The notes under the pieces were generated by a model. That model was not told where the DNA came from. It saw only the letters and a list, made by a program, of their open reading frames with translations, and ran no database searches. A program made the position numbers and the translations under genes. DNA of 64,000 nt from Pseudomonadota bacterium (GTDB lineage: Bacteria > Chloroflexota > UBA5177): contig JAJPIP010000035.1 of the NCBI GenBank assembly GCA_021324655.1, positions 86,121 through 150,120 on the forward strand, in the 5' to 3' direction. Each line of letters opens with the position of its first letter. Within the stretch, counting starts at the first letter, position 1. This document shows positions 1-64,000 of the stretch, piece by piece.

Positions 1-205
1 CCTTTCTCGCCGTTGCGGCGATCTCGTCTCAATTGATTTTTGCCTCTCTTTCGCGGGGCGCGTCAAGGTGTGACGCCGGCGTCAGAACGGACGTCGTGAC
101 GTCGGGCGCACTCCAGGGACGACGCTCTTGACCCCTGCAGAAAGCATGCCGCCATACGAATATATGGTAGAAGAATGTATAGCTCACGCTGGGTAGTATG
201 GGGAG

Positions 206-1318
206 ATGTCGGAGATGGAAGGGCTGCTGATACCGCTGCGCGGCGCGATCGTTCCGGAGACTCGCAAGATTGCGGTGCTGCGAGCCAACGGGCTGGGTGA
301 TCTGATGTTTTCCATGCCGGCGCTTTACTCCCTGCGCGCGGCGTATCCCGGCGCTGAGGTCGTGCTCCTCGGCAAGCGGTGGCATCGTGACTTCTTCTCC
401 GGACGTCCCGGGCCGGTGGACCGCGTCGAGGTTATTCCGCGGTGCCCGGGTGTGGGAGCAGAGGAGACCGACTCCCCCGATCTCCCGGCCCTGGAAGAGT
501 TCTTCGCGCGCATGCAGGCCGAGCACTTCGACATCGTCCTGCAGATGCACGGGGGCGGACGCAATTCGAACCCGTTCGTGCGGCGTCTCGGCGCCCGGGT
601 CACTGCCGGGTCGGCGACGGCCGATGCCGCGCCGCTCGATCGGATGGTGCCGTACATCTACTTCCAGAACGAGATCATGCGCTATCTGGAAATTGCCGGT
701 CTGGTCGGGGTGCAGCCCGTCATGCTGGAGCCATGCATCGAGCTAACCGAGCAGGATCAGGCCGAGGCGGCATCGGCGGTCCCGCCCGGCGCTCCTCTCG
801 CCGTGATTCATCCGGGCGTCAGCAGCATCGATCGGCTCTGGCCGGTTGAACGCTTTGCCGCCGTCGGCGATGTCCTGGCGCAGGCGGGAGCGCACGTGGT
901 GGTGACGGGATCGGACGAGGAAGTTCCGTTGGTGCGACGCATGGTCGATCTCATGGAGGAGACGGCGACCCCGCTGGCCGGCGTGCTGTCCCTGGGGGGC
1001 CTCGCCGCTCTCATCGCCCGCGCCCGCCTGCTGGTGTCCAACGACACCGGTCCGCTCCATCTGGCGCAAGCCGTCGGGACGCCGACCGTCGGCATCTACT
1101 GGTGTTTCAATCTCATCAACGGCGGATCACCCTTTCGCACCATCCACCGTCCGGTGGTGTCCTGGATGCTCGAGTGCCCGCTGTGCGGGCGGAGCCAGGT
1201 GTATGACCCCTGTGACCACAAGGTGAGCTACATGGGGGACGTCGCGGTGGAGGACGTCGTCGAGCAGGCGCTGGACCTCTACGGCGGCAGCACGGCCGCC
1301 GCTCAGTCGGCCTCCTGA
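206..1318 (+). CDS. Glycosyltransferase family 9 (ADP-heptose:LPS heptosyltransferase-like)
   Basis: 370 aa ORF with a GT9-like N-terminus (LRANGLGDLMFSMPAL) and a C-terminal nucleotide-sugar binding region (TGSDEE...SNDTGPLHLA). ATG at 206. Confidence 0.7.
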   Translation: MSEMEGLLIPLRGAIVPETRKIAVLRANGLGDLMFSMPALYSLRAAYPGAEVVLLGKRWHRDFFSGRPGPVDRVEVIPRCPGVGAEETDSPDLPALEEFFARMQAEHFDIVLQMHGGGRNSNPFVRRLGARVTAGSATADAAPLDRMVPYIYFQNEIMRYLEIAGLVGVQPVMLEPCIELTEQDQAEAASAVPPGAPLAVIHPGVSSIDRLWPVERFAAVGDVLAQAGAHVVVTGSDEEVPLVRRMVDLMEETATPLAGVLSLGGLAALIARARLLVSNDTGPLHLAQAVGTPTVGIYWCFNLINGGSPFRTIHRPVVSWMLECPLCGRSQVYDPCDHKVSYMGDVAVEDVVEQALDLYGGSTAAAQSAS

Positions 1319-2127
1319 CCCGACGCATGGCGGGCCGTCAGCCATGTGACGGCGAAATCGACCGCCGGCCGCTGACGGAAGAGACGCGCGTCGGCTGAGC
1401 CGACCTGTCCGATGCGGGTCTGCCCCGTTTGATCGAAGGCATTGCCGAGCGCCGGAAAGACATCAGCATTGAGATCGAGATCCGGATACTCACGCCAGAC
1501 ACGGCGGCCATTCTCGATCCAGGCTGCCCCATTCGTCGTTTCCCTCCGATGCGCCACCCGATATTCCGCCAGGTGCAACGACGTGTTGTTCCCGTGCCCC
1601 ACACCGAGGAGGAGCACCCAGCCATCGGCGTCGTAGAGCCGCGCCAGGGGTGATCCCTCGCCCAGGCTGTAGGCGAGTTCATGACGACCAACGATCGCCG
1701 GCGCCTCCCGGCCCCAGGCGGCGAACGAATCGGCGGGATGGGCGCTGCGCCGGACGCCGGGCCAGGAGCGAAAGGTATCCGCGATGCGACCCATGCCACG
1801 CGCCGGCGAGATGGCCGGATCATAGGCCGGCATCTCGGCACGGATGATCGGCCACCATCTCGCCGGCACCGGTGGATTGCGCCAGTGAGACGGCTCGGAA
1901 TTGTCGGACGAGTGGGTCGGCATCACCAGCGTCCCCTCCGGCGTCAGCACGTCCATCAGTGCCTGTACCACCGTCACCGGCCCACCAACCACCCACCCCA
2001 GAGCGCTGAGCGAGGAATGCACCAGCACCGTCATGCCGGCCTCCAATCCCAGCGACCGTAGATCGGCTACCAGACCCGGCCGGGTATGTGGCAGCTCGGT
2101 TTGAGCGACGACATCTCCCTCAGGCAT
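1303..2127 (-). CDS. Aminoglycoside N3-acetyltransferase family protein (AAC(3)-like)
   Basis: 274 aa. The N-terminus (LVADLRSLGLEAGMTVLVHSSLSALGWVVGGPVTVVQAL...GTLVMPTHS) matches the conserved AAC(3)/Antibiotic_NAT architecture. An AGGAGG-like RBS precedes the ATG at 2127. Confidence 0.7.
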   Translation of the reverse strand: MPEGDVVAQTELPHTRPGLVADLRSLGLEAGMTVLVHSSLSALGWVVGGPVTVVQALMDVLTPEGTLVMPTHSSDNSEPSHWRNPPVPARWWPIIRAEMPAYDPAISPARGMGRIADTFRSWPGVRRSAHPADSFAAWGREAPAIVGRHELAYSLGEGSPLARLYDADGWVLLLGVGHGNNTSLHLAEYRVAHRRETTNGAAWIENGRRVWREYPDLDLNADVFPALGNAFDQTGQTRIGQVGSADARLFRQRPAVDFAVTWLTARHASGQEAD

Positions 2128-2260
2128 CGAGTGTTCTCCTCCTACGCTGGGTCCGCCCCACGTATCCCGGCGTCCTGCCTACCCCTCACCGGCACACATT
2201 TTGCTGCAACTCAGTTGAATAACCATATCTTGCGAGCGGGATAGACAAAAGGAGATCAGC

Positions 2261-2923
2261 ATGGTGGATAACAACGACACGTATGGCGTCGCACCGAATT
2301 GGGGTGGCCCGAACTATAGCGCGGGGACCTTCGGCGGCAATGACATGCCGTACGGGACCGGCTGGAACAATTATGCCGCTAACGCTCCCTTCCCGGGGAC
2401 CGGGTATACGGGTGGGAACGTCGACGGTCGTGCTGGTGGCAGCCGGCCGCATCCCGGGTATGGGGGAGGACCGGCGGCGCACGACGGCAATCCTGGTCCC
2501 GGCGCCTACTGGAGTGGGGTGCCGGCCGGTGCCTACGGTTATGAGCCGTACGTCAGTGGAGCCGGGAATGCCGCTGCCCCGCCCGGCACATGGGGTAATG
2601 CCGCCGGCTCCTACGGAACGGGTGGCAGCAGCGGCTACTGGCCGGGGTGGGGATACGGCCAGCCCAACTTCCGGCAACCGCAGTACCACCTTAGCGACCA
2701 GCAGATCGAGCAGCAGATCTCCGACGCGCTGGACAGCCATCCCGTGACCGCCAACGCCGATATCGATGTCGCGGTGCAGGACCATGCCGTGACTTTGACC
2801 GGCCGGGTCAAGGGCCGCCAGGCCAAGATGCTTGCCGAGGACATCGCCTGGAACAGCCCGGGCGTCGACGATGTCCACAATCAGGTCCAGGTCACCGGCC
2901 GCCGCGCGGCGCAATCAGCGTAG
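2261..2923 (+). CDS. BON-domain protein with Gly/Tyr/Asn/Pro-rich disordered N-terminal region
   Basis: 220 aa. Low-complexity G/Y/N/P-rich N-terminus of ~140 aa, then one BON domain (DIDVAVQDHAVTLTGRVKGRQAKMLAEDIAWNSPGVDDVHNQVQV). No signal peptide. RBS AAAGGAGA upstream. Confidence 0.7.
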   Translation: MVDNNDTYGVAPNWGGPNYSAGTFGGNDMPYGTGWNNYAANAPFPGTGYTGGNVDGRAGGSRPHPGYGGGPAAHDGNPGPGAYWSGVPAGAYGYEPYVSGAGNAAAPPGTWGNAAGSYGTGGSSGYWPGWGYGQPNFRQPQYHLSDQQIEQQISDALDSHPVTANADIDVAVQDHAVTLTGRVKGRQAKMLAEDIAWNSPGVDDVHNQVQVTGRRAAQSA

Positions 2924-2935
2924 GGGGAGGGCAGC

Positions 2936-3649
2936 ATGGCACAGAACAGCGGACGGCGGAACGGGCCATGGAACCCGCCCGGTGCCGAACTGGGCGGATT
3001 CGGCGAGGGCTTCGGGACCGGGTTCAACCTATACGGACCGGCCGGGCGGCAGATGGGCCTGCCGGCGACTGCCGGCCACTACAGTGATGAGGAGATCCAG
3101 CGCATCGAGGCCAGTCTCCTGGACAACAACCCCTATACGGCCGAAGCGGATATCGAGGCCACCGTCCAGAACCGCGTGATTACCCTCGCCGGAACCGTCA
3201 AAAACGCGCGGACGAAACGGATGGCCGAACAGGATGCCTGGTCGATCCCCAGTGTCAAAGATGTGAAGAACGAGATCCGCACAGCGGCGCGGGAACCATC
3301 GAGGACAGCCTCCCAATCCCCACCGGGCGAGGCGGCGGAGGCGCCACCAGCGCCGGTCGTCCGCAGCGATGAGAATCTGCAGAGCAGCATCTACGACGCG
3401 CTCGACGATGATCCCGCCATCCCGGCCGACATCGATATCAGCGTCAACGTCAATGATGGTCGGGCGACGCTCCAGGGCCGGGTCCCCAACAAACAGGTCA
3501 AGCGAGCCGCCGGTCACGATGCGTGGAACACTCCTGGGATCCGCGATGTGTACAACGAGTTGAATGTGGAGGGCCGGGCTGATCGGGCCCGGTCCGCGGC
3601 GAACCGCGCGGGCGACCTGGAGGTCGAGCGGCGCGCTGCCAAGAAGTAG
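2936..3649 (+). CDS. Tandem BON-domain protein (OsmY-like, apparently cytoplasmic)
   Basis: 237 aa. Two BON repeats (DIEATVQNRVITLAGTVKNARTKRMAEQDAWSIPSVKDVKNEI and DIDISVNVNDGRATLQGRVPNKQVKRAAGHDAWNTPGIRDVYNEL). Gly-rich N-terminus. RBS GGGGGAGGG upstream. No signal peptide. Confidence 0.75.
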   Translation: MAQNSGRRNGPWNPPGAELGGFGEGFGTGFNLYGPAGRQMGLPATAGHYSDEEIQRIEASLLDNNPYTAEADIEATVQNRVITLAGTVKNARTKRMAEQDAWSIPSVKDVKNEIRTAAREPSRTASQSPPGEAAEAPPAPVVRSDENLQSSIYDALDDDPAIPADIDISVNVNDGRATLQGRVPNKQVKRAAGHDAWNTPGIRDVYNELNVEGRADRARSAANRAGDLEVERRAAKK

Positions 3650-3661
3650 AGTGCCGGAGCC

Positions 3662-3688
3662 GGGGGCATTCTCCGTCCCCGGCTCGCG
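3662..3688. terminator. Putative bidirectional hairpin terminator between convergent genes
   Basis: GCCGGGGG-cattctccgt-CCCCGGC stem-loop in the 43-bp gap between the + BON gene (ends 3649) and the - manA gene (ends 3693). Confidence 0.35.
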
Positions 3689-3692
3689 CCTC

Positions 3693-4747
3693 TCAGGATG
3701 CCGCCAGGCCCAGCCCGGCGGCCGGAGCGAATTGGGCCAGGTAGGTGTCGATCTCCCGGTCCGAGTAGCCCCATGCGGCCAACTCGCGGCGGGTCACCTC
3801 CGATGAAGCTGGAACATAGGCGGTTAAAACTCGCCCGTCGCCCTCGATTTGGTAGGTTCCACACGCGGCCGGAATGAGGGCAGAGGCGTATGCGGCGAGG
3901 GATGCCGACTGCCCGCCTGTCCGTATCTCGATGGGATGATCCAGCGTGCAGAGGGCGACCGGACTGTCATGCGTGGTAAACGCGCCACCGCGTGTGTCCA
4001 GCTCCAGGGTGAAGTATGGAGCACCGACCAACATGCTGCGCCGACCGTCCGGAGCGGCGAGGGGGCGAATCAGACCGCGGGTCTCACGGTGGTAATCGAG
4101 CACCTGGCTGGCCTTGTCCACGTGCAATTGCCGTGGCTTGCCCTGCGCATCGACCCGTCCCCAATCGTAGATACGGTACGTCGTATCGCTGGTCTGCTGC
4201 AGTTCGAAGAGAAGAATTCCGGCCCCGATGGCGTGAACGGTCCCGGCCGGGATATAGACGACATCGCCCGGCTTGACCGGGAGGGAGTGCAGGATAGTCT
4301 CGAGCGCGCCGCTCTGTACCAGCCGCTCGTACTCCTCCGGGCTATTGGCGCGTTCGAACCCATAGGTAAGGGCGGCGCCGGGTTCAGCGGCGATGATGTA
4401 CCAGCATTCCGTCTTCCCGTACGGTTCGTGCTCGAGGCGCTGCGCCAGCGCATTATCGGGATGCACCTGGACCGAGAGAGCCTCGCGCGCGTCTATGAGC
4501 TTGGTGAGCAGGGGGAAGACGCGGTCCGGAGGGATATGGCCCATCAGATCCGCTCCCAGCAGCGACTGCAGATCGCTAATCGTCTTCCCGGCATAGGGTC
4601 CGTTGCGCACGCGATTCTCAGCGTAGACCTCCCACGCCTCGCCGACGAGCGTGGTCGCCGGAGCACCGGTTCCCATGTCGGCCAGGCGATGCCCTCCCCA
4701 GATGCGCTCGTCGAAACGCGGTTCAATCAAGAGTGGGTAGAGATCCG

Positions 4748-4751
<4 letters not shown>
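3693..4751 (-). CDS. manA: Mannose-6-phosphate isomerase, class I
   Basis: Type I PMI signatures (ERIWGG, QVHPD, ECWYII). Start set at the internal ATG (MTDLYPLL), which has a GGAGG RBS and makes an ATGA overlap with the galK stop. Confidence 0.8.
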
Positions 4752-5869
<1,118 letters not shown>

Positions 5870-5871
5870 GG

Positions 5872-6948
5872 TCAGCTCACGACGGTAAAGGAGGTCTCCG
5901 TCTGAAGGGATGATCCATCCGGCAGGGTGGCCGCGACCTGAACGGACACCGTCGTGCCCGGCGGGATGGAGGACGGAACGAGGACCGTGCAGGACGCATG
6001 ACCGCTCGGGTCGGTTGATGTGGTGCAGACCGCCGGATGTCCCACGATGGCAAATGCCATCGTGATGGTCACTCCGCCCGCGTTCGGTCCGCTCAGAACC
6101 GCTGTGACCGTTTCCGTCGAGCCGGGCGTGACGGACGGCTCCTGTGGGGAGGCGGTGAGAGTGGGACCGGCGGCTGTCGCGGTTGCGGTCGGGGTCGGAA
6201 TCACCGTGGCCGGGATGGGCGTCGCGGTCGGGGCAGGGACAGTGGTCGCCGTCGGCAGGGGGCTGGTGGCAGTTGCCGTGGGCGACGGAAGGATGGTGGC
6301 GGTGGGAGTTGGTGCCGGCTGGTGGATTGCTCGGTGGAGACGCCGAGCAAGGTGGGCCAGCGCCGACGACTGCCGGTGGAAGTCGCGCATCAGGAGCGAG
6401 GAGACGCTGGCCGGTGCGGCACCGTCGTACTCGAGATAGGACTCAACGAGAACGTCGTGGTACGTGAAAAACAGGAAGACCAGCGTCTCCTGTGCCGCGC
6501 TCATCACATAGGCCCGCGCGTAGAGGTGGGTGACGCGCGTCCCGTGCGTGCGCAGTCGCACGTCATGCAGGGCGCGGCGCGCCGCGGCGTGCGATCGGAA
6601 GACGTGAATCCCGTAGGCAAAGACGGTGTGATGGATCTGGAGGTTCTCGCCCCGCCCCGTCGTGTACTGCCAGAGTCCGGCCTGGATCCAGCCGCTGCCG
6701 TCCACCCGGTGCAGTCGCTGGAAACTGGTGTGATGAACCGGACCAAAGTAGTGGTCCGCCTCCGCGTTGGTGGCGGGGAGCACGACGATGTGCGTGTGGT
6801 GCGGATAATCGGCTCTGGGAAGCGCCAGAGAGAGTGCGGCTGAAGATTGTTCCGGAATGGCTGCTCCGACCACGAGCAGGCAGGCAACCAGGGCAAAACG
6901 ACGAATAGGCTCTCCCTCCCCCGCCAGAATACGGCCTCGGCGAGTCAT
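5872..6948 (-). CDS. Secreted/membrane-anchored hypothetical protein with His-rich domain, Pro/Thr linker and Ig-like C-terminal domain
   Basis: Hydrophobic N-terminal signal/anchor (FALVACLLVVGAAIP), then a His-rich region. Central (PTATx)n low-complexity linker. Thr/Ser-rich beta-rich C-terminus. Confidence 0.5.
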   Translation of the reverse strand: MTRRGRILAGEGEPIRRFALVACLLVVGAAIPEQSSAALSLALPRADYPHHTHIVVLPATNAEADHYFGPVHHTSFQRLHRVDGSGWIQAGLWQYTTGRGENLQIHHTVFAYGIHVFRSHAAARRALHDVRLRTHGTRVTHLYARAYVMSAAQETLVFLFFTYHDVLVESYLEYDGAAPASVSSLLMRDFHRQSSALAHLARRLHRAIHQPAPTPTATILPSPTATATSPLPTATTVPAPTATPIPATVIPTPTATATAAGPTLTASPQEPSVTPGSTETVTAVLSGPNAGGVTITMAFAIVGHPAVCTTSTDPSGHASCTVLVPSSIPPGTTVSVQVAATLPDGSSLQTETSFTVVS

Positions 6949-7014
6949 CGTGCTATTTGTGGGGCATCAAGGGGGCGCGGTACCCTGAGTGCGCGACGGC
7001 GTGAGGAGGCTTCT

Positions 7015-7962
7015 CTGGATGCGATTGTGACCGGCGGCGCCGGTTTCATCGGCTCTCATTTGTGTGCGGCCCTGCTCGATGAGGGCCACCGTGTGATCTG
7101 TCTCGATGATCTCTCGACAGGAACCGAGGAGAATATCGCCTCTTTGCGAGAGAATCCACGATTCACCTTCCGGCAGCATGATGTGGTGCAGCCGCTCGCC
7201 GATCTGCGGGCCGATCTGATCTTTCATCTGGCCAGTCCGGCGTCGGTGCGCGATTACTTGAGCATGCCGATCGCCACCATCAAAGTGAATACCGTCGGCA
7301 CCATGAACATGCTGGAGCTGGCGCGTCGTCACGGTGCACGCTTCCTCTATACCTCGACATCGGAGATTTACGGGGATCCGTTGGTCCATCCGCAGCCGGA
7401 GACGTACTGGGGCAACGTGAATCCGATCGGACCGCGCGCCTGCTATGACGAGAGTAAGCGGGTGGGCGAGGCGACAACCTTCGAGTTCGTGCGCAGTTAT
7501 GGGGTAGATGCGCGCGTTGTGCGTATCTTCAACACCTACGGGCCGCATTCCCGCCCCGATGACGGCCGCATCGTGCCGAACTTCGTGATCCAGGCACTGA
7601 AGCGCGAACCGATCACCATCTACGGGGACGGCAGCCAGACCCGCTCATTTTGCTACGTCTCCGATATGGTCACCGGACTGATGGCGGCGATGTCACGCGG
7701 ACCGGCCGGTGAGGTCTTCAATCTCGGTAACCCGGACGAGTACACCGTCCTCGACTTCGCGCACGAGATTGCCCGGCAGCTGGGCTCAGACGCCGGCGTT
7801 GTCTATCATCCCCTGCCGGTCGATGATCCGGTCCAGCGCCGTCCCGACATTACTAAAGCTCGTCAGTGGCTCGGCTGGGAGCCGATGATGCCGCTCGCTG
7901 ATGGTGTGGAGCGTACCGCCCGCTGGTTCCGTCAGCTGTTGGGTCTCCCGGTGACGGCCTAG
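7015..7962 (+). CDS. UDP-glucuronate decarboxylase / UDP-xylose synthase (extended SDR, NAD-dependent epimerase/dehydratase)
   Basis: Rossmann motif VTGGAGFIGSHL. Catalytic YxxxK region (YDESKRVGE). Close architecture to UXS (RVVRIFNTYGP). The ORF as given runs into the divergent gene, so the true start is probably a non-ATG codon near 7015, after a GAGGAGG RBS at 7003. The exact start is uncertain. Confidence 0.75.
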   Translation: MDAIVTGGAGFIGSHLCAALLDEGHRVICLDDLSTGTEENIASLRENPRFTFRQHDVVQPLADLRADLIFHLASPASVRDYLSMPIATIKVNTVGTMNMLELARRHGARFLYTSTSEIYGDPLVHPQPETYWGNVNPIGPRACYDESKRVGEATTFEFVRSYGVDARVVRIFNTYGPHSRPDDGRIVPNFVIQALKREPITIYGDGSQTRSFCYVSDMVTGLMAAMSRGPAGEVFNLGNPDEYTVLDFAHEIARQLGSDAGVVYHPLPVDDPVQRRPDITKARQWLGWEPMMPLADGVERTARWFRQLLGLPVTA

Positions 7963-8570
7963 CCGGGCGTGACGTCCGCTTCGACCAGCGCCCCATAGAC
8001 GACACGGTGAGCGATGCTCCGAAAGCGTCCCCACTCATCCCAGCGCTCGCCGAGATCTTCTGCCTCGGTGGCGTGCAAGTGCTCGAGGTGGTCGGTGACG
8101 GCGAGCAGCTCGAAGGGGGCGACCTCCTGGAAGCCGGCGACCCGCTCGTCCGGGTCGAGCGCACCCAGGGTACCCCCCGTCTCCTCCAGGAGGAAAGCGT
8201 ACGTCCGGAACGCGTCGGGTTGATCCGTGCCCTCCGGACGGTACCCGATGGCCGCCAGGAAGCGAACGATTCCCACCTCGAGTCCAGTCTCCTCATGGAC
8301 CTCACGGAGCAGGGCCTCTTCGATGCTCTCTCCCTCCTCGATTCCGCCCGTGGGCAGCCGGTACGTCTGCTCCGGATAGAACTCTTTCCGCACCGTGATC
8401 AGGAGGCCGTTGGGGCGCCGGATTGCCATGCAGACCTCCTCGGTCCGCTCCCCGACGAAATACTCCTTGCCGTTCACGCCGGCTGAGATTCGCGCCGGCT
8501 CGCCAAAGCGCTGCGCCAGCGTCGCGATCTCGGCGTCCCGATCGTGCGGCATCTCCCTCTCCGCCACCAT
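7959..8570 (-). CDS. NUDIX hydrolase
   Basis: Nudix box GGIEEGESIEEALLREVHEETGL. The long Arg-rich N-terminal extension of the raw ORF is probably non-coding, so the start is placed at the internal ATG (MVAEREMPHD). Confidence 0.65.
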   Translation of the reverse strand: MVAEREMPHDRDAEIATLAQRFGEPARISAGVNGKEYFVGERTEEVCMAIRRPNGLLITVRKEFYPEQTYRLPTGGIEEGESIEEALLREVHEETGLEVGIVRFLAAIGYRPEGTDQPDAFRTYAFLLEETGGTLGALDPDERVAGFQEVAPFELLAVTDHLEHLHATEAEDLGERWDEWGRFRSIAHRVVYGALVEADVTPG

Positions 8571-8698
8571 TCTAGTGATCGGTTGTCCGGCACGATGACG
8601 TCTAACCGGCGGCCATCCAGGAAAGCCGCGGATTGCATGCACTTCTAACCGTGCCCTAATCCTCTCTCCGTACGATAAGACTGCAGGACAACTCACCT

Positions 8699-8935
8699 TT
8701 GCCCGGGAATGGAAGACTCTCCATTCCCGGGCCCTCCTCCCTTTCCCGTGTGATGCTGTACCGCCTTCTCGCCGCGCTCGTGGTTGCGCTCGCCGGTCTC
8801 GCCGCCTTGCTGCGCGGAGCCGACCTCGTGCATCGGACGCTGCACGCCGCGAACGAGAGCATCCTCGGCTGGACCTTGCTGGCGGCCGGGGTTCTGCTCC
8901 TGCTCGGATCATTCGGTCTGGCCGGCGCCGAGTAG
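8699..8935 (+). CDS. Small hypothetical membrane protein
   Basis: 78 aa with two hydrophobic helices (LLAALVVALAGLAALL, WTLLAAGVLLLLGSFGLAGA). No recognisable homology. Weak call. Confidence 0.3.
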   Translation: MPGNGRLSIPGPSSLSRVMLYRLLAALVVALAGLAALLRGADLVHRTLHAANESILGWTLLAAGVLLLLGSFGLAGAE

Positions 8936-9207
8936 CGGGGCGCTCCAACCTCGCTGTTGCGTCCGGACCTCCTCACCCGTTTTGAGGCGTAGATGGGTTG
9001 AATGTCAGCAGGAATGACGCTCTACACGTTCTCGGGCGCTAAGACCTCTGGACAGACGAAGGGCCAGAGTCTGGGCGGCGTCTGGTGCGTTGTTCTCCCC
9101 GAACGGCCGCATACTCCATAGAGCAGGGCGAGCGCCGCGGATCTGCCCTCCCCGGTGCTCGCCCCCTGTTATTGCGGCGCGAGCCCAACGGGCAAGCGAG
9201 GCGCTCG

Positions 9208-10077
9208 TTATTGGGCAGCGCCAGCCGGTGCGCTCGTGAGGCGCTCGATGCGAGCGTGCTCGGCGAGGGCGGCCTCGAGAGCGGCGATCCCGGCCCGCGA
9301 CTCGGCCAGCCCGGGCATGGCGACCGTGAGACGCTGGAAGAGGAGTCCGGGCCAGAGCAACGGGCGCAACCGGTTCTGTCCCCACATCACCATTTCGAAG
9401 GCGATGCAGAGGGCCGGGAGCGGCACGGCGACCGTGATGACATAGCCGGCATAACCGGAGATCACCGAGCCCAGGACCATGCCGGGCACCATGAGGAGCA
9501 TGGCCAGCATGGCCAGATTGGTGCCGCAACGCGGATGATACAGCGTGCGTTTCCGTGTGTTCTCAACGGTGAGTGGCATGCCCGCCTCGTAGGCGGCGAT
9601 CGCCTGGTGCTCACCCCCGTGGAAGCGCCAGATGCGTCCGAACCGGGGCAGGGCGCGCGTCACGCCGATGAGACTGAAAAAGAGAAGAAGCTGCAGAATG
9701 GACGAGCCGGCCGCGTGCCAGACAGCGGGCAGCGTGGCAAACACGCCGTTGGCCAGCGTGGACAGGATGCCGATACAAATGATGGCTGCCAGCAGTGGCA
9801 GCGGGATCCGCTTGCCCCGGCTGGGCTTCCAGCCGCGCACCACGAGGCCCATCTGACTGACGAGCTTGGGAACGATCCGGATAAAGGGGAGCCGCTCCAC
9901 GGGGTGAGACTTGCGGGGCGGCAGCGGGAACGATTCGATGGTGAGAGTGCCGTCGGCAGATTCGCGGGCAATGGCAGCAGCCAGTGGCGTGAGCATCATC
10001 ACGCCATCCGGGAGCGCGGAGCCACCGACACGGATCGGGGTGGGGGATGCCTGTGTCATGATGCCGTAAGTTACCAT
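9208..10077 (-). CDS. DUF1385 (YqhQ-like) membrane-associated protein
   Basis: N-terminal IRVGGSALPDGVMMLT and central WRFHGGEHQAIAAYE fit the DUF1385 family. Start at the internal ATG (MVTYGIM), which has a GGGAG RBS. Confidence 0.65.
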   Translation of the reverse strand: MVTYGIMTQASPTPIRVGGSALPDGVMMLTPLAAAIARESADGTLTIESFPLPPRKSHPVERLPFIRIVPKLVSQMGLVVRGWKPSRGKRIPLPLLAAIICIGILSTLANGVFATLPAVWHAAGSSILQLLLFFSLIGVTRALPRFGRIWRFHGGEHQAIAAYEAGMPLTVENTRKRTLYHPRCGTNLAMLAMLLMVPGMVLGSVISGYAGYVITVAVPLPALCIAFEMVMWGQNRLRPLLWPGLLFQRLTVAMPGLAESRAGIAALEAALAEHARIERLTSAPAGAAQ

Positions 10078-10195
10078 GCACCACTCCCTGTGTCCATGGT
10101 TCAAAAGGGGAAGAAATGGGGACCGATCAACGCGCGCCCGGTAGCCGTTTCCCTGTTCATTGGTAGATGATAGGGGCACACAGGAAGGGGCGAGG

Positions 10196-11113
10196 ATGAC
10201 CGACACACTGCCTGATGTGGCGATCCCTCATCTCCGTGACTATATCGAGGAACAGCGCCGGGGGAAGGGTGAAGAGGACGCGCCGCCCTATGCTCACCCC
10301 GTCGATCAGTGGATCTTGCGTACCCTCAACAGCTTACCGGTGCGCACCGTCCTCGACCGCGCCATCGACGCCTACATCAGTACCCAGATGGGCACTGAGC
10401 TCGCCTCCGGCATCCCGATCGACGGCAAATCCTTTCCCGACCTCTACCAGGTGCTGACCAAGTGCACCGAGACGCTCAACATCCCCATTCCGCACGTCTA
10501 TGCCATGAACAGTCCTTACCTGTTCAACGCGTTCACTGCCGGCACCGACGAGTACGCCTTTATCGGCATCACGGCCGGCCTCACCGAGTTTTTCGACCCG
10601 GGCGAAGCATGCTTTGTCATCGGCCACGAGTGCGGGCATATCGCCGCGCGGCACATGAAATACCACACCCTGGTCATGATCCTGGCGGGGACCCTGCCGC
10701 GGTTCCTCGGGCCGCTGGGCGCGCTCCTGAGCCGGACCGCGGAGGTGCCCCTGATGGCCTGGGAGCGACGCTCCGAGATCACCGCCGACCGTGCCGGCCT
10801 CCTTTGCTGTGGCGATCTGAAAACGGCGGAGCGCGCCCTGGTCCGCCTGGTCGCGGGATTCGCCGATGTCGACCGCGTCGATATCGATGACTATCTCGAG
10901 CGCGCCAAGGATCTCGAGTCGTATCACGGCCTCTCCGGCTGGCAGCAGCTCTTTCAGACGCACCCGCTCATCCCCAAGCGCATCGAGGCGATCCGCCTCT
11001 TTGCCCGCTCTGAGCTGTACTACGAGATCACGGGCCAGCCGCGTCCCACCGGGCTGGAACTCCTGACGCGCCCGGAGCTCGACAGGCGCATCAACGACAT
11101 TGTGAAGCCGTGA
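10196..11113 (+). CDS. M48-family zinc metallopeptidase (HtpX/Ste24-like, soluble form)
   Basis: HExxH motif (VIGHECGHIAARH) with the downstream glutamate ligand (EITADRAG). No obvious TM helices. RBS GAAGGGG before the ATG at 10196. The stop overlaps the GTG start of the next gene (GTGA). Confidence 0.75.
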   Translation: MTDTLPDVAIPHLRDYIEEQRRGKGEEDAPPYAHPVDQWILRTLNSLPVRTVLDRAIDAYISTQMGTELASGIPIDGKSFPDLYQVLTKCTETLNIPIPHVYAMNSPYLFNAFTAGTDEYAFIGITAGLTEFFDPGEACFVIGHECGHIAARHMKYHTLVMILAGTLPRFLGPLGALLSRTAEVPLMAWERRSEITADRAGLLCCGDLKTAERALVRLVAGFADVDRVDIDDYLERAKDLESYHGLSGWQQLFQTHPLIPKRIEAIRLFARSELYYEITGQPRPTGLELLTRPELDRRINDIVKP

Positions 11114-12837
11114 CGGACCAACCGCTCCCGGACATCGTCGAGCAGATCGCGGCGGTTGCAGCCGATCTGGACGACGAGCGGCTCGCCGGGTCGCTGGCCG
11201 TGCTGTCCGAGCAGCGGGCACGAGCCCAGGTGCAGATCCTCATCGCGGGGACGGCCGGGTCGGGACGCGCCGCCCTCGTCAACAGCCTGCTGGGCACCGA
11301 TCTCCTCCCCTCCTCGCCTATTCCCAAGGCGCCGGTTGGCCTGCAACTGCGCTACCACCCGGCGCTCACGGTCCAGCTGGTGGCTGCCGATGGCCGCCGG
11401 GCCATCCCGACAGCGGAGCTGCGAACCGCACTCGTCGATCCGCGCCTCCCTCAGCGCTACCAGTACGTCGAAATCGGCATGCCCGCCGAGATTCTTACCA
11501 TGGTCGACGTGCGGATCGAAGATCTACAGTCGTCCTATGCGCCCGAGGACTGGTCACATCTCGTGGCACGCAGCGACTTCGTCATCGTCGTCCTCAACGC
11601 CGGCGCCCTGCTCTCCCAGACGGAGCGTGACTTCTTGCGGGATCAGCTGGGGCCACGCGGGCTCCATCGTGCCGCCCTCGTCATCAATCAGATCGATCAA
11701 GTGCCGGAGGACGAGCGGGAGAGCATTCGTGCCGCGGTCCGCGCTTTCCTCGGACCCTTTGAGAGCCGGCCCGTCAGCATCGAAGCCGTCGCTCCCCAGC
11801 TTGCAACGGATACTCGTCACCCCCTGCGGATCCTCTTTGCCGACCTCGCCGCGAGCTCGCTCCGGCTGCGTGAGTCGGCCGTCCGAGACGCTGCAGCCGC
11901 CGCTCTGGACGAGATCGAGGCAGTCGCTGCCGGCTCGCTGGCTCTGGCGTCATTGGAGGTGGAGCAGGTGGAGCGGGCGCGCGCGGCCCTGGCGGAGCGA
12001 CAGGAATGGCTGCGAGGGCGGATCGAACGGGTGCAGCGGCGCGTTGACGCTCTCATCGGCACGGTTGTGCGGGAGCAGATGCACGAGGCGATTCGTGGGA
12101 GCGGTGAGGTCATCCGCCGTCTGCTACCGGAGGAAATCGCCGCCGTGGACGATCTGCAAGACGTGCGTCGCTATCTCCCCGGCTACCTCCAGAGTCTGTG
12201 GGAAGAGATCCTGGAGCGGCGCATGACGGCGATCAGGGCCTCCCTCGAGGACGAGGCGGGGCGCATCGAAGAGCTGATCGAAAGCGATCTGCGGGAGCTG
12301 GTGGAGGCCGTGGAGGGATCGCTTGGCGCGACCGCCGGCGCGTTCGGCGGACAGAACACCGCCCGCGTCTTCGTTATGCCCCGCCGCAGTCAAAGCCACG
12401 CGGAGAGTGTCGCGCGCGGCCTCAGCCTGCACGGCTTCGTCTGGCTCATCATTGCCACTTTTTTCCCCGTCAGCTTCATTCCCGGCCTCCTCACCCTCGG
12501 CGGCAGCCACCTCATCCGCCACTTCTATGCGCGAGACATCGAGGACGCCAACCGCAAGGCCCTCACCGAGGCCGCCCTGGCGGCGACACGCGACCTGGAG
12601 CGTGACATCCACACCGAGGTCGACCGGCAGTTCGGGGATCTCGCGGCCGACATGCACCGCGCCGTGGCGGACCGATATCAGGACGCGGTGCGTCGCCTGG
12701 AAGCGATGCTCGGTCAGGGGACGGCGGACCGCGCAGCGATGGAAGAGCGGCGGGAGAGGCTGACCCGACTCGTTGCAGAGACCATCCCTGCTCTGCGGCA
12801 GGAGATGGAAAGAGGGGAAAAGGCCGGAGCGGTATGA
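11110..12837 (+). CDS. Bacterial dynamin-like protein with degenerate GTPase motifs (DLP-1)
   Basis: 575 aa. DLP architecture: GTPase-like N-domain, long helical stalk, hydrophobic paddle near aa 430-460 (FVWLIIATFFPVSFIPGLLTLGG). G1 is GTAGSGRA (K to R, S/T to A) and there is no DxxG G3 motif. G4-like NQID is present. GTG start overlaps the M48 stop. Confidence 0.7.
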   Translation: MTDQPLPDIVEQIAAVAADLDDERLAGSLAVLSEQRARAQVQILIAGTAGSGRAALVNSLLGTDLLPSSPIPKAPVGLQLRYHPALTVQLVAADGRRAIPTAELRTALVDPRLPQRYQYVEIGMPAEILTMVDVRIEDLQSSYAPEDWSHLVARSDFVIVVLNAGALLSQTERDFLRDQLGPRGLHRAALVINQIDQVPEDERESIRAAVRAFLGPFESRPVSIEAVAPQLATDTRHPLRILFADLAASSLRLRESAVRDAAAAALDEIEAVAAGSLALASLEVEQVERARAALAERQEWLRGRIERVQRRVDALIGTVVREQMHEAIRGSGEVIRRLLPEEIAAVDDLQDVRRYLPGYLQSLWEEILERRMTAIRASLEDEAGRIEELIESDLRELVEAVEGSLGATAGAFGGQNTARVFVMPRRSQSHAESVARGLSLHGFVWLIIATFFPVSFIPGLLTLGGSHLIRHFYARDIEDANRKALTEAALAATRDLERDIHTEVDRQFGDLAADMHRAVADRYQDAVRRLEAMLGQGTADRAAMEERRERLTRLVAETIPALRQEMERGEKAGAV

Positions 12838-14873
12838 CGGAGGGATATGCCGGCGTCCGGCGCCGGACAGAAGAGATCGAGCGGATCCTGGAAAGCATGG
12901 CCGGCTTGATCGGGTCCGGCGAGGGCACTGCCCTCGGGACGCTAGGCCTGGCGGGGGACGCGGCGCACCTGCGTGCACGCGCCCGAGATCTGGAGCGCGG
13001 GCTCTTCACCATTGTCGTCGTCGGGGAGTTCAAAAGCGGGAAGAGCACGCTGCTAAACAGCATGCTGGGCAAGGGGACGCTGCCGGCGAAGGCGACCCCC
13101 TGCACCGCCATCATCACGGTGCTTGTCCACGGCACGAACGACCGCGTCGCCGTGTACGAGGTCGACCGGGAGGAGCCACGCTTTCTCGACTGGGAACAGT
13201 TCGTTCGCGAGTTCCAGCTCTCGCTGCAGGATCAGGAGACGCTGCAGGAAGGGCGGGCCCTTGACCGCTTCGCACGTGTCCAGTACGCCGAGATCGAAAG
13301 CACGCATCGCCTCTGCGACGATGGCGTGCGGCTGGTCGATTCGCCCGGCCTCGGCGAGCATCTCAGCCGCACGCGCGTGACGACCGGCTATCTCCGCCAG
13401 GCCCAGGCGGTGATCGTCGTCCTCAACGCCACCCGGATCCTGGGGCAGGCGGAGCGCGAATTCATCGAGAACGAGCTGGGACGAGGACGGCTCGAGAACG
13501 TCTTCTTCGTCGTCAACCGGATGGATCAGATCAATCTCGCCGACGCCGCCGGCATTCGGCACTGGGTCGAATCCAACCTGGCGTCGCATTTCATGGACGA
13601 TGACGGCCGGTTCGATCGTGACCTGTACGAGCGGCGGGTCTTTTTTGTCTCCGCCCGTCAGGCTCTGACGGCGCGGACCGATGCGGTCGATCAAGACCTG
13701 CTGGCGGCATCCGGCGTACCGGCCCTCGAAGAGGCACTCGAACGTTTTCTCACGAGCGGCGACAGGGCGACGGCGATGCTCCGCTCGGCCGTCGCGGTCG
13801 TCGAGCCGGTTCTGGCCCGGGCGGAGCATCATATTGAGCAGCGCAGGGCGGCCCTCGACCGCCCGATTGCAGAACTCGAGCAACGGCGGGGGGAGGCGGA
13901 GAGCCGGCTGGAAGGGCTGCAGCGACGCAAGACGGAGATCGAGCGCACCGTCTTCCTCTTCGGTGAGGTCGTGCAGCGCAAGATCTACAGTGACCTCCGT
14001 GCCTTCATCGAGGGAATGCGCGAGGCCTGGGACGAGGATTCGCGCCGGCTCATGGATCTGGACGACGCCGTCTCTTTCAAGAACTTGCTGGCCTCCTATA
14101 CACAAGCCGGGGCGAAGGAGCGGATGGCAGCGGCGATCGGCGAGCAAGTCCAGCACTACCTTCAGGCGAAGTTCGGGTGGTGGGTCGAGCGGGTGCCGGC
14201 GGTGGTAGAGGGCGACCTGCGCCTGATGATGGCGGAGGTCGAGGCACAGATCGAAGAGTTCGAATTGGCACTCGACGAGATAGCGGCGGCCTTCTCCGGG
14301 GCCGCGCCGCGCCGGCGCACGCCCACCGATCCCTCTGCCAATCTGGCCGACCTCGCCCTCACCATGCAAGATATCCACGGCATCACCGAGGGCATGCTGT
14401 TCCCCTCTGACTGGGCCGACGTGATCGGCACCATGGCCCAGCAGGCAATCGCTGTCTTCCTGGTCGGCACCTTCCTCACCGGCGGCAATTTCCTGATCGC
14501 GATTCTCGCTGTCGAGGCGTTCCATTTCGGCATGCACGAGCACGAGGCCAAGAAAAAGGTGCGCCAGGAACTGGGCGAGCGGCTGCAGCAGGGACTGCGC
14601 GATCAGGTCGAGGAGAAGCGTCCCTTTATTGAGGAGTTGATCGGACAGCGCTTCCGTGCTCTGGCCCTGGCGGTGACCGAAGCGATACAGCGCCAGATCG
14701 AGGAGGTCCGCGCCGAGCAAGAGCGCATCCTCCGGCAGAAACGTGATGAAAACTTCTCAGTCGGCGTGGAGCACAAGCGTCTCTGCACCATCGAGGACCG
14801 ACTGCACACGCTGAACGACGAGCTGTGCACCGCCGTCCAGGCGCCGCCGTCAGAGCATCGAGCCAGGTGGTGA
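12834..14873 (+). CDS. Bacterial dynamin-like GTPase (DLP-2, canonical motifs)
   Basis: 679 aa. G1 GEFKSGKST, G3 DSPGLGE, G4 VVNRMDQ. Helical stalk and paddle hairpin (AIAVFLVGTFLTGGNFLIAILAVEAF). ATGA overlap with DLP-1. Confidence 0.85.
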   Translation: MTEGYAGVRRRTEEIERILESMAGLIGSGEGTALGTLGLAGDAAHLRARARDLERGLFTIVVVGEFKSGKSTLLNSMLGKGTLPAKATPCTAIITVLVHGTNDRVAVYEVDREEPRFLDWEQFVREFQLSLQDQETLQEGRALDRFARVQYAEIESTHRLCDDGVRLVDSPGLGEHLSRTRVTTGYLRQAQAVIVVLNATRILGQAEREFIENELGRGRLENVFFVVNRMDQINLADAAGIRHWVESNLASHFMDDDGRFDRDLYERRVFFVSARQALTARTDAVDQDLLAASGVPALEEALERFLTSGDRATAMLRSAVAVVEPVLARAEHHIEQRRAALDRPIAELEQRRGEAESRLEGLQRRKTEIERTVFLFGEVVQRKIYSDLRAFIEGMREAWDEDSRRLMDLDDAVSFKNLLASYTQAGAKERMAAAIGEQVQHYLQAKFGWWVERVPAVVEGDLRLMMAEVEAQIEEFELALDEIAAAFSGAAPRRRTPTDPSANLADLALTMQDIHGITEGMLFPSDWADVIGTMAQQAIAVFLVGTFLTGGNFLIAILAVEAFHFGMHEHEAKKKVRQELGERLQQGLRDQVEEKRPFIEELIGQRFRALALAVTEAIQRQIEEVRAEQERILRQKRDENFSVGVEHKRLCTIEDRLHTLNDELCTAVQAPPSEHRARW

Positions 14874-14976
14874 CGGTGAACAAACGGCGCTCGGACACGG
14901 GGAAATATCCTGTCCTTCCGGAGTCCGCCACAGGCGGCTGGTCCGAGGCAAGCGCGATGGGTTGCAGCGTGCGTGC

Positions 14977-16422
14977 TCACGCATGCTCGACCTCGCGCAT
15001 CACGTCGTCTACGCGGCGCGTCAAATCGTCAGTCCACTCCTCGATCGCGCTCATGTCATGCATCCTTTGCCGAAGTTCATCGAGACGTGGCTGCCGGCGT
15101 GTCCAGCCGGCATAGTAGGCGTCGGCCTCCTGCAGGAGCGCATCCAACCGGTCAAAGTACTGCGCTGTCTCGAGATGCAGAGCATCCAGTAGGCGGCGTC
15201 CGGTGGCCTCCACGCGCCGCAGGAGGTCGGCTTCCACGTCCGTCTGGAAGACGTTGCGGGCGACCCAGCGGCCGAGCGTCGCGCCTCCCTCCGCCACTCG
15301 CTCATCCCCGAGAGCCTGCCCCACCATCTGACCGAGGGTCGAGCCGGTGTGGGCCGCCGGATGGGTGACGGCAATCTGGTCCGGGCGAATGATCCAGGTG
15401 GTGAGGTCGAAGGGAGGCAAAGTCACCGGCAGATCGGCCGCCATGTCGCGGACATCGTCGCTGACGGCCGCGCCGTATCGTTTGACCAGAACACCCCACG
15501 GAACCGCACCTCCTCCGGCGCGCAGTATCCGGTGCGCCTCCTCACGCGCGCTCGCCAGGAACGCATCGTCATGCGTCCGGAGGTCTGACGCCGGCCCACG
15601 TAGCCGCGTTCGTCCCGTTGCCAGTTGGGAACGCATCTGTGCGCGGTACTCCTCGATCCGTCCCGCCTCCTCCGCTTCCGCCTGAGCCACCTGGCGCCGC
15701 TCCTGCGTGATCTCACCTGCCAGCGCTTGCCGGGAGAGGGAGAGAGCGGAGTGGAGGCAGGCGAGCCGTGACAGAAGGGGGAGGCGATCGCTGCCGAGGA
15801 GTCCAAGCAGCCACGGCACGAACCAGCCCAGGTCCCCGTGGTCGGGCGCCGCCGACACGGCGAAAAGCCGGGGGCGCCCCACCAGCTCATTCCCCATCCC
15901 CTCCAGCGCCGCTCGCGCCCAGGTGAGGACCTCGTCGCGTTCACCCTCATCAATCATGTCTATCCGGTTGACCACGAAGATGAGATTGCCCCGCAGCATC
16001 TCATTCACCTGCCGTGCCATCTCGCGCTCCGCTCCCGAGAGGATCTGATCGGCACTCAACACCATGACCGCCAGGTCGGCACGGCCAATCTCCGCCAGGA
16101 CGCGTTCCGTGGCGGCCGGATCCTGAAAGAGCCCGGGCGTGTCGACGGCGATCCAGCCGGACCTTGGATCAAGCGGAACCGTCTCGACGGCAGGCGAAAA
16201 CCCCACGGCGCGCTCCGGCAGAACCGACGTGCCGATCAGCCGATTGATCAGAGATGACTTCCCGGTCTTGAAGTTTCCGAAGACCACCAGGCGCCGTTCG
16301 CGGCGATCAAGATTTTCCAGTTGATCGAGGACATCGCGCAGCGCCGCTCGATCCGCCATCCCGGCCGGCGGCTCCGGTTCGCGTAGGGCACGGGCACGAG
16401 ACCACATATCAGTGAGCGGCAT
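14977..16422 (-). CDS. Bacterial dynamin-like GTPase (DLP-3)
   Basis: G1 GNFKTGKSS, G3 VDTPGLF, G4 VVNRIDM. Start set at the internal ATG (MPLTDMW, 482 aa). Convergent with DLP-2. Confidence 0.8.
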   Translation of the reverse strand: MPLTDMWSRARALREPEPPAGMADRAALRDVLDQLENLDRRERRLVVFGNFKTGKSSLINRLIGTSVLPERAVGFSPAVETVPLDPRSGWIAVDTPGLFQDPAATERVLAEIGRADLAVMVLSADQILSGAEREMARQVNEMLRGNLIFVVNRIDMIDEGERDEVLTWARAALEGMGNELVGRPRLFAVSAAPDHGDLGWFVPWLLGLLGSDRLPLLSRLACLHSALSLSRQALAGEITQERRQVAQAEAEEAGRIEEYRAQMRSQLATGRTRLRGPASDLRTHDDAFLASAREEAHRILRAGGGAVPWGVLVKRYGAAVSDDVRDMAADLPVTLPPFDLTTWIIRPDQIAVTHPAAHTGSTLGQMVGQALGDERVAEGGATLGRWVARNVFQTDVEADLLRRVEATGRRLLDALHLETAQYFDRLDALLQEADAYYAGWTRRQPRLDELRQRMHDMSAIEEWTDDLTRRVDDVMREVEHA

Positions 16423-16507
16423 GAGAAGCGTCGACCGCTGTTTCCCCGAAAATATAGACTTCGGGGGTGCTGTCGAACATTCTTGACGGACGCTCCCGAT
16501 CCCAGCC

Positions 16508-17071
16508 GTGAGGCTCGTCCTTACCTGGCGATCGCCTCCCTCCGCATCATGCGCTAGGTGGAGTTCAACGCCCGAGACCTCCTCGGCGGAGGGACCGGCC
16601 AACGCCACGGTGGATCACTACGAGGCTGCCGTCGTCGGCCGGCCCGGAGACTCATCCTGGTACGCCTTCGATCGTGCCCGATATCGTCTCCTCCGGTACG
16701 ACATATTTCCGCGGCGGCTCATCCGGTATGCGCTCTGTCCTCCCGACACGCTGAGAGAGGGCGCGACGATCGTGCAAAGGATTGTGCTGGGACCGGTAAG
16801 TGTGGAGATGGCGGTCCGCGTCATCGACGTCTGGGATCGGGAGGAAGGGAACGTCCGTGAGGTAGGTTTCACGTATGCAACCCTTGTCGGTCATGCGGAG
16901 TGTGGCGTCGCGACCTTCAGGGTCCGGCGGGATCAAGATCAGGGTGTGAGGATCCTGATCGATGTGCGATCTCGGCCCGGCACTCGCCTGACCCATCTGG
17001 CACGCCCCGTGAGTCGGCTATTTCAGCGGGCTATCACACGTGCTGCGCTACGTCGCCTGGCTCGCTCCTGA
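16508..17071 (+). CDS. DUF1990-like protein
   Basis: GFTYATLVGHAECGVATFRV resembles the conserved DUF1990 core (GFAYGTLPGHPE-G-E). Start uncertain. Confidence 0.45.
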   Translation: MRLVLTWRSPPSASCARWSSTPETSSAEGPANATVDHYEAAVVGRPGDSSWYAFDRARYRLLRYDIFPRRLIRYALCPPDTLREGATIVQRIVLGPVSVEMAVRVIDVWDREEGNVREVGFTYATLVGHAECGVATFRVRRDQDQGVRILIDVRSRPGTRLTHLARPVSRLFQRAITRAALRRLARS

Positions 17072-17160
17072 GGGCCCCTGACCCTCTTTCTCGGGCGCCC
17101 TTCACTCGGGGAGTACGAGCGGAGCGAACGCACGACGCTCGTCGGGCTTGCAGCGGTCCC

Positions 17161-18525
17161 TTAGTCGCCGGGACGCAATTCCGCCGTGCTTCCGGATCCG
17201 AGCGTGCCCTCGTCACTTGAGTCGCGTAGTCCATGGACGATCGGAATGAGGTGTTTGTGACCCGGAGTATAGCGAAAGAGTGCGTGGCCAGAGTACACGA
17301 TGACCGCGCGGTCGTGGTCAACCCAGCCAAGCAAGGCGGGATAGGGATCAGCCATCCGGATGCCCTTCGACAGGTGACCTGATTTGAGGGTATAGAGGTA
17401 CAGAGACGGTTTCACGTCCTTGACCGGGGCGCCGCCGACATATGGCGTCAACATGACGAAGGCAGTGCTGGCGGAGTTCCACATCAACTCGTAACCCTGG
17501 TTCATGCAGGCGTCGCATTCCCCGGTGGGAGGCGAAGCGTACACCTTTCTGGATCTGTCGGTGTCCCTGTTCGTCAAAGTGAGGACGATTCGGCGTGAGG
17601 GGGTGAGAAACCTTGCTGTCACCCAGAGGCCGCTGGGAGACCAGGATTCTACCTGGTCGAGCCGTTCGAGACGAAGAGGCACAAGTTGGCGCCGAATGCC
17701 TCCGTGCGGGCCGATCAGCCAGCGATCATATGCATACCCGTGACGCAGAGCCAGCCATTCTTCGTCCGTGAGCCGGCCTTCCCGAATGTAGTGATCAAGA
17801 ACAGTCGGCTTACCTCCGGACGAGGAGATGATGTCCTCCTGCACAAAACATCCTGTGGCTCCGCATACCCACCAATGATTGAAACCGATGAAGAGATCAT
17901 CCGGAGACCAGGCTCCAGGAACACCTTTCCCGAGACGAGTGATGCGGCCGGATCGGATGTCCAGGATCTCGGCGACCGGATTGCCCTTCGTGTTAAACGT
18001 TGGCATCCCGGTTCCGGTGGCCACGGCGATCCGTGTGCTGTCGTAAGCCCAGGAACCGTACGGATAGTCGGGTGACAGCCCATGCAGTAGCAGACGCACG
18101 TGACGAGTGGCGCGGTCCCAGAGCCAGAGAGTAGCCGGGGCATCGATCTTGGCGTTCACTGAGAACGCGAAATAGCGACTGTTCGGCGACCAGCCAATCT
18201 CGTTGTAGCAGCACTGGGGCAATCGCTCCGCGAAGACAGTGTGACCCGTGTGCCCCTCCAAGACCGCCACGCCCATACCGCGTTTGCCATGGAAGGCAAT
18301 GGCATGGCCGTCAGGCGGCCAGGTGAGGTCGGAAATCGGCCATGGAGTGGTCAGGTGCCACGTTCTGTGCCCCTGCACCGAGCCGAGCCAGAGCTTGCCG
18401 TGAATAGTGTAGGCCAGATCGGGTAGTGAGGGCGGCGCGGCGAAATGACGGTTACCGCAGCCGGTCGCGGACATGCACAGTCCCAGGGCGGCCGCTGTCG
18501 TGATCGTGCGCAGTGTTGAGTACAT
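17161..18525 (-). CDS. Lipoprotein with TolB/PD40-like beta-propeller repeats
   Basis: Signal peptide with lipobox-like ...LCMSATGC. Repeated W/SPD motifs (WPPDGHAIAF, WSPNSRYFAF, AWSPDDLF, SWSPSGLW) typical of PD40/WD40-like propellers. Confidence 0.6.
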   Translation of the reverse strand: MYSTLRTITTAAALGLCMSATGCGNRHFAAPPSLPDLAYTIHGKLWLGSVQGHRTWHLTTPWPISDLTWPPDGHAIAFHGKRGMGVAVLEGHTGHTVFAERLPQCCYNEIGWSPNSRYFAFSVNAKIDAPATLWLWDRATRHVRLLLHGLSPDYPYGSWAYDSTRIAVATGTGMPTFNTKGNPVAEILDIRSGRITRLGKGVPGAWSPDDLFIGFNHWWVCGATGCFVQEDIISSSGGKPTVLDHYIREGRLTDEEWLALRHGYAYDRWLIGPHGGIRRQLVPLRLERLDQVESWSPSGLWVTARFLTPSRRIVLTLTNRDTDRSRKVYASPPTGECDACMNQGYELMWNSASTAFVMLTPYVGGAPVKDVKPSLYLYTLKSGHLSKGIRMADPYPALLGWVDHDRAVIVYSGHALFRYTPGHKHLIPIVHGLRDSSDEGTLGSGSTAELRPGD

Positions 18526-18678
18526 TTGTCGGCCGATTGGAGTCCAGTCTCCGCCATCGTGGAGTCAGTTGACGATCCGATGGACTTTGCGAGCATGTGA
18601 TGCGAGCAACCGATTGTGGCTTTCGCGGCATGTGCCTTGCACGCACGACAATAGGCCAAGCACGAAGGAGGATTAGAT

Positions 18679-18900
18679 ATGAAGAAGCTCTTTGGACCAG
18701 CCTGGTTGGGAGCCTGGCTTGCGGGCATCCTGCCGACGCCCCTCTTCAAGATTGGGAAGCAGACGCCGTGGTACCGCCGCAGTTGGCGGCAGCAGTCGCC
18801 GTGGATGGCGGCTGTCCTCGCCGTCCCGCTCGTCGTCTTCCTGGTGTGGAAGGGAATGGATCTGCTGCTGCCGAAAGTCCGTCAGCAGGAACAGGGGTAA
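18679..18900 (+). CDS. Small hypothetical membrane protein
   Basis: 73 aa. Strong AAGGAGG RBS 7 nt upstream. Two hydrophobic segments. Followed by a hairpin. Confidence 0.45.
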   Translation: MKKLFGPAWLGAWLAGILPTPLFKIGKQTPWYRRSWRQQSPWMAAVLAVPLVVFLVWKGMDLLLPKVRQQEQG

Positions 18901-18910
18901 CGATGAAGCT

Positions 18911-18930
18911 CGCCTCCTTCCGGGGAGGCG
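18911..18930. terminator. Putative bidirectional hairpin terminator
   Basis: Perfect 7-bp stem CGCCTCC / GGAGGCG with loop ttccgg, between the convergent small ORF (+) and the infA-like gene (-). Confidence 0.4.
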
Positions 18931-18936
18931 GGCCGA

Positions 18937-19158
18937 TTACTCTTTCAGGCGCTTCACGATGCGGCCGCGCGAGAGGTCGTAGGGAGAGAGTTCGATGACG
19001 ACGCGATCGCCCGGATTGAGCCGGACCGTCCGATTGGCGACCGGCCCTGCCACATGCCCGGTAATCCGCCGGCCATCGTCGAGGGCGACGGCAAACATGG
19101 CGTGTGGCAGCGCTTCGACGACCGTCCCCTCCAGTGCCGGCTCCCTGCGCCCCCGCAT
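18937..19158 (-). CDS. infA: Translation initiation factor IF-1 homolog (S1-like OB fold)
   Basis: 74 aa. EGTVVEALPHAMFAVALDDGRRITGHVAG...VRLNPGDRVVIELSPYDLSRGRIV aligns along IF-1 ([21 protein letters not shown]...[23 protein letters not shown]). RBS AAGGTGAGGTG. Not in a ribosomal-protein context. Confidence 0.7.
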   Translation of the reverse strand: MRGRREPALEGTVVEALPHAMFAVALDDGRRITGHVAGPVANRTVRLNPGDRVVIELSPYDLSRGRIVKRLKE

Positions 19159-19257
19159 CACCTCACCTTTCCGGCAGCATTGTACGCGTCCGCTGTGCGC
19201 CCCGTGAACGGGCCGTCGCGTGAGCGCGATTGGCTCGGCTACCGCTGGTCCGCCTGG

Positions 19258-19995
19258 ATGCCGCTGATGGCGGCCCATCCCCTTGCTCTGGCCCAGTTAC
19301 CGGACGCGCCGGGTATCTATCGTGTGCGGCGCTCTGGCGCCGGCGGCCTGCTCTGGGTCGGGCCGGCGGAAGGGGGAGTACGGGCAGCGGTAGAGCGTCT
19401 CTCCCGCCAGGTCCATCTGCCCGTGCCGCCCTACGATGACCCTGCTCACCCGGCGCGCCGGCTGTGGTCGCTCCGCCGCATGGGGGCAGCATTCGAGGTC
19501 TCCGGAGCAGATGTCCCGGACCCGATCGCGGCCGCCGCCCGAGCACGGCGCACTATGGTGGAAGGAGAGAGGCGAGTGAGTGAGGAGGATGTGGTGAGCG
19601 AGAGTAACGATCTGGATATCATCGGCCTGGAGCGCGCGCTCTGGGCCGCCATCGCCGGGCGGCAGGAGGAGCGGATCGCCGGCTTGCTGACAGACGACTT
19701 CCTCTACGTGTCGCCCGCGGGTATCCACGATAAGGGGCAAACGCTGCAGACGTTCAGCGAGACCGTCCTCTCCTGGCATACTCTCGATGGCTTCCGTGTG
19801 GTGCGTCCCACCGCGGACAGCGCCGTCGTGACGTACCACGTCATCGAAACGGTGCGGCCGGCCGATCGGCCCGACAACGCCGTGCAAAGTGGGGCGTTCG
19901 CTACCTCGGTCTGGGCGCAGCTCGAGGAGGGATGGCGCCTGGTCGTCCACAGCGAGGCCGCGGACGGCCAGCCCGCTAATCTCGGCCCCGCCTAA
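19258..19995 (+). CDS. Fusion protein: UvrC-like GIY-YIG domain + SnoaL/DUF4440-like (NTF2 fold) domain
   Basis: N-terminus PGIYRVRRSGAGGLLWVGPAEGGVRAAVERLS parallels UvrC [26 protein letters not shown]. The C-terminal ~120 aa is NTF2/SnoaL-like (LERALWAAIAGRQEERIAGLLTDDFLYVSPAG...WRLVVHSEA). The start could instead be the GTG at 19204. Confidence 0.5.
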   Translation: MPLMAAHPLALAQLPDAPGIYRVRRSGAGGLLWVGPAEGGVRAAVERLSRQVHLPVPPYDDPAHPARRLWSLRRMGAAFEVSGADVPDPIAAAARARRTMVEGERRVSEEDVVSESNDLDIIGLERALWAAIAGRQEERIAGLLTDDFLYVSPAGIHDKGQTLQTFSETVLSWHTLDGFRVVRPTADSAVVTYHVIETVRPADRPDNAVQSGAFATSVWAQLEEGWRLVVHSEAADGQPANLGPA

Positions 19996-20063
19996 CTCCG
20001 ACTTGCCCTTCCCGTCAAGGTGGGTTAGAATGACCGCAGGCATGTCATGTCAAGGGGGACGGT

Positions 20064-20396
20064 ATGACAGTGCAGGAAGAGCAGGGAGTCGCGTTTATCA
20101 CGCTATATGCGCGCATCCTGAACGAGTTGGCGAAGAACCCGCGAATGGCCCAGGAAGCGTTGGCGCGGCGCCTGAATGTCACCATGCGCACTGTCCAACG
20201 ACACCTGACTGATCTCGAGGGCGACGGCTACATTCACGTCCAGCGCGACCGCAAGCCGTTTACCTATGAGATCGCCTGGGAGCGCCCGCTGCCGCACTTC
20301 CAGCAGCTACAAGTCAAGACGTTCCGGCCCGATATGGTGGACGCCATCGCGAAGATGGAAGGCGTCGCCGACATCGTGGAGTCGGTAACGGGCTAG
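20064..20396 (+). CDS. Winged-helix transcriptional regulator (MarR/ArsR-like HTH)
   Basis: 110 aa. HTH segment MAQEALARRLNVTMRTVQRHLTDLEGDGYI. RBS AAGGGGGA. Confidence 0.55.
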   Translation: MTVQEEQGVAFITLYARILNELAKNPRMAQEALARRLNVTMRTVQRHLTDLEGDGYIHVQRDRKPFTYEIAWERPLPHFQQLQVKTFRPDMVDAIAKMEGVADIVESVTG

Positions 20397-20400
20397 GACC

Positions 20401-21210
20401 TTACGCGTCCGGAGACCGCGCGCCGGCGCTCGGCACGTGGGCGAAGGCCAATGCGTCGCGACTCACGACCTCGTACATGCGTGCCAGATCGCCGTGGAAC
20501 TCCTCAGGCAGGTCGTGGAGGGGCAGCGGCCCGAGCCGTTTCAGAATAGCTTGTGGCACGCCGGGCGGAGAGATCTGAATGCCGATCTCGTCCAGATCGT
20601 CGCCGGCCTCCCAGAAGTCCCCGATATGCTCCTCCAGCGGCTCTGACGCGACCTTGGGAGCACGTGCCGACGGAGGACGCTCCGGCCGCTGACCGCGCAG
20701 CGCTGCCATCAGTTGTTCGCGGGTCTTGCCACGCAGCTGGAACAGGAGGAAGGGGTCGCGGTCGAACTCCGAGCCGAGCACGTAATAGACCGCGGCCACG
20801 TGCTTGCACGGGCTTGCCCAGTCGGGGCAGGTGCACGACATGATCAACTCTTCCCCTGACTTGGGGAAGAGCGACACATCGGCTGCCGAGAAGATTTCCT
20901 CAATATCGCGCGGCATCTCACCCGAGAGGAGGCGCGCGGCGTAGATCGCCTTGCGCCGCAAGAGACCGATGACCTTGCTCCAGTCGGACCGGGCGATCGG
21001 CTTCAGGCCGATCTCCACTCGGTACGGCTGCTTCCGCGATCCCTGCACCTTGGCTCGTACCAGACCGGGCTGGATATCAATATCGATAACATTCCCATGC
21101 CGGGCGTAGGAGCGGCCGCGATTGAGGCGAGCGCTCCATCCGAAGCGTTCCAGCACACGAATCCAGCGCTGCGCCCACCAGGACTGCGCGAATTCCGTCT
21201 TGCGGCTCAT
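20401..21210 (-). CDS. SWIM zinc-finger protein
   Basis: SWIM CxCx(n)CxH signature (SCTCPDWASPCKHVAAV). Start at the internal ATG (MSRKTEF), which makes an ATGA overlap with the stop of the upstream SNF2 gene. Confidence 0.75.
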   Translation of the reverse strand: MSRKTEFAQSWWAQRWIRVLERFGWSARLNRGRSYARHGNVIDIDIQPGLVRAKVQGSRKQPYRVEIGLKPIARSDWSKVIGLLRRKAIYAARLLSGEMPRDIEEIFSAADVSLFPKSGEELIMSCTCPDWASPCKHVAAVYYVLGSEFDRDPFLLFQLRGKTREQLMAALRGQRPERPPSARAPKVASEPLEEHIGDFWEAGDDLDEIGIQISPPGVPQAILKRLGPLPLHDLPEEFHGDLARMYEVVSRDALAFAHVPSAGARSPDA

Positions 21211-24173
21211 TCCAGCATCACCGCCTCTCGCCGTAGCTCGAACAGGTTCTTCAACTCGTCGGCGGAGAGCTCGGTCAGCCAGGACTCCCCGGAGCCGACG
21301 ATCTGATTCGCCAGTGCCTTCTTGCTCTCGATCATCTCGTCGATGCGCTCCTCGAGCGTTCCCGAGCAGAGCATCTTGTGGACCTGCACGTTCCGCGTCT
21401 GCCCGATGCGGAAGGCGCGGTCGGTGGCCTGATCCTCGACGGCGGGATTCCACCAGCGGTCGAAATGGAACACGTGGCTGGCGCGCGTCAGGTTGAGCCC
21501 GGTGCCGCCGGCCTTGAGCGACAGGATGAAGATCGGCGGCCCGCGCCGGTCGTTCTGGAAGCGGCTGACCAGTCGGTCACGAATGTGGCGCGGCGTGCCG
21601 CCATGCAGATAGAGGACATCCTTGCCCAGGCGCTCGCGGAGGTAGCTCTGTAGCTCGCGCCCGAACTCGGCGTACTGAGTGAAGATGAGGGCGCGGTCGT
21701 CGGCGGCGATCACCTCCTCCAGCATCTCCTCGAGACGGGCCAGCTTGCCGGAGCGCCCGGAGAGTGGACTGTGATCGCTCAGGAAGTGCGCGGGATGGTT
21801 GCAGACCTGCTTGAGCTTGGTGAGGCTGGCCAGGACCAGTCCCTTGCGCTGCATGCCTTCGGAGGACTCGATCTGTTGCATCATGTCCCGAACCACCGCC
21901 TCGTAGAGGGAGGCTTGCTCCGGAGTGAGTGAGCAGTAGACCTTCATCTCCAGCTTTTCGGGGAGATCGGAGATGATGGTCGGATCGCTCTTGACGCGCC
22001 GCAAGATGAACGGCTGGACCAGGGTGCGCAGCTGCGCCTTGGTGCCGGCATCGTTGCCGCGCTCAATGGGGAGCGCGAAGTTCTTGCGGAAGCGATCGGC
22101 CGAGCCGAGATAGCCCGGGTTCAGGAACTCCATGATGGACCACAGCTCGGAGAGACGATTCTCCACCGGCGTCCCGGTCAGGGCGACTCGAAAATCGGCC
22201 TTGAAAGCGCGCACCGCTTGCGCCTGCTTCGTGCTGGCATTCTTGACGTTTTGCGCCTCGTCCAGCACCACGCCGGCCCACGGCATCGATTCCAGTAATT
22301 CCCGGTCGCGCGCCGCCAAAGCGTAGGTGCTGATGACCAGATCGTGCTTTTTGGCCTCGGTCACGAACCCCTCCCCGGTCAGACGTCCCGGACCGTGGTG
22401 CGTCATGACGGAGAGGGAGGGGGCGAAGCGCCGCAACTCGTGCTCCCAGTTGCCCACGACCGACATGGGACAGATGAGCAGAGTCGGTCCGCTCAGGCCC
22501 TTCTGGTCTTTCAAGCTGAGGAGCATGCTGATCAACTCGACCGTCTTGCCCAGACCCATGTCGTCGGCCAGGCACGGATTGAGCCCGCGCTCGAGCAGGA
22601 AGTACATCCAGGAGACGCCGCGCTCCTGATAGGGGCGAAGCTCGCCGACAAAGCCGGCAGGTTTCTCCAGATCGGGAATGTGCCCGTCTTTCTCAAAGAG
22701 AGCGTTGAGCCAGCCCTCCGTCTCCACCGATTCGACAGGGAGATCGGAATCCAGTTCGCTGGTGCCGGCCGCCAGCGACAGCGCCTTGGCCAGCGGCAGC
22801 GTGTCGCCTCCGTTCTTCTCCCAGAAATCCTGGGCTTTCTTGACGTCCTCCGGATTCAGCTCGACCCATTCCCCGCGCACCCGGACCAGCGGCGCCTTCA
22901 GCGAGGCGAGCTTGGCGAACTCCTCGGGAGAGACGCCCTTGCCGCCCAGGGAGAGCTGCCAGTCGTAGTGGACGAGCGAATCGAGACCTAGAACGCTGCT
23001 GCCGTTGCCGTTGGCGTTGCCCGGTGCCAGGCGAATGCGCGCCGCCAGCCCCCGGCGGCGATTGAGCCACCAGTGCGGGACGATGACGCCCATGCCGCTC
23101 TCCTCCAGAATCGGCGCTGCTTCACGGAGGAAGGTATGCGCCTGGTGGACGGACAGGTGCGCGATTTCGGGATGGGCCGTCTTGAGCGACTTCTCCAGGG
23201 GCGGAAAGATACGCATCGCCGTCCCGAGATCGGACAGCAGTTTTTCCTGGGCGCGCCCCTGCTTGGCTTTGACCAGGTTCCAGCCGTTCCCGCGCTGCTT
23301 CCAGACCTGTCCGACAGGGACGAGGAGGCTGGGATCCTCCACCGATTGGAGGAAGAAACGCAGAATCCAGGGAGCCCGCGGATTGGAGGGAGATTCCAGG
23401 CGGAAAGTGGTCCGGAACGCCTCGTTAGCAACGACCTGCAAGGGCTCCAGCCACTTGCGAACGGCACCACGCAGCCGCTGATCGATCTTGATCGTGGTCG
23501 GCGTCTCCTCGTCGCGCGGCCGGGCGAGACTGAGGAGCCAGATGTAGGCCTGAGCGCGATTGCCCTGGCTGATGCGCGGCGGGACGCTCGGCTCCCAGCG
23601 CGCCAATGACTGGCGGCAGAGCGCGTCGATGGTGGTGCGGACAAAGGAGTCGAGGATGGTTGTCCCCGAGGGCGGCGAGCCGTGGGGCATGAGGGCACGG
23701 CAAACCGGAGGCATGGCGCGCGCCAGCCGCGCGAAGCGCTGACGATCATCGCCGGTCAGAACCGGCTGCCAGAGAGCGACGTTATGGTCGTTGATGGCAG
23801 GCACGTACCGCTCGCGCGCCAGCATTTCCAGCGTGAAGCGCGCCGTGATCTGCCAGAAGCGAAGGTCGTCGCCCATATTCTCGTCGGGCGAGAGCGTCAG
23901 CAGATGGAACATGGCGTCGACCGCCGGCAATTTGAGTCCGCTGACCTCGAAAGGTGTCAGGATGGCGTCTTCCGATGAATCGGACGACGAGAGCGGCCGG
24001 CCGTCGACGGCCGGCATGAGGAGAGAGACACTGGCCGCTTCTCCTTGCAGAAGCGGGAATCTCTCGCGCAGTTCGTCCGCATTCAGGATGCGTTCGTTGT
24101 CGTCGTCCAGCCGTTCGGCCCACAGGAAGAGTGAGCCTCCGTTCGGCTCAGGACGCCAGAGACCGTGGAGCAC
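21207..24173 (-). CDS. SNF2-family DEAD/H helicase (Swi2/Snf2 ATPase) with large N-terminal domain
   Basis: Helicase motif I DDMGLGKT, motif II DEAQNVKN, HELICc region (LKAGGTGLNLTRASHVFHFDRWWNPAVEDQATDRAFRIGQ). 988 aa. Confidence 0.85.
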   Translation of the reverse strand: MLHGLWRPEPNGGSLFLWAERLDDDNERILNADELRERFPLLQGEAASVSLLMPAVDGRPLSSSDSSEDAILTPFEVSGLKLPAVDAMFHLLTLSPDENMGDDLRFWQITARFTLEMLARERYVPAINDHNVALWQPVLTGDDRQRFARLARAMPPVCRALMPHGSPPSGTTILDSFVRTTIDALCRQSLARWEPSVPPRISQGNRAQAYIWLLSLARPRDEETPTTIKIDQRLRGAVRKWLEPLQVVANEAFRTTFRLESPSNPRAPWILRFFLQSVEDPSLLVPVGQVWKQRGNGWNLVKAKQGRAQEKLLSDLGTAMRIFPPLEKSLKTAHPEIAHLSVHQAHTFLREAAPILEESGMGVIVPHWWLNRRRGLAARIRLAPGNANGNGSSVLGLDSLVHYDWQLSLGGKGVSPEEFAKLASLKAPLVRVRGEWVELNPEDVKKAQDFWEKNGGDTLPLAKALSLAAGTSELDSDLPVESVETEGWLNALFEKDGHIPDLEKPAGFVGELRPYQERGVSWMYFLLERGLNPCLADDMGLGKTVELISMLLSLKDQKGLSGPTLLICPMSVVGNWEHELRRFAPSLSVMTHHGPGRLTGEGFVTEAKKHDLVISTYALAARDRELLESMPWAGVVLDEAQNVKNASTKQAQAVRAFKADFRVALTGTPVENRLSELWSIMEFLNPGYLGSADRFRKNFALPIERGNDAGTKAQLRTLVQPFILRRVKSDPTIISDLPEKLEMKVYCSLTPEQASLYEAVVRDMMQQIESSEGMQRKGLVLASLTKLKQVCNHPAHFLSDHSPLSGRSGKLARLEEMLEEVIAADDRALIFTQYAEFGRELQSYLRERLGKDVLYLHGGTPRHIRDRLVSRFQNDRRGPPIFILSLKAGGTGLNLTRASHVFHFDRWWNPAVEDQATDRAFRIGQTRNVQVHKMLCSGTLEERIDEMIESKKALANQIVGSGESWLTELSADELKNLFELRREAVMLE

Positions 24174-24477
24174 GTCTAATGGGTTCCCTTATAGGGTGGT
24201 TTGTCGTTGCAGTGTGGTAGATAGGTGTGAACCCTTTGCTATCACCCTTCTATCTGCGCATGCCTGGGACATACATGCGCCCGGTCACGGTTGTTCCCGG
24301 CTCGCTTGCCGGGCCGTGCACCGACGGCCGATGAGACCGTTTCCCGATGCAGCCCTCTGCCCCCGTGAGTCGCTATAGCTGCATTCCGCCAATTATATCA
24401 ACTTTTCGATCTTTTGTGTCGCTCCCTGACGGCACGAAGGATGCGGTGTGGTATCCGACACCTGGAAGGAGGGGCTG

Positions 24478-24720
24478 ATGAAAGTAACACAGGAACTGGC
24501 CCGCGAGCTGTGGGATCAGGCGCCGCACAACTGGAACGACTTCCGGCAGACTCTGCAGTCTGACCATCGTCGTCTGGGCAATCTCGATACGGAGACACGC
24601 GAGCGGTTGGAGCGCCTGGCTCAGACCATGGAACTGGAAGGGAACGGCTTTCCCCATTCGTCGGACGATCTCTACCACCTGCTGGCCAATAGATTGGGTG
24701 TCTCCGAGCCGATCAGCTGA
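24478..24720 (+). CDS. Hypothetical small protein
   Basis: 80 aa. Strong GGAAGGAGGGG RBS before the ATG at 24478. No recognisable motifs. Confidence 0.4.
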   Translation: MKVTQELARELWDQAPHNWNDFRQTLQSDHRRLGNLDTETRERLERLAQTMELEGNGFPHSSDDLYHLLANRLGVSEPIS

Positions 24721-24869
24721 CCAATCACGCCGCCTCGCGGCGCCTGATGGGAAGCTGCTCCTCATGCCGCCGGCTTGCCGATCGCATGGTCCGGCCTCGT
24801 GTTCCTGGTGAGCGTAGCACATGAGAGGGCGGCCAGGACCGATCGTCACATGGCATGGAAGGGAATCTC

Positions 24870-25880
24870 ATGCGTCTACTGATTCTGGGCGGAACTGTGT
24901 TTCTGGGACGTCACCTTGTGCTGGCGGCCCAGGCACGCGGACACGAGATCACGCTCTTCACGCGCGGGAGGCACAATCCCGATCTCTTCCCGGACGTCGA
25001 GCACCGGAGGGGCGATCGGGACGGCAATCTCGGCGCGCTGGAGGCCGGCTCGTGGGATGCCGTCATCGACACCTCCGGCTACGTGCCACGCGTGGTGGGT
25101 GACTCGGCGCGTCTCCTGGCATCGCGGGCCGACCTCTACGCCTTTATCTCCACCATCTCGGTCTATGCGGATAACCGAGCGCCAGCCAATGAAGAGAGCC
25201 CGGTGGGCACACTCGAGGATGAAACCGTGGAGGAGATCACCGGCGAGACCTACGGTCCTCTCAAGGCGCTTTCCGAGGCCGCCGTCGAGGCAGCCTTTCC
25301 CGACCGAGCGTTGATCATCCGGCCCGGGCTCATCGTTGGCCCGGACGATCCGACCGATCGCTTCACTTACTGGCCGCGCCACCTGGCCCGCGGTGGCGAG
25401 GTGCTGGCGCCCGGGACCGGAGAGCCTCCGGTCCAGATTATCGACGTGCGCGATCTCGCCGAGTGGACCATCCGCATGGTGGAGGAGGGGCGAACCGGGG
25501 TGTACAACGCCACCGGGCCGGAGCGGACGTTACCTCTACGAGAGGTGCTGGAAACGAGCCGTGCTGTCGCCGGCAGTGATGCCTCCATCACCTGGGTTCC
25601 GGAAGACTTCCTGCTGGAGCGGGGCGTCGAGCCGTGGAGTGAGCTTCCTCTCTGGGTGCCCGACACCGAGGAGCATTACGGCTTCCACCGCACCAATATC
25701 GACCGCGCGCTCGATGCCGGTCTGACCTTCCGGCCGCTGGAAGACACCATCCGTGACACCCTGACCTGGGACGCGACCCGTCCGCCCGACCACGACATGC
25801 GTGCCGGCCTGACACCGGACCGGGAGACAGAGTTATTGCGCGAGTGGCACGAGACATCACCTGCCGGACATTCTCAGTAG
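24870..25880 (+). CDS. NAD(P)-binding atypical SDR (nucleoside-diphosphate-sugar epimerase-like)
   Basis: N-terminal Rossmann motif LILGGTVFLGRHLV. NAD-dependent epimerase/dehydratase family layout. RBS GGAAGGG. Confidence 0.7.
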   Translation: MRLLILGGTVFLGRHLVLAAQARGHEITLFTRGRHNPDLFPDVEHRRGDRDGNLGALEAGSWDAVIDTSGYVPRVVGDSARLLASRADLYAFISTISVYADNRAPANEESPVGTLEDETVEEITGETYGPLKALSEAAVEAAFPDRALIIRPGLIVGPDDPTDRFTYWPRHLARGGEVLAPGTGEPPVQIIDVRDLAEWTIRMVEEGRTGVYNATGPERTLPLREVLETSRAVAGSDASITWVPEDFLLERGVEPWSELPLWVPDTEEHYGFHRTNIDRALDAGLTFRPLEDTIRDTLTWDATRPPDHDMRAGLTPDRETELLREWHETSPAGHSQ

Positions 25881-26658
25881 TGGCAGAGCCCTGCTCATCT
25901 GCATCAAGTAAATCATCGGTCATGACGACGATGGTGCAGGGGAGCGTGGAGCACGCCGGCCGCGCCAGCGCGGATCAATCGGGCGGCGGGGAAGAGACGT
26001 CGATGGCGGTGGCCGGCGTGAGGGGGAGACGTCCCTGGCCCGTGGGGTACCGAGCCGGCCGCGAGATCACCAGGTCGGGCGGCACCGGGCAGAGCATCTC
26101 CGGCGGGATGACCGGCCCACGATTCTGCGTACGACGACTGAGCCAGCTGAACTGAGCGAACCGCCCCTGCTCACCGAAGACCACCACCGGGTCGAGCCAG
26201 TCAGGAGAGGGACACCTCGCAGATGTCGCCCTGGGCGCTGCTAGGGTGGGGATATCGTCCAGGAGCAGGCACTCCCGGGGGGGAGATCGGCCTCACCCTA
26301 CTCTCCCCAGGCGCCCCCTGTCGCGACATAGGTTTTTCTGGCAGCAGATGGGCTTGTCCCGGCCAGTCGCGGCATGGTCATCGTCGGGGCCGGCTCCGCC
26401 GCGCCCGCCTTCTCCCTCGCACCGCATCGTCTGGGATTGCCACGCCCTCTATCCGCGCCCGCACGCCAGATCGGACATTGCGGCGCGAGAGGCCGGGGAG
26501 GGCACGGCAGGAGCCGGCCCCTACGCCACGATGGTGACGACACGCAGGGACAAGCCCTGCGCCTACAATGATCGCGGCCTCCGCCCTGGGTCCGGCGCGA
26601 ACAGGGACCTCTTGCGTCTTCCGTGTCAGGGCGCTACTGTTGGGCAGGATCGAGCCCT

Positions 26659-27102
26659 GTGCTGCCCCTCTCTCTCACCCGCGGCATCCTCGCTGCGCTC
26701 ACCGCCGGTGCCCTTCTCGTCGCGACGTCCAAGACAGACATCGCGGGGGCGTGCGCCCTCAGCACGGCTCCATCAGCCGCCAGGCCCGTGCTTCGGCTGC
26801 ATTGCGGGATCCCGAACAGGCAGGAGATCGTGACCTGCCTCCTGTCCGGCCGTGGCTTCCACCCGCACGAGCGCGTCCACATCACTTACCGCCTCACCTT
26901 CACGGCCCTCCCTCGTGTCCACGGCCACCTTCCAGGCAAAGTTTATTCACGCGCCGCCGTCACCAATCGCAAGGGGGCCTTCCAGCGGCCGCCGCTACGC
27001 TTTACGGTGGTCAAATACCAGGAGTCGTTCCGCCTGGTGGTCGCGGCCGTCGGCGCCGCGGGTGACCGGGCGACGATCGGACTCGAATCGATCGCCCAGT
27101 AG
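26659..27102 (+). CDS. Possible secreted hypothetical protein
   Basis: Only ORF with protein-like composition in a 1.5-kb gene-poor stretch. Signal-peptide-like N-terminus (ILAALTAGALLVATS). GTG start assumed. Weak. Confidence 0.25.
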   Translation: MLPLSLTRGILAALTAGALLVATSKTDIAGACALSTAPSAARPVLRLHCGIPNRQEIVTCLLSGRGFHPHERVHITYRLTFTALPRVHGHLPGKVYSRAAVTNRKGAFQRPPLRFTVVKYQESFRLVVAAVGAAGDRATIGLESIAQ

Positions 27103-27377
27103 AGGCTAAGGGTGGTCGGGAGCCGGTGTCGGCCCTGCCGGACCCGGCCCCGATGGTTGCGGTGTCGCCGGTCCCGGAGGTACTGTCCAGCCGTATCGAC
27201 CGGACGTGTCGCCGGCTTGCACGCATCCAGGATGCGTGAGGCAAAGCCGATCTTGCCGTCCCGGTTGCGGTGATCGGCGAGCAGGGAACGATAGAGGGGG
27301 CCGGAGGCGACACGAGAAAGAAGACACCAACCGCGTCGAGTCCGTTGGGTAGGTGACGGAATGCGGCGTCGAAAGCG

Positions 27378-27824
27378 TCACTCCAGAGGAACAGGCAGCC
27401 CCACAAATGGGTTCGCAATACGTACACCCTCGACGGTTTGACCATCCTGAAGATCCTCGGAGAGCAGGTAATTCACCCCCGCCCGGCGAGCCGCTGTCAC
27501 GATAAGCGCGTCCCAGAACGACAGTTGACGGCGCTCGCCGATCTCACTCGCCTCGACGATCGTGGCCACGTCGATCGATTGGACCGGCCAGCTGTGATAG
27601 GCGGCGATCACCCGGCGGGCCACGGGTGGATCAAGTGGAGCCGGCACCTTGCGCGTGACCGTGACATAGAACTCCTGCAGAACCTGCGTGCTCAACGTCC
27701 CCTGGCGCTTCTCCCACAAGTGTGCGAGAAGATCGCGGGCGATCTCGTGCTTTTTGCCTGCGTCGACATCGTAGGCGTAGACGAGGATATTGGTATCCAC
27801 AAAGACCAGTGACTCAGCGCTCAT
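27378..27824 (-). CDS. vapC: PIN-domain ribonuclease toxin (VapC)
   Basis: N-terminal FVDTNILVYA with conserved acidic residues (D...E...D). Start at the internal ATG (MSAESLVFVDTN). Overlaps the antitoxin by 11 nt. Confidence 0.8.
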   Translation of the reverse strand: MSAESLVFVDTNILVYAYDVDAGKKHEIARDLLAHLWEKRQGTLSTQVLQEFYVTVTRKVPAPLDPPVARRVIAAYHSWPVQSIDVATIVEASEIGERRQLSFWDALIVTAARRAGVNYLLSEDLQDGQTVEGVRIANPFVGLPVPLE

Positions 27825-28053
27825 GCAACTCGTCACGCCGTGGGAGGACACCACCACCTAGATGGAAGCCGGTCTCCAGATCGACGAGAGCCCGGCGGCG
27901 GGCCGCTTGGTATCGCTCCTGGTCACCCACCAGCCGTTCCAGCTCGCGGGCGACCAGCCCACTGATTGAGAGATCCTGCTCGACCGCCAATATCCGTGCC
28001 TTACGAATAATCTCAGCGTCGAGCTGGATAGTGAGATTGCGTTTGCCCGCCAT
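27814..28053 (-). CDS. vapB: Ribbon-helix-helix antitoxin (VapB-like)
   Basis: 79 aa (MAGKRNLTIQLDAEIIRKARILAVEQDLSISGLVARELERL), typical of an RHH/CopG antitoxin. Sits immediately upstream of and overlapping vapC. Confidence 0.6.
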   Translation of the reverse strand: MAGKRNLTIQLDAEIIRKARILAVEQDLSISGLVARELERLVGDQERYQAARRRALVDLETGFHLGGGVLPRRDELHER

Positions 28054-28067
28054 AGCGATAGTCCTTC

Positions 28068-28100
28068 CACGTAGAATACGTATACCACGCATTATACGTG
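28068..28100. promoter_or_regulatory. Putative vapBC operator: inverted repeat CACGTA-N21-TACGTG with central palindromic TACGTA
   Basis: Seen directly in an AT-richer stretch 15-47 bp upstream of the vapB start codon. RHH antitoxins usually autoregulate through such repeats. Confidence 0.35.
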
Positions 28101-28168
28101 GACAGAGCTTCCTTCTATTGTAGGGTGTTTCCGGCCGCGGCTGATCCTGGCGGCACGGCCTCAGATGG

Positions 28169-29275
28169 CTACGCCGGCGCTATCAACTCCTGGCAGTCCC
28201 AGTCTCGGTAGGCGCTCGTCAGGCACTGCATCTTGGGCCACCAATAGTCCCGGCCGGATCCATCGAGGGCATCCCAGACGGGGTAGAAGATCATGTAGAT
28301 GAGCGCCAGGCGGTAGTCGTACTGGAGCATATCCCAGTCATAATCGGTTACCCCTGCCGACCTCAGCTCGGCGAGATACCTCTCCAGCATCCGGCGCTCT
28401 CGGTGGTCCTCGTGGCGCTGCTCCGGCGTCCAGAAGGTGGCGAAGAGGTGTGTCAGGTCGATCGTGGGAAGATCGGCCCGCGCCCCCTGCCAATCAACGA
28501 CATAGGTCGCGCCGCCAGGATCGCGCGGGCAGAGGAACTGCGAGAAGTAGCAGTCTCCGTGCACGATTGTCAATGCTCTGCCGGACCCCATCCGTCCCTG
28601 GAAGCACCGCTCCCAGAGGGCCGGCATGCCATCGATCGCCTGTTGATAGAGGGACCGGATTTCGGCGGGAAGGTCCGCGCCCGGGCCGGCCTGGAAGGCG
28701 TCCCAGTCTTGCCTCCGCGACTCGACCCCCGCATCGAACCATTGGCGCGTGCCGTACCACCGAGAGACCTCCCACACCGCGGGCGGCGGCGACGGATGCT
28801 CGAACCAGTAGGCGTGGAACCGGGCGATGGCCTCGACGCACGCGACCAGGAGATCCTGCGTGGGGACACCGTGCAGGGAGATGATGTCGTCGCGCGTCAC
28901 CGGCGGCCGGTGCGATGCCGAAATGTCGAGCAGGAGGAGATGAGAATCTCCTGTCGCCGGGTCGTAGGCGGCATCGTAGCAGCGCACGATCATTGGCAGG
29001 TCATCTCTCCGCGCGCGTGCCACCTGGTAGAAATCCACCTCCGATTTGCCGGACGCATAGCCCCACTCGCTGTCGACGTTGCGCTTGAGGAGCAGCCGGG
29101 TGGGCGCACCCGAGGATGATCCCGGCGCGTAGGTGACGTGGAGATGGGAGATCGCGGAGTTGAAGGCGGGGTTGCCCTCGGTGGCGATTGCGGTGACGTG
29201 CCCTTGTCCGAGAACACCCTCCCGGCGAAGGATGCCGGTGAGCCAGTCCGTTGTGAGGTTATCGGTGACGATCAT
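28169..29275 (-). CDS. Phosphotransferase-family protein (APH/choline-kinase-like kinase fold)
   Basis: Catalytic loop HGDCYFSQ (HGDxxxxN-like), then a D-W-Q metal-binding region (YVVDWQGA). 368 aa. Confidence 0.6.
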   Translation of the reverse strand: MIVTDNLTTDWLTGILRREGVLGQGHVTAIATEGNPAFNSAISHLHVTYAPGSSSGAPTRLLLKRNVDSEWGYASGKSEVDFYQVARARRDDLPMIVRCYDAAYDPATGDSHLLLLDISASHRPPVTRDDIISLHGVPTQDLLVACVEAIARFHAYWFEHPSPPPAVWEVSRWYGTRQWFDAGVESRRQDWDAFQAGPGADLPAEIRSLYQQAIDGMPALWERCFQGRMGSGRALTIVHGDCYFSQFLCPRDPGGATYVVDWQGARADLPTIDLTHLFATFWTPEQRHEDHRERRMLERYLAELRSAGVTDYDWDMLQYDYRLALIYMIFYPVWDALDGSGRDYWWPKMQCLTSAYRDWDCQELIAPA

Positions 29276-29332
29276 GACGTGACAGTAGCACGCTTCCCGG
29301 GATGGGGATTGAGGTGCGCCGGCGGTTTCCCC

Positions 29333-31111
29333 CTAGCTCAGATACTCATCGAGAAAGGCGGCGATGGCGGGGTAGGCGACGAGCTTGTTCTTGAGCTTGA
29401 TCACGCCGTGCCCTTCGTCAGGGAAGTGAAGGAACTGGACGGGGCGGCCGCGGCGCTCCAGCGCCTCGACGATCTGCTCCGCCTCCGAGAGGGGGACGCG
29501 CGGGTCGTTGTCGCCGTGGATGACCAGGAGGGGTGCCTCGATGCGGTCCACGTGGTGGATGGGAGAAATCTCGCGGAAGAGATCGGCGTTCGCGTCGGGA
29601 TCGCCGTATTCGGGAATCCGCCAATGACGGCGGTAGGCGCTGGTGTTGCGCAGGAAGGTCTCCAGATTGGCGATGCCCACGATGTCGACGCCGGCCGCCC
29701 AGAGATCCGGATAAGTGGTGAGCGCGGCCAGCACCATGAAACCGCCATAGCTCCCGCCGTAGACGGCGATCTTCTCGCCGTCCACGCGTCCCGAGGCCCG
29801 CAGCCACTCGACGGCGGCCTGGAGGTCCGCGACGGAGTCCATGCGCTTTTCCACGTCGTCCAGGTGGGTGTAGGTCCGGCCGTACCCCAGGCTGCCGCGC
29901 ACGTTGGGAGTGAGGACGGCGAAGCCGCGGTGGACGAAGTACTGGGTGATGGGATTGAACATCGGCGTGCTCTGCCCCTCCGGTCCGCCGTGCACCACCA
30001 TCACCACCGGTGGGTTCTCGCGCCCCGGCGGCATATAGAGGAACGCCGGGATGACGAGACCGTCGAACGAGCGGTAGGAGATCGGCTCGGGGGCGGCGAA
30101 GGAGTCGCGCGGCAGACCGCCGCGCGTGGCGAAGGTTACCTGGCGGCAGGCATGCTGTCCGAGATCCCAGACCCAGATATTGGGGTTGTCGGCGGGGCCG
30201 GTGAAGGTGAAGGCCAGCTTACTGCCGTCACGAGACCAGGCGGGCTGCACCACCACGCCATCGGGCAGATCGGGGACGCGGATCTCCTCGCCCGAGGTGA
30301 GGGAGCGGACGGTGAGGAGACTGTAGCCGTCCACGTTACGGACCAGCGCCAGGGAAGAGCCGTCCGGCGCGAGGACGACGGCGTCCACGTCGCGATCGTC
30401 CGGCGTCAGGAACTCAATCTGCCCGGTGGACAGATCGAGGCAGGCGGCGCGCAGGAATTCACTTCCCTGGTCGGTGCGCAGGTAGAGCGCCGTGCCGTCG
30501 GGTGTGAACTGGGCGGCGGCGTAGATCGCCATCCCCTCGTGCGGCGTGAGATGGCGGGCCTTGCCGGTCTCCGTATCGAGCAGGTACAGATCGCTGTCCA
30601 GCGAACCGGTCTGGCGGAAGATCGCCAGGTAGCGGCCATCACGTGACCAATCGGAGACGAAGTTGCTGCCGTCCTGCTCGTACACGCAGCGCTCCTCTCC
30701 GCCGTCGAGATCGCGCACATAGACGTCGAAGTAGGCGGGGTTACGGCGATTGCCGGAGTAGGCGACCTGCCTGTCATCCCAGGAGATGGCGCCGAAGCGG
30801 TGCATGACGGCGGGATCGACCGCCACATCGCGGACCTCGGCCCCCGCCAGCAGATAGAGCTGCTCGCGCTCATTGCCGCCGCTGTCCATGCCGTAGACGA
30901 TGAACGGGGTCCGGTGACCGAACCAGCCGCCGGTGACACGGTCGGCCGTGAAGGTCAGCTCATCCGGCCAGCCGCCCTCCACCGGCACCTGCCACAGTTG
31001 AGGGACGCCGGTGATGTCGCTGACGAAGCAGAGGGAACGGCCGTCGGGGGCGAAGGACGGCGCCGAGGCGCTGCGCACATTGAGGTAGCGCTGGAAGGGG
31101 AAGTCGGTCAT
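29333..31111 (-). CDS. S9 family serine peptidase (prolyl oligopeptidase/acylaminoacyl-peptidase-like)
   Basis: N-terminal beta-propeller repeats (FAPDGRSL, WSRDGRYLA, FTPDGTAL, WSRDGSKLAF). C-terminal alpha/beta hydrolase domain with GGSYGG nucleophile elbow, and D and H downstream (IHGDNDPRV, DEGHG). Confidence 0.85.
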   Translation of the reverse strand: MTDFPFQRYLNVRSASAPSFAPDGRSLCFVSDITGVPQLWQVPVEGGWPDELTFTADRVTGGWFGHRTPFIVYGMDSGGNEREQLYLLAGAEVRDVAVDPAVMHRFGAISWDDRQVAYSGNRRNPAYFDVYVRDLDGGEERCVYEQDGSNFVSDWSRDGRYLAIFRQTGSLDSDLYLLDTETGKARHLTPHEGMAIYAAAQFTPDGTALYLRTDQGSEFLRAACLDLSTGQIEFLTPDDRDVDAVVLAPDGSSLALVRNVDGYSLLTVRSLTSGEEIRVPDLPDGVVVQPAWSRDGSKLAFTFTGPADNPNIWVWDLGQHACRQVTFATRGGLPRDSFAAPEPISYRSFDGLVIPAFLYMPPGRENPPVVMVVHGGPEGQSTPMFNPITQYFVHRGFAVLTPNVRGSLGYGRTYTHLDDVEKRMDSVADLQAAVEWLRASGRVDGEKIAVYGGSYGGFMVLAALTTYPDLWAAGVDIVGIANLETFLRNTSAYRRHWRIPEYGDPDANADLFREISPIHHVDRIEAPLLVIHGDNDPRVPLSEAEQIVEALERRGRPVQFLHFPDEGHGVIKLKNKLVAYPAIAAFLDEYLS

Positions 31112-31124
31112 GCAGGTCTCCGCG

Positions 31125-32003
31125 TTAGCGTGGGGTCAGGGCAGCCAGAGCGCCGCTTTCCACTATCGCACGCGCTGCCTCGAACCCTCTGTCCAGACAG
31201 AACTGTGCCCCAACCCAGGAATTGGGACTGAGCGTCCCCAGATCGGGCCAGATCGTGATGTCCCCCTCATCGGGCAGGGGCGGATCATAGCTGGCGGCGA
31301 TCATGCGGCAGGCGAAGCGGATCTGGTCGTGGAGACGGGGGCCCGGCAGCCGCTGCTGGCGTCCGGCACGCTGGAGGACGTGGCGTAGCCAGGGACGCCG
31401 TTTGAAAAAGGGAGGCGCGTGATAGTTGTAGCCGAGGCAGACGGCAATCACTTTCTCGGCGCCCAGAGAGCGCGCCACCCGCACCGGCGCCGTATCGAAG
31501 AGGCCGCCGTCCAGGTAGTAGCGGTCGCCGAGGCGGACGGGCCGGGCGATGAGCGGTAGCGCGATGCTGGCTTGCACGGCGTCCAGCACCGGGCCGGTAT
31601 TGATCATCACCGGTTGTCCCGTATGCATGTCGGTCGCCGTCACGGCGAACGGCACGGCCATGTCGGCGAAGGTCTTACCCTCGCCGGCCTCGAGCATCAT
31701 GCGGGCAATCGGGTTGCTCCTCCCGGCACGTAAACGTCCGGCATAGAAGCGGGCAATATCGGAGGGTTGCGACCGACGCACGACGTCGACGATGTGATGG
31801 GGAGAGAGCCCGGCGGCGAGCCCCAGGCCGAAGAGGGCGCCGACGCTCGCACCCACCACCAGATCGAACCGCACGCCCGCGTCCGTCAGGACGGCCATAA
31901 CCCCGGGGTGAGAGCAGCCGCGAATGCCCCCGGCGCCCAGGACCAGGCCGATACCGGGCCGGCTGGGGAGGTCGGGCGTGGTCGTGGCGGCCTTCGGTTG
32001 CAT
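31125..32003 (-). CDS. Patatin-like phospholipase
   Basis: GxGxxG (VLGAGGIRG) and GxSxG (GASVGA) patatin motifs. Start at the internal ATG (MQPKAATT), since the upstream ORF extension is Ser/Arg-rich junk. Confidence 0.7.
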   Translation of the reverse strand: MQPKAATTTPDLPSRPGIGLVLGAGGIRGCSHPGVMAVLTDAGVRFDLVVGASVGALFGLGLAAGLSPHHIVDVVRRSQPSDIARFYAGRLRAGRSNPIARMMLEAGEGKTFADMAVPFAVTATDMHTGQPVMINTGPVLDAVQASIALPLIARPVRLGDRYYLDGGLFDTAPVRVARSLGAEKVIAVCLGYNYHAPPFFKRRPWLRHVLQRAGRQQRLPGPRLHDQIRFACRMIAASYDPPLPDEGDITIWPDLGTLSPNSWVGAQFCLDRGFEAARAIVESGALAALTPR

Positions 32004-32013
32004 CGGCAGCGAA

Positions 32014-32874
32014 TCAGATGTTGTAGACGGGCAGCAGGCGCTTCTCGATCTCCCCTTCGATCCGTGCCTCAACCTGGACGTACGGCGCGATGCTCGAGGA
32101 AGCAATCTTGGGACGCAGCAGCTCGTCGAGCTGGAAGAGGCCGGCCGAGTTGTTGAGGATGACCTCGATGTTGATGGGAACGGTCTCGCCACGCTCGATG
32201 ATGACGCGCTCCACGGCAGCGGCCGAGAGGGAGTGAATGTTGACGGCGCCGGCCTCGAACGGGATGCGGGAGCGCCCCTGCGTCATGTCGAGCGCGTCGC
32301 CCACCTTCACCGAACTCGCTTCGATGGTGTAGGTGCGCTCGTCGGAGCGGTGGGCGATAACGGCGTGGAGGGTCTCGCTGGTCATGATCGTGAGCAGCGG
32401 CTCCTCGTAGAGGCCGGCGAGGAGGCGGCGCGCAATGGGCGCGCCCAGGATCAAGCTGTACGTCTCATGCTCGTGGCGGTGGATGGACATTCCGATGTCG
32501 TGCAGGGCGGCGCCCAGAACCACGACGACCTCGGCGTCCTGCGGCGTGAGTCCGTAATCACGGACGATGGAGGGTTCAACGCCGCCCATCATGAGGAGAC
32601 GCAGGAGCTTGAGCGAGATATTGGCAACGATCTGGACGTGCGTCGGGCCGTGGTCGCTGATGCCGGCGCGATCCACCGCGTTCACATTGGCGCAGCGCCA
32701 GAGCTGGTGCAACTCGGTCATAGCGTCGATACGGGCGACCAACTCCTGCAACCGCGGGTTGTGGCGCGCCGGCACGTGAAAGATCGCACGTTCCGGAGTG
32801 GCTTCCTGCGGCGAGACATGGTCGCCCTCCGCCACGATCGGTGCGCCGTCGGTGACCCGATCTTCCGTCGTCAT
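32014..32874 (-). CDS. HD-domain phosphohydrolase
   Basis: HD motif LHDIGMSIHRHEHE. 286 aa. Confidence 0.65.
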   Translation of the reverse strand: MTTEDRVTDGAPIVAEGDHVSPQEATPERAIFHVPARHNPRLQELVARIDAMTELHQLWRCANVNAVDRAGISDHGPTHVQIVANISLKLLRLLMMGGVEPSIVRDYGLTPQDAEVVVVLGAALHDIGMSIHRHEHETYSLILGAPIARRLLAGLYEEPLLTIMTSETLHAVIAHRSDERTYTIEASSVKVGDALDMTQGRSRIPFEAGAVNIHSLSAAAVERVIIERGETVPINIEVILNNSAGLFQLDELLRPKIASSSIAPYVQVEARIEGEIEKRLLPVYNI

Positions 32875-32882
32875 ATCTCACT

Positions 32883-33878
32883 CTAGCGAGCGATGAAGTG
32901 CACCAGGAAGTACAGAACACCGGCGACGACGGCCGCGGCGGGGATTGTCAGAATCCAGGCAGTCACGATGTTGATGCCGACGCCCCACCGCACCGCGGAA
33001 GGGTTGTCGGTCGTGCCGGCACCGAGGACCGCCCCGGTGACGACATGGGTCGTGCTGACCGGCAGGCCGAACTGGGCGGCACCCTGGATGATGATGGCAG
33101 CCACCAGCTGGGCGTCGAACCCTTCGGCCGGAGAGATCTTGTACAGGCGGGTACCCATAGTGCGGATGATGCGCCAGCCACCGGCGTAGGTGCCGAATGC
33201 CATGGCACAGGCGGCGGCGGCGATGACCCAAACGGGTACGGCGAATCGGCTCAGATAGCCCTGCGTGACGAGGGCCAGGGTGATGATGCCCATCGTCTTC
33301 TGAGAGTCGTTGGTGCCGTGACTGAAGGAGACAAAGGCAGCTGAAAAGATCTGAGCGAAGCGGAAACCGCCGTTGACGGCACGCGGCCGCGTCCCGCGGA
33401 ATAGCCAGTAGATGAGCAGCATCCCGATATACGACACGATAAAGCCCAGGATGGGCGAGATCACCAGCGGAACGACGATCTTCCCAATAACACTGGCCCA
33501 CTTCACACCGCCAAACCCGATGGCCACGATCCCGACACCGATCAGACCGCCCACAAGGGCATGCGTGGAACTGCTGGGAAGCCCCTGATACCAGGTAATG
33601 AGATTCCAGGTGATCGCCCCCATGACGGCGGCCAGCACCATGATGAGGGTGGTCTGGGCCGCGGGAATCACACCCCCCCCGATGGTGGCGGCGACCTTGG
33701 TGGTCACGAAAGCTCCCACGAAGTTCATGGCGGCGGAGAGAATCACGGCGGCACGCGGCGAGAGCGCATGCGTTGAAACGGAGGTCGCGATGGCATTCGC
33801 CGTATCGTGAAAACCGTTCGTGAAGTCGAAGAAGAGGGCCACCGCGATGACGAGGATCGTCAGGGCGAGGTTATGCAT
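32883..33878 (-). CDS. pitA: Inorganic phosphate transporter, PiT family
   Basis: PiT signature FDFTNGFHDTANAIATS. Multiple TM helices. Start at the internal ATG (MHNLALTIL), overlapping the DUF47 gene by 8 nt. Confidence 0.85.
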   Translation of the reverse strand: MHNLALTILVIAVALFFDFTNGFHDTANAIATSVSTHALSPRAAVILSAAMNFVGAFVTTKVAATIGGGVIPAAQTTLIMVLAAVMGAITWNLITWYQGLPSSSTHALVGGLIGVGIVAIGFGGVKWASVIGKIVVPLVISPILGFIVSYIGMLLIYWLFRGTRPRAVNGGFRFAQIFSAAFVSFSHGTNDSQKTMGIITLALVTQGYLSRFAVPVWVIAAAACAMAFGTYAGGWRIIRTMGTRLYKISPAEGFDAQLVAAIIIQGAAQFGLPVSTTHVVTGAVLGAGTTDNPSAVRWGVGINIVTAWILTIPAAAVVAGVLYFLVHFIAR

Positions 33879-34491
33879 TCTTGATCGAGATCGTCTCGAG
33901 GATCTTGGCGATATCCTCTGCACGGTCCACGGTCTTCTCCAGAAGGGCGTACACGTCCTTCCACTTGATGACGTAGATCGGGTCGTATCCGTTCTGAAAG
34001 AGCGCGCCGATTGCGGAGCGCGTCACGGCGTCCGCCTCGTTCTCTAACTCATGGATGCGAACCCAGTACTCATGAAGGTCGGTTTGCTTCTCGAGCTTGT
34101 CGATGGCCTCGGCTACCTCGTGTCCAATGGACAGCAGTATCTTTCCCATCTTCTGCGCTTCGGGGGTGATCTCGTGGATCCCGTCCAGCACGATGGTGTC
34201 CGCCGTCTCCTCCGACAGATCGACGACATCGTCGATGGCGGAGGCCAGGGCATAGATATCCTCGCGGTCGAAGGGGGTGATGAAGGTGCGGTTGAGCTCG
34301 TTGTTGACTTTGTGGGTTGTCTCGTCCGCTTTGTGCTCCAGGTCGCGCAGGCGCCGGGCCTCGTCGGCGTAGTCGCCGGTCGTGTTCGCCAAGAGGGAAT
34401 CGAGCACCTGGAGGCTCTCGACCATGGTGGCCGCGTTGTCTCGAAATAGGACAAAGAACTGGCGCTCGCGCGGAACCAGAGAAAACGGCAT
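33871..34491 (-). CDS. DUF47 (PhoU-like) Pit accessory protein
   Basis: 206 aa helical protein (EHKADETTHKV...FITPFDREDIYALA). This is the classic partner directly upstream of pitA. Confidence 0.8.
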   Translation of the reverse strand: MPFSLVPRERQFFVLFRDNAATMVESLQVLDSLLANTTGDYADEARRLRDLEHKADETTHKVNNELNRTFITPFDREDIYALASAIDDVVDLSEETADTIVLDGIHEITPEAQKMGKILLSIGHEVAEAIDKLEKQTDLHEYWVRIHELENEADAVTRSAIGALFQNGYDPIYVIKWKDVYALLEKTVDRAEDIAKILETISIKNA

Positions 34492-34658
34492 TATGCGCCC
34501 TCCTCGGCGTCGTCCTGACTGCTCCTGATACAGAGTACCCGCCGCACTGTTGCAGGAATGTTACGGGCGACCTGGTCAAGCTCCCCGCCTCTGTGGCCAC
34601 ACTGGCAGGAGACGCTGCTGGGTCCTGATACCCAGCGAGACGGTGCCCTGCACCATCA

Positions 34659-36905
34659 TTACGCTTCCACACTCAAGGCTTCCACCGTGGTAAGGGCTGC
34701 CATGCGGACGATATCGCGCAGGTCACTACCGTGCTGGAGAACCTGGGCAGGATGGGCGGCGCCCAGCAAAATCGGGCCGATCACCGCCATCTCACCGAGT
34801 TGGGAGAGCACTTTGAGGGACGAGTTGGCGGCATCGAGGTTGGGGAAGATGAGGACATTCGCCCCGGCGACGCGGCTGAAGGGATAGTACTCCTCGGCAA
34901 TGGCCGCGTCGAGGGCGGTATCTGCCTGCATCTCGCCGTCTACCTCGAGATCGGGCCGGCGTTCGCGGACGATCTGCACCGCCTGCGCCACCTTCTCCGA
35001 TTCCGGCGTCCGCAGCGAGCCGAAGTTGGAGAAGGAGATCAGGGCAACGCGCGGCTGGATATCGAGCTGTCGAGCAAAATCGGCGGTGAGGATGGCGATC
35101 TCGGCCAGATCGACCGCATTGGGATTGATGTTGATGAGGCCGTCGGCGAAGAAGTAGGCTCTCCCTCGCGCCAGGACGAGATAGGCGCCGGCCATGGTTC
35201 CGACACCGGGACGCGTTCGAATCAACTCCAGGATGGGACGTACCACGCGGGGATACTCGTAGCTGAGGCCGGAGAGGAAGCCGTCGGCGCGGCCGGTCCG
35301 CAGCATCATGAGGCCGAAGATGTTCGGATCGCGCGCCATCTCCTCGGCGCGGTGCATGGTGACACCGCGGCGCTGCCGGAGGCGGAAAATCTCCTCGGCG
35401 AACTCGGGCAGCCATGGGGAGGCGTCGGGGTCGATGACCTGCGGTGTCGCACGGGAGCCCAGCTCCTCCAGCTGCCGGGTGATAGCGGCGGGCCGGCCCA
35501 GCAGAATCGGCCGGCCGAGCCCCTGGCGCTCGATCTGCCCGGCCGCGCGCAGGATTTTCGGATTTTCCCCTTCGGCGAAGACCAGGCGCTTGGGCTCGGC
35601 CTCCGCTTTCTCCATGATGGCGTGGATGATCTGCCAGCCGCGCTGGTAGCCGATCCGGAGGCGCTCGCGATAGTCCCGGATGTCGATAACGCGCCGCGCG
35701 ACTCCACTGCGGATGGCCGCCTCCGCCACGGCCGGCGCGACCCAATCCAGCACCCGGTAATCGTTCGGCTTGGGAATGATGTAGTCCTTGCCGAAGCGCA
35801 GGTGCTGCAGACCGTAGGCGCGCAGTACCGTTTCCGGCACGGGCTCCTTGGCCAGAGACGCGAGCGCTTCCGCCGCTGCCAGCATCATCGCCTCGTCGAT
35901 GGCGCTCGCCTGGACGTCAAGCGCGCCACGGAAGATGTATGGAAAGACCAGGACGTTGTTGACCTGGTTGGGATGGTCGGAGCGGCCGGTGGCGACGACG
36001 GCATCGGGCCGGCTCGCCACCGCCAGGTCGTAGGCAATCTCCGGCTCCGGATTGGCGAGCAGGAAGAGGATAGGGCGCGGCGCCATGGCCTGCAGCATGT
36101 CAGGAGTCACGATGTTGGCAGCGGCGACACCCAGCAGAACGTCGGCGCTCTGCAATGCCTCGCCGAGTGACCGCGCTGGTCCCGGCTGAGCGAAGCGCTC
36201 CTTCCAGGGATCCATTTCCTCGGCTCGCCCCGCCACGACCTCACCGACCCGGTCAAACATAGTGATGTGCTCGCGCGGGACTCCAAGATGCAAGAACATT
36301 CTGGCCGTCGCGACTCCGGCGGCACCCGCTCCCACCACGACGATCTTGATCGCGTGGAGATCCTTGCCGGTCAGTTCCAGCGCATTGAGAAGAGCGGCCG
36401 CCACGACGATGGCGGTGCCGTGCTGATCGTCGTGGAAGACGGGAATGGAGAGCGTCGCTTTGAGCTGCTCTTCCACTTCGAACGCTGCCGGCGCCGCGAT
36501 ATCTTCCAGATTGATGCCGCCGAAGCCGGGGGCAATGGTCCGGACGGCGGTGATGACGTCCTGCGCCGTCGGGGCATCGAGCTCAATATCGAAGACATCC
36601 ACGTCGGCCAGGCGCTTGAAGAGAACGGCCTTCCCTTCCATCACCGGTTTGGCGGCCAGGGGTCCCTGATTCCCCAGACCCAGCACCGCCGTCCCGTTGG
36701 TGACCACCGCGACGAGGTTTCCCTTCGCCGTGTAGTCGTACGCCAGCAGTGGATTCCGGCGGATGGCATCGACGGCATAGGCGACACCGGGAGTGTAGGC
36801 CAGCGACAGATCACGCTGGGTGAGGAGCGGCTTGGTGGGGGTGATCTGCAGTTTCCCCGGCCGTTCTCCCCCGTGGTACTCGAGGACGTCGTCTTCACTG
36901 ATCAT
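34659..36905 (-). CDS. maeB: NADP-dependent malic enzyme (malic enzyme + phosphotransacetylase-like domain)
   Basis: Malic enzyme N-domain (LSLAYTPGVA, NGTAVLGLGN) and NAD(P) site (VVVGAGAAGVA), plus a C-terminal PTA-like domain. Start at the internal ATG (MISEDDV). Confidence 0.85.
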   Translation of the reverse strand: MISEDDVLEYHGGERPGKLQITPTKPLLTQRDLSLAYTPGVAYAVDAIRRNPLLAYDYTAKGNLVAVVTNGTAVLGLGNQGPLAAKPVMEGKAVLFKRLADVDVFDIELDAPTAQDVITAVRTIAPGFGGINLEDIAAPAAFEVEEQLKATLSIPVFHDDQHGTAIVVAAALLNALELTGKDLHAIKIVVVGAGAAGVATARMFLHLGVPREHITMFDRVGEVVAGRAEEMDPWKERFAQPGPARSLGEALQSADVLLGVAAANIVTPDMLQAMAPRPILFLLANPEPEIAYDLAVASRPDAVVATGRSDHPNQVNNVLVFPYIFRGALDVQASAIDEAMMLAAAEALASLAKEPVPETVLRAYGLQHLRFGKDYIIPKPNDYRVLDWVAPAVAEAAIRSGVARRVIDIRDYRERLRIGYQRGWQIIHAIMEKAEAEPKRLVFAEGENPKILRAAGQIERQGLGRPILLGRPAAITRQLEELGSRATPQVIDPDASPWLPEFAEEIFRLRQRRGVTMHRAEEMARDPNIFGLMMLRTGRADGFLSGLSYEYPRVVRPILELIRTRPGVGTMAGAYLVLARGRAYFFADGLININPNAVDLAEIAILTADFARQLDIQPRVALISFSNFGSLRTPESEKVAQAVQIVRERRPDLEVDGEMQADTALDAAIAEEYYPFSRVAGANVLIFPNLDAANSSLKVLSQLGEMAVIGPILLGAAHPAQVLQHGSDLRDIVRMAALTTVEALSVEA

Positions 36906-36946
36906 GGATTCATCTCGATGGTAGTCAAGGCCTGTACCATAAGCCC

Positions 36947-38317
36947 GTGCGAACACTGATCACGGACGGGATTGTGGTCACGGCGGCCGATACCGTCCCG
37001 GCCGATATCCTCGTCGAGGATGAGGTCATCGTCGCGGTTGGCCGGAACCTGGGGCCGGCTGATCGGACGATCGACGCCGCCGGCCGCTATGTCTTTCCCG
37101 GCGGCGTGGACGAGCATACTCACTTTGGGTTGCCGGTCTCGGGGACGGTCTCGCAACCGTGGGAGACGGAGAGCGTCGCGGCCGCACTGGGGGGGACGAC
37201 GACGGTCGTCGATTTTGCCATGCAGCAGCGGGGCGGATCGTTGCTGGCGGGTATCCGCGCCTGGCAGGAGAAAGCGGCAGGTGCGAGTGCCGTCGACTAC
37301 GGCTTCCATATCACCGTCACCGATCTGCATCCCGAGGCAATCCGGGAGATTCCGCGGGTCGTGGAGGAGGGGGTGGTCACCCTCAAGTGCCTCATGGCCT
37401 ACAAGGGCTCCGTGATGGTGGATGACGACACCCTCTTCCGTGCCCTGCAGGAAGGGCACAGGCACGGCGCGCTCGTCATGATCCACTGCGAGAACGGGGA
37501 TGTCGTGGCCGCCTTGCAGGGGCAGTTGGTTGCCGCGGGCAAGACAGAGCCACGCTATCACGCGGCGAGCCGTCCGCCGGCGGTCGAAGCCGAAGCTACC
37601 AACCGCGCCATCGTGCTGGCGGAACTGGCCGGAGCGCCGCTTCTGATCGTCCACGTGACGAGTGCGGACGCGCTGGACCATATCCGTGCCGCCCAGGGGC
37701 GCGGGCATCCCGTCTATGCCGAAACCTGTCCGCAGTACGTCACGCTGACGGCCGACGATCTGGCTCGCCCCGATTTTGCGGGCGCCCGCTACGTCCTCTC
37801 GCCGGCGCTCCGTTCCGCTGCTCACCACGAGGCCCTTTGGTCCGGCCTGTCCTCCGGTTCCCTGCAGACGGCCGGCTCCGATCACTGCGCCTTCACACTC
37901 GAGCAGAAGGCGCTGGGCCGCGATGATTTCCGCCGGATTCCCAACGGCATCCCCGCCGCCGAGGAGCGTCTTCCGCTGCTCTACTCGGAGGGCGTGGCTT
38001 CCGGCCGTCTATCTCTCAACCGGTTCGTCGACGCCGTCGCCACCGCGCCGGCTCGCCTCATGGGCCTCTATCCCCGCAAGGGCACAATCGCACCCGGCAC
38101 TGACGCCGATCTTGTCATTTTCAATCCCGAGGCGGAGTGGATCATGGGGGTGGCAACCCAGCACAGCGGGAGCGACTACTCGCCATGGGAGGGGAAGCCG
38201 GTCCGGGGTGCCGTCGAAACGGTGCTACTGCGCGGCGAGGTCATCGTGGAGGACGGCCGGTACGTGGGACAGCTGGGGCAGGGACAATACATCGCGCGTC
38301 GGCCGTTCGCGGGATAA
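36947..38317 (+). CDS. Cyclic amidohydrolase (dihydropyrimidinase / D-hydantoinase family)
   Basis: Metal-binding HxH near the N-terminus (GGVDEHTHF), carbamylated-Lys region (VTLKCLMAYKG), and downstream HCE and D motifs. 456 aa. Confidence 0.75.
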   Translation: MRTLITDGIVVTAADTVPADILVEDEVIVAVGRNLGPADRTIDAAGRYVFPGGVDEHTHFGLPVSGTVSQPWETESVAAALGGTTTVVDFAMQQRGGSLLAGIRAWQEKAAGASAVDYGFHITVTDLHPEAIREIPRVVEEGVVTLKCLMAYKGSVMVDDDTLFRALQEGHRHGALVMIHCENGDVVAALQGQLVAAGKTEPRYHAASRPPAVEAEATNRAIVLAELAGAPLLIVHVTSADALDHIRAAQGRGHPVYAETCPQYVTLTADDLARPDFAGARYVLSPALRSAAHHEALWSGLSSGSLQTAGSDHCAFTLEQKALGRDDFRRIPNGIPAAEERLPLLYSEGVASGRLSLNRFVDAVATAPARLMGLYPRKGTIAPGTDADLVIFNPEAEWIMGVATQHSGSDYSPWEGKPVRGAVETVLLRGEVIVEDGRYVGQLGQGQYIARRPFAG

Positions 38318-38509
38318 GTCCTGTCCCGTGTCCATAATGGAGTGCATAACGCTGCCTGGCATGGACCCGCTCGTCGTGGCCTGCCCGAGTGCCGGCCTTG
38401 GTTTCGAACGGCAAACGATGCAGGGAGGCCGGTCGCCATTCGAGGCGGCCAAGACGGAGTCAAGAACCCGCGCGGGACGTGCCGACCGTCCAAAGAAGGA
38501 GGCCTCCCC

Positions 38510-38770
38510 ATGTCCGAGGAGCAGAACCGCGAAGATGTCGAGATCCGGCAGGGTGCCGAGACGCCGTTTCCGACGGGCGCGGAAGTGGCCGGACCGGGAA
38601 CGGTACGCCAGGGAACCGGCTACTCCGGCACCACCAGCGGCGGCGTGGAGGTAGGTGCGGGACACGATCCGGATCCCTACGATCCGCCCACCGAGGGGTA
38701 TATGGGTGATACCACGTCAGCCGATCAGCCGCAGGAAGAGATCATCGTCATCAACCCGGACGAAGAGTGA
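38510..38770 (+). CDS. Small acidic hypothetical protein
   Basis: 86 aa. Strong AAGGAGG RBS. Acidic, Gly/Thr-rich. Its stop overlaps the next start (GTGA). Confidence 0.4.
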   Translation: MSEEQNREDVEIRQGAETPFPTGAEVAGPGTVRQGTGYSGTTSGGVEVGAGHDPDPYDPPTEGYMGDTTSADQPQEEIIVINPDEE

Positions 38771-39069
38771 ATCCTCCGTACCGCTCTCTCGACGACGCGA
38801 TCGAGGAGCTGCGGCGCGTCTTCGACGACGAAGAGATTGACGGCCTCCTGCGCCAGCTGACGATTCGCCAGGCAGAAGGCGCCGGTGCCGATCGCGACTA
38901 TCTCCTCCGCCGGGTGCGTGAGCTACAAGGGACAGAGTGGGGAGAAGCAGAGCCGATCGTGGCGGAATTGCTCCGCGTGCTGGCGCACCTGGTGGCGTCG
39001 GTCGAAGTGCTCTGGTCCACGGTCGCCCGACTGGAGCAGCGTCTGGAAGCGCTGGAAGAGGAGGAGTGA
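38767..39069 (+). CDS. Small hypothetical helical protein
   Basis: 100 aa. GTG start overlapping the previous stop. Predicted helical, acidic, with an EALEEEE tail. Its stop overlaps the GTG start of the lactonase-like gene. Confidence 0.4.
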   Translation: MNPPYRSLDDAIEELRRVFDDEEIDGLLRQLTIRQAEGAGADRDYLLRRVRELQGTEWGEAEPIVAELLRVLAHLVASVEVLWSTVARLEQRLEALEEEE

Positions 39070-39815
39070 AGGTCTATCTCCTCTCCGGTGGCAGCGTCGA
39101 CGTCGATCGCGCCGTCATCCATCCCGGCGATGATTCACGCCGGCGTGTCTTGCTCCCCGTGATGCAGGTGCTGCTGGAGCATGCGGGGCAGCACGTCCTG
39201 GTGGATACCGGGATGCCGCCGGCCGCCACCGATCCGGAGGGACTCGAGCGGGAGTACGGGATGGAGACGGCCTGGATCCGGCCGGTGATGGCGGAGGACC
39301 AGCGCATCGACCGGCAGCTTGCCGCCCTGGGACTCGGCGCGCGCGACCTCGATCTCGTTATCAATACCCACCTGCACTTCGACCATGCCGGGGGCAACAC
39401 CTTCTTTGCCGGCGTTCCCGTTGCCGTGCAGAGCGCCGAGTTGGAGGTGGCCAATAGTGATGCGTATCTTCCGGTGTGGGACACCCCCGGCCTGCAGTTT
39501 CGGGTGGAGAACGGCGATTGGAGTCCGCTACCCGGTGTCCAGATGCTCCACACGCCCGGTCACACGCCCGGCCACCAGTCGATGCTGATCCGGCTGCCGA
39601 GCGGCCCCCTCCTCTTCACATGGGATGCCGTGTACACGGAGGAGCACTGGCGCACCGGAAAGCTGGGAGCGGTCAGCGATGTGGCGGCGGCCCGCGAGAG
39701 CATCGAGCGCCTGCAGGATCTGGCACGGGGCGCGCGCGTGATCTTCGGGCATGACCGGGCACAGTGGGAGGCGCTGGGCATGAGCGACCGTCCGACGCTG
39801 ATCGCATCGGACTGA
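39066..39815 (+). CDS. Metallo-beta-lactamase-fold hydrolase (N-acyl homoserine lactonase-like)
   Basis: HxHxDH zinc motif (NTHLHFDHAGGN) and downstream His/Asp ligands (HTPGHTPGH, D in FTWDAV). GTG start at 39066 behind a GGAGGAG RBS. The raw ORF's N-terminal extension was rejected. Confidence 0.7.
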   Translation: MKVYLLSGGSVDVDRAVIHPGDDSRRRVLLPVMQVLLEHAGQHVLVDTGMPPAATDPEGLEREYGMETAWIRPVMAEDQRIDRQLAALGLGARDLDLVINTHLHFDHAGGNTFFAGVPVAVQSAELEVANSDAYLPVWDTPGLQFRVENGDWSPLPGVQMLHTPGHTPGHQSMLIRLPSGPLLFTWDAVYTEEHWRTGKLGAVSDVAAARESIERLQDLARGARVIFGHDRAQWEALGMSDRPTLIASD

Positions 39816-39843
39816 GCGAAGACAACCCGCGCTACCCTGGGGG

Positions 39844-40818
39844 GTGATCACAACCCTACCGGAGATCCTCGCCCGCATCCCGGAGGCGCGCCAGGCGATC
39901 GAGGGCGCCGTCTACCGCACGCCGCTGGAGCCGTCGCCCTGGCTTTCGGAGATCAGCGGGGCCACAGTGTTTCTTAAAGAGGAATACTGGCAGCCGACGG
40001 GCAGCTTCAAGGTACGCGGTGCCACCGCAGCGGTGGCGCACCTGACAGCAGAGCAGCGGGAGCGCGGCGTCGTGACCGCCTCCGCCGGCAATCACGGCCT
40101 CGGCCTCGCCTATGCCGCGTCGCGTCTTGGCGTGCAGGCCACCATCGTGACGCCGGACAATGCCAGCCCGGCCAAGATCTCCGCCCTGCAGCGGTTCCCG
40201 GTGCGCCTCCTGACGGGTGGCCCGTCCTATGACGATGCCGAGCGGCGGGCACTGCAGCTCGCGGATGAGAGCGGCGCCGTCTTCGTCTCTCCCTACAACG
40301 ATCCCTGGGTCGTGGCAGGTCAGGGAACAATCGGCGTCGAGTTGCTGGAGGATGTGCCGGATCTGACGACAGTGCTGGTGCCGGTGGGAGGCGGCGGACT
40401 GATCAGCGGGATCGGCACCTGGCTGAAGGCAGTCAGGCCCTCAATTCGCGTCGTCGGCGTCCAGTCCTCGGCGTCGCCCGCCATGGAGCAAGCACTGGCC
40501 GCCGGCCGGCTGGTCGAGATTCCCATCCTGCCCACCATCGCCGATGGGCTTGCCGCTAACATCCAGCCCGGATCGATCACCTTCCCGCTGGCTCAGAAAG
40601 CCGTGGATGAGATGGTGTTGGTCTCGGAGGAGGAGATTGCGGAGACCATTGCGGCAACGTTCCAGGAGATACACGTGGCACTGGAGGGGTCGGCGGTCGT
40701 CGGCATCGCCGCCCTGCGCACCGGCAAGCTACCGGATAAAGAGGGGAAGATCGCTGTCGTCGTGACGGGCCGGAATATCGCCGCGGAGCGGCTGTGCGGC
40801 ATCCTGGCCAGGGGGTAA
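39844..40818 (+). CDS. Threonine/serine dehydratase (PLP-dependent, fold type II)
   Basis: PLP-lysine motif TGSFKVRGA. Glycine-rich loop VPVGGGGLISG. 324 aa. Confidence 0.8.
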   Translation: MITTLPEILARIPEARQAIEGAVYRTPLEPSPWLSEISGATVFLKEEYWQPTGSFKVRGATAAVAHLTAEQRERGVVTASAGNHGLGLAYAASRLGVQATIVTPDNASPAKISALQRFPVRLLTGGPSYDDAERRALQLADESGAVFVSPYNDPWVVAGQGTIGVELLEDVPDLTTVLVPVGGGGLISGIGTWLKAVRPSIRVVGVQSSASPAMEQALAAGRLVEIPILPTIADGLAANIQPGSITFPLAQKAVDEMVLVSEEEIAETIAATFQEIHVALEGSAVVGIAALRTGKLPDKEGKIAVVVTGRNIAAERLCGILARG

Positions 40819-40843
40819 CGCCTCGAGCCGGTCTGAACAGCTG

Positions 40844-41281
40844 TTACCTCGACCGCCGCTCCACCAACTCGATGGTCAGACCGTCGGGATCGGAGACATA
40901 GACGCAGCGAGCGCCGGCCCAATGTGCCGGCTCCGATAGCTCGATCGGCTCGGAGCGAGGGATGATGCCCGCCCCCCGAAGACGTGCCAGCATCGCCGTG
41001 AGGTCGGTGACCAGGATGCCGACGTGGATGCGGGGGGCGTCCTGACCATTGTCGATGCCATCCGCCTGGTCGACGTACTGCAGGAGCTCGAGGATGCGGC
41101 CGCCGAGGTCGAGGTCGGCGTAGCGGAGGCGGCGGCCGTCGCCGGTCATCGCCATCGCGTCGGCGCCGATGTCCTCCCCCCTCCCCAGGAGCGGAATGCC
41201 GAGCAGGTCGTGATAGAAGGCCAGCGAGCGATCAAGGTCGTGGACGACCATGCCGACGTGATCGAGGCGGGAGGTGATCAC
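40844..41281 (-). CDS. VOC family protein (glyoxalase/bleomycin-resistance/dioxygenase fold)
   Basis: N-terminus LDHVGMVVHDLDRSLAFYHDLLG and C-terminus DPDGLTIELVE, typical of the VOC fold. Confidence 0.7.
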   Translation of the reverse strand: MITSRLDHVGMVVHDLDRSLAFYHDLLGIPLLGRGEDIGADAMAMTGDGRRLRYADLDLGGRILELLQYVDQADGIDNGQDAPRIHVGILVTDLTAMLARLRGAGIIPRSEPIELSEPAHWAGARCVYVSDPDGLTIELVERRSR

Positions 41282-42681
41282 GGGAGCGAATCCAGGCGCG
41301 GGGGAATGACGTCACGGCTGAAGACGTCGTCCAGCGTCTCCCGGCGCTTGATCGTCTCGGCGCGCTCACCCGAGACCAGGACGGTGGCCGGCCGGGGCAG
41401 GGCATTGAAGTTATTGGCACTCGCATCCTGATACGCCCCGGTGTCGAGAAAGGCCAGGATATCGCCGGGCGTGAGCGCCGGGACGGAGGCCTGGCCGACG
41501 ATGACGTCGAAGCCGCAGGACAGGCCGACGATATCCGCCTGCTGGGTCGGTGGTGCATCGGCAGCCCCGGCCGGAACGACGATCCAGCGATTACCTTCCA
41601 GCACCGTATCGAGGAGAAAGACATCAGAGGTGTCGGTCTCCACCCAGCGCCAGGAGAAAGGCCGGCTCTGCTCTTTGATGTTGCGCACCGCCGCCAGGTG
41701 AACGCCGGTGTTGCCGTACATGGCCCGCCCCGGCTCGACTTCGAGGGCGATTCCGATCGGCGAGAGGCCGCGGTCGAGCAAGCCCTGGCGGAGGCCGGAG
41801 GCCATCGCCTCGGCATACTCCGGAATGGCCGGAGCCGGTGGTGCGTTCTCACGACCGTGGGCGCGGCCGAAGGGATCGCGCGGAACGGCGAATCCCCCGC
41901 CCAGATCGATTTCTTGCGGCATCCAGCCGTCCCAAGCCTCCTGGAGGATTGCCACGACGTCGGCGATGCTCGCAGCCATCCGCCTCCACACCGCGAGATC
42001 CGCACTGTGCCGGCCAAGGTGGGCCATCACGCCGCGGATCTGGAGCTCAGGGGCGTGCAACGCCTCGCGGCCTGCCGGGATGAGATCCTCCAGCGGAATG
42101 CCGGGCTTGTACCGCGCGGCAGCCTGCGCGACGGTCAGCGAGCCGGCATAGAACTCCGATGGCTGATCGAGGCCCTGATAGTCCGGGCGCAGGCGGACGC
42201 GGACGACGGCCTGCATACCCAGATCGCGCGCGACCTTCCGAACCAGGTCGATCTCCACCGCGCTGTCGAGCGTGATCTTCGCCCCCTTCGAGACGGCGCG
42301 CTCGATCAGACCGCGGTCCTTGGCCGTCCCGTTGACCGAGATGAGCTCCGGGGGAACGCCGGATCTGAGCGCGGCATGCAGCTCGCCGGCCCCGAAAGTG
42401 TCACAGCCCAATTCCTCGTCGGTCAGGATACGGCGCAAGGCAAGCGAGAAGTTGGCTTTGATCGACGGCAGGATGCGCACCGGTCCTTCCGTCCAGGCGG
42501 CCGCGAATGCCGCCCGAAAGGCACGCGCGTTGCGCCGGAGTTGCCCTTCCGACACGACATAGAGAGGTGTCCCGAACCGGGCTGCCAGATCGACCAGCGA
42601 GACGTCCTCCAGATGGAGCACCCCCTGCCGGATCGACAGGCAGGAATCGAGCGCGGCCGCCATGGGATCGGTGATGCTCAT
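41278..42681 (-). CDS. PLP-dependent decarboxylase, Orn/DAP/Arg decarboxylase family 2 (LysA-like)
   Basis: PLP-lysine region (ILPSIKANFS). Gly-rich GGGF motif. C-terminal beta-domain. 467 aa. ATGA overlap with the VOC gene. Confidence 0.8.
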   Translation of the reverse strand: MSITDPMAAALDSCLSIRQGVLHLEDVSLVDLAARFGTPLYVVSEGQLRRNARAFRAAFAAAWTEGPVRILPSIKANFSLALRRILTDEELGCDTFGAGELHAALRSGVPPELISVNGTAKDRGLIERAVSKGAKITLDSAVEIDLVRKVARDLGMQAVVRVRLRPDYQGLDQPSEFYAGSLTVAQAAARYKPGIPLEDLIPAGREALHAPELQIRGVMAHLGRHSADLAVWRRMAASIADVVAILQEAWDGWMPQEIDLGGGFAVPRDPFGRAHGRENAPPAPAIPEYAEAMASGLRQGLLDRGLSPIGIALEVEPGRAMYGNTGVHLAAVRNIKEQSRPFSWRWVETDTSDVFLLDTVLEGNRWIVVPAGAADAPPTQQADIVGLSCGFDVIVGQASVPALTPGDILAFLDTGAYQDASANNFNALPRPATVLVSGERAETIKRRETLDDVFSRDVIPPRLDSLP

Positions 42682-42800
42682 GCCCGGTATCGTACTCGAC
42701 GGGACGGGATTCCGGAGGCTGGGGAGCGAAGGGCACCGGCGCCCAGGGGTGGTAGGTCAAAATGGATCGTGTCCTCGGCAAGGCGCGCGGGAGGTGCGGG

Positions 42801-44159
42801 GTGGACGATGCGACTCGATACGACGCGATTGTCATAGGTGTGGGGACGGCCGGGGGTAGTGTGATCTGGCCGCTCCACCAGGCAGGACTGCGGGTTGCCG
42901 CCATCGAGAGGGAACTCGTGGGCGGCCTCTGTGCGTACTGGGGCTGCATCCCCAGCAAGACGCTGCTCCGCCCGGGAACGATCAGGTGGGAGGCGCGGCA
43001 CGGGTTCGGGGTCGGCGAGCCCGGCCTGACCTGGCCGGAAGTCGCGCACTACCGCAACTACATGGTCCGAGACTGGAACGACAGCGCGCCGGTCGAGGAG
43101 CTCAAAGCGGCCGGCATTGATTTCTTCCGTGGTGAGGCAACGATCACGGGGCCCGGAGAAGTGCGGGTCAACGGCCGCGTGCTGCCGACACAGCGGATCG
43201 TGGTAGCGACGGGTTCTCTCGCCACCATTCCCCCCATCGAGGGTCTGAAAGAGATCAACTACTGGACCAATCGGGAGGCGACCGCATTCCAGACCGTGCC
43301 GAAGAGCGTCCTCATCATTGGAGGCGGCGCCATCGGTTGTGAGCTGGGTCAGGCGCTACACGGCTACGGGGCACAGGTCTCTATCGTGGAGGCAGCGCCT
43401 CAGCTGCTGGGGAGTGAAAGTCCCGCGGCGGCCACGCATCTAGCGAAGCGGTTCGAGGCCATTGGGATCAGACTGCACCTGGGGCGGAAGGCCGTGCGAT
43501 TCGAGGAGACGGCGCAGGGCAAGACCGCCACTCTGGATAACGGGGAGACGCTCACCGCCCAGGAAGTGCTGGTGGCAACCGGACGTCATGCCGACACGGA
43601 GGGATTGGGCCTGGAGCACGTCGGCGTCACGGCAACCAAGAAAGGCGTCAAGATCGACGATCACTGCCGCGCCGGCGAGAACGTCTGGGCGGTCGGGGAC
43701 GTGACCGGCGTGGCCGGGTTCACCCATGTCGCCGACTATCAAGGGTATGTCACCGTGCAGGATATCCTGGGCCGACCGCGTCCGGCCGACTATCGTGCGA
43801 TTCCCCGGGTCACGTATACCGATCCGGAGGTCGCCTCGGTCGGCATGACCGAGCAGCAGCAAGCACCGCAGGGCATGGATCTGGTCGAAGCCCACGTGCC
43901 ACTGAGCGCCGCCTCCCGCGCCGAGACCTACGGCAAGGGATACCAGGGAGGGCTCAGTCTCGTCGCCGACCGCCAGGAGAAGGTGCTGGTGGGAGCGTGG
44001 GCGGTTGGCCCGCTCGCCGGGGAGTGGGTCCAATTTGCCACGCTTGCCATTCGTGCTCGGGTCCCGATTCAGGTGCTGGATGATACGATCCTGGCCTTCC
44101 CTACATTCACGCGGCTCTATCTGGAACCTATACGACAGCTCCAGCAGAAGCTCAGCTGA
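42801..44159 (+). CDS. FAD-dependent pyridine nucleotide-disulfide oxidoreductase (class I, lipoamide dehydrogenase/mercuric reductase-like)
   Basis: FAD motif DAIVIGVGTAGG. Redox-active disulfide GGLCAYWGCIPSK. NAD(P) motif IIGGGAIGCE. C-terminal dimerisation domain. GTG start with a GGGAGGTG RBS. Confidence 0.75.
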   Translation: MDDATRYDAIVIGVGTAGGSVIWPLHQAGLRVAAIERELVGGLCAYWGCIPSKTLLRPGTIRWEARHGFGVGEPGLTWPEVAHYRNYMVRDWNDSAPVEELKAAGIDFFRGEATITGPGEVRVNGRVLPTQRIVVATGSLATIPPIEGLKEINYWTNREATAFQTVPKSVLIIGGGAIGCELGQALHGYGAQVSIVEAAPQLLGSESPAAATHLAKRFEAIGIRLHLGRKAVRFEETAQGKTATLDNGETLTAQEVLVATGRHADTEGLGLEHVGVTATKKGVKIDDHCRAGENVWAVGDVTGVAGFTHVADYQGYVTVQDILGRPRPADYRAIPRVTYTDPEVASVGMTEQQQAPQGMDLVEAHVPLSAASRAETYGKGYQGGLSLVADRQEKVLVGAWAVGPLAGEWVQFATLAIRARVPIQVLDDTILAFPTFTRLYLEPIRQLQQKLS

Positions 44160-44319
44160 CCGAGTAGACCTCTCCGCGATCTCGCCGGGCTTGACGCAGA
44201 CCACCTTCCGGCCCCCCGCTTACAGGACCTCCGGCCCTGTCCCGGTGGCCGGCTCCGTGATTGAATGCCGCTTAGCGGTCGAGCGAGCGACCGCAGGCAT
44301 GTGATTCGGAGGATCGAAG

Positions 44320-44541
44320 ATGCGCAAGAATGTCATGACAGGCGTGATTGTCGGCCTTTTGGCCCTCTCGGGGGTGGTCGCCCGCTCCCCGCTCACGCAT
44401 GCGTCCACGCTTCCTCCCACCTATCTGCCCGCCTACTCCTGCACCTTGATGGTTCACGGTCAAAAAGTGACTCTGTGGACCACATCGAGCGCCGTCGAGG
44501 CGTATCTCGTCGCGCACGGAGCCGCCTGCACGATGAGTTGA
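44320..44541 (+). CDS. Small secreted hypothetical protein
   Basis: 73 aa. GGAGGA RBS. N-terminal signal peptide (VIVGLLALSGVVARSPLTHAST). Confidence 0.45.
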   Translation: MRKNVMTGVIVGLLALSGVVARSPLTHASTLPPTYLPAYSCTLMVHGQKVTLWTTSSAVEAYLVAHGAACTMS

Positions 44542-44864
44542 GCCGGCAGGGCGCCAGGTGACCATTGCACGGCCCTTACCCGACGGCTAGCCGGGTAGGG
44601 GCTGTGTGGCGTTCCGGGAGATGTGCCGGCCCTAGTCGCTCCCGCGGTCGGCAGCGCTGGTCGGCGATTCCGCTCCCTGGCTCTCACTCACGTGATCGGG
44701 ACCGGCATGCGCCGCACTGTTCCCCAATGCGGCGCGCTGCTCGTCGGGCTCGGCCGCTCGCGGCCCGCCCTCCGGGCCACCGGTGTGCTTATTGGTTCCG
44801 CGATCCTGATCTTCTGCAGTCATGTCCAGACCTGAGCATGATTCAGACCGGGTGACACCTGCGG

Positions 44865-46193
44865 CTACGAACAGAACCGGGTGACAATGTCGTAGAGCAC
44901 GTTGATGCCCCAGATGTAGCCCTCGATGGGCACGCGCTCGTTATGGCCGTGGACCAGACTGTCGGAGGGAAAGCCGGGCGGGACGCGTAACGGCCCGAAA
45001 CCGAGGCAGGTCGTGCCGAGACGGCCGACGTGCTTGGCGTCGGTGGCACCGGCCAGCATGGTCGGAAGGAGGGTGGCGCGCGGCGCGTGCCGGCGCATGA
45101 CGTCGACGATCGTCTCGTACAGCAGACCACCGGGTGGATCTTCCAGGGGACGCGTCACATCGATCGGTTCGAGAACCGCTCCCGTGCCGACCACGGCGCG
45201 CACCTCCTCGACAAAGCCTTCCGGCGTCTGACCCGGCAGGTAGCGTCCATCAACCAGCACCTCGGCCTCTCCCGGAATGACGTTGATCTTACGGCCGGCC
45301 CGTAGCCCCGTGGGCACGGCGGTGTCGTGGGTGATGGCATGGAGGAAGTGCTGGAGATCGGCGGGCAGCCGGCCCATCACACGCTCCAGATTCTTCTCGC
45401 TCAGCACTCTCTCTCCCTCCGGCAGTCCGAGGGCTCGCGTTGTCTCCCGGAAGAAGGCGGCCGCGGTGGCCGTGGTCCGAAAGGGGAGCGGGGTCGTGGC
45501 CAGAGCGGTGGCGGCGCGGGCGGCCCGTTCGACGGCCGTGTCGGGGCGCGGGATGGCGGCGTGCGCGGGAGTTCCCGCGGTGCGCAGCGCGAATCGGTAG
45601 GTCCCCTTCTCGGCGGTTCGGATGTCGTAGAACTCCTTCCCGCCGATGTACATCGTGGTCCCGCCCCCCTCGCTCAGCGCGTACTCGGCGCGAACCAGAT
45701 CGGGGTGCTCGTCCACCAGGAATCCGATGCCGACGTCGCCGCCCACTTCCTCATCGGCGGTCGCCGCGAAGATGACGTCGCGGCGGAGGCGCACCCCGTT
45801 GCGCTGGAGGAGAAGCATGACCATTAGCTCCTGCGCCACCATGCTCTTCATATCGAGAGCGCCGCGTCCCCAGACGCACCCGTCGGCGATCTCTCCCGAG
45901 AACGGCCCGCGATTCCAGCTCGCCTCGTCGGCAGGAACCACATCCACGTGTCCGTACAGGAGAAAGGGCGGCAGTTCTCCGGTTCCGGGGTAGCGCGCGA
46001 CGACATTCCCGCGTCCCGGGACCGCGGCGAGCACGGCGGGGTCATAGCCCGCGGCGTGCAGGATACCCGCCAGATAGTCCGCTGCCGCCGTCTCGTTACC
46101 GGGAGGGTTGCTGGTGTCGATCTGCAAGAGACCTTGCAAATGGCGAACGGCTTCGTCGGTCAGCGGATCAGCGACAGGCGCGGTCTCGGTCAT
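44865..46193 (-). CDS. M20 family metallopeptidase (ArgE/DapE/ACY1/CPG2-like)
   Basis: Metal-binding motifs (LLYGHVDVVPA, GRGALDMKS, ADEEVGG) and a C-terminal His (HGHNE). 442 aa. Confidence 0.8.
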   Translation of the reverse strand: MTETAPVADPLTDEAVRHLQGLLQIDTSNPPGNETAAADYLAGILHAAGYDPAVLAAVPGRGNVVARYPGTGELPPFLLYGHVDVVPADEASWNRGPFSGEIADGCVWGRGALDMKSMVAQELMVMLLLQRNGVRLRRDVIFAATADEEVGGDVGIGFLVDEHPDLVRAEYALSEGGGTTMYIGGKEFYDIRTAEKGTYRFALRTAGTPAHAAIPRPDTAVERAARAATALATTPLPFRTTATAAAFFRETTRALGLPEGERVLSEKNLERVMGRLPADLQHFLHAITHDTAVPTGLRAGRKINVIPGEAEVLVDGRYLPGQTPEGFVEEVRAVVGTGAVLEPIDVTRPLEDPPGGLLYETIVDVMRRHAPRATLLPTMLAGATDAKHVGRLGTTCLGFGPLRVPPGFPSDSLVHGHNERVPIEGYIWGINVLYDIVTRFCS

Positions 46194-46240
46194 GTCTCCC
46201 TCCCCAGGGGTGTCGCCTCAGCTTAGACCGGACCCGCCGA

Positions 46241-46633
46241 TCAGGCCGTCGCTTGATCGATCTGATGGAGCATGTCGTCAATGTCGAAGGGTTTGGCCAG
46301 GACATGCGCTGCTCCCAATTCCGCGCCCCGGGCCGCCGCGTCGTGCATGGCGGTCATGACGATGATCGGGATATCGGCAGTCTGACGCTCCCCATGCAAG
46401 AGGCGTGCGACCTGGAAACCATCGACGACCGGCATCATGAGATCGAGCAGGACAACATCGGGACGAAACTCGAGGGCCGACTCCATGGCCGTTTCTCCCA
46501 CCGCCAGCCGTGTCTCGTAGCCCTCCAGATCGAGAACGCCGGAGATGAGCGTGGCGACATCTTGCTCGTCCTCGACGATCAGGACTCGTTTCGACACGAT
46601 CCCTCCCCGGAGGGGATACCTCCGTTTGCTCAT
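46241..46633 (-). CDS. Single-domain response regulator (CheY-like receiver)
   Basis: RVLIVEDEQD, then VVLLDLMMP with the phospho-acceptor Asp, and a conserved Thr/Lys region (IIVMTAM...LAKPF). The exact start within the ORF is uncertain. Confidence 0.7.
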   Translation of the reverse strand: MSKRRYPLRGGIVSKRVLIVEDEQDVATLISGVLDLEGYETRLAVGETAMESALEFRPDVVLLDLMMPVVDGFQVARLLHGERQTADIPIIVMTAMHDAAARGAELGAAHVLAKPFDIDDMLHQIDQATA

Positions 46634-46796
46634 CAGCCGGCAGCCCGGCCATCAAGACAGCCGAGCGCGGACCACACCATCCCCCGCTGCGCACTCCCCC
46701 TGAGCGCCGCCGCCATCATTATGGCACTCTCTATCCAACACCAAAATATACGCATGCGTTGTGCGTTAGTGTCATCCAGTAACCGATAATGCCTGC

Positions 46797-49112
46797 ATGA
46801 CCACTGGTCCCCTTACCGACACGGCGCTCGCTCTCTTTCGGACCGTTTTCGAACAGTCGCCGACCAGCCTGCAAGTTTTTGCCCCGGACGGGTCCACGCT
46901 GGCCGTGAACGCGGCCTGGGAATGCCTTTGGGGGACATCTCGTGACGCCATCCAGGACTACAACATCCTGGCCGACGAGCAGCTGGTCGAGAAGGGCCTT
47001 ATGCCCCTCATCCGGCGCGCCTTCGCCGGTGAGACCGTCGATCTGCCGGCGATCCGCTACCAGCCGGACGACACTCTCCCCGGCATCGCCGGCATTCCGT
47101 ATCGCTGGGTAAGCGCGCGGGCTTTTCCGCTCCGGGACGGCGACGGAGAGGTGATCGGGGTGGTGCTCAGCCACCAGGAGATCGCCGACACGATGAGTGA
47201 GGACAGACGTCAGGGCCGGGAGCGGTTTCGCCTGACGTTCGAGGAGGCGCCGCTGGGGATCGCTCTCCTCGAGCTTCACGGCGAGGGCGACGTCGTCGAG
47301 AGGGCAGACATTCTGCAAAGCAACCGCGCCTTTCGCTCCTTTCTGGGCTACAGCGAGGAGGAACTGCGATCGCTACCATCTGCCGCCTATACGCACCCTC
47401 TCGACCAGGAGACTCAGTCGGCGCTCCACGCCGATTTGCTCTCCGGTCGCCGTGGAGCAGGGCAAATCGAAAAGCGCTATATCCGGAAGGATGGCAGCGT
47501 CGTCTGGGGCCGACTCAATGTGACGGCAGTTCGCCGCTCCCGGCGCTCCGTCGTGGCCATTGTGATGGTCGAGGACATCACGGACCGGCGCCGTGTCGAG
47601 GAAGCGCTGCAGGGAAGTGAGGAGCGTCTCCGCACCATCTTTGAGCAAGCGCCGATCGGGATCGCCCTGATCGATCGCGACGGCCGGTACCTCGCCGTGA
47701 ATCCGGCACGACGTCGCATGCTGGGCTACGAGGCCGACGATTTAATCGGCCGGCACTACCTGGAGGTCACGCACCCGGATGACGTCGAGCTTGACCAGGA
47801 AATCAACCGCCAGGCAGCGGATGCCGGACAGGGCGGCTTCCAGGTGGAGAAGCGCTTTCTGCGCAAGGACGGCAGCGTCGTCTGGTCGCACGTCACGGTA
47901 CGGACTCTGCGGGACGAGAGCGGCGACATCCGCTACTCGATCTCCATCACCGAGGACGTGACGGCCCGCAAGGAGGCGGAAGCGCAGCGTGCGCGCCTCT
48001 TTGAGGCCGAGCAGTCGGCACGCCGGCACATGGAACGGTTAGTGGCGGAGCGCGAGGCAGTCCTGGGCCAGATCGCGGAAGGGGTCATCATCGCCGATCC
48101 GGACGGACGGCTGGTGTTTGTCAACGAGGAAGCATGCCGTATCTATGGCGTGGCCGAACTGGGTGTCGGCCCGGAAGAGTACAGCCGCGCGTACCACGTG
48201 TTTACCCTCGACGGCGAGCCGTACCCGTCGCTCGATCTGCCGATGTCGCGCGCCATTCGGAAGGGTGAGATCACGACCAATGTCCCCCTGCGGGTCAAGC
48301 GGCCGGATGGGACGGAAGTGATCATCCGGGCCGGCGCCAAACCGGTGCGGACCGACGACGGTGTGCTGGTCGGCGCCGTGCTGACGGTGCGAGACGTCAC
48401 CGCCGAGTACGACGTGGAGCGGCAAAAGGATGACTTCCTCTCGGCCGCCGCGCACGACCTCCGGACTCCACTCACCAGCGTCAAGGGACGACTGCAACTC
48501 CTGCGGCGCCGCGCCCTCCGGGGAATGCTCGACCCGCCGCAACTGGCCGAGGATCTCGACCGGATCGAGAGCGGCCTGAATCGCATGACCTCGCTCATCG
48601 GCGAATTGCTGGACGTTGCCAACATTCAGATCGGACGTCCCTTGGCGCTTCATCCCACCGCGACCGACCTCGTCCAGTTGGCGCGGAACGCCGCTGCCGA
48701 TCAACAGAACGTCTCGGACCGGCACCATATCAGGGTTGATGCCAGGGAACCGGTCGAGGGGATGTGGGATGTCTCTCGTCTGGAGCGGGCACTCGCCAAT
48801 CTGCTCTCCAACGCCATCAAGTACAGTCCGTCGGGCGGGGAGATCACCGTGAAAGTCCGAGCAGACGGAGACACGGCAATTCTCAGCGTGGCGGATCGCG
48901 GCGTGGGTATCCCGGCCGGCGATCTGCCGCACGTCTTCGATCGCTTCCGACGTGGCGGGAACGTTGCCGGCAAGATACCGGGGACCGGGATTGGGCTCGC
49001 CGCCGTGCGCGACATCGTGGACCGCCACGGCGGATCGATCGAGGCGCGTAACCGGCCGGGCGGGGGAGCGATCTTCACGATCCGCCTCCCCCGGCACCCA
49101 GACGGCTCTTAG
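46797..49112 (+). CDS. Multi-PAS sensor histidine kinase
   Basis: About four PAS/PAC repeats (recurring KDGSVVW...V motifs). HisKA H-box (AAAHDLRTPLTS). HATPase_c N and G boxes (LLSNAIKYS, DRGVGI, GTGIGLA). Confidence 0.85.
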   Translation: MTTGPLTDTALALFRTVFEQSPTSLQVFAPDGSTLAVNAAWECLWGTSRDAIQDYNILADEQLVEKGLMPLIRRAFAGETVDLPAIRYQPDDTLPGIAGIPYRWVSARAFPLRDGDGEVIGVVLSHQEIADTMSEDRRQGRERFRLTFEEAPLGIALLELHGEGDVVERADILQSNRAFRSFLGYSEEELRSLPSAAYTHPLDQETQSALHADLLSGRRGAGQIEKRYIRKDGSVVWGRLNVTAVRRSRRSVVAIVMVEDITDRRRVEEALQGSEERLRTIFEQAPIGIALIDRDGRYLAVNPARRRMLGYEADDLIGRHYLEVTHPDDVELDQEINRQAADAGQGGFQVEKRFLRKDGSVVWSHVTVRTLRDESGDIRYSISITEDVTARKEAEAQRARLFEAEQSARRHMERLVAEREAVLGQIAEGVIIADPDGRLVFVNEEACRIYGVAELGVGPEEYSRAYHVFTLDGEPYPSLDLPMSRAIRKGEITTNVPLRVKRPDGTEVIIRAGAKPVRTDDGVLVGAVLTVRDVTAEYDVERQKDDFLSAAAHDLRTPLTSVKGRLQLLRRRALRGMLDPPQLAEDLDRIESGLNRMTSLIGELLDVANIQIGRPLALHPTATDLVQLARNAAADQQNVSDRHHIRVDAREPVEGMWDVSRLERALANLLSNAIKYSPSGGEITVKVRADGDTAILSVADRGVGIPAGDLPHVFDRFRRGGNVAGKIPGTGIGLAAVRDIVDRHGGSIEARNRPGGGAIFTIRLPRHPDGS

Positions 49113-49124
49113 ATCCTCTCGATC

Positions 49125-49457
49125 CTAGTGATGGTGGCCGTGGCCACCGCCGCAGCCGCACCCACCACCGTTGGCGGTCTGGATGCGGAAATTGGGGCCC
49201 ACCAGCTCGTCGGAGCAGTCTACCTGGGCATCCTCGAGGAACGGCGCCGAATCGGGATCGATGACGAGGGTCACGCCCCCCAGATCGACCTGTGTATCAT
49301 CCGGCTGCGCCTCATCGAAGCCCATCTGGAAGTGCGCGGAGCCGCAGCCGCACTGTGATGCGACGAGGATACGAATGTCTTGCGGCACGTCCGCGGGGCG
49401 AGCGTCCCTGGCCTTCTTCAGTTCCTCGGTTGCTCGCGGGGTGACGGTGATGTTCAC
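49125..49457 (-). CDS. HesB/IscA-family iron-sulfur cluster insertion protein (His-tailed)
   Basis: N-terminal MNITVTPRATEEL..., first cysteine in QCGCGS, C-terminal CGCGGG. Ends in GHGHHH. Confidence 0.55.
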   Translation of the reverse strand: MNITVTPRATEELKKARDARPADVPQDIRILVASQCGCGSAHFQMGFDEAQPDDTQVDLGGVTLVIDPDSAPFLEDAQVDCSDELVGPNFRIQTANGGGCGCGGGHGHHH

Positions 49458-49599
49458 GAAAGTCGCCTCCTTTTAGTCACCTGAGCATACCGCACGCAGC
49501 CGGGGGAAGGATTGTCTCGGCGTGGTCCTGGCCGCGCCTCGCGCCGCGGCATCCGCGAAACACAGCGAGTACTGTCCCCTCGTCCGGCTCGTGCGAGTC

Positions 49600-49842
49600 C
49601 TATGACGACTGGCTACCTGCCCCTTCCGGAATGGTGAAGCCGGCTTGCGTCAGTTCGTCGGCGACGCGATCAAGGAACTGCTCCAGACGATCCACATCGG
49701 CATCGGAGAAGGTATCCGGGTAGGAGAACGCCACCGGGTGCCAGTGCTTCTCCTCGTCGTGCCAGACGAACCCCAGCATGAGGTCGGATTCCTGCTCGAC
49801 CTCACTCTCGTCGGTTTCGGTCCAGCTGTTGTCGTTGTCCAT
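49600..49842 (-). CDS. Small acidic hypothetical protein
   Basis: 81 aa from the internal ATG with a perfect AGGAGG RBS. Highly acidic (DNDNSWTETDESEVEQESD). Confidence 0.4.
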   Translation of the reverse strand: MDNDNSWTETDESEVEQESDLMLGFVWHDEEKHWHPVAFSYPDTFSDADVDRLEQFLDRVADELTQAGFTIPEGAGSQSS

Positions 49843-49962
49843 GGCCGTTACCTCCTGACTTTCGTCCCCTGCAAGAATCGACCCTGTGCTTGCCACCAGT
49901 CTACGCGCGTAGTAGCATGCGCCTACAAAGCACTCAACGCCGCGGTATCAAAGGGGTACTAG

Positions 49963-50619
49963 ATGCAACTCACCGGAACCCGCAAGATGGACCTCGCCGA
50001 CCTGATGGATGCAGCGGGAAAGCTGTATGTCGAGAATCTGGGTCTCTTCATCGGCGTCTACGCCGTCGCCATGATCATCGCCGCCATCCTCACGTATGTC
50101 GGACACGGCGCCGGCTTCCTGGCAAGCTTGGCGAGCCTGGCCGGCTCCGCGGCGCTCATCAACGCCATCGCCGCCCGCGCCGAGGGGCGGCCAATGGGTA
50201 TCGCCGACGCCTATACCTCCCTGACGCCGAGCACGTACCTGCGGTTCATCGTCGCGTCGATCCTCTACTTCCTGGCCGTCGTGGTCGGCCTTATTCTGTT
50301 GATCGTCCCGGGTATCTACCTGATGGTGAAGTGGGTGTTCGTCCCCGAAGCGGTCATCATCGACCACGCGGGGATCGGACAGTCGTTCACGCAGAGCAGC
50401 CGCCTCACCGAGGGAAACTGGTGGCGGATCCTCGTCTATGGCCTGGTGCTCTTTATCCTCTTCGCCGTCCTGAGCGCGGTGGGAGCTGCCTTCGGCGGAG
50501 CGGGCGGAGTCGTCGCCAGCCTCATCGAGCTGTTCGCGGTTCCGTTCCTCTACGCGATCCTGGTCGACCTGTACTTCAACCTGCGTGAGGTCAAGGGCGC
50601 GCAGCTGGTCAATCCCTAG
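49963..50619 (+). CDS. Integral membrane protein (4-5 TM, DUF975-like)
   Basis: 218 aa with multiple hydrophobic helices. Gly/Ala-rich. Confidence 0.5.
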   Translation: MQLTGTRKMDLADLMDAAGKLYVENLGLFIGVYAVAMIIAAILTYVGHGAGFLASLASLAGSAALINAIAARAEGRPMGIADAYTSLTPSTYLRFIVASILYFLAVVVGLILLIVPGIYLMVKWVFVPEAVIIDHAGIGQSFTQSSRLTEGNWWRILVYGLVLFILFAVLSAVGAAFGGAGGVVASLIELFAVPFLYAILVDLYFNLREVKGAQLVNP

Positions 50620-50639
50620 GGAAAGCACGGCGATTCAAT

Positions 50640-50668
50640 CGGCGGGGCCCGGTTAGGGGGCTCCGCCG
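50640..50668. terminator. Putative hairpin terminator with T-run, between convergent genes
   Basis: CGGCGG...CCGCCG stem followed by GTTTCTTA. Lies between the + membrane-protein gene and the - MMPL gene. Confidence 0.35.
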
Positions 50669-50672
50669 TTTC

Positions 50673-52907
50673 TTATGCGCGCGCCGGAAGCGGCTCCGGC
50701 TCCTCCGCCATCAACGGAACGGGCCGTCCGCCGAAGCGGCGCAGGACCGGCGGCAGCCACCAGTTCCACTCGCCCATGATCGCCATGATGGAAGGCACCA
50801 GCACGATGCGGATCAGGCTGGCATCGAGGGCCACGCTCGCCACCATGCCCAGCCCGAACTCTTTGAGCTGGATCTCGTGTCCCATGATCAGGCCGCTGAA
50901 GGCCAGCACCATGATGACGGCGGCCGAGGTGATGAGCCGCCCCGTCCGTTCCAGCCCGTAGGCGACACTGGCGTTGTTCTGCCCCGTCGCCAACCAGCGC
51001 TCGCGGATCCGGCTCAGCAGGAAGACCTCGTAGTCCATGGAGAGGCCGAAGAGGAAGGCAAAGAGGAAGATCGGCACCCAGGAGGCCACGCCACTCTCCG
51101 GAGAGAAGCCGAGGACCTGGTGACCGACGCCTCGCTGGAAAACGAGCTGTAAGACGCCGTACGACGCGCTCACCGACAGCAGATTGAGGAGGACCGCCTT
51201 GAGCGGAAGGAAAACAGAGCGGAAGGCGAGGAAGAGGAACAGGTAGCTCAGGGCCAGGACCAGCACGATGATGAGCGGGAACTTGTCGTACATGGCGATG
51301 TTGAACGACGTGTAGGTGGCCTGGGCGCCTCCTACATAGACGGCGTCACCCGGCAGGAGGTGCCGCTGTCCCGGCTTCAACTGGGAGGCCAGGCGTTCCA
51401 CCAGCTGCTCGGCCTGCCGCGTACCGACCTCGTGGCGCGGGATCACGGTGACGATCGCCGTGCGCAGGTCGGGGCTGATCACGCGCCCGGTGACGAGGTG
51501 AAGGGCGACGGGATTCCCGAGAAATTCGGCCGGACCGCTAACGCTCTTCACTTCCGGATCACGCCGCAATTGCCCTTCCAGGCGCGCAAAGTCGGCGCGC
51601 TGGGTCACGAGCGTCCCCGGTGCCCGGCGCTGAATCACAAGGAGCGTCGGATCGGACGTGGTATTGAAGTGGCTCTGGACATACTCGAGGCCGGTGACGG
51701 ACGCCACCTGAGGCGCATTCTTGAGAGTGCCGAAGGAGAAGGCCAGCTGGGTAGCGGGATAGGCGAGGGCCAGCATCAGAACCAGGACGGCACCGCCGCT
51801 GAGGAGCGGCCGGTGCATGATGGCCGTGGCCAGACGATGCCACGGGCCCTCCGATCCGGGACGGAGGAAGCGCACCGGCAGGACCCGCAAGCGATTGACG
51901 CGCGGACCGAGGATCGACAGGACAGCCGGCAGGAGGGTCAACGTGACCAACAGAGAGGTAATCGGCACCAGGATGCCGCCGATCCCCATGGATTGCATGA
52001 AGGACAGGCCGGTGAGGATGAGCGAGGCCAGGCCGGTGGCCACGGTGAGGCCGGAGAAGAAGACGGCGCGTCCGGTGGTGGCCATGGTGCGCACCAGCGC
52101 CGCCTCGACGTCGTTTTCCGCCAGATGCAATTCTTCTCGGAAGCGGTAGACCAGAAAGAGCGAGTAGTCGATCGCGATTCCCAATCCCAGAAAGGTGACC
52201 ACGTTGGTGACGTAGATGGAGGTGCTGAGCGAGTGCGCCACGACATAGACGCCGGCCAGCGCCAGGGGAATCGAGAAGCCGGCCACCAGCAGCGGCAGGG
52301 CAGCAGCCGCGACCGTCCCAAAAACCAGCAGCAGAATGATGATCAGGAGGGGGACGGCCAGCGTCTCGGCATTGGAGAGGTCCTGCTTGCTGGCGACGGC
52401 GTAGTCATGGTTGACGGCCGGAGTGCCGATGACATAGGTCGTGATGCCGGAGAGCCGGAGCAGCGAGCGCAGGTGATCGATCTGCCCTTCGATCTGCGGC
52501 TCGGACAGGCGACTCATCGCCGTGATGATGGCGGCGTGGCGATCGCGGCTGATGATCTGCGGATCGTGCGCGAGGAGAGGGTTCTCGATGGCGGTGACGT
52601 GCAAGGCACGATCGCCGGCAATGCGGTGCATCTCGGCGCCGATGACACGCGCAAAGGCGGGCGTGCCTGCTGTCGCGGCCGGATCACGCACGACGACCAC
52701 CACCGTCTGCTGATCGTTCTGGTGGAAGGTCCTGGCCAGAATCGCGGAGGCGGTGGCGGCGTCGCTTCCCTTCTTGCTGAAGTCACCTGGCCCCAGGACT
52801 TTGTTGACCTGCGACGCGCCGGCCAGGCCGACGGCGAGCAGGACGAGCCAGAGGCCGACAACGTACCAGCGGCGGCGATAGGCGAGGTGGGCGAGGGAGG
52901 CAAACAT
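50673..52907 (-). CDS. MMPL/RND-superfamily transporter
   Basis: 744 aa, 12-TM two-lobe topology with two large extracytoplasmic domains. N-terminus RRWYVVGLWLVLLAVGLAGA. MMPL-like internal repeat. Confidence 0.85.
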   Translation of the reverse strand: MFASLAHLAYRRRWYVVGLWLVLLAVGLAGASQVNKVLGPGDFSKKGSDAATASAILARTFHQNDQQTVVVVVRDPAATAGTPAFARVIGAEMHRIAGDRALHVTAIENPLLAHDPQIISRDRHAAIITAMSRLSEPQIEGQIDHLRSLLRLSGITTYVIGTPAVNHDYAVASKQDLSNAETLAVPLLIIILLLVFGTVAAAALPLLVAGFSIPLALAGVYVVAHSLSTSIYVTNVVTFLGLGIAIDYSLFLVYRFREELHLAENDVEAALVRTMATTGRAVFFSGLTVATGLASLILTGLSFMQSMGIGGILVPITSLLVTLTLLPAVLSILGPRVNRLRVLPVRFLRPGSEGPWHRLATAIMHRPLLSGGAVLVLMLALAYPATQLAFSFGTLKNAPQVASVTGLEYVQSHFNTTSDPTLLVIQRRAPGTLVTQRADFARLEGQLRRDPEVKSVSGPAEFLGNPVALHLVTGRVISPDLRTAIVTVIPRHEVGTRQAEQLVERLASQLKPGQRHLLPGDAVYVGGAQATYTSFNIAMYDKFPLIIVLVLALSYLFLFLAFRSVFLPLKAVLLNLLSVSASYGVLQLVFQRGVGHQVLGFSPESGVASWVPIFLFAFLFGLSMDYEVFLLSRIRERWLATGQNNASVAYGLERTGRLITSAAVIMVLAFSGLIMGHEIQLKEFGLGMVASVALDASLIRIVLVPSIMAIMGEWNWWLPPVLRRFGGRPVPLMAEEPEPLPARA

Positions 52908-52919
52908 GGAGGATCTCCG

Positions 52920-53468
52920 TCAGGATGGGGTATCGGGAAGCGGGCCGAGGCAGAGATGCTCCCAGGCATCGGCGTGGGCCATCGCCGGTAGGTCGAGCGC
53001 GGCGGCAACATTGAGGAACATGCCGAGGGCGAAGAAGGCGAGAACCTGCTCCTCGCCGGCTCCGGAGAGCTCTTCGACCAGGCGATACAGTCCGGCATAG
53101 CGGGCGCGAACCGCCGCCTGGATCTCCGGGTCGCCGGCGGCGGCGTAGGCATGCAATTGCAGCATCAGCTCGTCACGATGCTGCAGCAAGTCTTTGTAGG
53201 CGTTCCCCATGTTTTCGAAGGGATTGCCCGGGCGGCCGGCAGCGGCCGTAAAGGTGGCCTCCACTCGATCGAAGCCGCTATTGACCGTGGCGATGAAGAG
53301 GTCACGCTTGGTCCCGAACAAGCGGAAGAGATAGGGCTGCGAGACACCGGCACGGGCCGCGATCGCCTCGGTGGAGGTGCCGTGAAAGCCGCCCCGCGCA
53401 AACTCCACCACCGCCGCGCGGAGAATGTCCTCCCGCCGCTCCTCGGCCGACATGCGTACTGCTCTCAT
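52920..53468 (-). CDS. TetR-family transcriptional regulator
   Basis: N-terminal HTH (FHGTSTEAIAARAGVSQPYLFRLFGTKRDLF). Start at the internal ATG (MRAVRM). Directly upstream of and co-oriented with the MMPL gene. Confidence 0.8.
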   Translation of the reverse strand: MRAVRMSAEERREDILRAAVVEFARGGFHGTSTEAIAARAGVSQPYLFRLFGTKRDLFIATVNSGFDRVEATFTAAAGRPGNPFENMGNAYKDLLQHRDELMLQLHAYAAAGDPEIQAAVRARYAGLYRLVEELSGAGEEQVLAFFALGMFLNVAAALDLPAMAHADAWEHLCLGPLPDTPS

Positions 53469-53472
53469 GGTT

Positions 53473-53490
53473 GTTAGTGTACACTCACTA
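53473..53490. promoter_or_regulatory. Candidate TetR operator: perfect 10-bp palindrome AGTGTACACT inside TTAGTGTACACTCACTAA
   Basis: Seen directly 5-22 bp upstream of the TetR start codon, in the only AT-richer patch of this intergenic region. Confidence 0.4.
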
Positions 53491-53657
53491 ATACAGGGAT
53501 GCAAGCGGTAATCGTCGTCCGCAATGACAAACGGCAGCGTGGCGCGCTCCCAGGGCGTTTGCTTTCTGGAGGAGGACACGCATCGGGACGCGGCCCTTGT
53601 CCGCGTCCCGACGGAGAATGGGTTGGTCAGGCCGGTACTCCCGTCGTGCCCTCCCGG

Positions 53658-55628
53658 TTAGACGTGTCTCAGGACATGGAGGAGATACTCCTTGCGGTTC
53701 AGGGGGTTGTAATCGGTGCGCGGGCGGGTCGGAATGGGCTCGGAGGCGGGCTGGTAGCCGGCGAATTCAACCTCCAGCACGCCCTCGCCCCGGGTGGCGG
53801 CCGGCAGACGGCGCTGCAGCTCGTGCACCCGGGCCGCCCTGATGTCCCCGTCCAGGAGGTACGTCGCGCCCTGGGCCCCGGATGACTGGAGGCCGGCCTC
53901 GAGCCGCGCCAGGAGTGGGGCCACGGCGCCGAAGGTGTCGTCCGGAATCTCGAGGCGAAAGTGGTGGATCGGCTCGCAGACGATGGTGCCCGCCTCCTGT
54001 AGGGCGGCCATCAGAACGAGCGGGGTCAGAAGCCGGAAGTCTCGTGCCGAGCTCCCCGGTGACACGTAGTCCGACTCGATCAGGGTGACGCGGCAATCGG
54101 TCACCTGCCAGCCGCCGAGGCCCTGTTGCAGGTCGCTCCGAATGATCTCTGCCATGACGCGCTCGAACTCCTCCACCGAGCCGAAGACAAAGAAGGGGAC
54201 CGTCCCGACCTCAACGGCAAACCGGACGTCGATGCCGCTGCCGGGTGCGGCCGGCTCGACCCGGACGCCGATGGTGGCCAGAAAGGGGTTATCGCCCTTG
54301 CCCAGCCGCTCGACGGCCTCACCCGTGCCGTCCGGCCGTTCGACGCAGATGACCGATGTCTCACGGAAGGACACGTCGATGCCGAACTCTTCTGCCAGGG
54401 TCGCTCCGATGACCTCCTTCTGCACCTCGCCGTAGAGGGAGACGTACATCTCCCCGCGCCGGTCGTCCTGCCGCAGATTGATGGGCGGATCCTGCTCGGC
54501 GAGGCGGCTGAGAGCGACGTGCAGCGAGGCCTTATCGTCGGGACGCACCGGAACGACGGCCGTCTCCAGGGTCGGTGGGGCGAAGTAGTGGTCCTGGGAG
54601 CTTGCCGACGCCGCGCCGATCGTGTCGCCGATCCGGACCTCGTCGAGCCCCCAGAGCCTGGCGATCCGGCCGGCACTGACCGCTCCGCTGCGCACGCTCG
54701 CACCATGCTCGAAGACGGTGAGGGCGGTGACCTTCCCCGCCTGGCTGCAGCCGTAGCGCAGCCGGTCCCGGGTGTGAATTGTCCCGGAGAACAGGCGGAC
54801 GTAGGCAATCTTCTCACCCACCGGCCCCCGCTCGACCTTGAAGACGGTTCCCTGCAGCGGTCCATCGGCGTCACCGGCGCATGCCGGCAGCAACTCGGTG
54901 ATCCCCGCGGTGAGGTCCGGCACACCGGCACCGGTGATGGCGGAGCCGAAGAACACGGGATGCAGGAGGGCCTGACCGGACAGCCTTGCCAGCTCACCGC
55001 GGAGCTGCGAGTAGAGAAGCGCCGTCTCGCCGGCCAGATAGCGTCCCAGAAACTCATCGTCATGGTCGGCGATGACCTCGGCGAGCCGGGACGTGAAGTC
55101 CACATCGTCGGCGGCGAACGGCGCGTACCGCGCGTCGCGACTACCCGCCTCGATGGCCGATCCCAGCGGGATGATCGCCGGCGTCAGCCTCCGGCACATG
55201 CTCTCCAGCGTTCGCTCCGGATCCGCGCCGCCACGGTCGATCTTGTTTACGAACAACAGGGTGGGAATGTGCAGGCGCTGCAGGGTCCGCATCAGGATCC
55301 GGGTCTGGGGCTGCACGCCCTCGACGGCGGAGATGACCAGCACGGCACCGTCAAGGACGTTCAGCACGCGCTCTACCTCGGCAATGAAGTCGGGGTGCCC
55401 GGGCGTATCGATCAGGTTGATGGTGTCGTCGCCGATGGCGAAGGCGACGACGGCTGATTTGATGGTGATGCCGCGCCGGCGCTCCAGCGGCAGGAAATCG
55501 GTCTGCGTGCTGCCGTCGTCGACGCTGCCGATCTCGTCGATGACGCCGGCCTGGTAGAGAAGCCGCTCGGTCAGCGTCGTCTTCCCGGCGTCGACGTGGG
55601 CCAGGATACCCAGGTTCAAGTACCTCAT
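53658..55628 (-). CDS. Ribosomal protection-type GTPase (Tet(M)/Tet(O)/Otr(A)-like EF-G paralog)
   Basis: N-terminus [30 protein letters not shown]...RGITIKSAV...[42 protein letters not shown]...FVNKIDRGG parallels Tet(M) [30 protein letters not shown]...IDTPGHMDFLAEV...FINKIDQ. 656 aa, Tet(M)-sized, with EF-G domains II-V. ATGA overlap with the upstream ABC gene. Confidence 0.8.
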
Positions 55629-57436
55629 CGCGCGCCATCCCCCTCCGATACCGCCGCCGGACGCTCGCTCGCTTCCGTCTTCGCCTCGGCGGCCCAGAGA
55701 CGGCGCATCTCCTCGGAGGTCACCAGGAGTTCGGCGAGGGTGCCCTGCGCGGCAATCGCGCCGTCCTGCAGGACGATGACATGGTCGGCACGAGCCAGCG
55801 CCGCCCGGCGATGGGAGACGGCCAGGATGGTCCGGCCGCGTCGGCCGAGGAGCCGCTCCCAGAGGAGACTCTCGGTCTCGACGTCGAGGGCGCTCGACAG
55901 ATCGTCCAGCACCAGGAGCTGCGGGTCACGGACGACGGCGCGCGCCGCCGCCGTGCGCTGGATCTGCCCCCCCGACAGGCGCACGCCGCGCGGTCCGACG
56001 ACGGTCTCCGGCCCGGCGCTCAGTGCCGGCACGTCCTCGTCCAGGACGGCGAGCCGGATGGCGTCATCCAGGTCGGTGTCGGAGACATCCCGGCCCATCA
56101 GGATGTTGTCGCGGAGCGACTCGCTGAAGAGCCGCGGCACCTGGGGCAGGTAGGCGCTGCGCGGCGGCTGAAAGAAGCGCGCCGGATCGGTCACCGGCCG
56201 GCCGTTCCAGCAGATCTCTCCCTCCCGCACCGGCAGGAGCCCGAGGAGAGCGCGCAGGAGCGTCGTCTTGCCCGCCCCCACCCGGCCCGTCACGACGGTG
56301 AGCGTTCCGGCGCGGAGACAGGTCGTGATGCCGTGGACACCGCTCCCACCTTCGTGGGTGCAGGTGAGGTCGCGTACGGCGAGAGTCTCCAGCGGGTCTG
56401 CCGTCAGGGCCGGCTGCGGCGGGCGGGGCGAGGGGTGGACCGGGTGAAACTCGACCAGATCCCGCGGCGCCTGGGGCCGGATCAGCTCCTCCATGCGCCG
56501 CAGCGAGATCGACTGCGCGGCGTAGTCGCCCAGGAAGTTGCCCAGACCGGCCGCGGCCTGCGTGTTGAACTGCAGGAAGTACACGAAGAGGGCGAAGTCG
56601 CCCACGGTGAAGGTGTGCTGCGCCATCGCCCGGGCCGCCAGCAGCAGGACAAGGCCGATGCCGAGGTTGACCGCCGTTGCGGTCACGCCATCCGCCACCT
56701 GCTCCGTCACCTGCACGCCCACGGCGTGGGTCTGCCGCTCACGGTTGAGGGCGGCGAAGTGACCGACCATGCCGTCAACGGCACCCGCCAGTTTGACGGC
56801 CTGGACCGCGCCGAAGACCTCGGCCAGAAAGCCGGTGACCTGGTCGGTGGCACGGTTCGCCTCCCGGTAGTACTCACGGAGACGGTTCCAGGCCACCCAG
56901 GCGATCGGGGCGACGGCGAGGAGCGGCAGGAAGACGACAAGCGTGATCGTCAGGTCGATGCGGGCCATGATGACGATGGCGACGGCCGGCCCTATCACGT
57001 ACGAGGCCACCTCGGGAAACCAGGTGGGGAAGTCGGAGGTCTCGTCGACATCGCCGCGGAAGCGATTGACGGCAGATCCGGAGGGGACCGGCAACGGCAC
57101 CGCGCCGGGGCGGCGCAGGATGGCCGCCAGCATGTTGCGGCGCAGCAGGGCACCGGTCGTGCGTCGGAAGGTGACGCCGGTCCAGACCTGGGCGAACGAC
57201 GAGGCGAAGCGGGCGGTCTCGATGGCGATGAAGAGGGCGATCAGCGCCGGGAGACCCAGGCCAACCGCGCCGTGCCCGGTCAGACGGTCGAAGACCGCCT
57301 TGACGATCACCCCAGGGATCAGCTGGCCGGCCAGGGCGAAGAAGGCGGCCAGGAAGTACACGGCGTAGGAGGCGGGAGCGTACCGGATCAGCCGGAGGTT
57401 GAACGGCAGGGTGGCCAGCGGCTCTTGCTCACTCAT
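55625..57436 (-). CDS. ABC exporter, fused permease-ATPase (half transporter, subunit B)
   Basis: N-terminal 6-TM domain. NBD with Walker [11 protein letters not shown], signature LSGGQIQR, Walker [13 protein letters not shown]. Confidence 0.85.
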
Positions 57437-59178
57437 GCCAGCACCTCCTCCAGACCGGCCCGCAGCAGGGCACTGAAGCGCGAACGGGGATCCTGGACGA
57501 GATCCACCCGCCGGCCCTCCTCGGCGACCTGTCCGTCCTCGAGGATCATGATGCGGTCGACCCGTCCCACCGTGCGCAGGCGGTGGGCGACGATGATCCC
57601 GGTCCGTCCGGTCAGCAGCCGGGTGACGGCATGCTCGACGTAGCGCTCGGTGGCGGGATCAAGTCGGGCCGTCGCTTCGTCGAGGATGACCAGCCCCGGA
57701 TCACGCAGGAAGATGCGCGCGAAGGCCAGCAACTGTGCCTCGCCCGCCGACAGTCCCGCACCGCCGGCGCCGAGTAGCGTGTCCAGCCCGGCCGGCAGGC
57801 TCTCGTACCATTCCTCGAGGTCGAGATGACGCAAGACGTCGCGGATATCGGCATCGGCGACACCGGGACGGAAGAACGTCAGGTTGTCGCGCACCGTGCC
57901 GCGGAAGATTTGTACATCCTGGGTGACGACGCCGACGCGTTGCCGGAGCGTCTCGATCGAGAGGTCACGCAGGTCGACGCCGTCGAGACAGACCCTGCCG
58001 GCGGTCGGGTCGTAGAGGCGCGCCAGGAGGCGGGTGACGGTGGTCTTGCCGCTCCCGGTGCGGCCCAGCAGCCCGAGCGTCTCGCCGGGCGCCAGCCCAA
58101 ACGAGAGGTTGGAGAGGACGTCCTCGCCGTCCTCGTAGCGGAACGTGACGCCGGCATAGCAGACGGCGAGCGGACCGACAGGAAGAGATCGCCGGCCGGC
58201 GGGTGGGAGCGTGCTCTCGGTGTGAAGCAGGGAGTCGATGCGGCCGATCCCGGCGGAGGCCTGCTGGAGATCCTGCACCTGCAGCCGGATGGTGTCGAGC
58301 GGGGCCGCCAGCATCCCGATGTAGAAGACGACGAGGTAGGCGGTGCCCAGCGTGATCTGGTGCTGCAGGAAGAGGAAGGCTCCCATCCCCAGACCGATGG
58401 CGTAGGCCAGAACGTAGAGGACGTTGGTGGCGAAGAACGAGGCGTTCCCCGCCAGCCGGGCGCTGCGGTCGGTACGGAGCCGCATCTGCATGACGCCGAG
58501 GAGCTTCCAGAGGACGTAGGGCTCGGCGCCCACGCCCCGGATATCCTCGACGCCGGACAGCCGCTCCTCGATGGCCCCGTACTGCTCGGCGCCGGCCTGC
58601 CGATCGATCGCGTAGCGACGCACGGCGCGCCGCTGCAACGCCCGCAGCGCCAGGAACGTCGCCACGGAATATGCGGTCAGTCCCAGCCCCAGCCAGGGAT
58701 TGGTGACGGCGAGGATGACGAGGATCCCGGCCACGAGGAGGCCGTTGCCCAGGATGACGATCGTGAACTGCGAGAAGAAGTTGGCGAGCAGCGTGACATC
58801 GCCGTCGATGCGCTCGATCAGGGCGCCGGGCGTGTGCGACTTGTGGAAGGGAAGGTCGAGCCGCAGACAGTGCGCCATGAGGTCGGCGCGCAACCGGTTG
58901 GTGGCCTCCCAGCCCACGGTCTCTCCCACATACGTGGCCCCGACGTACACGATCTGCTGCGCGATCGCGATGGTGAGAAAGGCGACGGCGGCGGCGGTCA
59001 GCGTGCCGAGCGGACCGCCTCGCTGCGCGGTGTCGATGAAGTAGCGGACGACCTGCGGGTTGACGAGCTGCAGGCCGATGCTGGACAGGAGCAGGGCGGC
59101 CAGCAGCACCACACGGGAACGCTGCGGGCCTAGGTAGGCGACCAGCAGGTCGCCGTGCCGCCGAACAGACGGAAGCAT
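57433..59178 (-). CDS. ABC exporter, fused permease-ATPase (half transporter, subunit A)
   Basis: 6-TM domain. Walker [10 protein letters not shown], signature LSAGEAQL, Walker [13 protein letters not shown]. 4-nt overlap with the downstream ABC gene. Confidence 0.85.
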
Positions 59179-59593
59179 GCAGGGATCCTTTCGGATGGAA
59201 CGGTCGAGAGATCAGAAAGTGGGGTACGGGCCGTACGCGGGAAACGTGTCATGGAATAGTCCTCCGACTAGGTAGATGACGTGGGCGGATGGCCCGCGGC
59301 CCTAGCGGGGGAGAACGTTTCGCGCGTCAGCGCGTCTTCTCGGCCGGATCGTCCCGAAAGGACGGAGAGCTGTTAGCGGGCGCACCCATAGATGGTCGAA
59401 TCACACCGCGCATCGAACATCGATGCGAGCTCGGTTGCTGTGATCCTCATGGGTGCGCCTCCTTTGCTGTGTGCTCGTGGACACGGTACCACGCGAAGCC
59501 GGTTTTGGCAATGGCGGGGCGGTACTTGACAGTTCAACAAAAGTCTGGCATGATAGTTGCAGACACAACAACTAGGTCTTGAAGGAGGGTGCA

Positions 59594-60163
59594 ATGACAA
59601 CCGAAACACAGACACAGACGACGACCTGGCAGTTTGACACCGCGCACACGCTGATTGAGTTCGCGGTCAAGCACATGATGGTGTCCACGGTGAAGGGCCG
59701 CTTCACCGACTTCACCGGCACCATCACCGGGGATGTCAACGATCCGACCAACGCTCAGGTGGACGTCACGATCCAGGCGGGCAGCATCGACACGCGCAAC
59801 GAGCAGCGCGACGCGCACCTCAAGAGCGCGGACTTCCTCGACGTTGAGACCTATCCGACGATCACGTTCCAGAGCAAGAAGATCGCCGAGCGGCAGAAGA
59901 ACGTCTATACCGTCACCGGTGATCTGACGATCCGCGGCGTGACCCGGGAGATCGAGCTTGAGGCCTCCGTCAACGGCGTCGGCAAGAGCCCCTGGGGCCA
60001 GGAAGTGATCGGCCTTACCGTGACCGGCATCCTCTCGCGCCAGGAGTGGGGCCTGACCTGGAACGTCGCCCTGGAGACCGGTGGCGTCCTGGTGGGTGAT
60101 ACCGCTCGCATCAACATCGAGGTCGAGGCCACGAAGACCGCCCCGGCCGGAGCGCAGCAGTAA
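59594..60163 (+). CDS. YceI-family (polyisoprenoid-binding) protein
   Basis: WQFDTAHTLIEFAVKHMMVSTVKGRFTDF...TRNEQRDAHLKSADFLDVETYP is characteristic of YceI. GAAGGAGGG RBS. Confidence 0.8.
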   Translation: MTTETQTQTTTWQFDTAHTLIEFAVKHMMVSTVKGRFTDFTGTITGDVNDPTNAQVDVTIQAGSIDTRNEQRDAHLKSADFLDVETYPTITFQSKKIAERQKNVYTVTGDLTIRGVTREIELEASVNGVGKSPWGQEVIGLTVTGILSRQEWGLTWNVALETGGVLVGDTARINIEVEATKTAPAGAQQ

Positions 60164-60804
60164 TGGCGGGCGGACGAGAGCGGGTCCAGTTCTACTTCGA
60201 CCCGCTCTGCCCCTGGGCCTGGATGACCTCCCTGTGGATTCGGGAGGCACGCAAGGTGCGGCCGATCGACGTCGAGTGGAAGTTCTTCTCGCTGGCCGGC
60301 GTCAACGACCGTGCCGATCAGTGGCACGGCCCGCTGCGCATCGCCGCCCTGGCTCGCCGCGAGGGCGGCAACGAGGCGGTCGATCGCGCCTATCTCGCCA
60401 TGGGCCGCCTCTTCCACGAGAACAAGGATTCCTTCGACAAGATCGAAGAGCTGGCGGAGGTCGTGAAGCCGTATCTGGCCGATGTCGGTCTGCCGCCCGA
60501 TCTCGGGGAGCGCGCCCTGGAGGACGAGAGCACCCTGGAGGATGTGCTGCGCGAGCACACCGAGGCGGTCGAGAAGATGAGCGCCTTCGGCGTTCCCTGG
60601 CTCGTCACGGAGGGGGACGAGGCGGGCTTCTTCGGTCCGGTGATCGGGGAGCTGCTGACCGGCGATGCGGCCGGCGAGCTGTGGGACCACTTCCGCTGGC
60701 TGAGCGGTCAGCCACAGCTCTACGAATTGAAGCGTGGCGGCCGCAAAGCCATGCAGCCGCTCCCGGGTCTCTCCGAGCGGTTCTCGCCGGCAACGGCGCG
60801 GTAG
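60163..60804 (+). CDS. DsbA-like thioredoxin-fold protein (HCCA isomerase / DsbA family)
   Basis: N-terminus VQFYFDPLCPWAW, a single-Cys CPW motif. Start overlaps the YceI stop (TAATG). Confidence 0.6.
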   Translation: MAGGRERVQFYFDPLCPWAWMTSLWIREARKVRPIDVEWKFFSLAGVNDRADQWHGPLRIAALARREGGNEAVDRAYLAMGRLFHENKDSFDKIEELAEVVKPYLADVGLPPDLGERALEDESTLEDVLREHTEAVEKMSAFGVPWLVTEGDEAGFFGPVIGELLTGDAAGELWDHFRWLSGQPQLYELKRGGRKAMQPLPGLSERFSPATAR

Positions 60805-60919
60805 ACATTCGCCGGAGCGATCGGTGCCGTAGGGGACGGCCCGAGCCGTCCCGCCTTGGATTCGCAATCTCTCGATATCCAGCGCCAGGGCGGGCTGCCA
60901 CTCGGGGCAGCCCCTACGT

Positions 60920-61218
60920 CCAACCGCTGCGGCGGTGACCCGTACGGCCAACCGCCGCGGCGGTAGCCCCACCGGTTAACCACCGCAACCGCCCCTGCGT
61001 CCAACCTCTGCGGCGGTGTACCCACCGCCAACCGCTGCGGCGGAGGCCCCACCGGCCGCCACCGCGGTGGCCCCACCTGGCCAATCACCGCGGCCGCCCC
61101 TACGGCCAACTACCGCAGCCGCTACCCGTACGGCCAACTACCGCGACCGCTACCTGTACGGCCTACCACGGCCTCCGTCCCCCACGGCCTACCGCGGCCG
61201 CCGTCCCTACGACCGGCT
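60920..61218. repeat. Tandem array of ~11 degenerate 25-29 bp GC-rich repeats (consensus ~CCAACYRCYGCGGCGGNNNCCCNACGG), each with a short CCGC-N-GCGG hairpin
   Basis: Seen directly: head-to-tail units at 60920, 60948, 60976, 61001, 61028, 61056, 61081, 61106, 61134, 61162 and 61188. No unique spacers between units. Fills the convergent intergenic region between the DsbA-like gene and the homocysteine methyltransferase gene. Confidence 0.7.
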
Positions 61219-62157
61219 CATCTCCGTCGATCGGGCCCATGCCGCGAGTTCCTCGATCTGACCGGGTGTCGTGCGGCAGCAGCCGCCGATACCCTGGGCG
61301 CCGGCGGCGTGCCAGGCGGCAGCGGGACCGGCAAGATCGGCCGTTCCCCTGCCGATCCAGGCGTTGCGTTTCGCATCATAGCCTTCACCGGAGTTGGGGT
61401 AGGCCAGGATGGGCTTATCGGTGGCGGCACGGAGCGCCCTGACAAGCTCGGCGATGTAGCGCGGCGCCGTGCAGTTGACGCCGATCGCCGCGACCTGCCG
61501 ATACCGATTCAGCTCGGCCGCCACCTCACCAATCGGCTCCCCATGCGCCGTCTGTGCCCCGTCGCGCCCGCTCAGGCTGATCCAGCCCGGAACGCCATAT
61601 TCCTCGAGGAGACGGGCCAGGGCGCGGGCCTCGCGTCGCGAGGGGATGGTCTCGGCGGCGATGAGATCGGCGCCGCTCCCGGCCAGCAGGGCCAGGCGAG
61701 GCCGGTGGAAGGCGATGAGATCCTCTTCGCTCAGGTCGTAGTCGCCGGTGTACTCGGCGCCGTTGGCAAGGTAGGCGCCGTAGGGACCGACGGACGCCGC
61801 CACCAACGGGCGCGGACGGCCGGAACGGTGGGCGGGATCGGCCCAGAACTCGTTGCGCGCCTCCTGAGCTACACGCACCGCGCGCCGCAGGAGGTCCGCC
61901 GCCTCATCTTCCCGGAGGCCCCGGGCAGCGAAGCCGGGAAATGTCGCTTGATAGGTCGCCGTGGTCGCGACATCGGCCCCAGCACGGAAGTAATCGGCAT
62001 GGACCTGCCGGATGAGGTCGGGCGCGTCGATCAGCACCCGGGCCGACCAGAGAGGATCGTTCAGGTCGCAGCCGCGGCGCTCCAGCTCGGTGGCGAGAGC
62101 ACCATCCAGAACGATCAGCGGAAAGTCCCGGAGAATTGTTTCAATGGGGTTCACCAC
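61207..62157 (-). CDS. mmuM: Homocysteine S-methyltransferase
   Basis: Aligns along the whole length of E. coli MmuM (LDGALATELERRGCDLNDPLWSARVL, VGPYGAYLANGAEYTGDY, AIGVNCTAP, YPNSGE, GIGGCCRTTP). GTG start assumed at VVNPIETI. The upstream extension of the ORF was rejected. Confidence 0.8.
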   Translation of the reverse strand: MVNPIETILRDFPLIVLDGALATELERRGCDLNDPLWSARVLIDAPDLIRQVHADYFRAGADVATTATYQATFPGFAARGLREDEAADLLRRAVRVAQEARNEFWADPAHRSGRPRPLVAASVGPYGAYLANGAEYTGDYDLSEEDLIAFHRPRLALLAGSGADLIAAETIPSRREARALARLLEEYGVPGWISLSGRDGAQTAHGEPIGEVAAELNRYRQVAAIGVNCTAPRYIAELVRALRAATDKPILAYPNSGEGYDAKRNAWIGRGTADLAGPAAAWHAAGAQGIGGCCRTTPGQIEELAAWARSTEMSRS

Positions 62158-62213
62158 CCATTGTCGCCCGACGATGGCCGAATCCTTGCTGCACGAAGAA
62201 GCGACGTCCTCGC

Positions 62214-62921
62214 ATGATGAACCGGCATGACACATCCCCTCTCACGGCCGAGGAACAGCATCCTCACCGTGGGGAGTGGCTGCGCGATATCGTCTTCGGC
62301 CTCAACGACGGCCTGGTGACCACGCTCGTCTTCATCATGGTGGTCAACGGCGTGGCGGCGGGACGCGTGGTCCTCGTGGCGCTGGGCGAGGTCATTGCCG
62401 GCGGCCTCTCCATGGCCCTGGGCGCCTACCTCTCCGCCGAGACCGCGTCCGATATCCGCGACTACCGCATCGCTATGGAGCGTCACGAGATTCGGAACGA
62501 GCCGGACGAGGAGCGTGCCGAGCTACGCGACCTGTATCGGCGCAAGGGATTCCGCGGCGGCATGCTGGACGGCATCGTGGACCATCTGACGGCCGACGAG
62601 GAGCGCTGGCTGCAGGCAATGATGCGTGATGAGCACGGCATGGTGGAGGAGAATCACCGGCACCCGATCACCGACGGTCTGCTGGTCGGCCTCGCCTTCG
62701 TAGCGGGCGGCATCATTCCCGTGCTTCCCTACCTGCTGCCGGTCCCCTATCACCCGGTGTGGTCGTATGTGCTGACCGCCCTCACTGCGCTCGTCTTCGG
62801 CGCCCTCAAATCGCGTTACACGCTGCGCAGTCCCCAGCGGTCCGCCCTCCAGTTCCTTATCGTGGTCACCATTGGAACCGTGGTGGGAGCCGGACTCGGT
62901 CTGGCGTTGCACGCCGTGTGA
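62214..62921 (+). CDS. VIT1/CCC1-family iron/manganese transporter
   Basis: FGLNDGLVTTLVFIMVV and C-terminal TM helices typical of the VIT family. Start at the internal ATG pair (MMNRHD). Confidence 0.75.
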   Translation: MMNRHDTSPLTAEEQHPHRGEWLRDIVFGLNDGLVTTLVFIMVVNGVAAGRVVLVALGEVIAGGLSMALGAYLSAETASDIRDYRIAMERHEIRNEPDEERAELRDLYRRKGFRGGMLDGIVDHLTADEERWLQAMMRDEHGMVEENHRHPITDGLLVGLAFVAGGIIPVLPYLLPVPYHPVWSYVLTALTALVFGALKSRYTLRSPQRSALQFLIVVTIGTVVGAGLGLALHAV

Positions 62922-62969
62922 GCGTGCTCATGGTAGGGTGACGGGCAGCACTCATATCTGGAGGAGACC

Positions 62970-63230
62970 ATGCCCGTATCCCTGTCATCCGTGACTCCGA
63001 TTCCCGGCGATGCATCGGAGGAGATCAAGCTCTGGATCATGCAGCTGGCCGATGAGGTCAGCGCCGAGCTGGAGAACGCGGACCGGGAAATCATCACCTC
63101 AATCAAGGTGGGAGAAGAGCGCGATCTGGGTGACGTCCGTCTCAAGCTGACGCTGAGCATCAGCGCGGGAGCGGCCGGCGCCGAGGAACCGGCGCCGCGG
63201 CGGCGACGCCGCTCAGGGGACGAGTTCTGA
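62970..63230 (+). CDS. Small hypothetical protein
   Basis: 86 aa. Strong GGAGGAG RBS. Arg-rich C-terminus. Confidence 0.4.
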   Translation: MPVSLSSVTPIPGDASEEIKLWIMQLADEVSAELENADREIITSIKVGEERDLGDVRLKLTLSISAGAAGAEEPAPRRRRRSGDEF

Positions 63231-63244
63231 GCACGGAGGGAACC

Positions 63245-63790
63245 ATGCCCGACCATCACGGTCACGACGAGACGCAGGAGCTGACACAGTTCCGGGCCGC
63301 CAAGGACGCCTTCATGAAGGAGGACGAGCAGTCGCCCCTTCCCTCAGAGGAGCGGGAGAACTTCCCGGGTCTCTCCTACTATCCCTACAACCCGGATCTT
63401 CATCTGCAGCTGCCGCTCGATCGCGATGTGCCGGCAGAGCCCATCACCATGGAGACAAGCACGGGCAGCCGGCGGGAGTACCGGCGGGTCGGCAAGATCC
63501 GGTTCGAGGTGGACGGGACACCGGCCGAGCTGATGATCTACCAGGGCTCGGACGGCTCCCTCTTCCTGCCCCTGCGCGACGCGACATCCGGAAAGGAGAC
63601 CTACGGGGCGGGCCGCTACGTCGAGCCCGAGATGGTCGGCGACGACCAGGTCGACGCCGACCTCAACTACCTCTACAACCCGTACTGCGCGTACAACGAG
63701 GCGTACAGCTGCCCCCTGCCGCCGATTGAAAACTGGCTACGGGTGCCGATCGAGGCCGGGGAGAAAGTGTACCGCAAGGCGGATAGCTAG
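63245..63790 (+). CDS. DUF1684-family protein
   Basis: FRAAKDAFMKEDEQSPL...GAGRYVEPE...NPYCAYNEAYSCPLPPIENWLRVPIEAGEKVY matches the conserved DUF1684 pattern. RBS GGAGGGAA. Confidence 0.75.
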   Translation: MPDHHGHDETQELTQFRAAKDAFMKEDEQSPLPSEERENFPGLSYYPYNPDLHLQLPLDRDVPAEPITMETSTGSRREYRRVGKIRFEVDGTPAELMIYQGSDGSLFLPLRDATSGKETYGAGRYVEPEMVGDDQVDADLNYLYNPYCAYNEAYSCPLPPIENWLRVPIEAGEKVYRKADS

Positions 63791-64000
63791 CGCGGCTGGG
63801 AAGTCCGCTCCCGGCGCCGCTCCGGCGATCGCCCACGCCGGCTCCCCCTGGGATTCGCCGGCCGAGGCGTCCCTGGTCCCGTTCGGCGGCCTCGAGCCGG
63901 CCCTCCACCTGTCGGGGTCGCGGTTTTGTCACGCTTCCCGGCCAGGTAGCGCTCGATGTTCCGGACATCGTCCTCGTCATCCGCCGTGACGAAGGTGACG

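Follow-up and report, generated by a model that had tools for sequence, protein, structure and literature searches.

REPs that carry a terminal GTAG have been described in Chloroflexi (Di Nocera et al. 2013, PMC3733652). One of their families, GTAG-23, is known from Thermomicrobium roseum and Roseiflexus castenholzii, where it is clustered in blocks at few loci. T. roseum has about 90 copies, in clusters, and head-to-tail arrangements of REPs are rare (PMC3733652). What REPs do at the ends of transcripts has been examined in Escherichia coli, where REP325, a REP cluster in a 3'-UTR, is partly a Rho-dependent terminator and also stabilises the upstream mRNA, and where REPs located between convergent genes are correlated with higher expression of both genes (bioRxiv 10.64898/2026.03.23.713779). 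Here, a GTAG-type REP is a terminal GTAG beside a 6–13 bp G+C-rich stem-loop.

The window, which is the whole 64,000 nt (64 kb) stretch of DNA analysed here, comes from an uncultured Chloroflexota lineage, and the best named homologues of its genes are from Chloroflexota MAGs. A Pfam scan of 51 ORFs in the window returned ordinary chromosomal genes, and no mobile-element genes or cas, partition, replication or Y1/IS200-type transposase genes were found among them. The repeats lie in a 402 bp intergenic gap between two convergent genes, for a DsbA-like protein and a methyltransferase, and the gap and its flanks contain the following features.

60163–60804, plus strand: gene for an Rv2466c-like/DsbA-family thiol oxidoreductase, 213 aa (Pfam PF22234, 5e-33; PF01323, 5e-10)
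60829–60855, plus strand: predicted REP hairpin A, GTAG-GGGACGGC-ccga-GCCGTCCC-GCC (MFE and centroid folds, sequence pattern)
60856–60888, no strand: 33 bp spacer between hairpins A and B, whose GTAG ends face outward (sequence, pattern scan)
60889–60917, minus strand (read 60917–60889): predicted REP hairpin B, GTAG-GGGCTGCC-ccgagt-GGCAGCCC-GCC (sequence, fold, pattern)
60911–61204, plus strand: degenerate minisatellite of 11 units (TRF, parsing, unit profile)
61205–61211, plus strand: partial twelfth unit, CCCTACG, whose CTA (61207–61209) gives, on the minus strand, the TAG stop of the methyltransferase gene
61207–62157, minus strand: gene for a homocysteine S-methyltransferase, 316 aa form with a GTG start (Pfam PF02574, 4e-79)

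Two strong inverted hairpins, which the original prediction had missed, are found directly to the left of the array. Hairpin A has an 8 bp G+C stem and a 4 nt loop and begins 24 nt past the stop codon of the DsbA-like gene, the transcript of which is directed into hairpin A and then into the array. Both hairpins have a terminal GTAG beside the stem-loop and share the form GTAGGGG-stem-loop-stem-CCCGCC. Comparison of A and B revealed compensatory changes in the stems, with the head, the loop core CCGAG and the tail conserved, and the inverted repeat that they form (60828–60845 with 60901–60918) is 83% complementary.

The published GTAG-23 consensus is given only as a figure, and T. roseum elements were extracted directly from 300 of the 918 kb of the megaplasmid NC_011961. 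They read GTAGGGGTCAGGCGGTGCCTGACCCGCC and GTAGGGGCGAGGCGCTGCCTCGCCCGCC, and are arranged in alternating orientation in blocks with a period of approximately 225 bp, present only at about 147–225 kb (approximately 80 kb of the first 300 kb). In NC_011961, another small palindrome, GCCGCGCC-accg-GCGCGGC, comes after each plus-strand REP (47,900–49,300 in the segment L020; also in L021 and L022). When the pattern GTAGGGGN{10,20}CCCGCC, i.e. GTAGGGG-N(10–20)-CCCGCC, was used as a query, 35 matches were found in the 300 kb of the megaplasmid and none in about 60 kb from other Chloroflexota relatives. The window contains two matches where 0.04 are expected, and both are at this locus. Indeed, in all of the source sequence read, which is the 64 kb of the window and about 8 kb beyond it, the pair is found here alone.

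Hairpins A and B thus have the family-specific sequence of T. roseum GTAG-23, namely the exact head GTAGGGG, the exact tail CCCGCC and a variable G+C-rich complementary stem with compensatory changes, and they resemble that family further in the phylum-level group of the host, in being clustered and not dispersed, and in their intergenic position. They differ from the T. roseum elements in having 8 bp stems and 4–6 nt loops, where those have 9 bp stems and 3 nt loops. As the design matches that of T. roseum and occurs twice against 0.04 expected, the assignment of hairpins A and B to GTAG-23-like REPs is well supported at the sequence level. A Y1 (RAYT, IS200/IS605-like) transposase, usually encoded by a single-copy gene per genome, was not found among the 51 ORFs in the 64 kb. 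Window-wide, the GTAGGGG heptamer is found six times against 4.6 expected, and three of the six are in these 400 bp. Taken as a class, GTAG-tagged hairpins show no clear excess in the window, where there are about eight distinct sites (raw count 12 against 4.9 expected, after multiple counting). One such hairpin, GTAG-G-CGCAGGG-cttgt-CCCTGCG, is at 26543–26566 on the minus strand with a second GTAGGGG 40 nt downstream (26518–26524). It lacks the GTAGGGG...CCCGCC design of A and B, and could be a REP-like element of another kind or one that has decayed.

The start of the array coincides exactly with the CCCCTAC tail of hairpin B, the GTAGGGG head of which (CCCCTAC on the plus strand, 60911–60917) doubles as the first 7 nt of the first unit, U1. 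Parsing from this point gives 11 head-to-tail units, U1–U11, that extend to 61204 with no spacers and are 28, 28, 25, 29, 26, 24, 26, 28, 28, 26 and 26 bp long (range 24–29 bp, typically approximately 27 bp). Their plus-strand consensus is CCCCTACGGCCAACCACCGCGGCCG, in which C17, G19, C20 and G25 are invariant. TRF reported a period of 28 with 8.8 copies at 60911–61145 (65% matches, 9% indels), a period of 26 bp at 61158–61207 and a higher-order period of 80 bp at 60920–61094, with scores of 92–176. The units share a mean pairwise identity of 67%, against 52 ± 5% in composition-matched shuffles, and core unit patterns occur 6–7 times in the array where less than one occurrence is expected. Units of about 10–100 bp that are arranged head to tail without spacers and are more similar than expected by chance define a minisatellite, and the array is of this kind.

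In the original prediction, a tandem array of about 11 units had been placed in a convergent intergenic region, without spacers and overlapping the stop codon of the methyltransferase gene, and all of this was borne out, the stop codon being within the partial unit CCCTACG. The span originally given, 60920–61218, is replaced here by 60911–61204 plus the 7 bp of the partial unit. The palindrome CCGC-N-GCGG, which each unit was said to hold, is less widespread. It is exact in U1, U2 and U5 alone, appears as CCACCGCGGTGG in U6 and is partial in U4, and is thus carried by four or five of the 11 units; U3, U8, U9 and U10 do not contain it. The plus strand of the array is 48% C, 26% G, 15% A and 10% T, with a C/G ratio of 1.5–2.2 along its length, and the array is the most C-over-G-skewed 296 nt block in the window (rank 1 of 63,705).

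The most closely related units are U1/U4 (90% identity), U8/U9 (89%), U1/U2 (82%) and U10/U11 (81%). Traces of an approximately 80 bp duplication of three units are seen in the likeness of U1–U3 to U4–U6, and U8/U9 and U10/U11 appear to be traces of pair duplications. From these identities, the history of the array includes a duplication of three units (approximately 80 bp) and two or more of single units. Units start with CCCCTAC or with a variant of it that has one mismatch (CCCGTAC, CCCCTGC or CCCCCAC). The complete 7–8 nt head motif is exact in U1 and U8 alone, with one mismatch in U2, U4, U9, U11 and the partial U12. In minus-strand orientation, the heads are GTAG in three complete units (four with the partial twelfth unit at the stop codon), GTAC in three, GTGG in four and GCAG in one.

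When the window was searched with an nhmmer profile of the 11 units, all matches with E<1 were within 60911–61204 and the best match outside had E = 1.5; core patterns with mismatches allowed were likewise found nowhere else in the 64 kb. A covariance model of the unit matched nothing in 81 kb of relatives' loci or in the 300 kb of T. roseum. A 25 nt degenerate pattern that matches four of the units was found at one place in 596 Gb of reference genomes, a collection that does not include the source genome. This is a single copy in Arthrobacter coding sequence (4685–4709 and 1532–1556 in the two entries retrieved, L008 and L009), which presumably encodes the C-terminal domain of a ribosome hibernation factor and is translated as ...VVYRRSGWTYGVISL... 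(VYRRSGWTYG). The match is a chance one of the expected kind, and the resemblance of this motif to the GYRRGGWPYG reading of the array in the original prediction is also due to chance. A slightly broader pattern returned the same locus, with identical sequence, and three single chance matches from JGI metagenomes, and nothing from viral contigs. The whole gap, used as a blastn query, had no match in a phage collection or in a plasmid collection that contains NC_011961. A dispersed family of the unit was therefore rejected, as no copies beyond chance were found in the window, relatives, reference genomes, metagenomes, or viral, plasmid and phage collections. The array units lack the dispersed or multi-locus copies that characterise REPs, and a search for the consensus, proposed originally as a way to distinguish a dispersed REP-like family from a unique locus, points to the latter.

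The array is, on sequence grounds, non-coding and unlikely to be translated. GC content by codon phase is 0.76/0.80/0.68 across the array against 0.71/0.45/0.88 in the flanking genes, and of the 11 unit lengths, 24 bp alone is divisible by 3. ORFs that cross the array had no Pfam match, and the longest on the minus strand (129 aa) had no match at E≤0.001 among 1.84 billion representative proteins. With no codon phase, out-of-frame unit lengths, no Pfam match and no homologue, coding sequence for a repeat protein was rejected. The original view that the array is not translated therefore holds in phase GC, Pfam and protein searches, and the possibility raised with it, that in relatives the array might encode a conserved repeat protein, is not the case among those 1.84 billion proteins.

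Other identities fared no better. No Rfam covariance model matched in the gap, even at E≤10, and a known structured RNA was rejected. The array shares repeat length (approximately 28 bp) and partial palindromy with CRISPR, and differs from it in having no spacers, no cas genes or cas domains in the 64 kb, and strongly degenerate units; the original exclusion of CRISPR stands. An iteron or centromere array was rejected, as there are no partition or replication genes and the window is ordinary chromosomal DNA. So was a G-quadruplex minisatellite, the G4Hunter peak being 1.24, below the usual 1.5, with no G3+ motif with loops of ≤12 nt.

Predicted folding gives a signal for the array as a whole and not for its units. 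Against dinucleotide shuffles, the whole array has z = -3.9 on the minus strand and -2.8 on the plus strand, and in the predicted fold of the minus-strand RNA a compound hairpin begins 2 nt past the methyltransferase stop codon. Single units do not exceed shuffles in fold stability (|z|<2 for 20 of the 22 unit/strand folds). As their hairpins are at shuffle level, the units are not convincing mini-REPs, and they are not the stable stem-loops with a GTAG end that REPs would be. The original prediction proposed RNA folding as a check; the whole array modestly exceeds shuffles and the single units, each described as a hairpin, do not. No canonical intrinsic (U-tract) terminator was found in the gap.

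An identical array is present in three assemblies, from Logan SRR5579884, JGI Ga0209810 (L011) and ENA ERZ27279673. Over the full 3365 bp overlap with the window, the Logan and ENA contigs have two and four substitutions, respectively, all within the methyltransferase gene. No copy-number variation, the mark of a VNTR, was found in the array among three haplotypes (the window, Logan/JGI and ENA), and the comparison is a weak test because they are near-clonal (≤0.12% different) and the samples may be related. The contigs of Logan SRR5579884, JGI Ga0209810_1003602 and ENA ERZ27279673 k141_955088 all stop exactly at window position 60636, which is inside the DsbA-like gene about 270 bp to the left of the repeat locus, and the DsbA-like gene is also partial at a contig end in an NCBI TPA MAG (HZU11972.1, 153 aa). 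The shared ends suggest a strain-variable junction or an assembly-graph branch, away from the array itself.

The suggestion that the array is a hotspot for repeat expansion receives no support, as it is identical in the three haplotypes and its units, at 65–90% identity, are too diverged for frequent slippage. The original prediction had named a lack of both copy-number variation and secondary-structure signal as telling against it; variation was not seen, but the whole array has the modest fold signal described above.

Among relatives, the gene pair is syntenic in only one locus, L002, where the methyltransferase is 75% identical. There, the gap is 61 bp and includes one unrelated hairpin but no array. 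In the other loci fetched (L003–L007 and L013–L016), the synteny of the gene pair has been lost. As the gap in L002 does not contain the array and the others are not syntenic, we conclude from these comparisons that the array, together with the neighbouring hairpins, appears specific to this lineage. Derivation of the unit from the single hairpin in L002 was also considered and rejected, since the two have only a 9-mer, CCACCGCGG, in common, which is not significant.

These findings bear on the original description of the array as REP/minisatellite-like. That part of it stands insofar as REP hairpins adjoin the array and variants of the REP tail motif open its units, but the unit itself is not a dispersed family. 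We consider it probable that the gap contains a GTAG-23-like REP dimer followed by an old, degenerate 11-unit minisatellite that arose by local duplication from the REP tail and has a modest effect at transcript ends. Derivation of the units from the REP tail and its flank is a reasonable inference and nothing stronger. REP hairpins would have arrived in a short, terminator-bearing gap, and the units would have been seeded by a segment of approximately 27 bp, made up of the CCCCTAC tail of B and the DNA next to it. The units may then have been multiplied by local tandem duplication, through slipped-strand or unequal exchange and possibly helped by REP-associated nicking, in an amplification that would include the one three-unit and two one-unit duplications, and the copies would later have decayed through point changes and 1–4 bp indels. 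Against this, the link between unit and REP consists of adjacency and the common 7–8 nt head motif, the unit profile matches nothing in the T. roseum REP clusters, single-unit hairpins are at shuffle level, GTAG-tagged hairpins show no clear enrichment in the window, the scan of 51 ORFs returned no Y1/RAYT transposase and the gap has no U-tract terminator. Moreover, the T. roseum clusters alternate with a period of approximately 225 bp, unlike the direct 27 bp array.

Several of these points would sit as well with a plain neutral minisatellite unrelated to REPs, an intergenic piece of approximately 28 bp duplicated by replication slippage and now decaying, next to hairpins that are the terminators of the DsbA-like gene and have CCCCTAC in common with it by coincidence. 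A unit unique to this locus, with chance-level hairpins and adjacent-pair and three-unit duplications of the kind typical of minisatellites, no RAYT in the window and a heptamer count (6 against 4.6) that is unremarkable window-wide are what such an origin predicts. However, it leaves to coincidence that A and B match the head and tail of T. roseum GTAG-23 exactly where 0.04 chance matches are expected, that the array starts precisely on the tail of hairpin B and that half of the GTAGGGG heptamers in the window fall in this 400 bp, and we regard it as possible but doubtful. The units could alternatively be REPs themselves, head-to-tail mini-REPs with a GTAG-like head, a 4–6 bp stem-loop and TTGGC, amplified by a REP-associated tyrosine transposase, a mechanism proposed for clustered GTAG families, Thauera GTAG-1 among them. 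About seven of the 11 minus-strand units do read G(T/C)(A/G)(G/C)GGG, 2–3 nt, a short palindrome and TTGGMC, GTAG elements with a 5 bp stem are known via a tandem-repeat database, and some families consist largely of clustered elements with heads that degenerate to GTGG and similar (Di Nocera 2013, PMC3733652). The insignificance of the unit hairpins, the presence of a GTAG head in only three complete units (four with the partial twelfth), the lack of other copies of the unit in the collections searched and the lack of a RAYT among the 51 window ORFs make this unlikely.

A bolder version of the REP-tail origin would see the array as the record of an undescribed REP-associated amplification, in which a GTAG-23-type REP in Chloroflexota is repeatedly nicked or rejoined at its GTAG/CTAC end and gives rise to direct arrays of units made of REP tail and flanking DNA, and the resulting G-rich 3'-UTR, from the stop codon on, tunes expression of the methyltransferase; we consider this quite improbable. 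Least likely is that the array is a functional repeated-motif element, whether a binding-site array (iteron- or centromere-like, as F sopC), a structured or sponge RNA derived from a 3'-UTR, or a stop-proximal structure that throttles translation termination of the methyltransferase. Regular unit spacing around a core of four invariant columns, a stable predicted structure from 2 nt past the stop codon and an array that is identical in three haplotypes could be read in its favour, but the last is uninformative because the haplotypes differ by ≤0.12% overall. Furthermore, the 64 kb contain no genes for partition, replication or mobile elements, Rfam has no match, the only syntenic relative (L002) does not have the array, and units that are 65% alike with indels are poorly conserved for an array of binding sites. 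What the gap contains is a dimer of GTAG-type REPs beside a degenerate minisatellite, another instance of bacterial intergenic repeats of known kinds.

The methyltransferase gene is intact, with a short C-terminal tail that a C-terminal alignment places within the length range of homologues, and its product is identical to a cluster member (P0246). As the array is its immediate 3' flank and starts at its stop codon, it should belong to the 3'-UTR of the methyltransferase mRNA and, as modelled, is most likely transcribed as a G-rich, highly structured one. Read-through from the DsbA-like gene would first pass hairpins A and B, after which the tract is rich in C and poor in G. By analogy with the E. 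coli REP clusters, the array may form a transcription barrier between the convergent genes and afford some protection of the upstream mRNAs from 3' exonucleases. A modest insulating and stabilising effect is our best guess, with a neutral passenger nearly as likely; the array is not a dedicated machine, and probably adds structure to the ends of both transcripts and no more.

Like the E. coli BIMEs and REP325, the locus groups palindromic G+C-rich units 3' of convergent genes, in the intergenic DNA between them, where a barrier or exonuclease block would be plausible by analogy. BIMEs alternate the orientation of their REPs and belong to families of hundreds of copies that are linked to a RAYT gene, whereas the 11 units here are direct, degenerate and unique to the locus. 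The array also resembles the mycobacterial MIRU/VNTR loci, in which tandem units of tens of bp are intergenic, touch the stop codon of a neighbouring gene, diverge by substitutions and indels and grow by local duplication. MIRUs are 40–100 bp long, occupy about 40 loci within operons in each genome and differ in copy number from strain to strain, unlike the array, which has a 27 bp unit, a single known locus and no length variation in three haplotypes. Compared with GTAG-23, the differences extend from the hairpins to the array, as the alternating T. roseum clusters include no 27 bp direct array, the unit is unmatched in 300 kb of T. roseum and the blastn search with the whole gap was empty in the plasmid collection that includes NC_011961.

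REP hairpins of the GTAG-23 type had been reported from Thermomicrobium and Roseiflexus, and they appear to be present in an uncultured Chloroflexota lineage also. That a REP dimer can adjoin a direct minisatellite with a common tail motif adds a little to what is known of the growth of REP clusters. In genome scans, the locus is a useful example of a 28 bp repeat block that is neither CRISPR nor a gene nor a new class of RNA, and its significance beyond annotation is small.

Other features of the region were seen in passing. About 4–7 kb beyond the right end of the window, at 3250–6537 of the Logan contig (L001), a gene for a 1095 aa protein with TIR_2, AAA_16 and TPR domains adjoins genes for a cNMP-binding protein and an Amidase_3 protein. 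This STAND-like architecture is common in anti-phage defence. Within the window, three adjacent genes for dynamin-family GTPases (575, 679 and 543 aa) are found at 11110–16608, two on the plus strand and one convergent, and their products carry Dynamin_N and a bacterial dynamin-like helical domain. Two tandem BON-domain genes are at 2261–3649, and the GTAGGGG at 2920–2926, which precedes the start of the second of these, is probably part of a ribosome-binding region (GGGGGAGGG).
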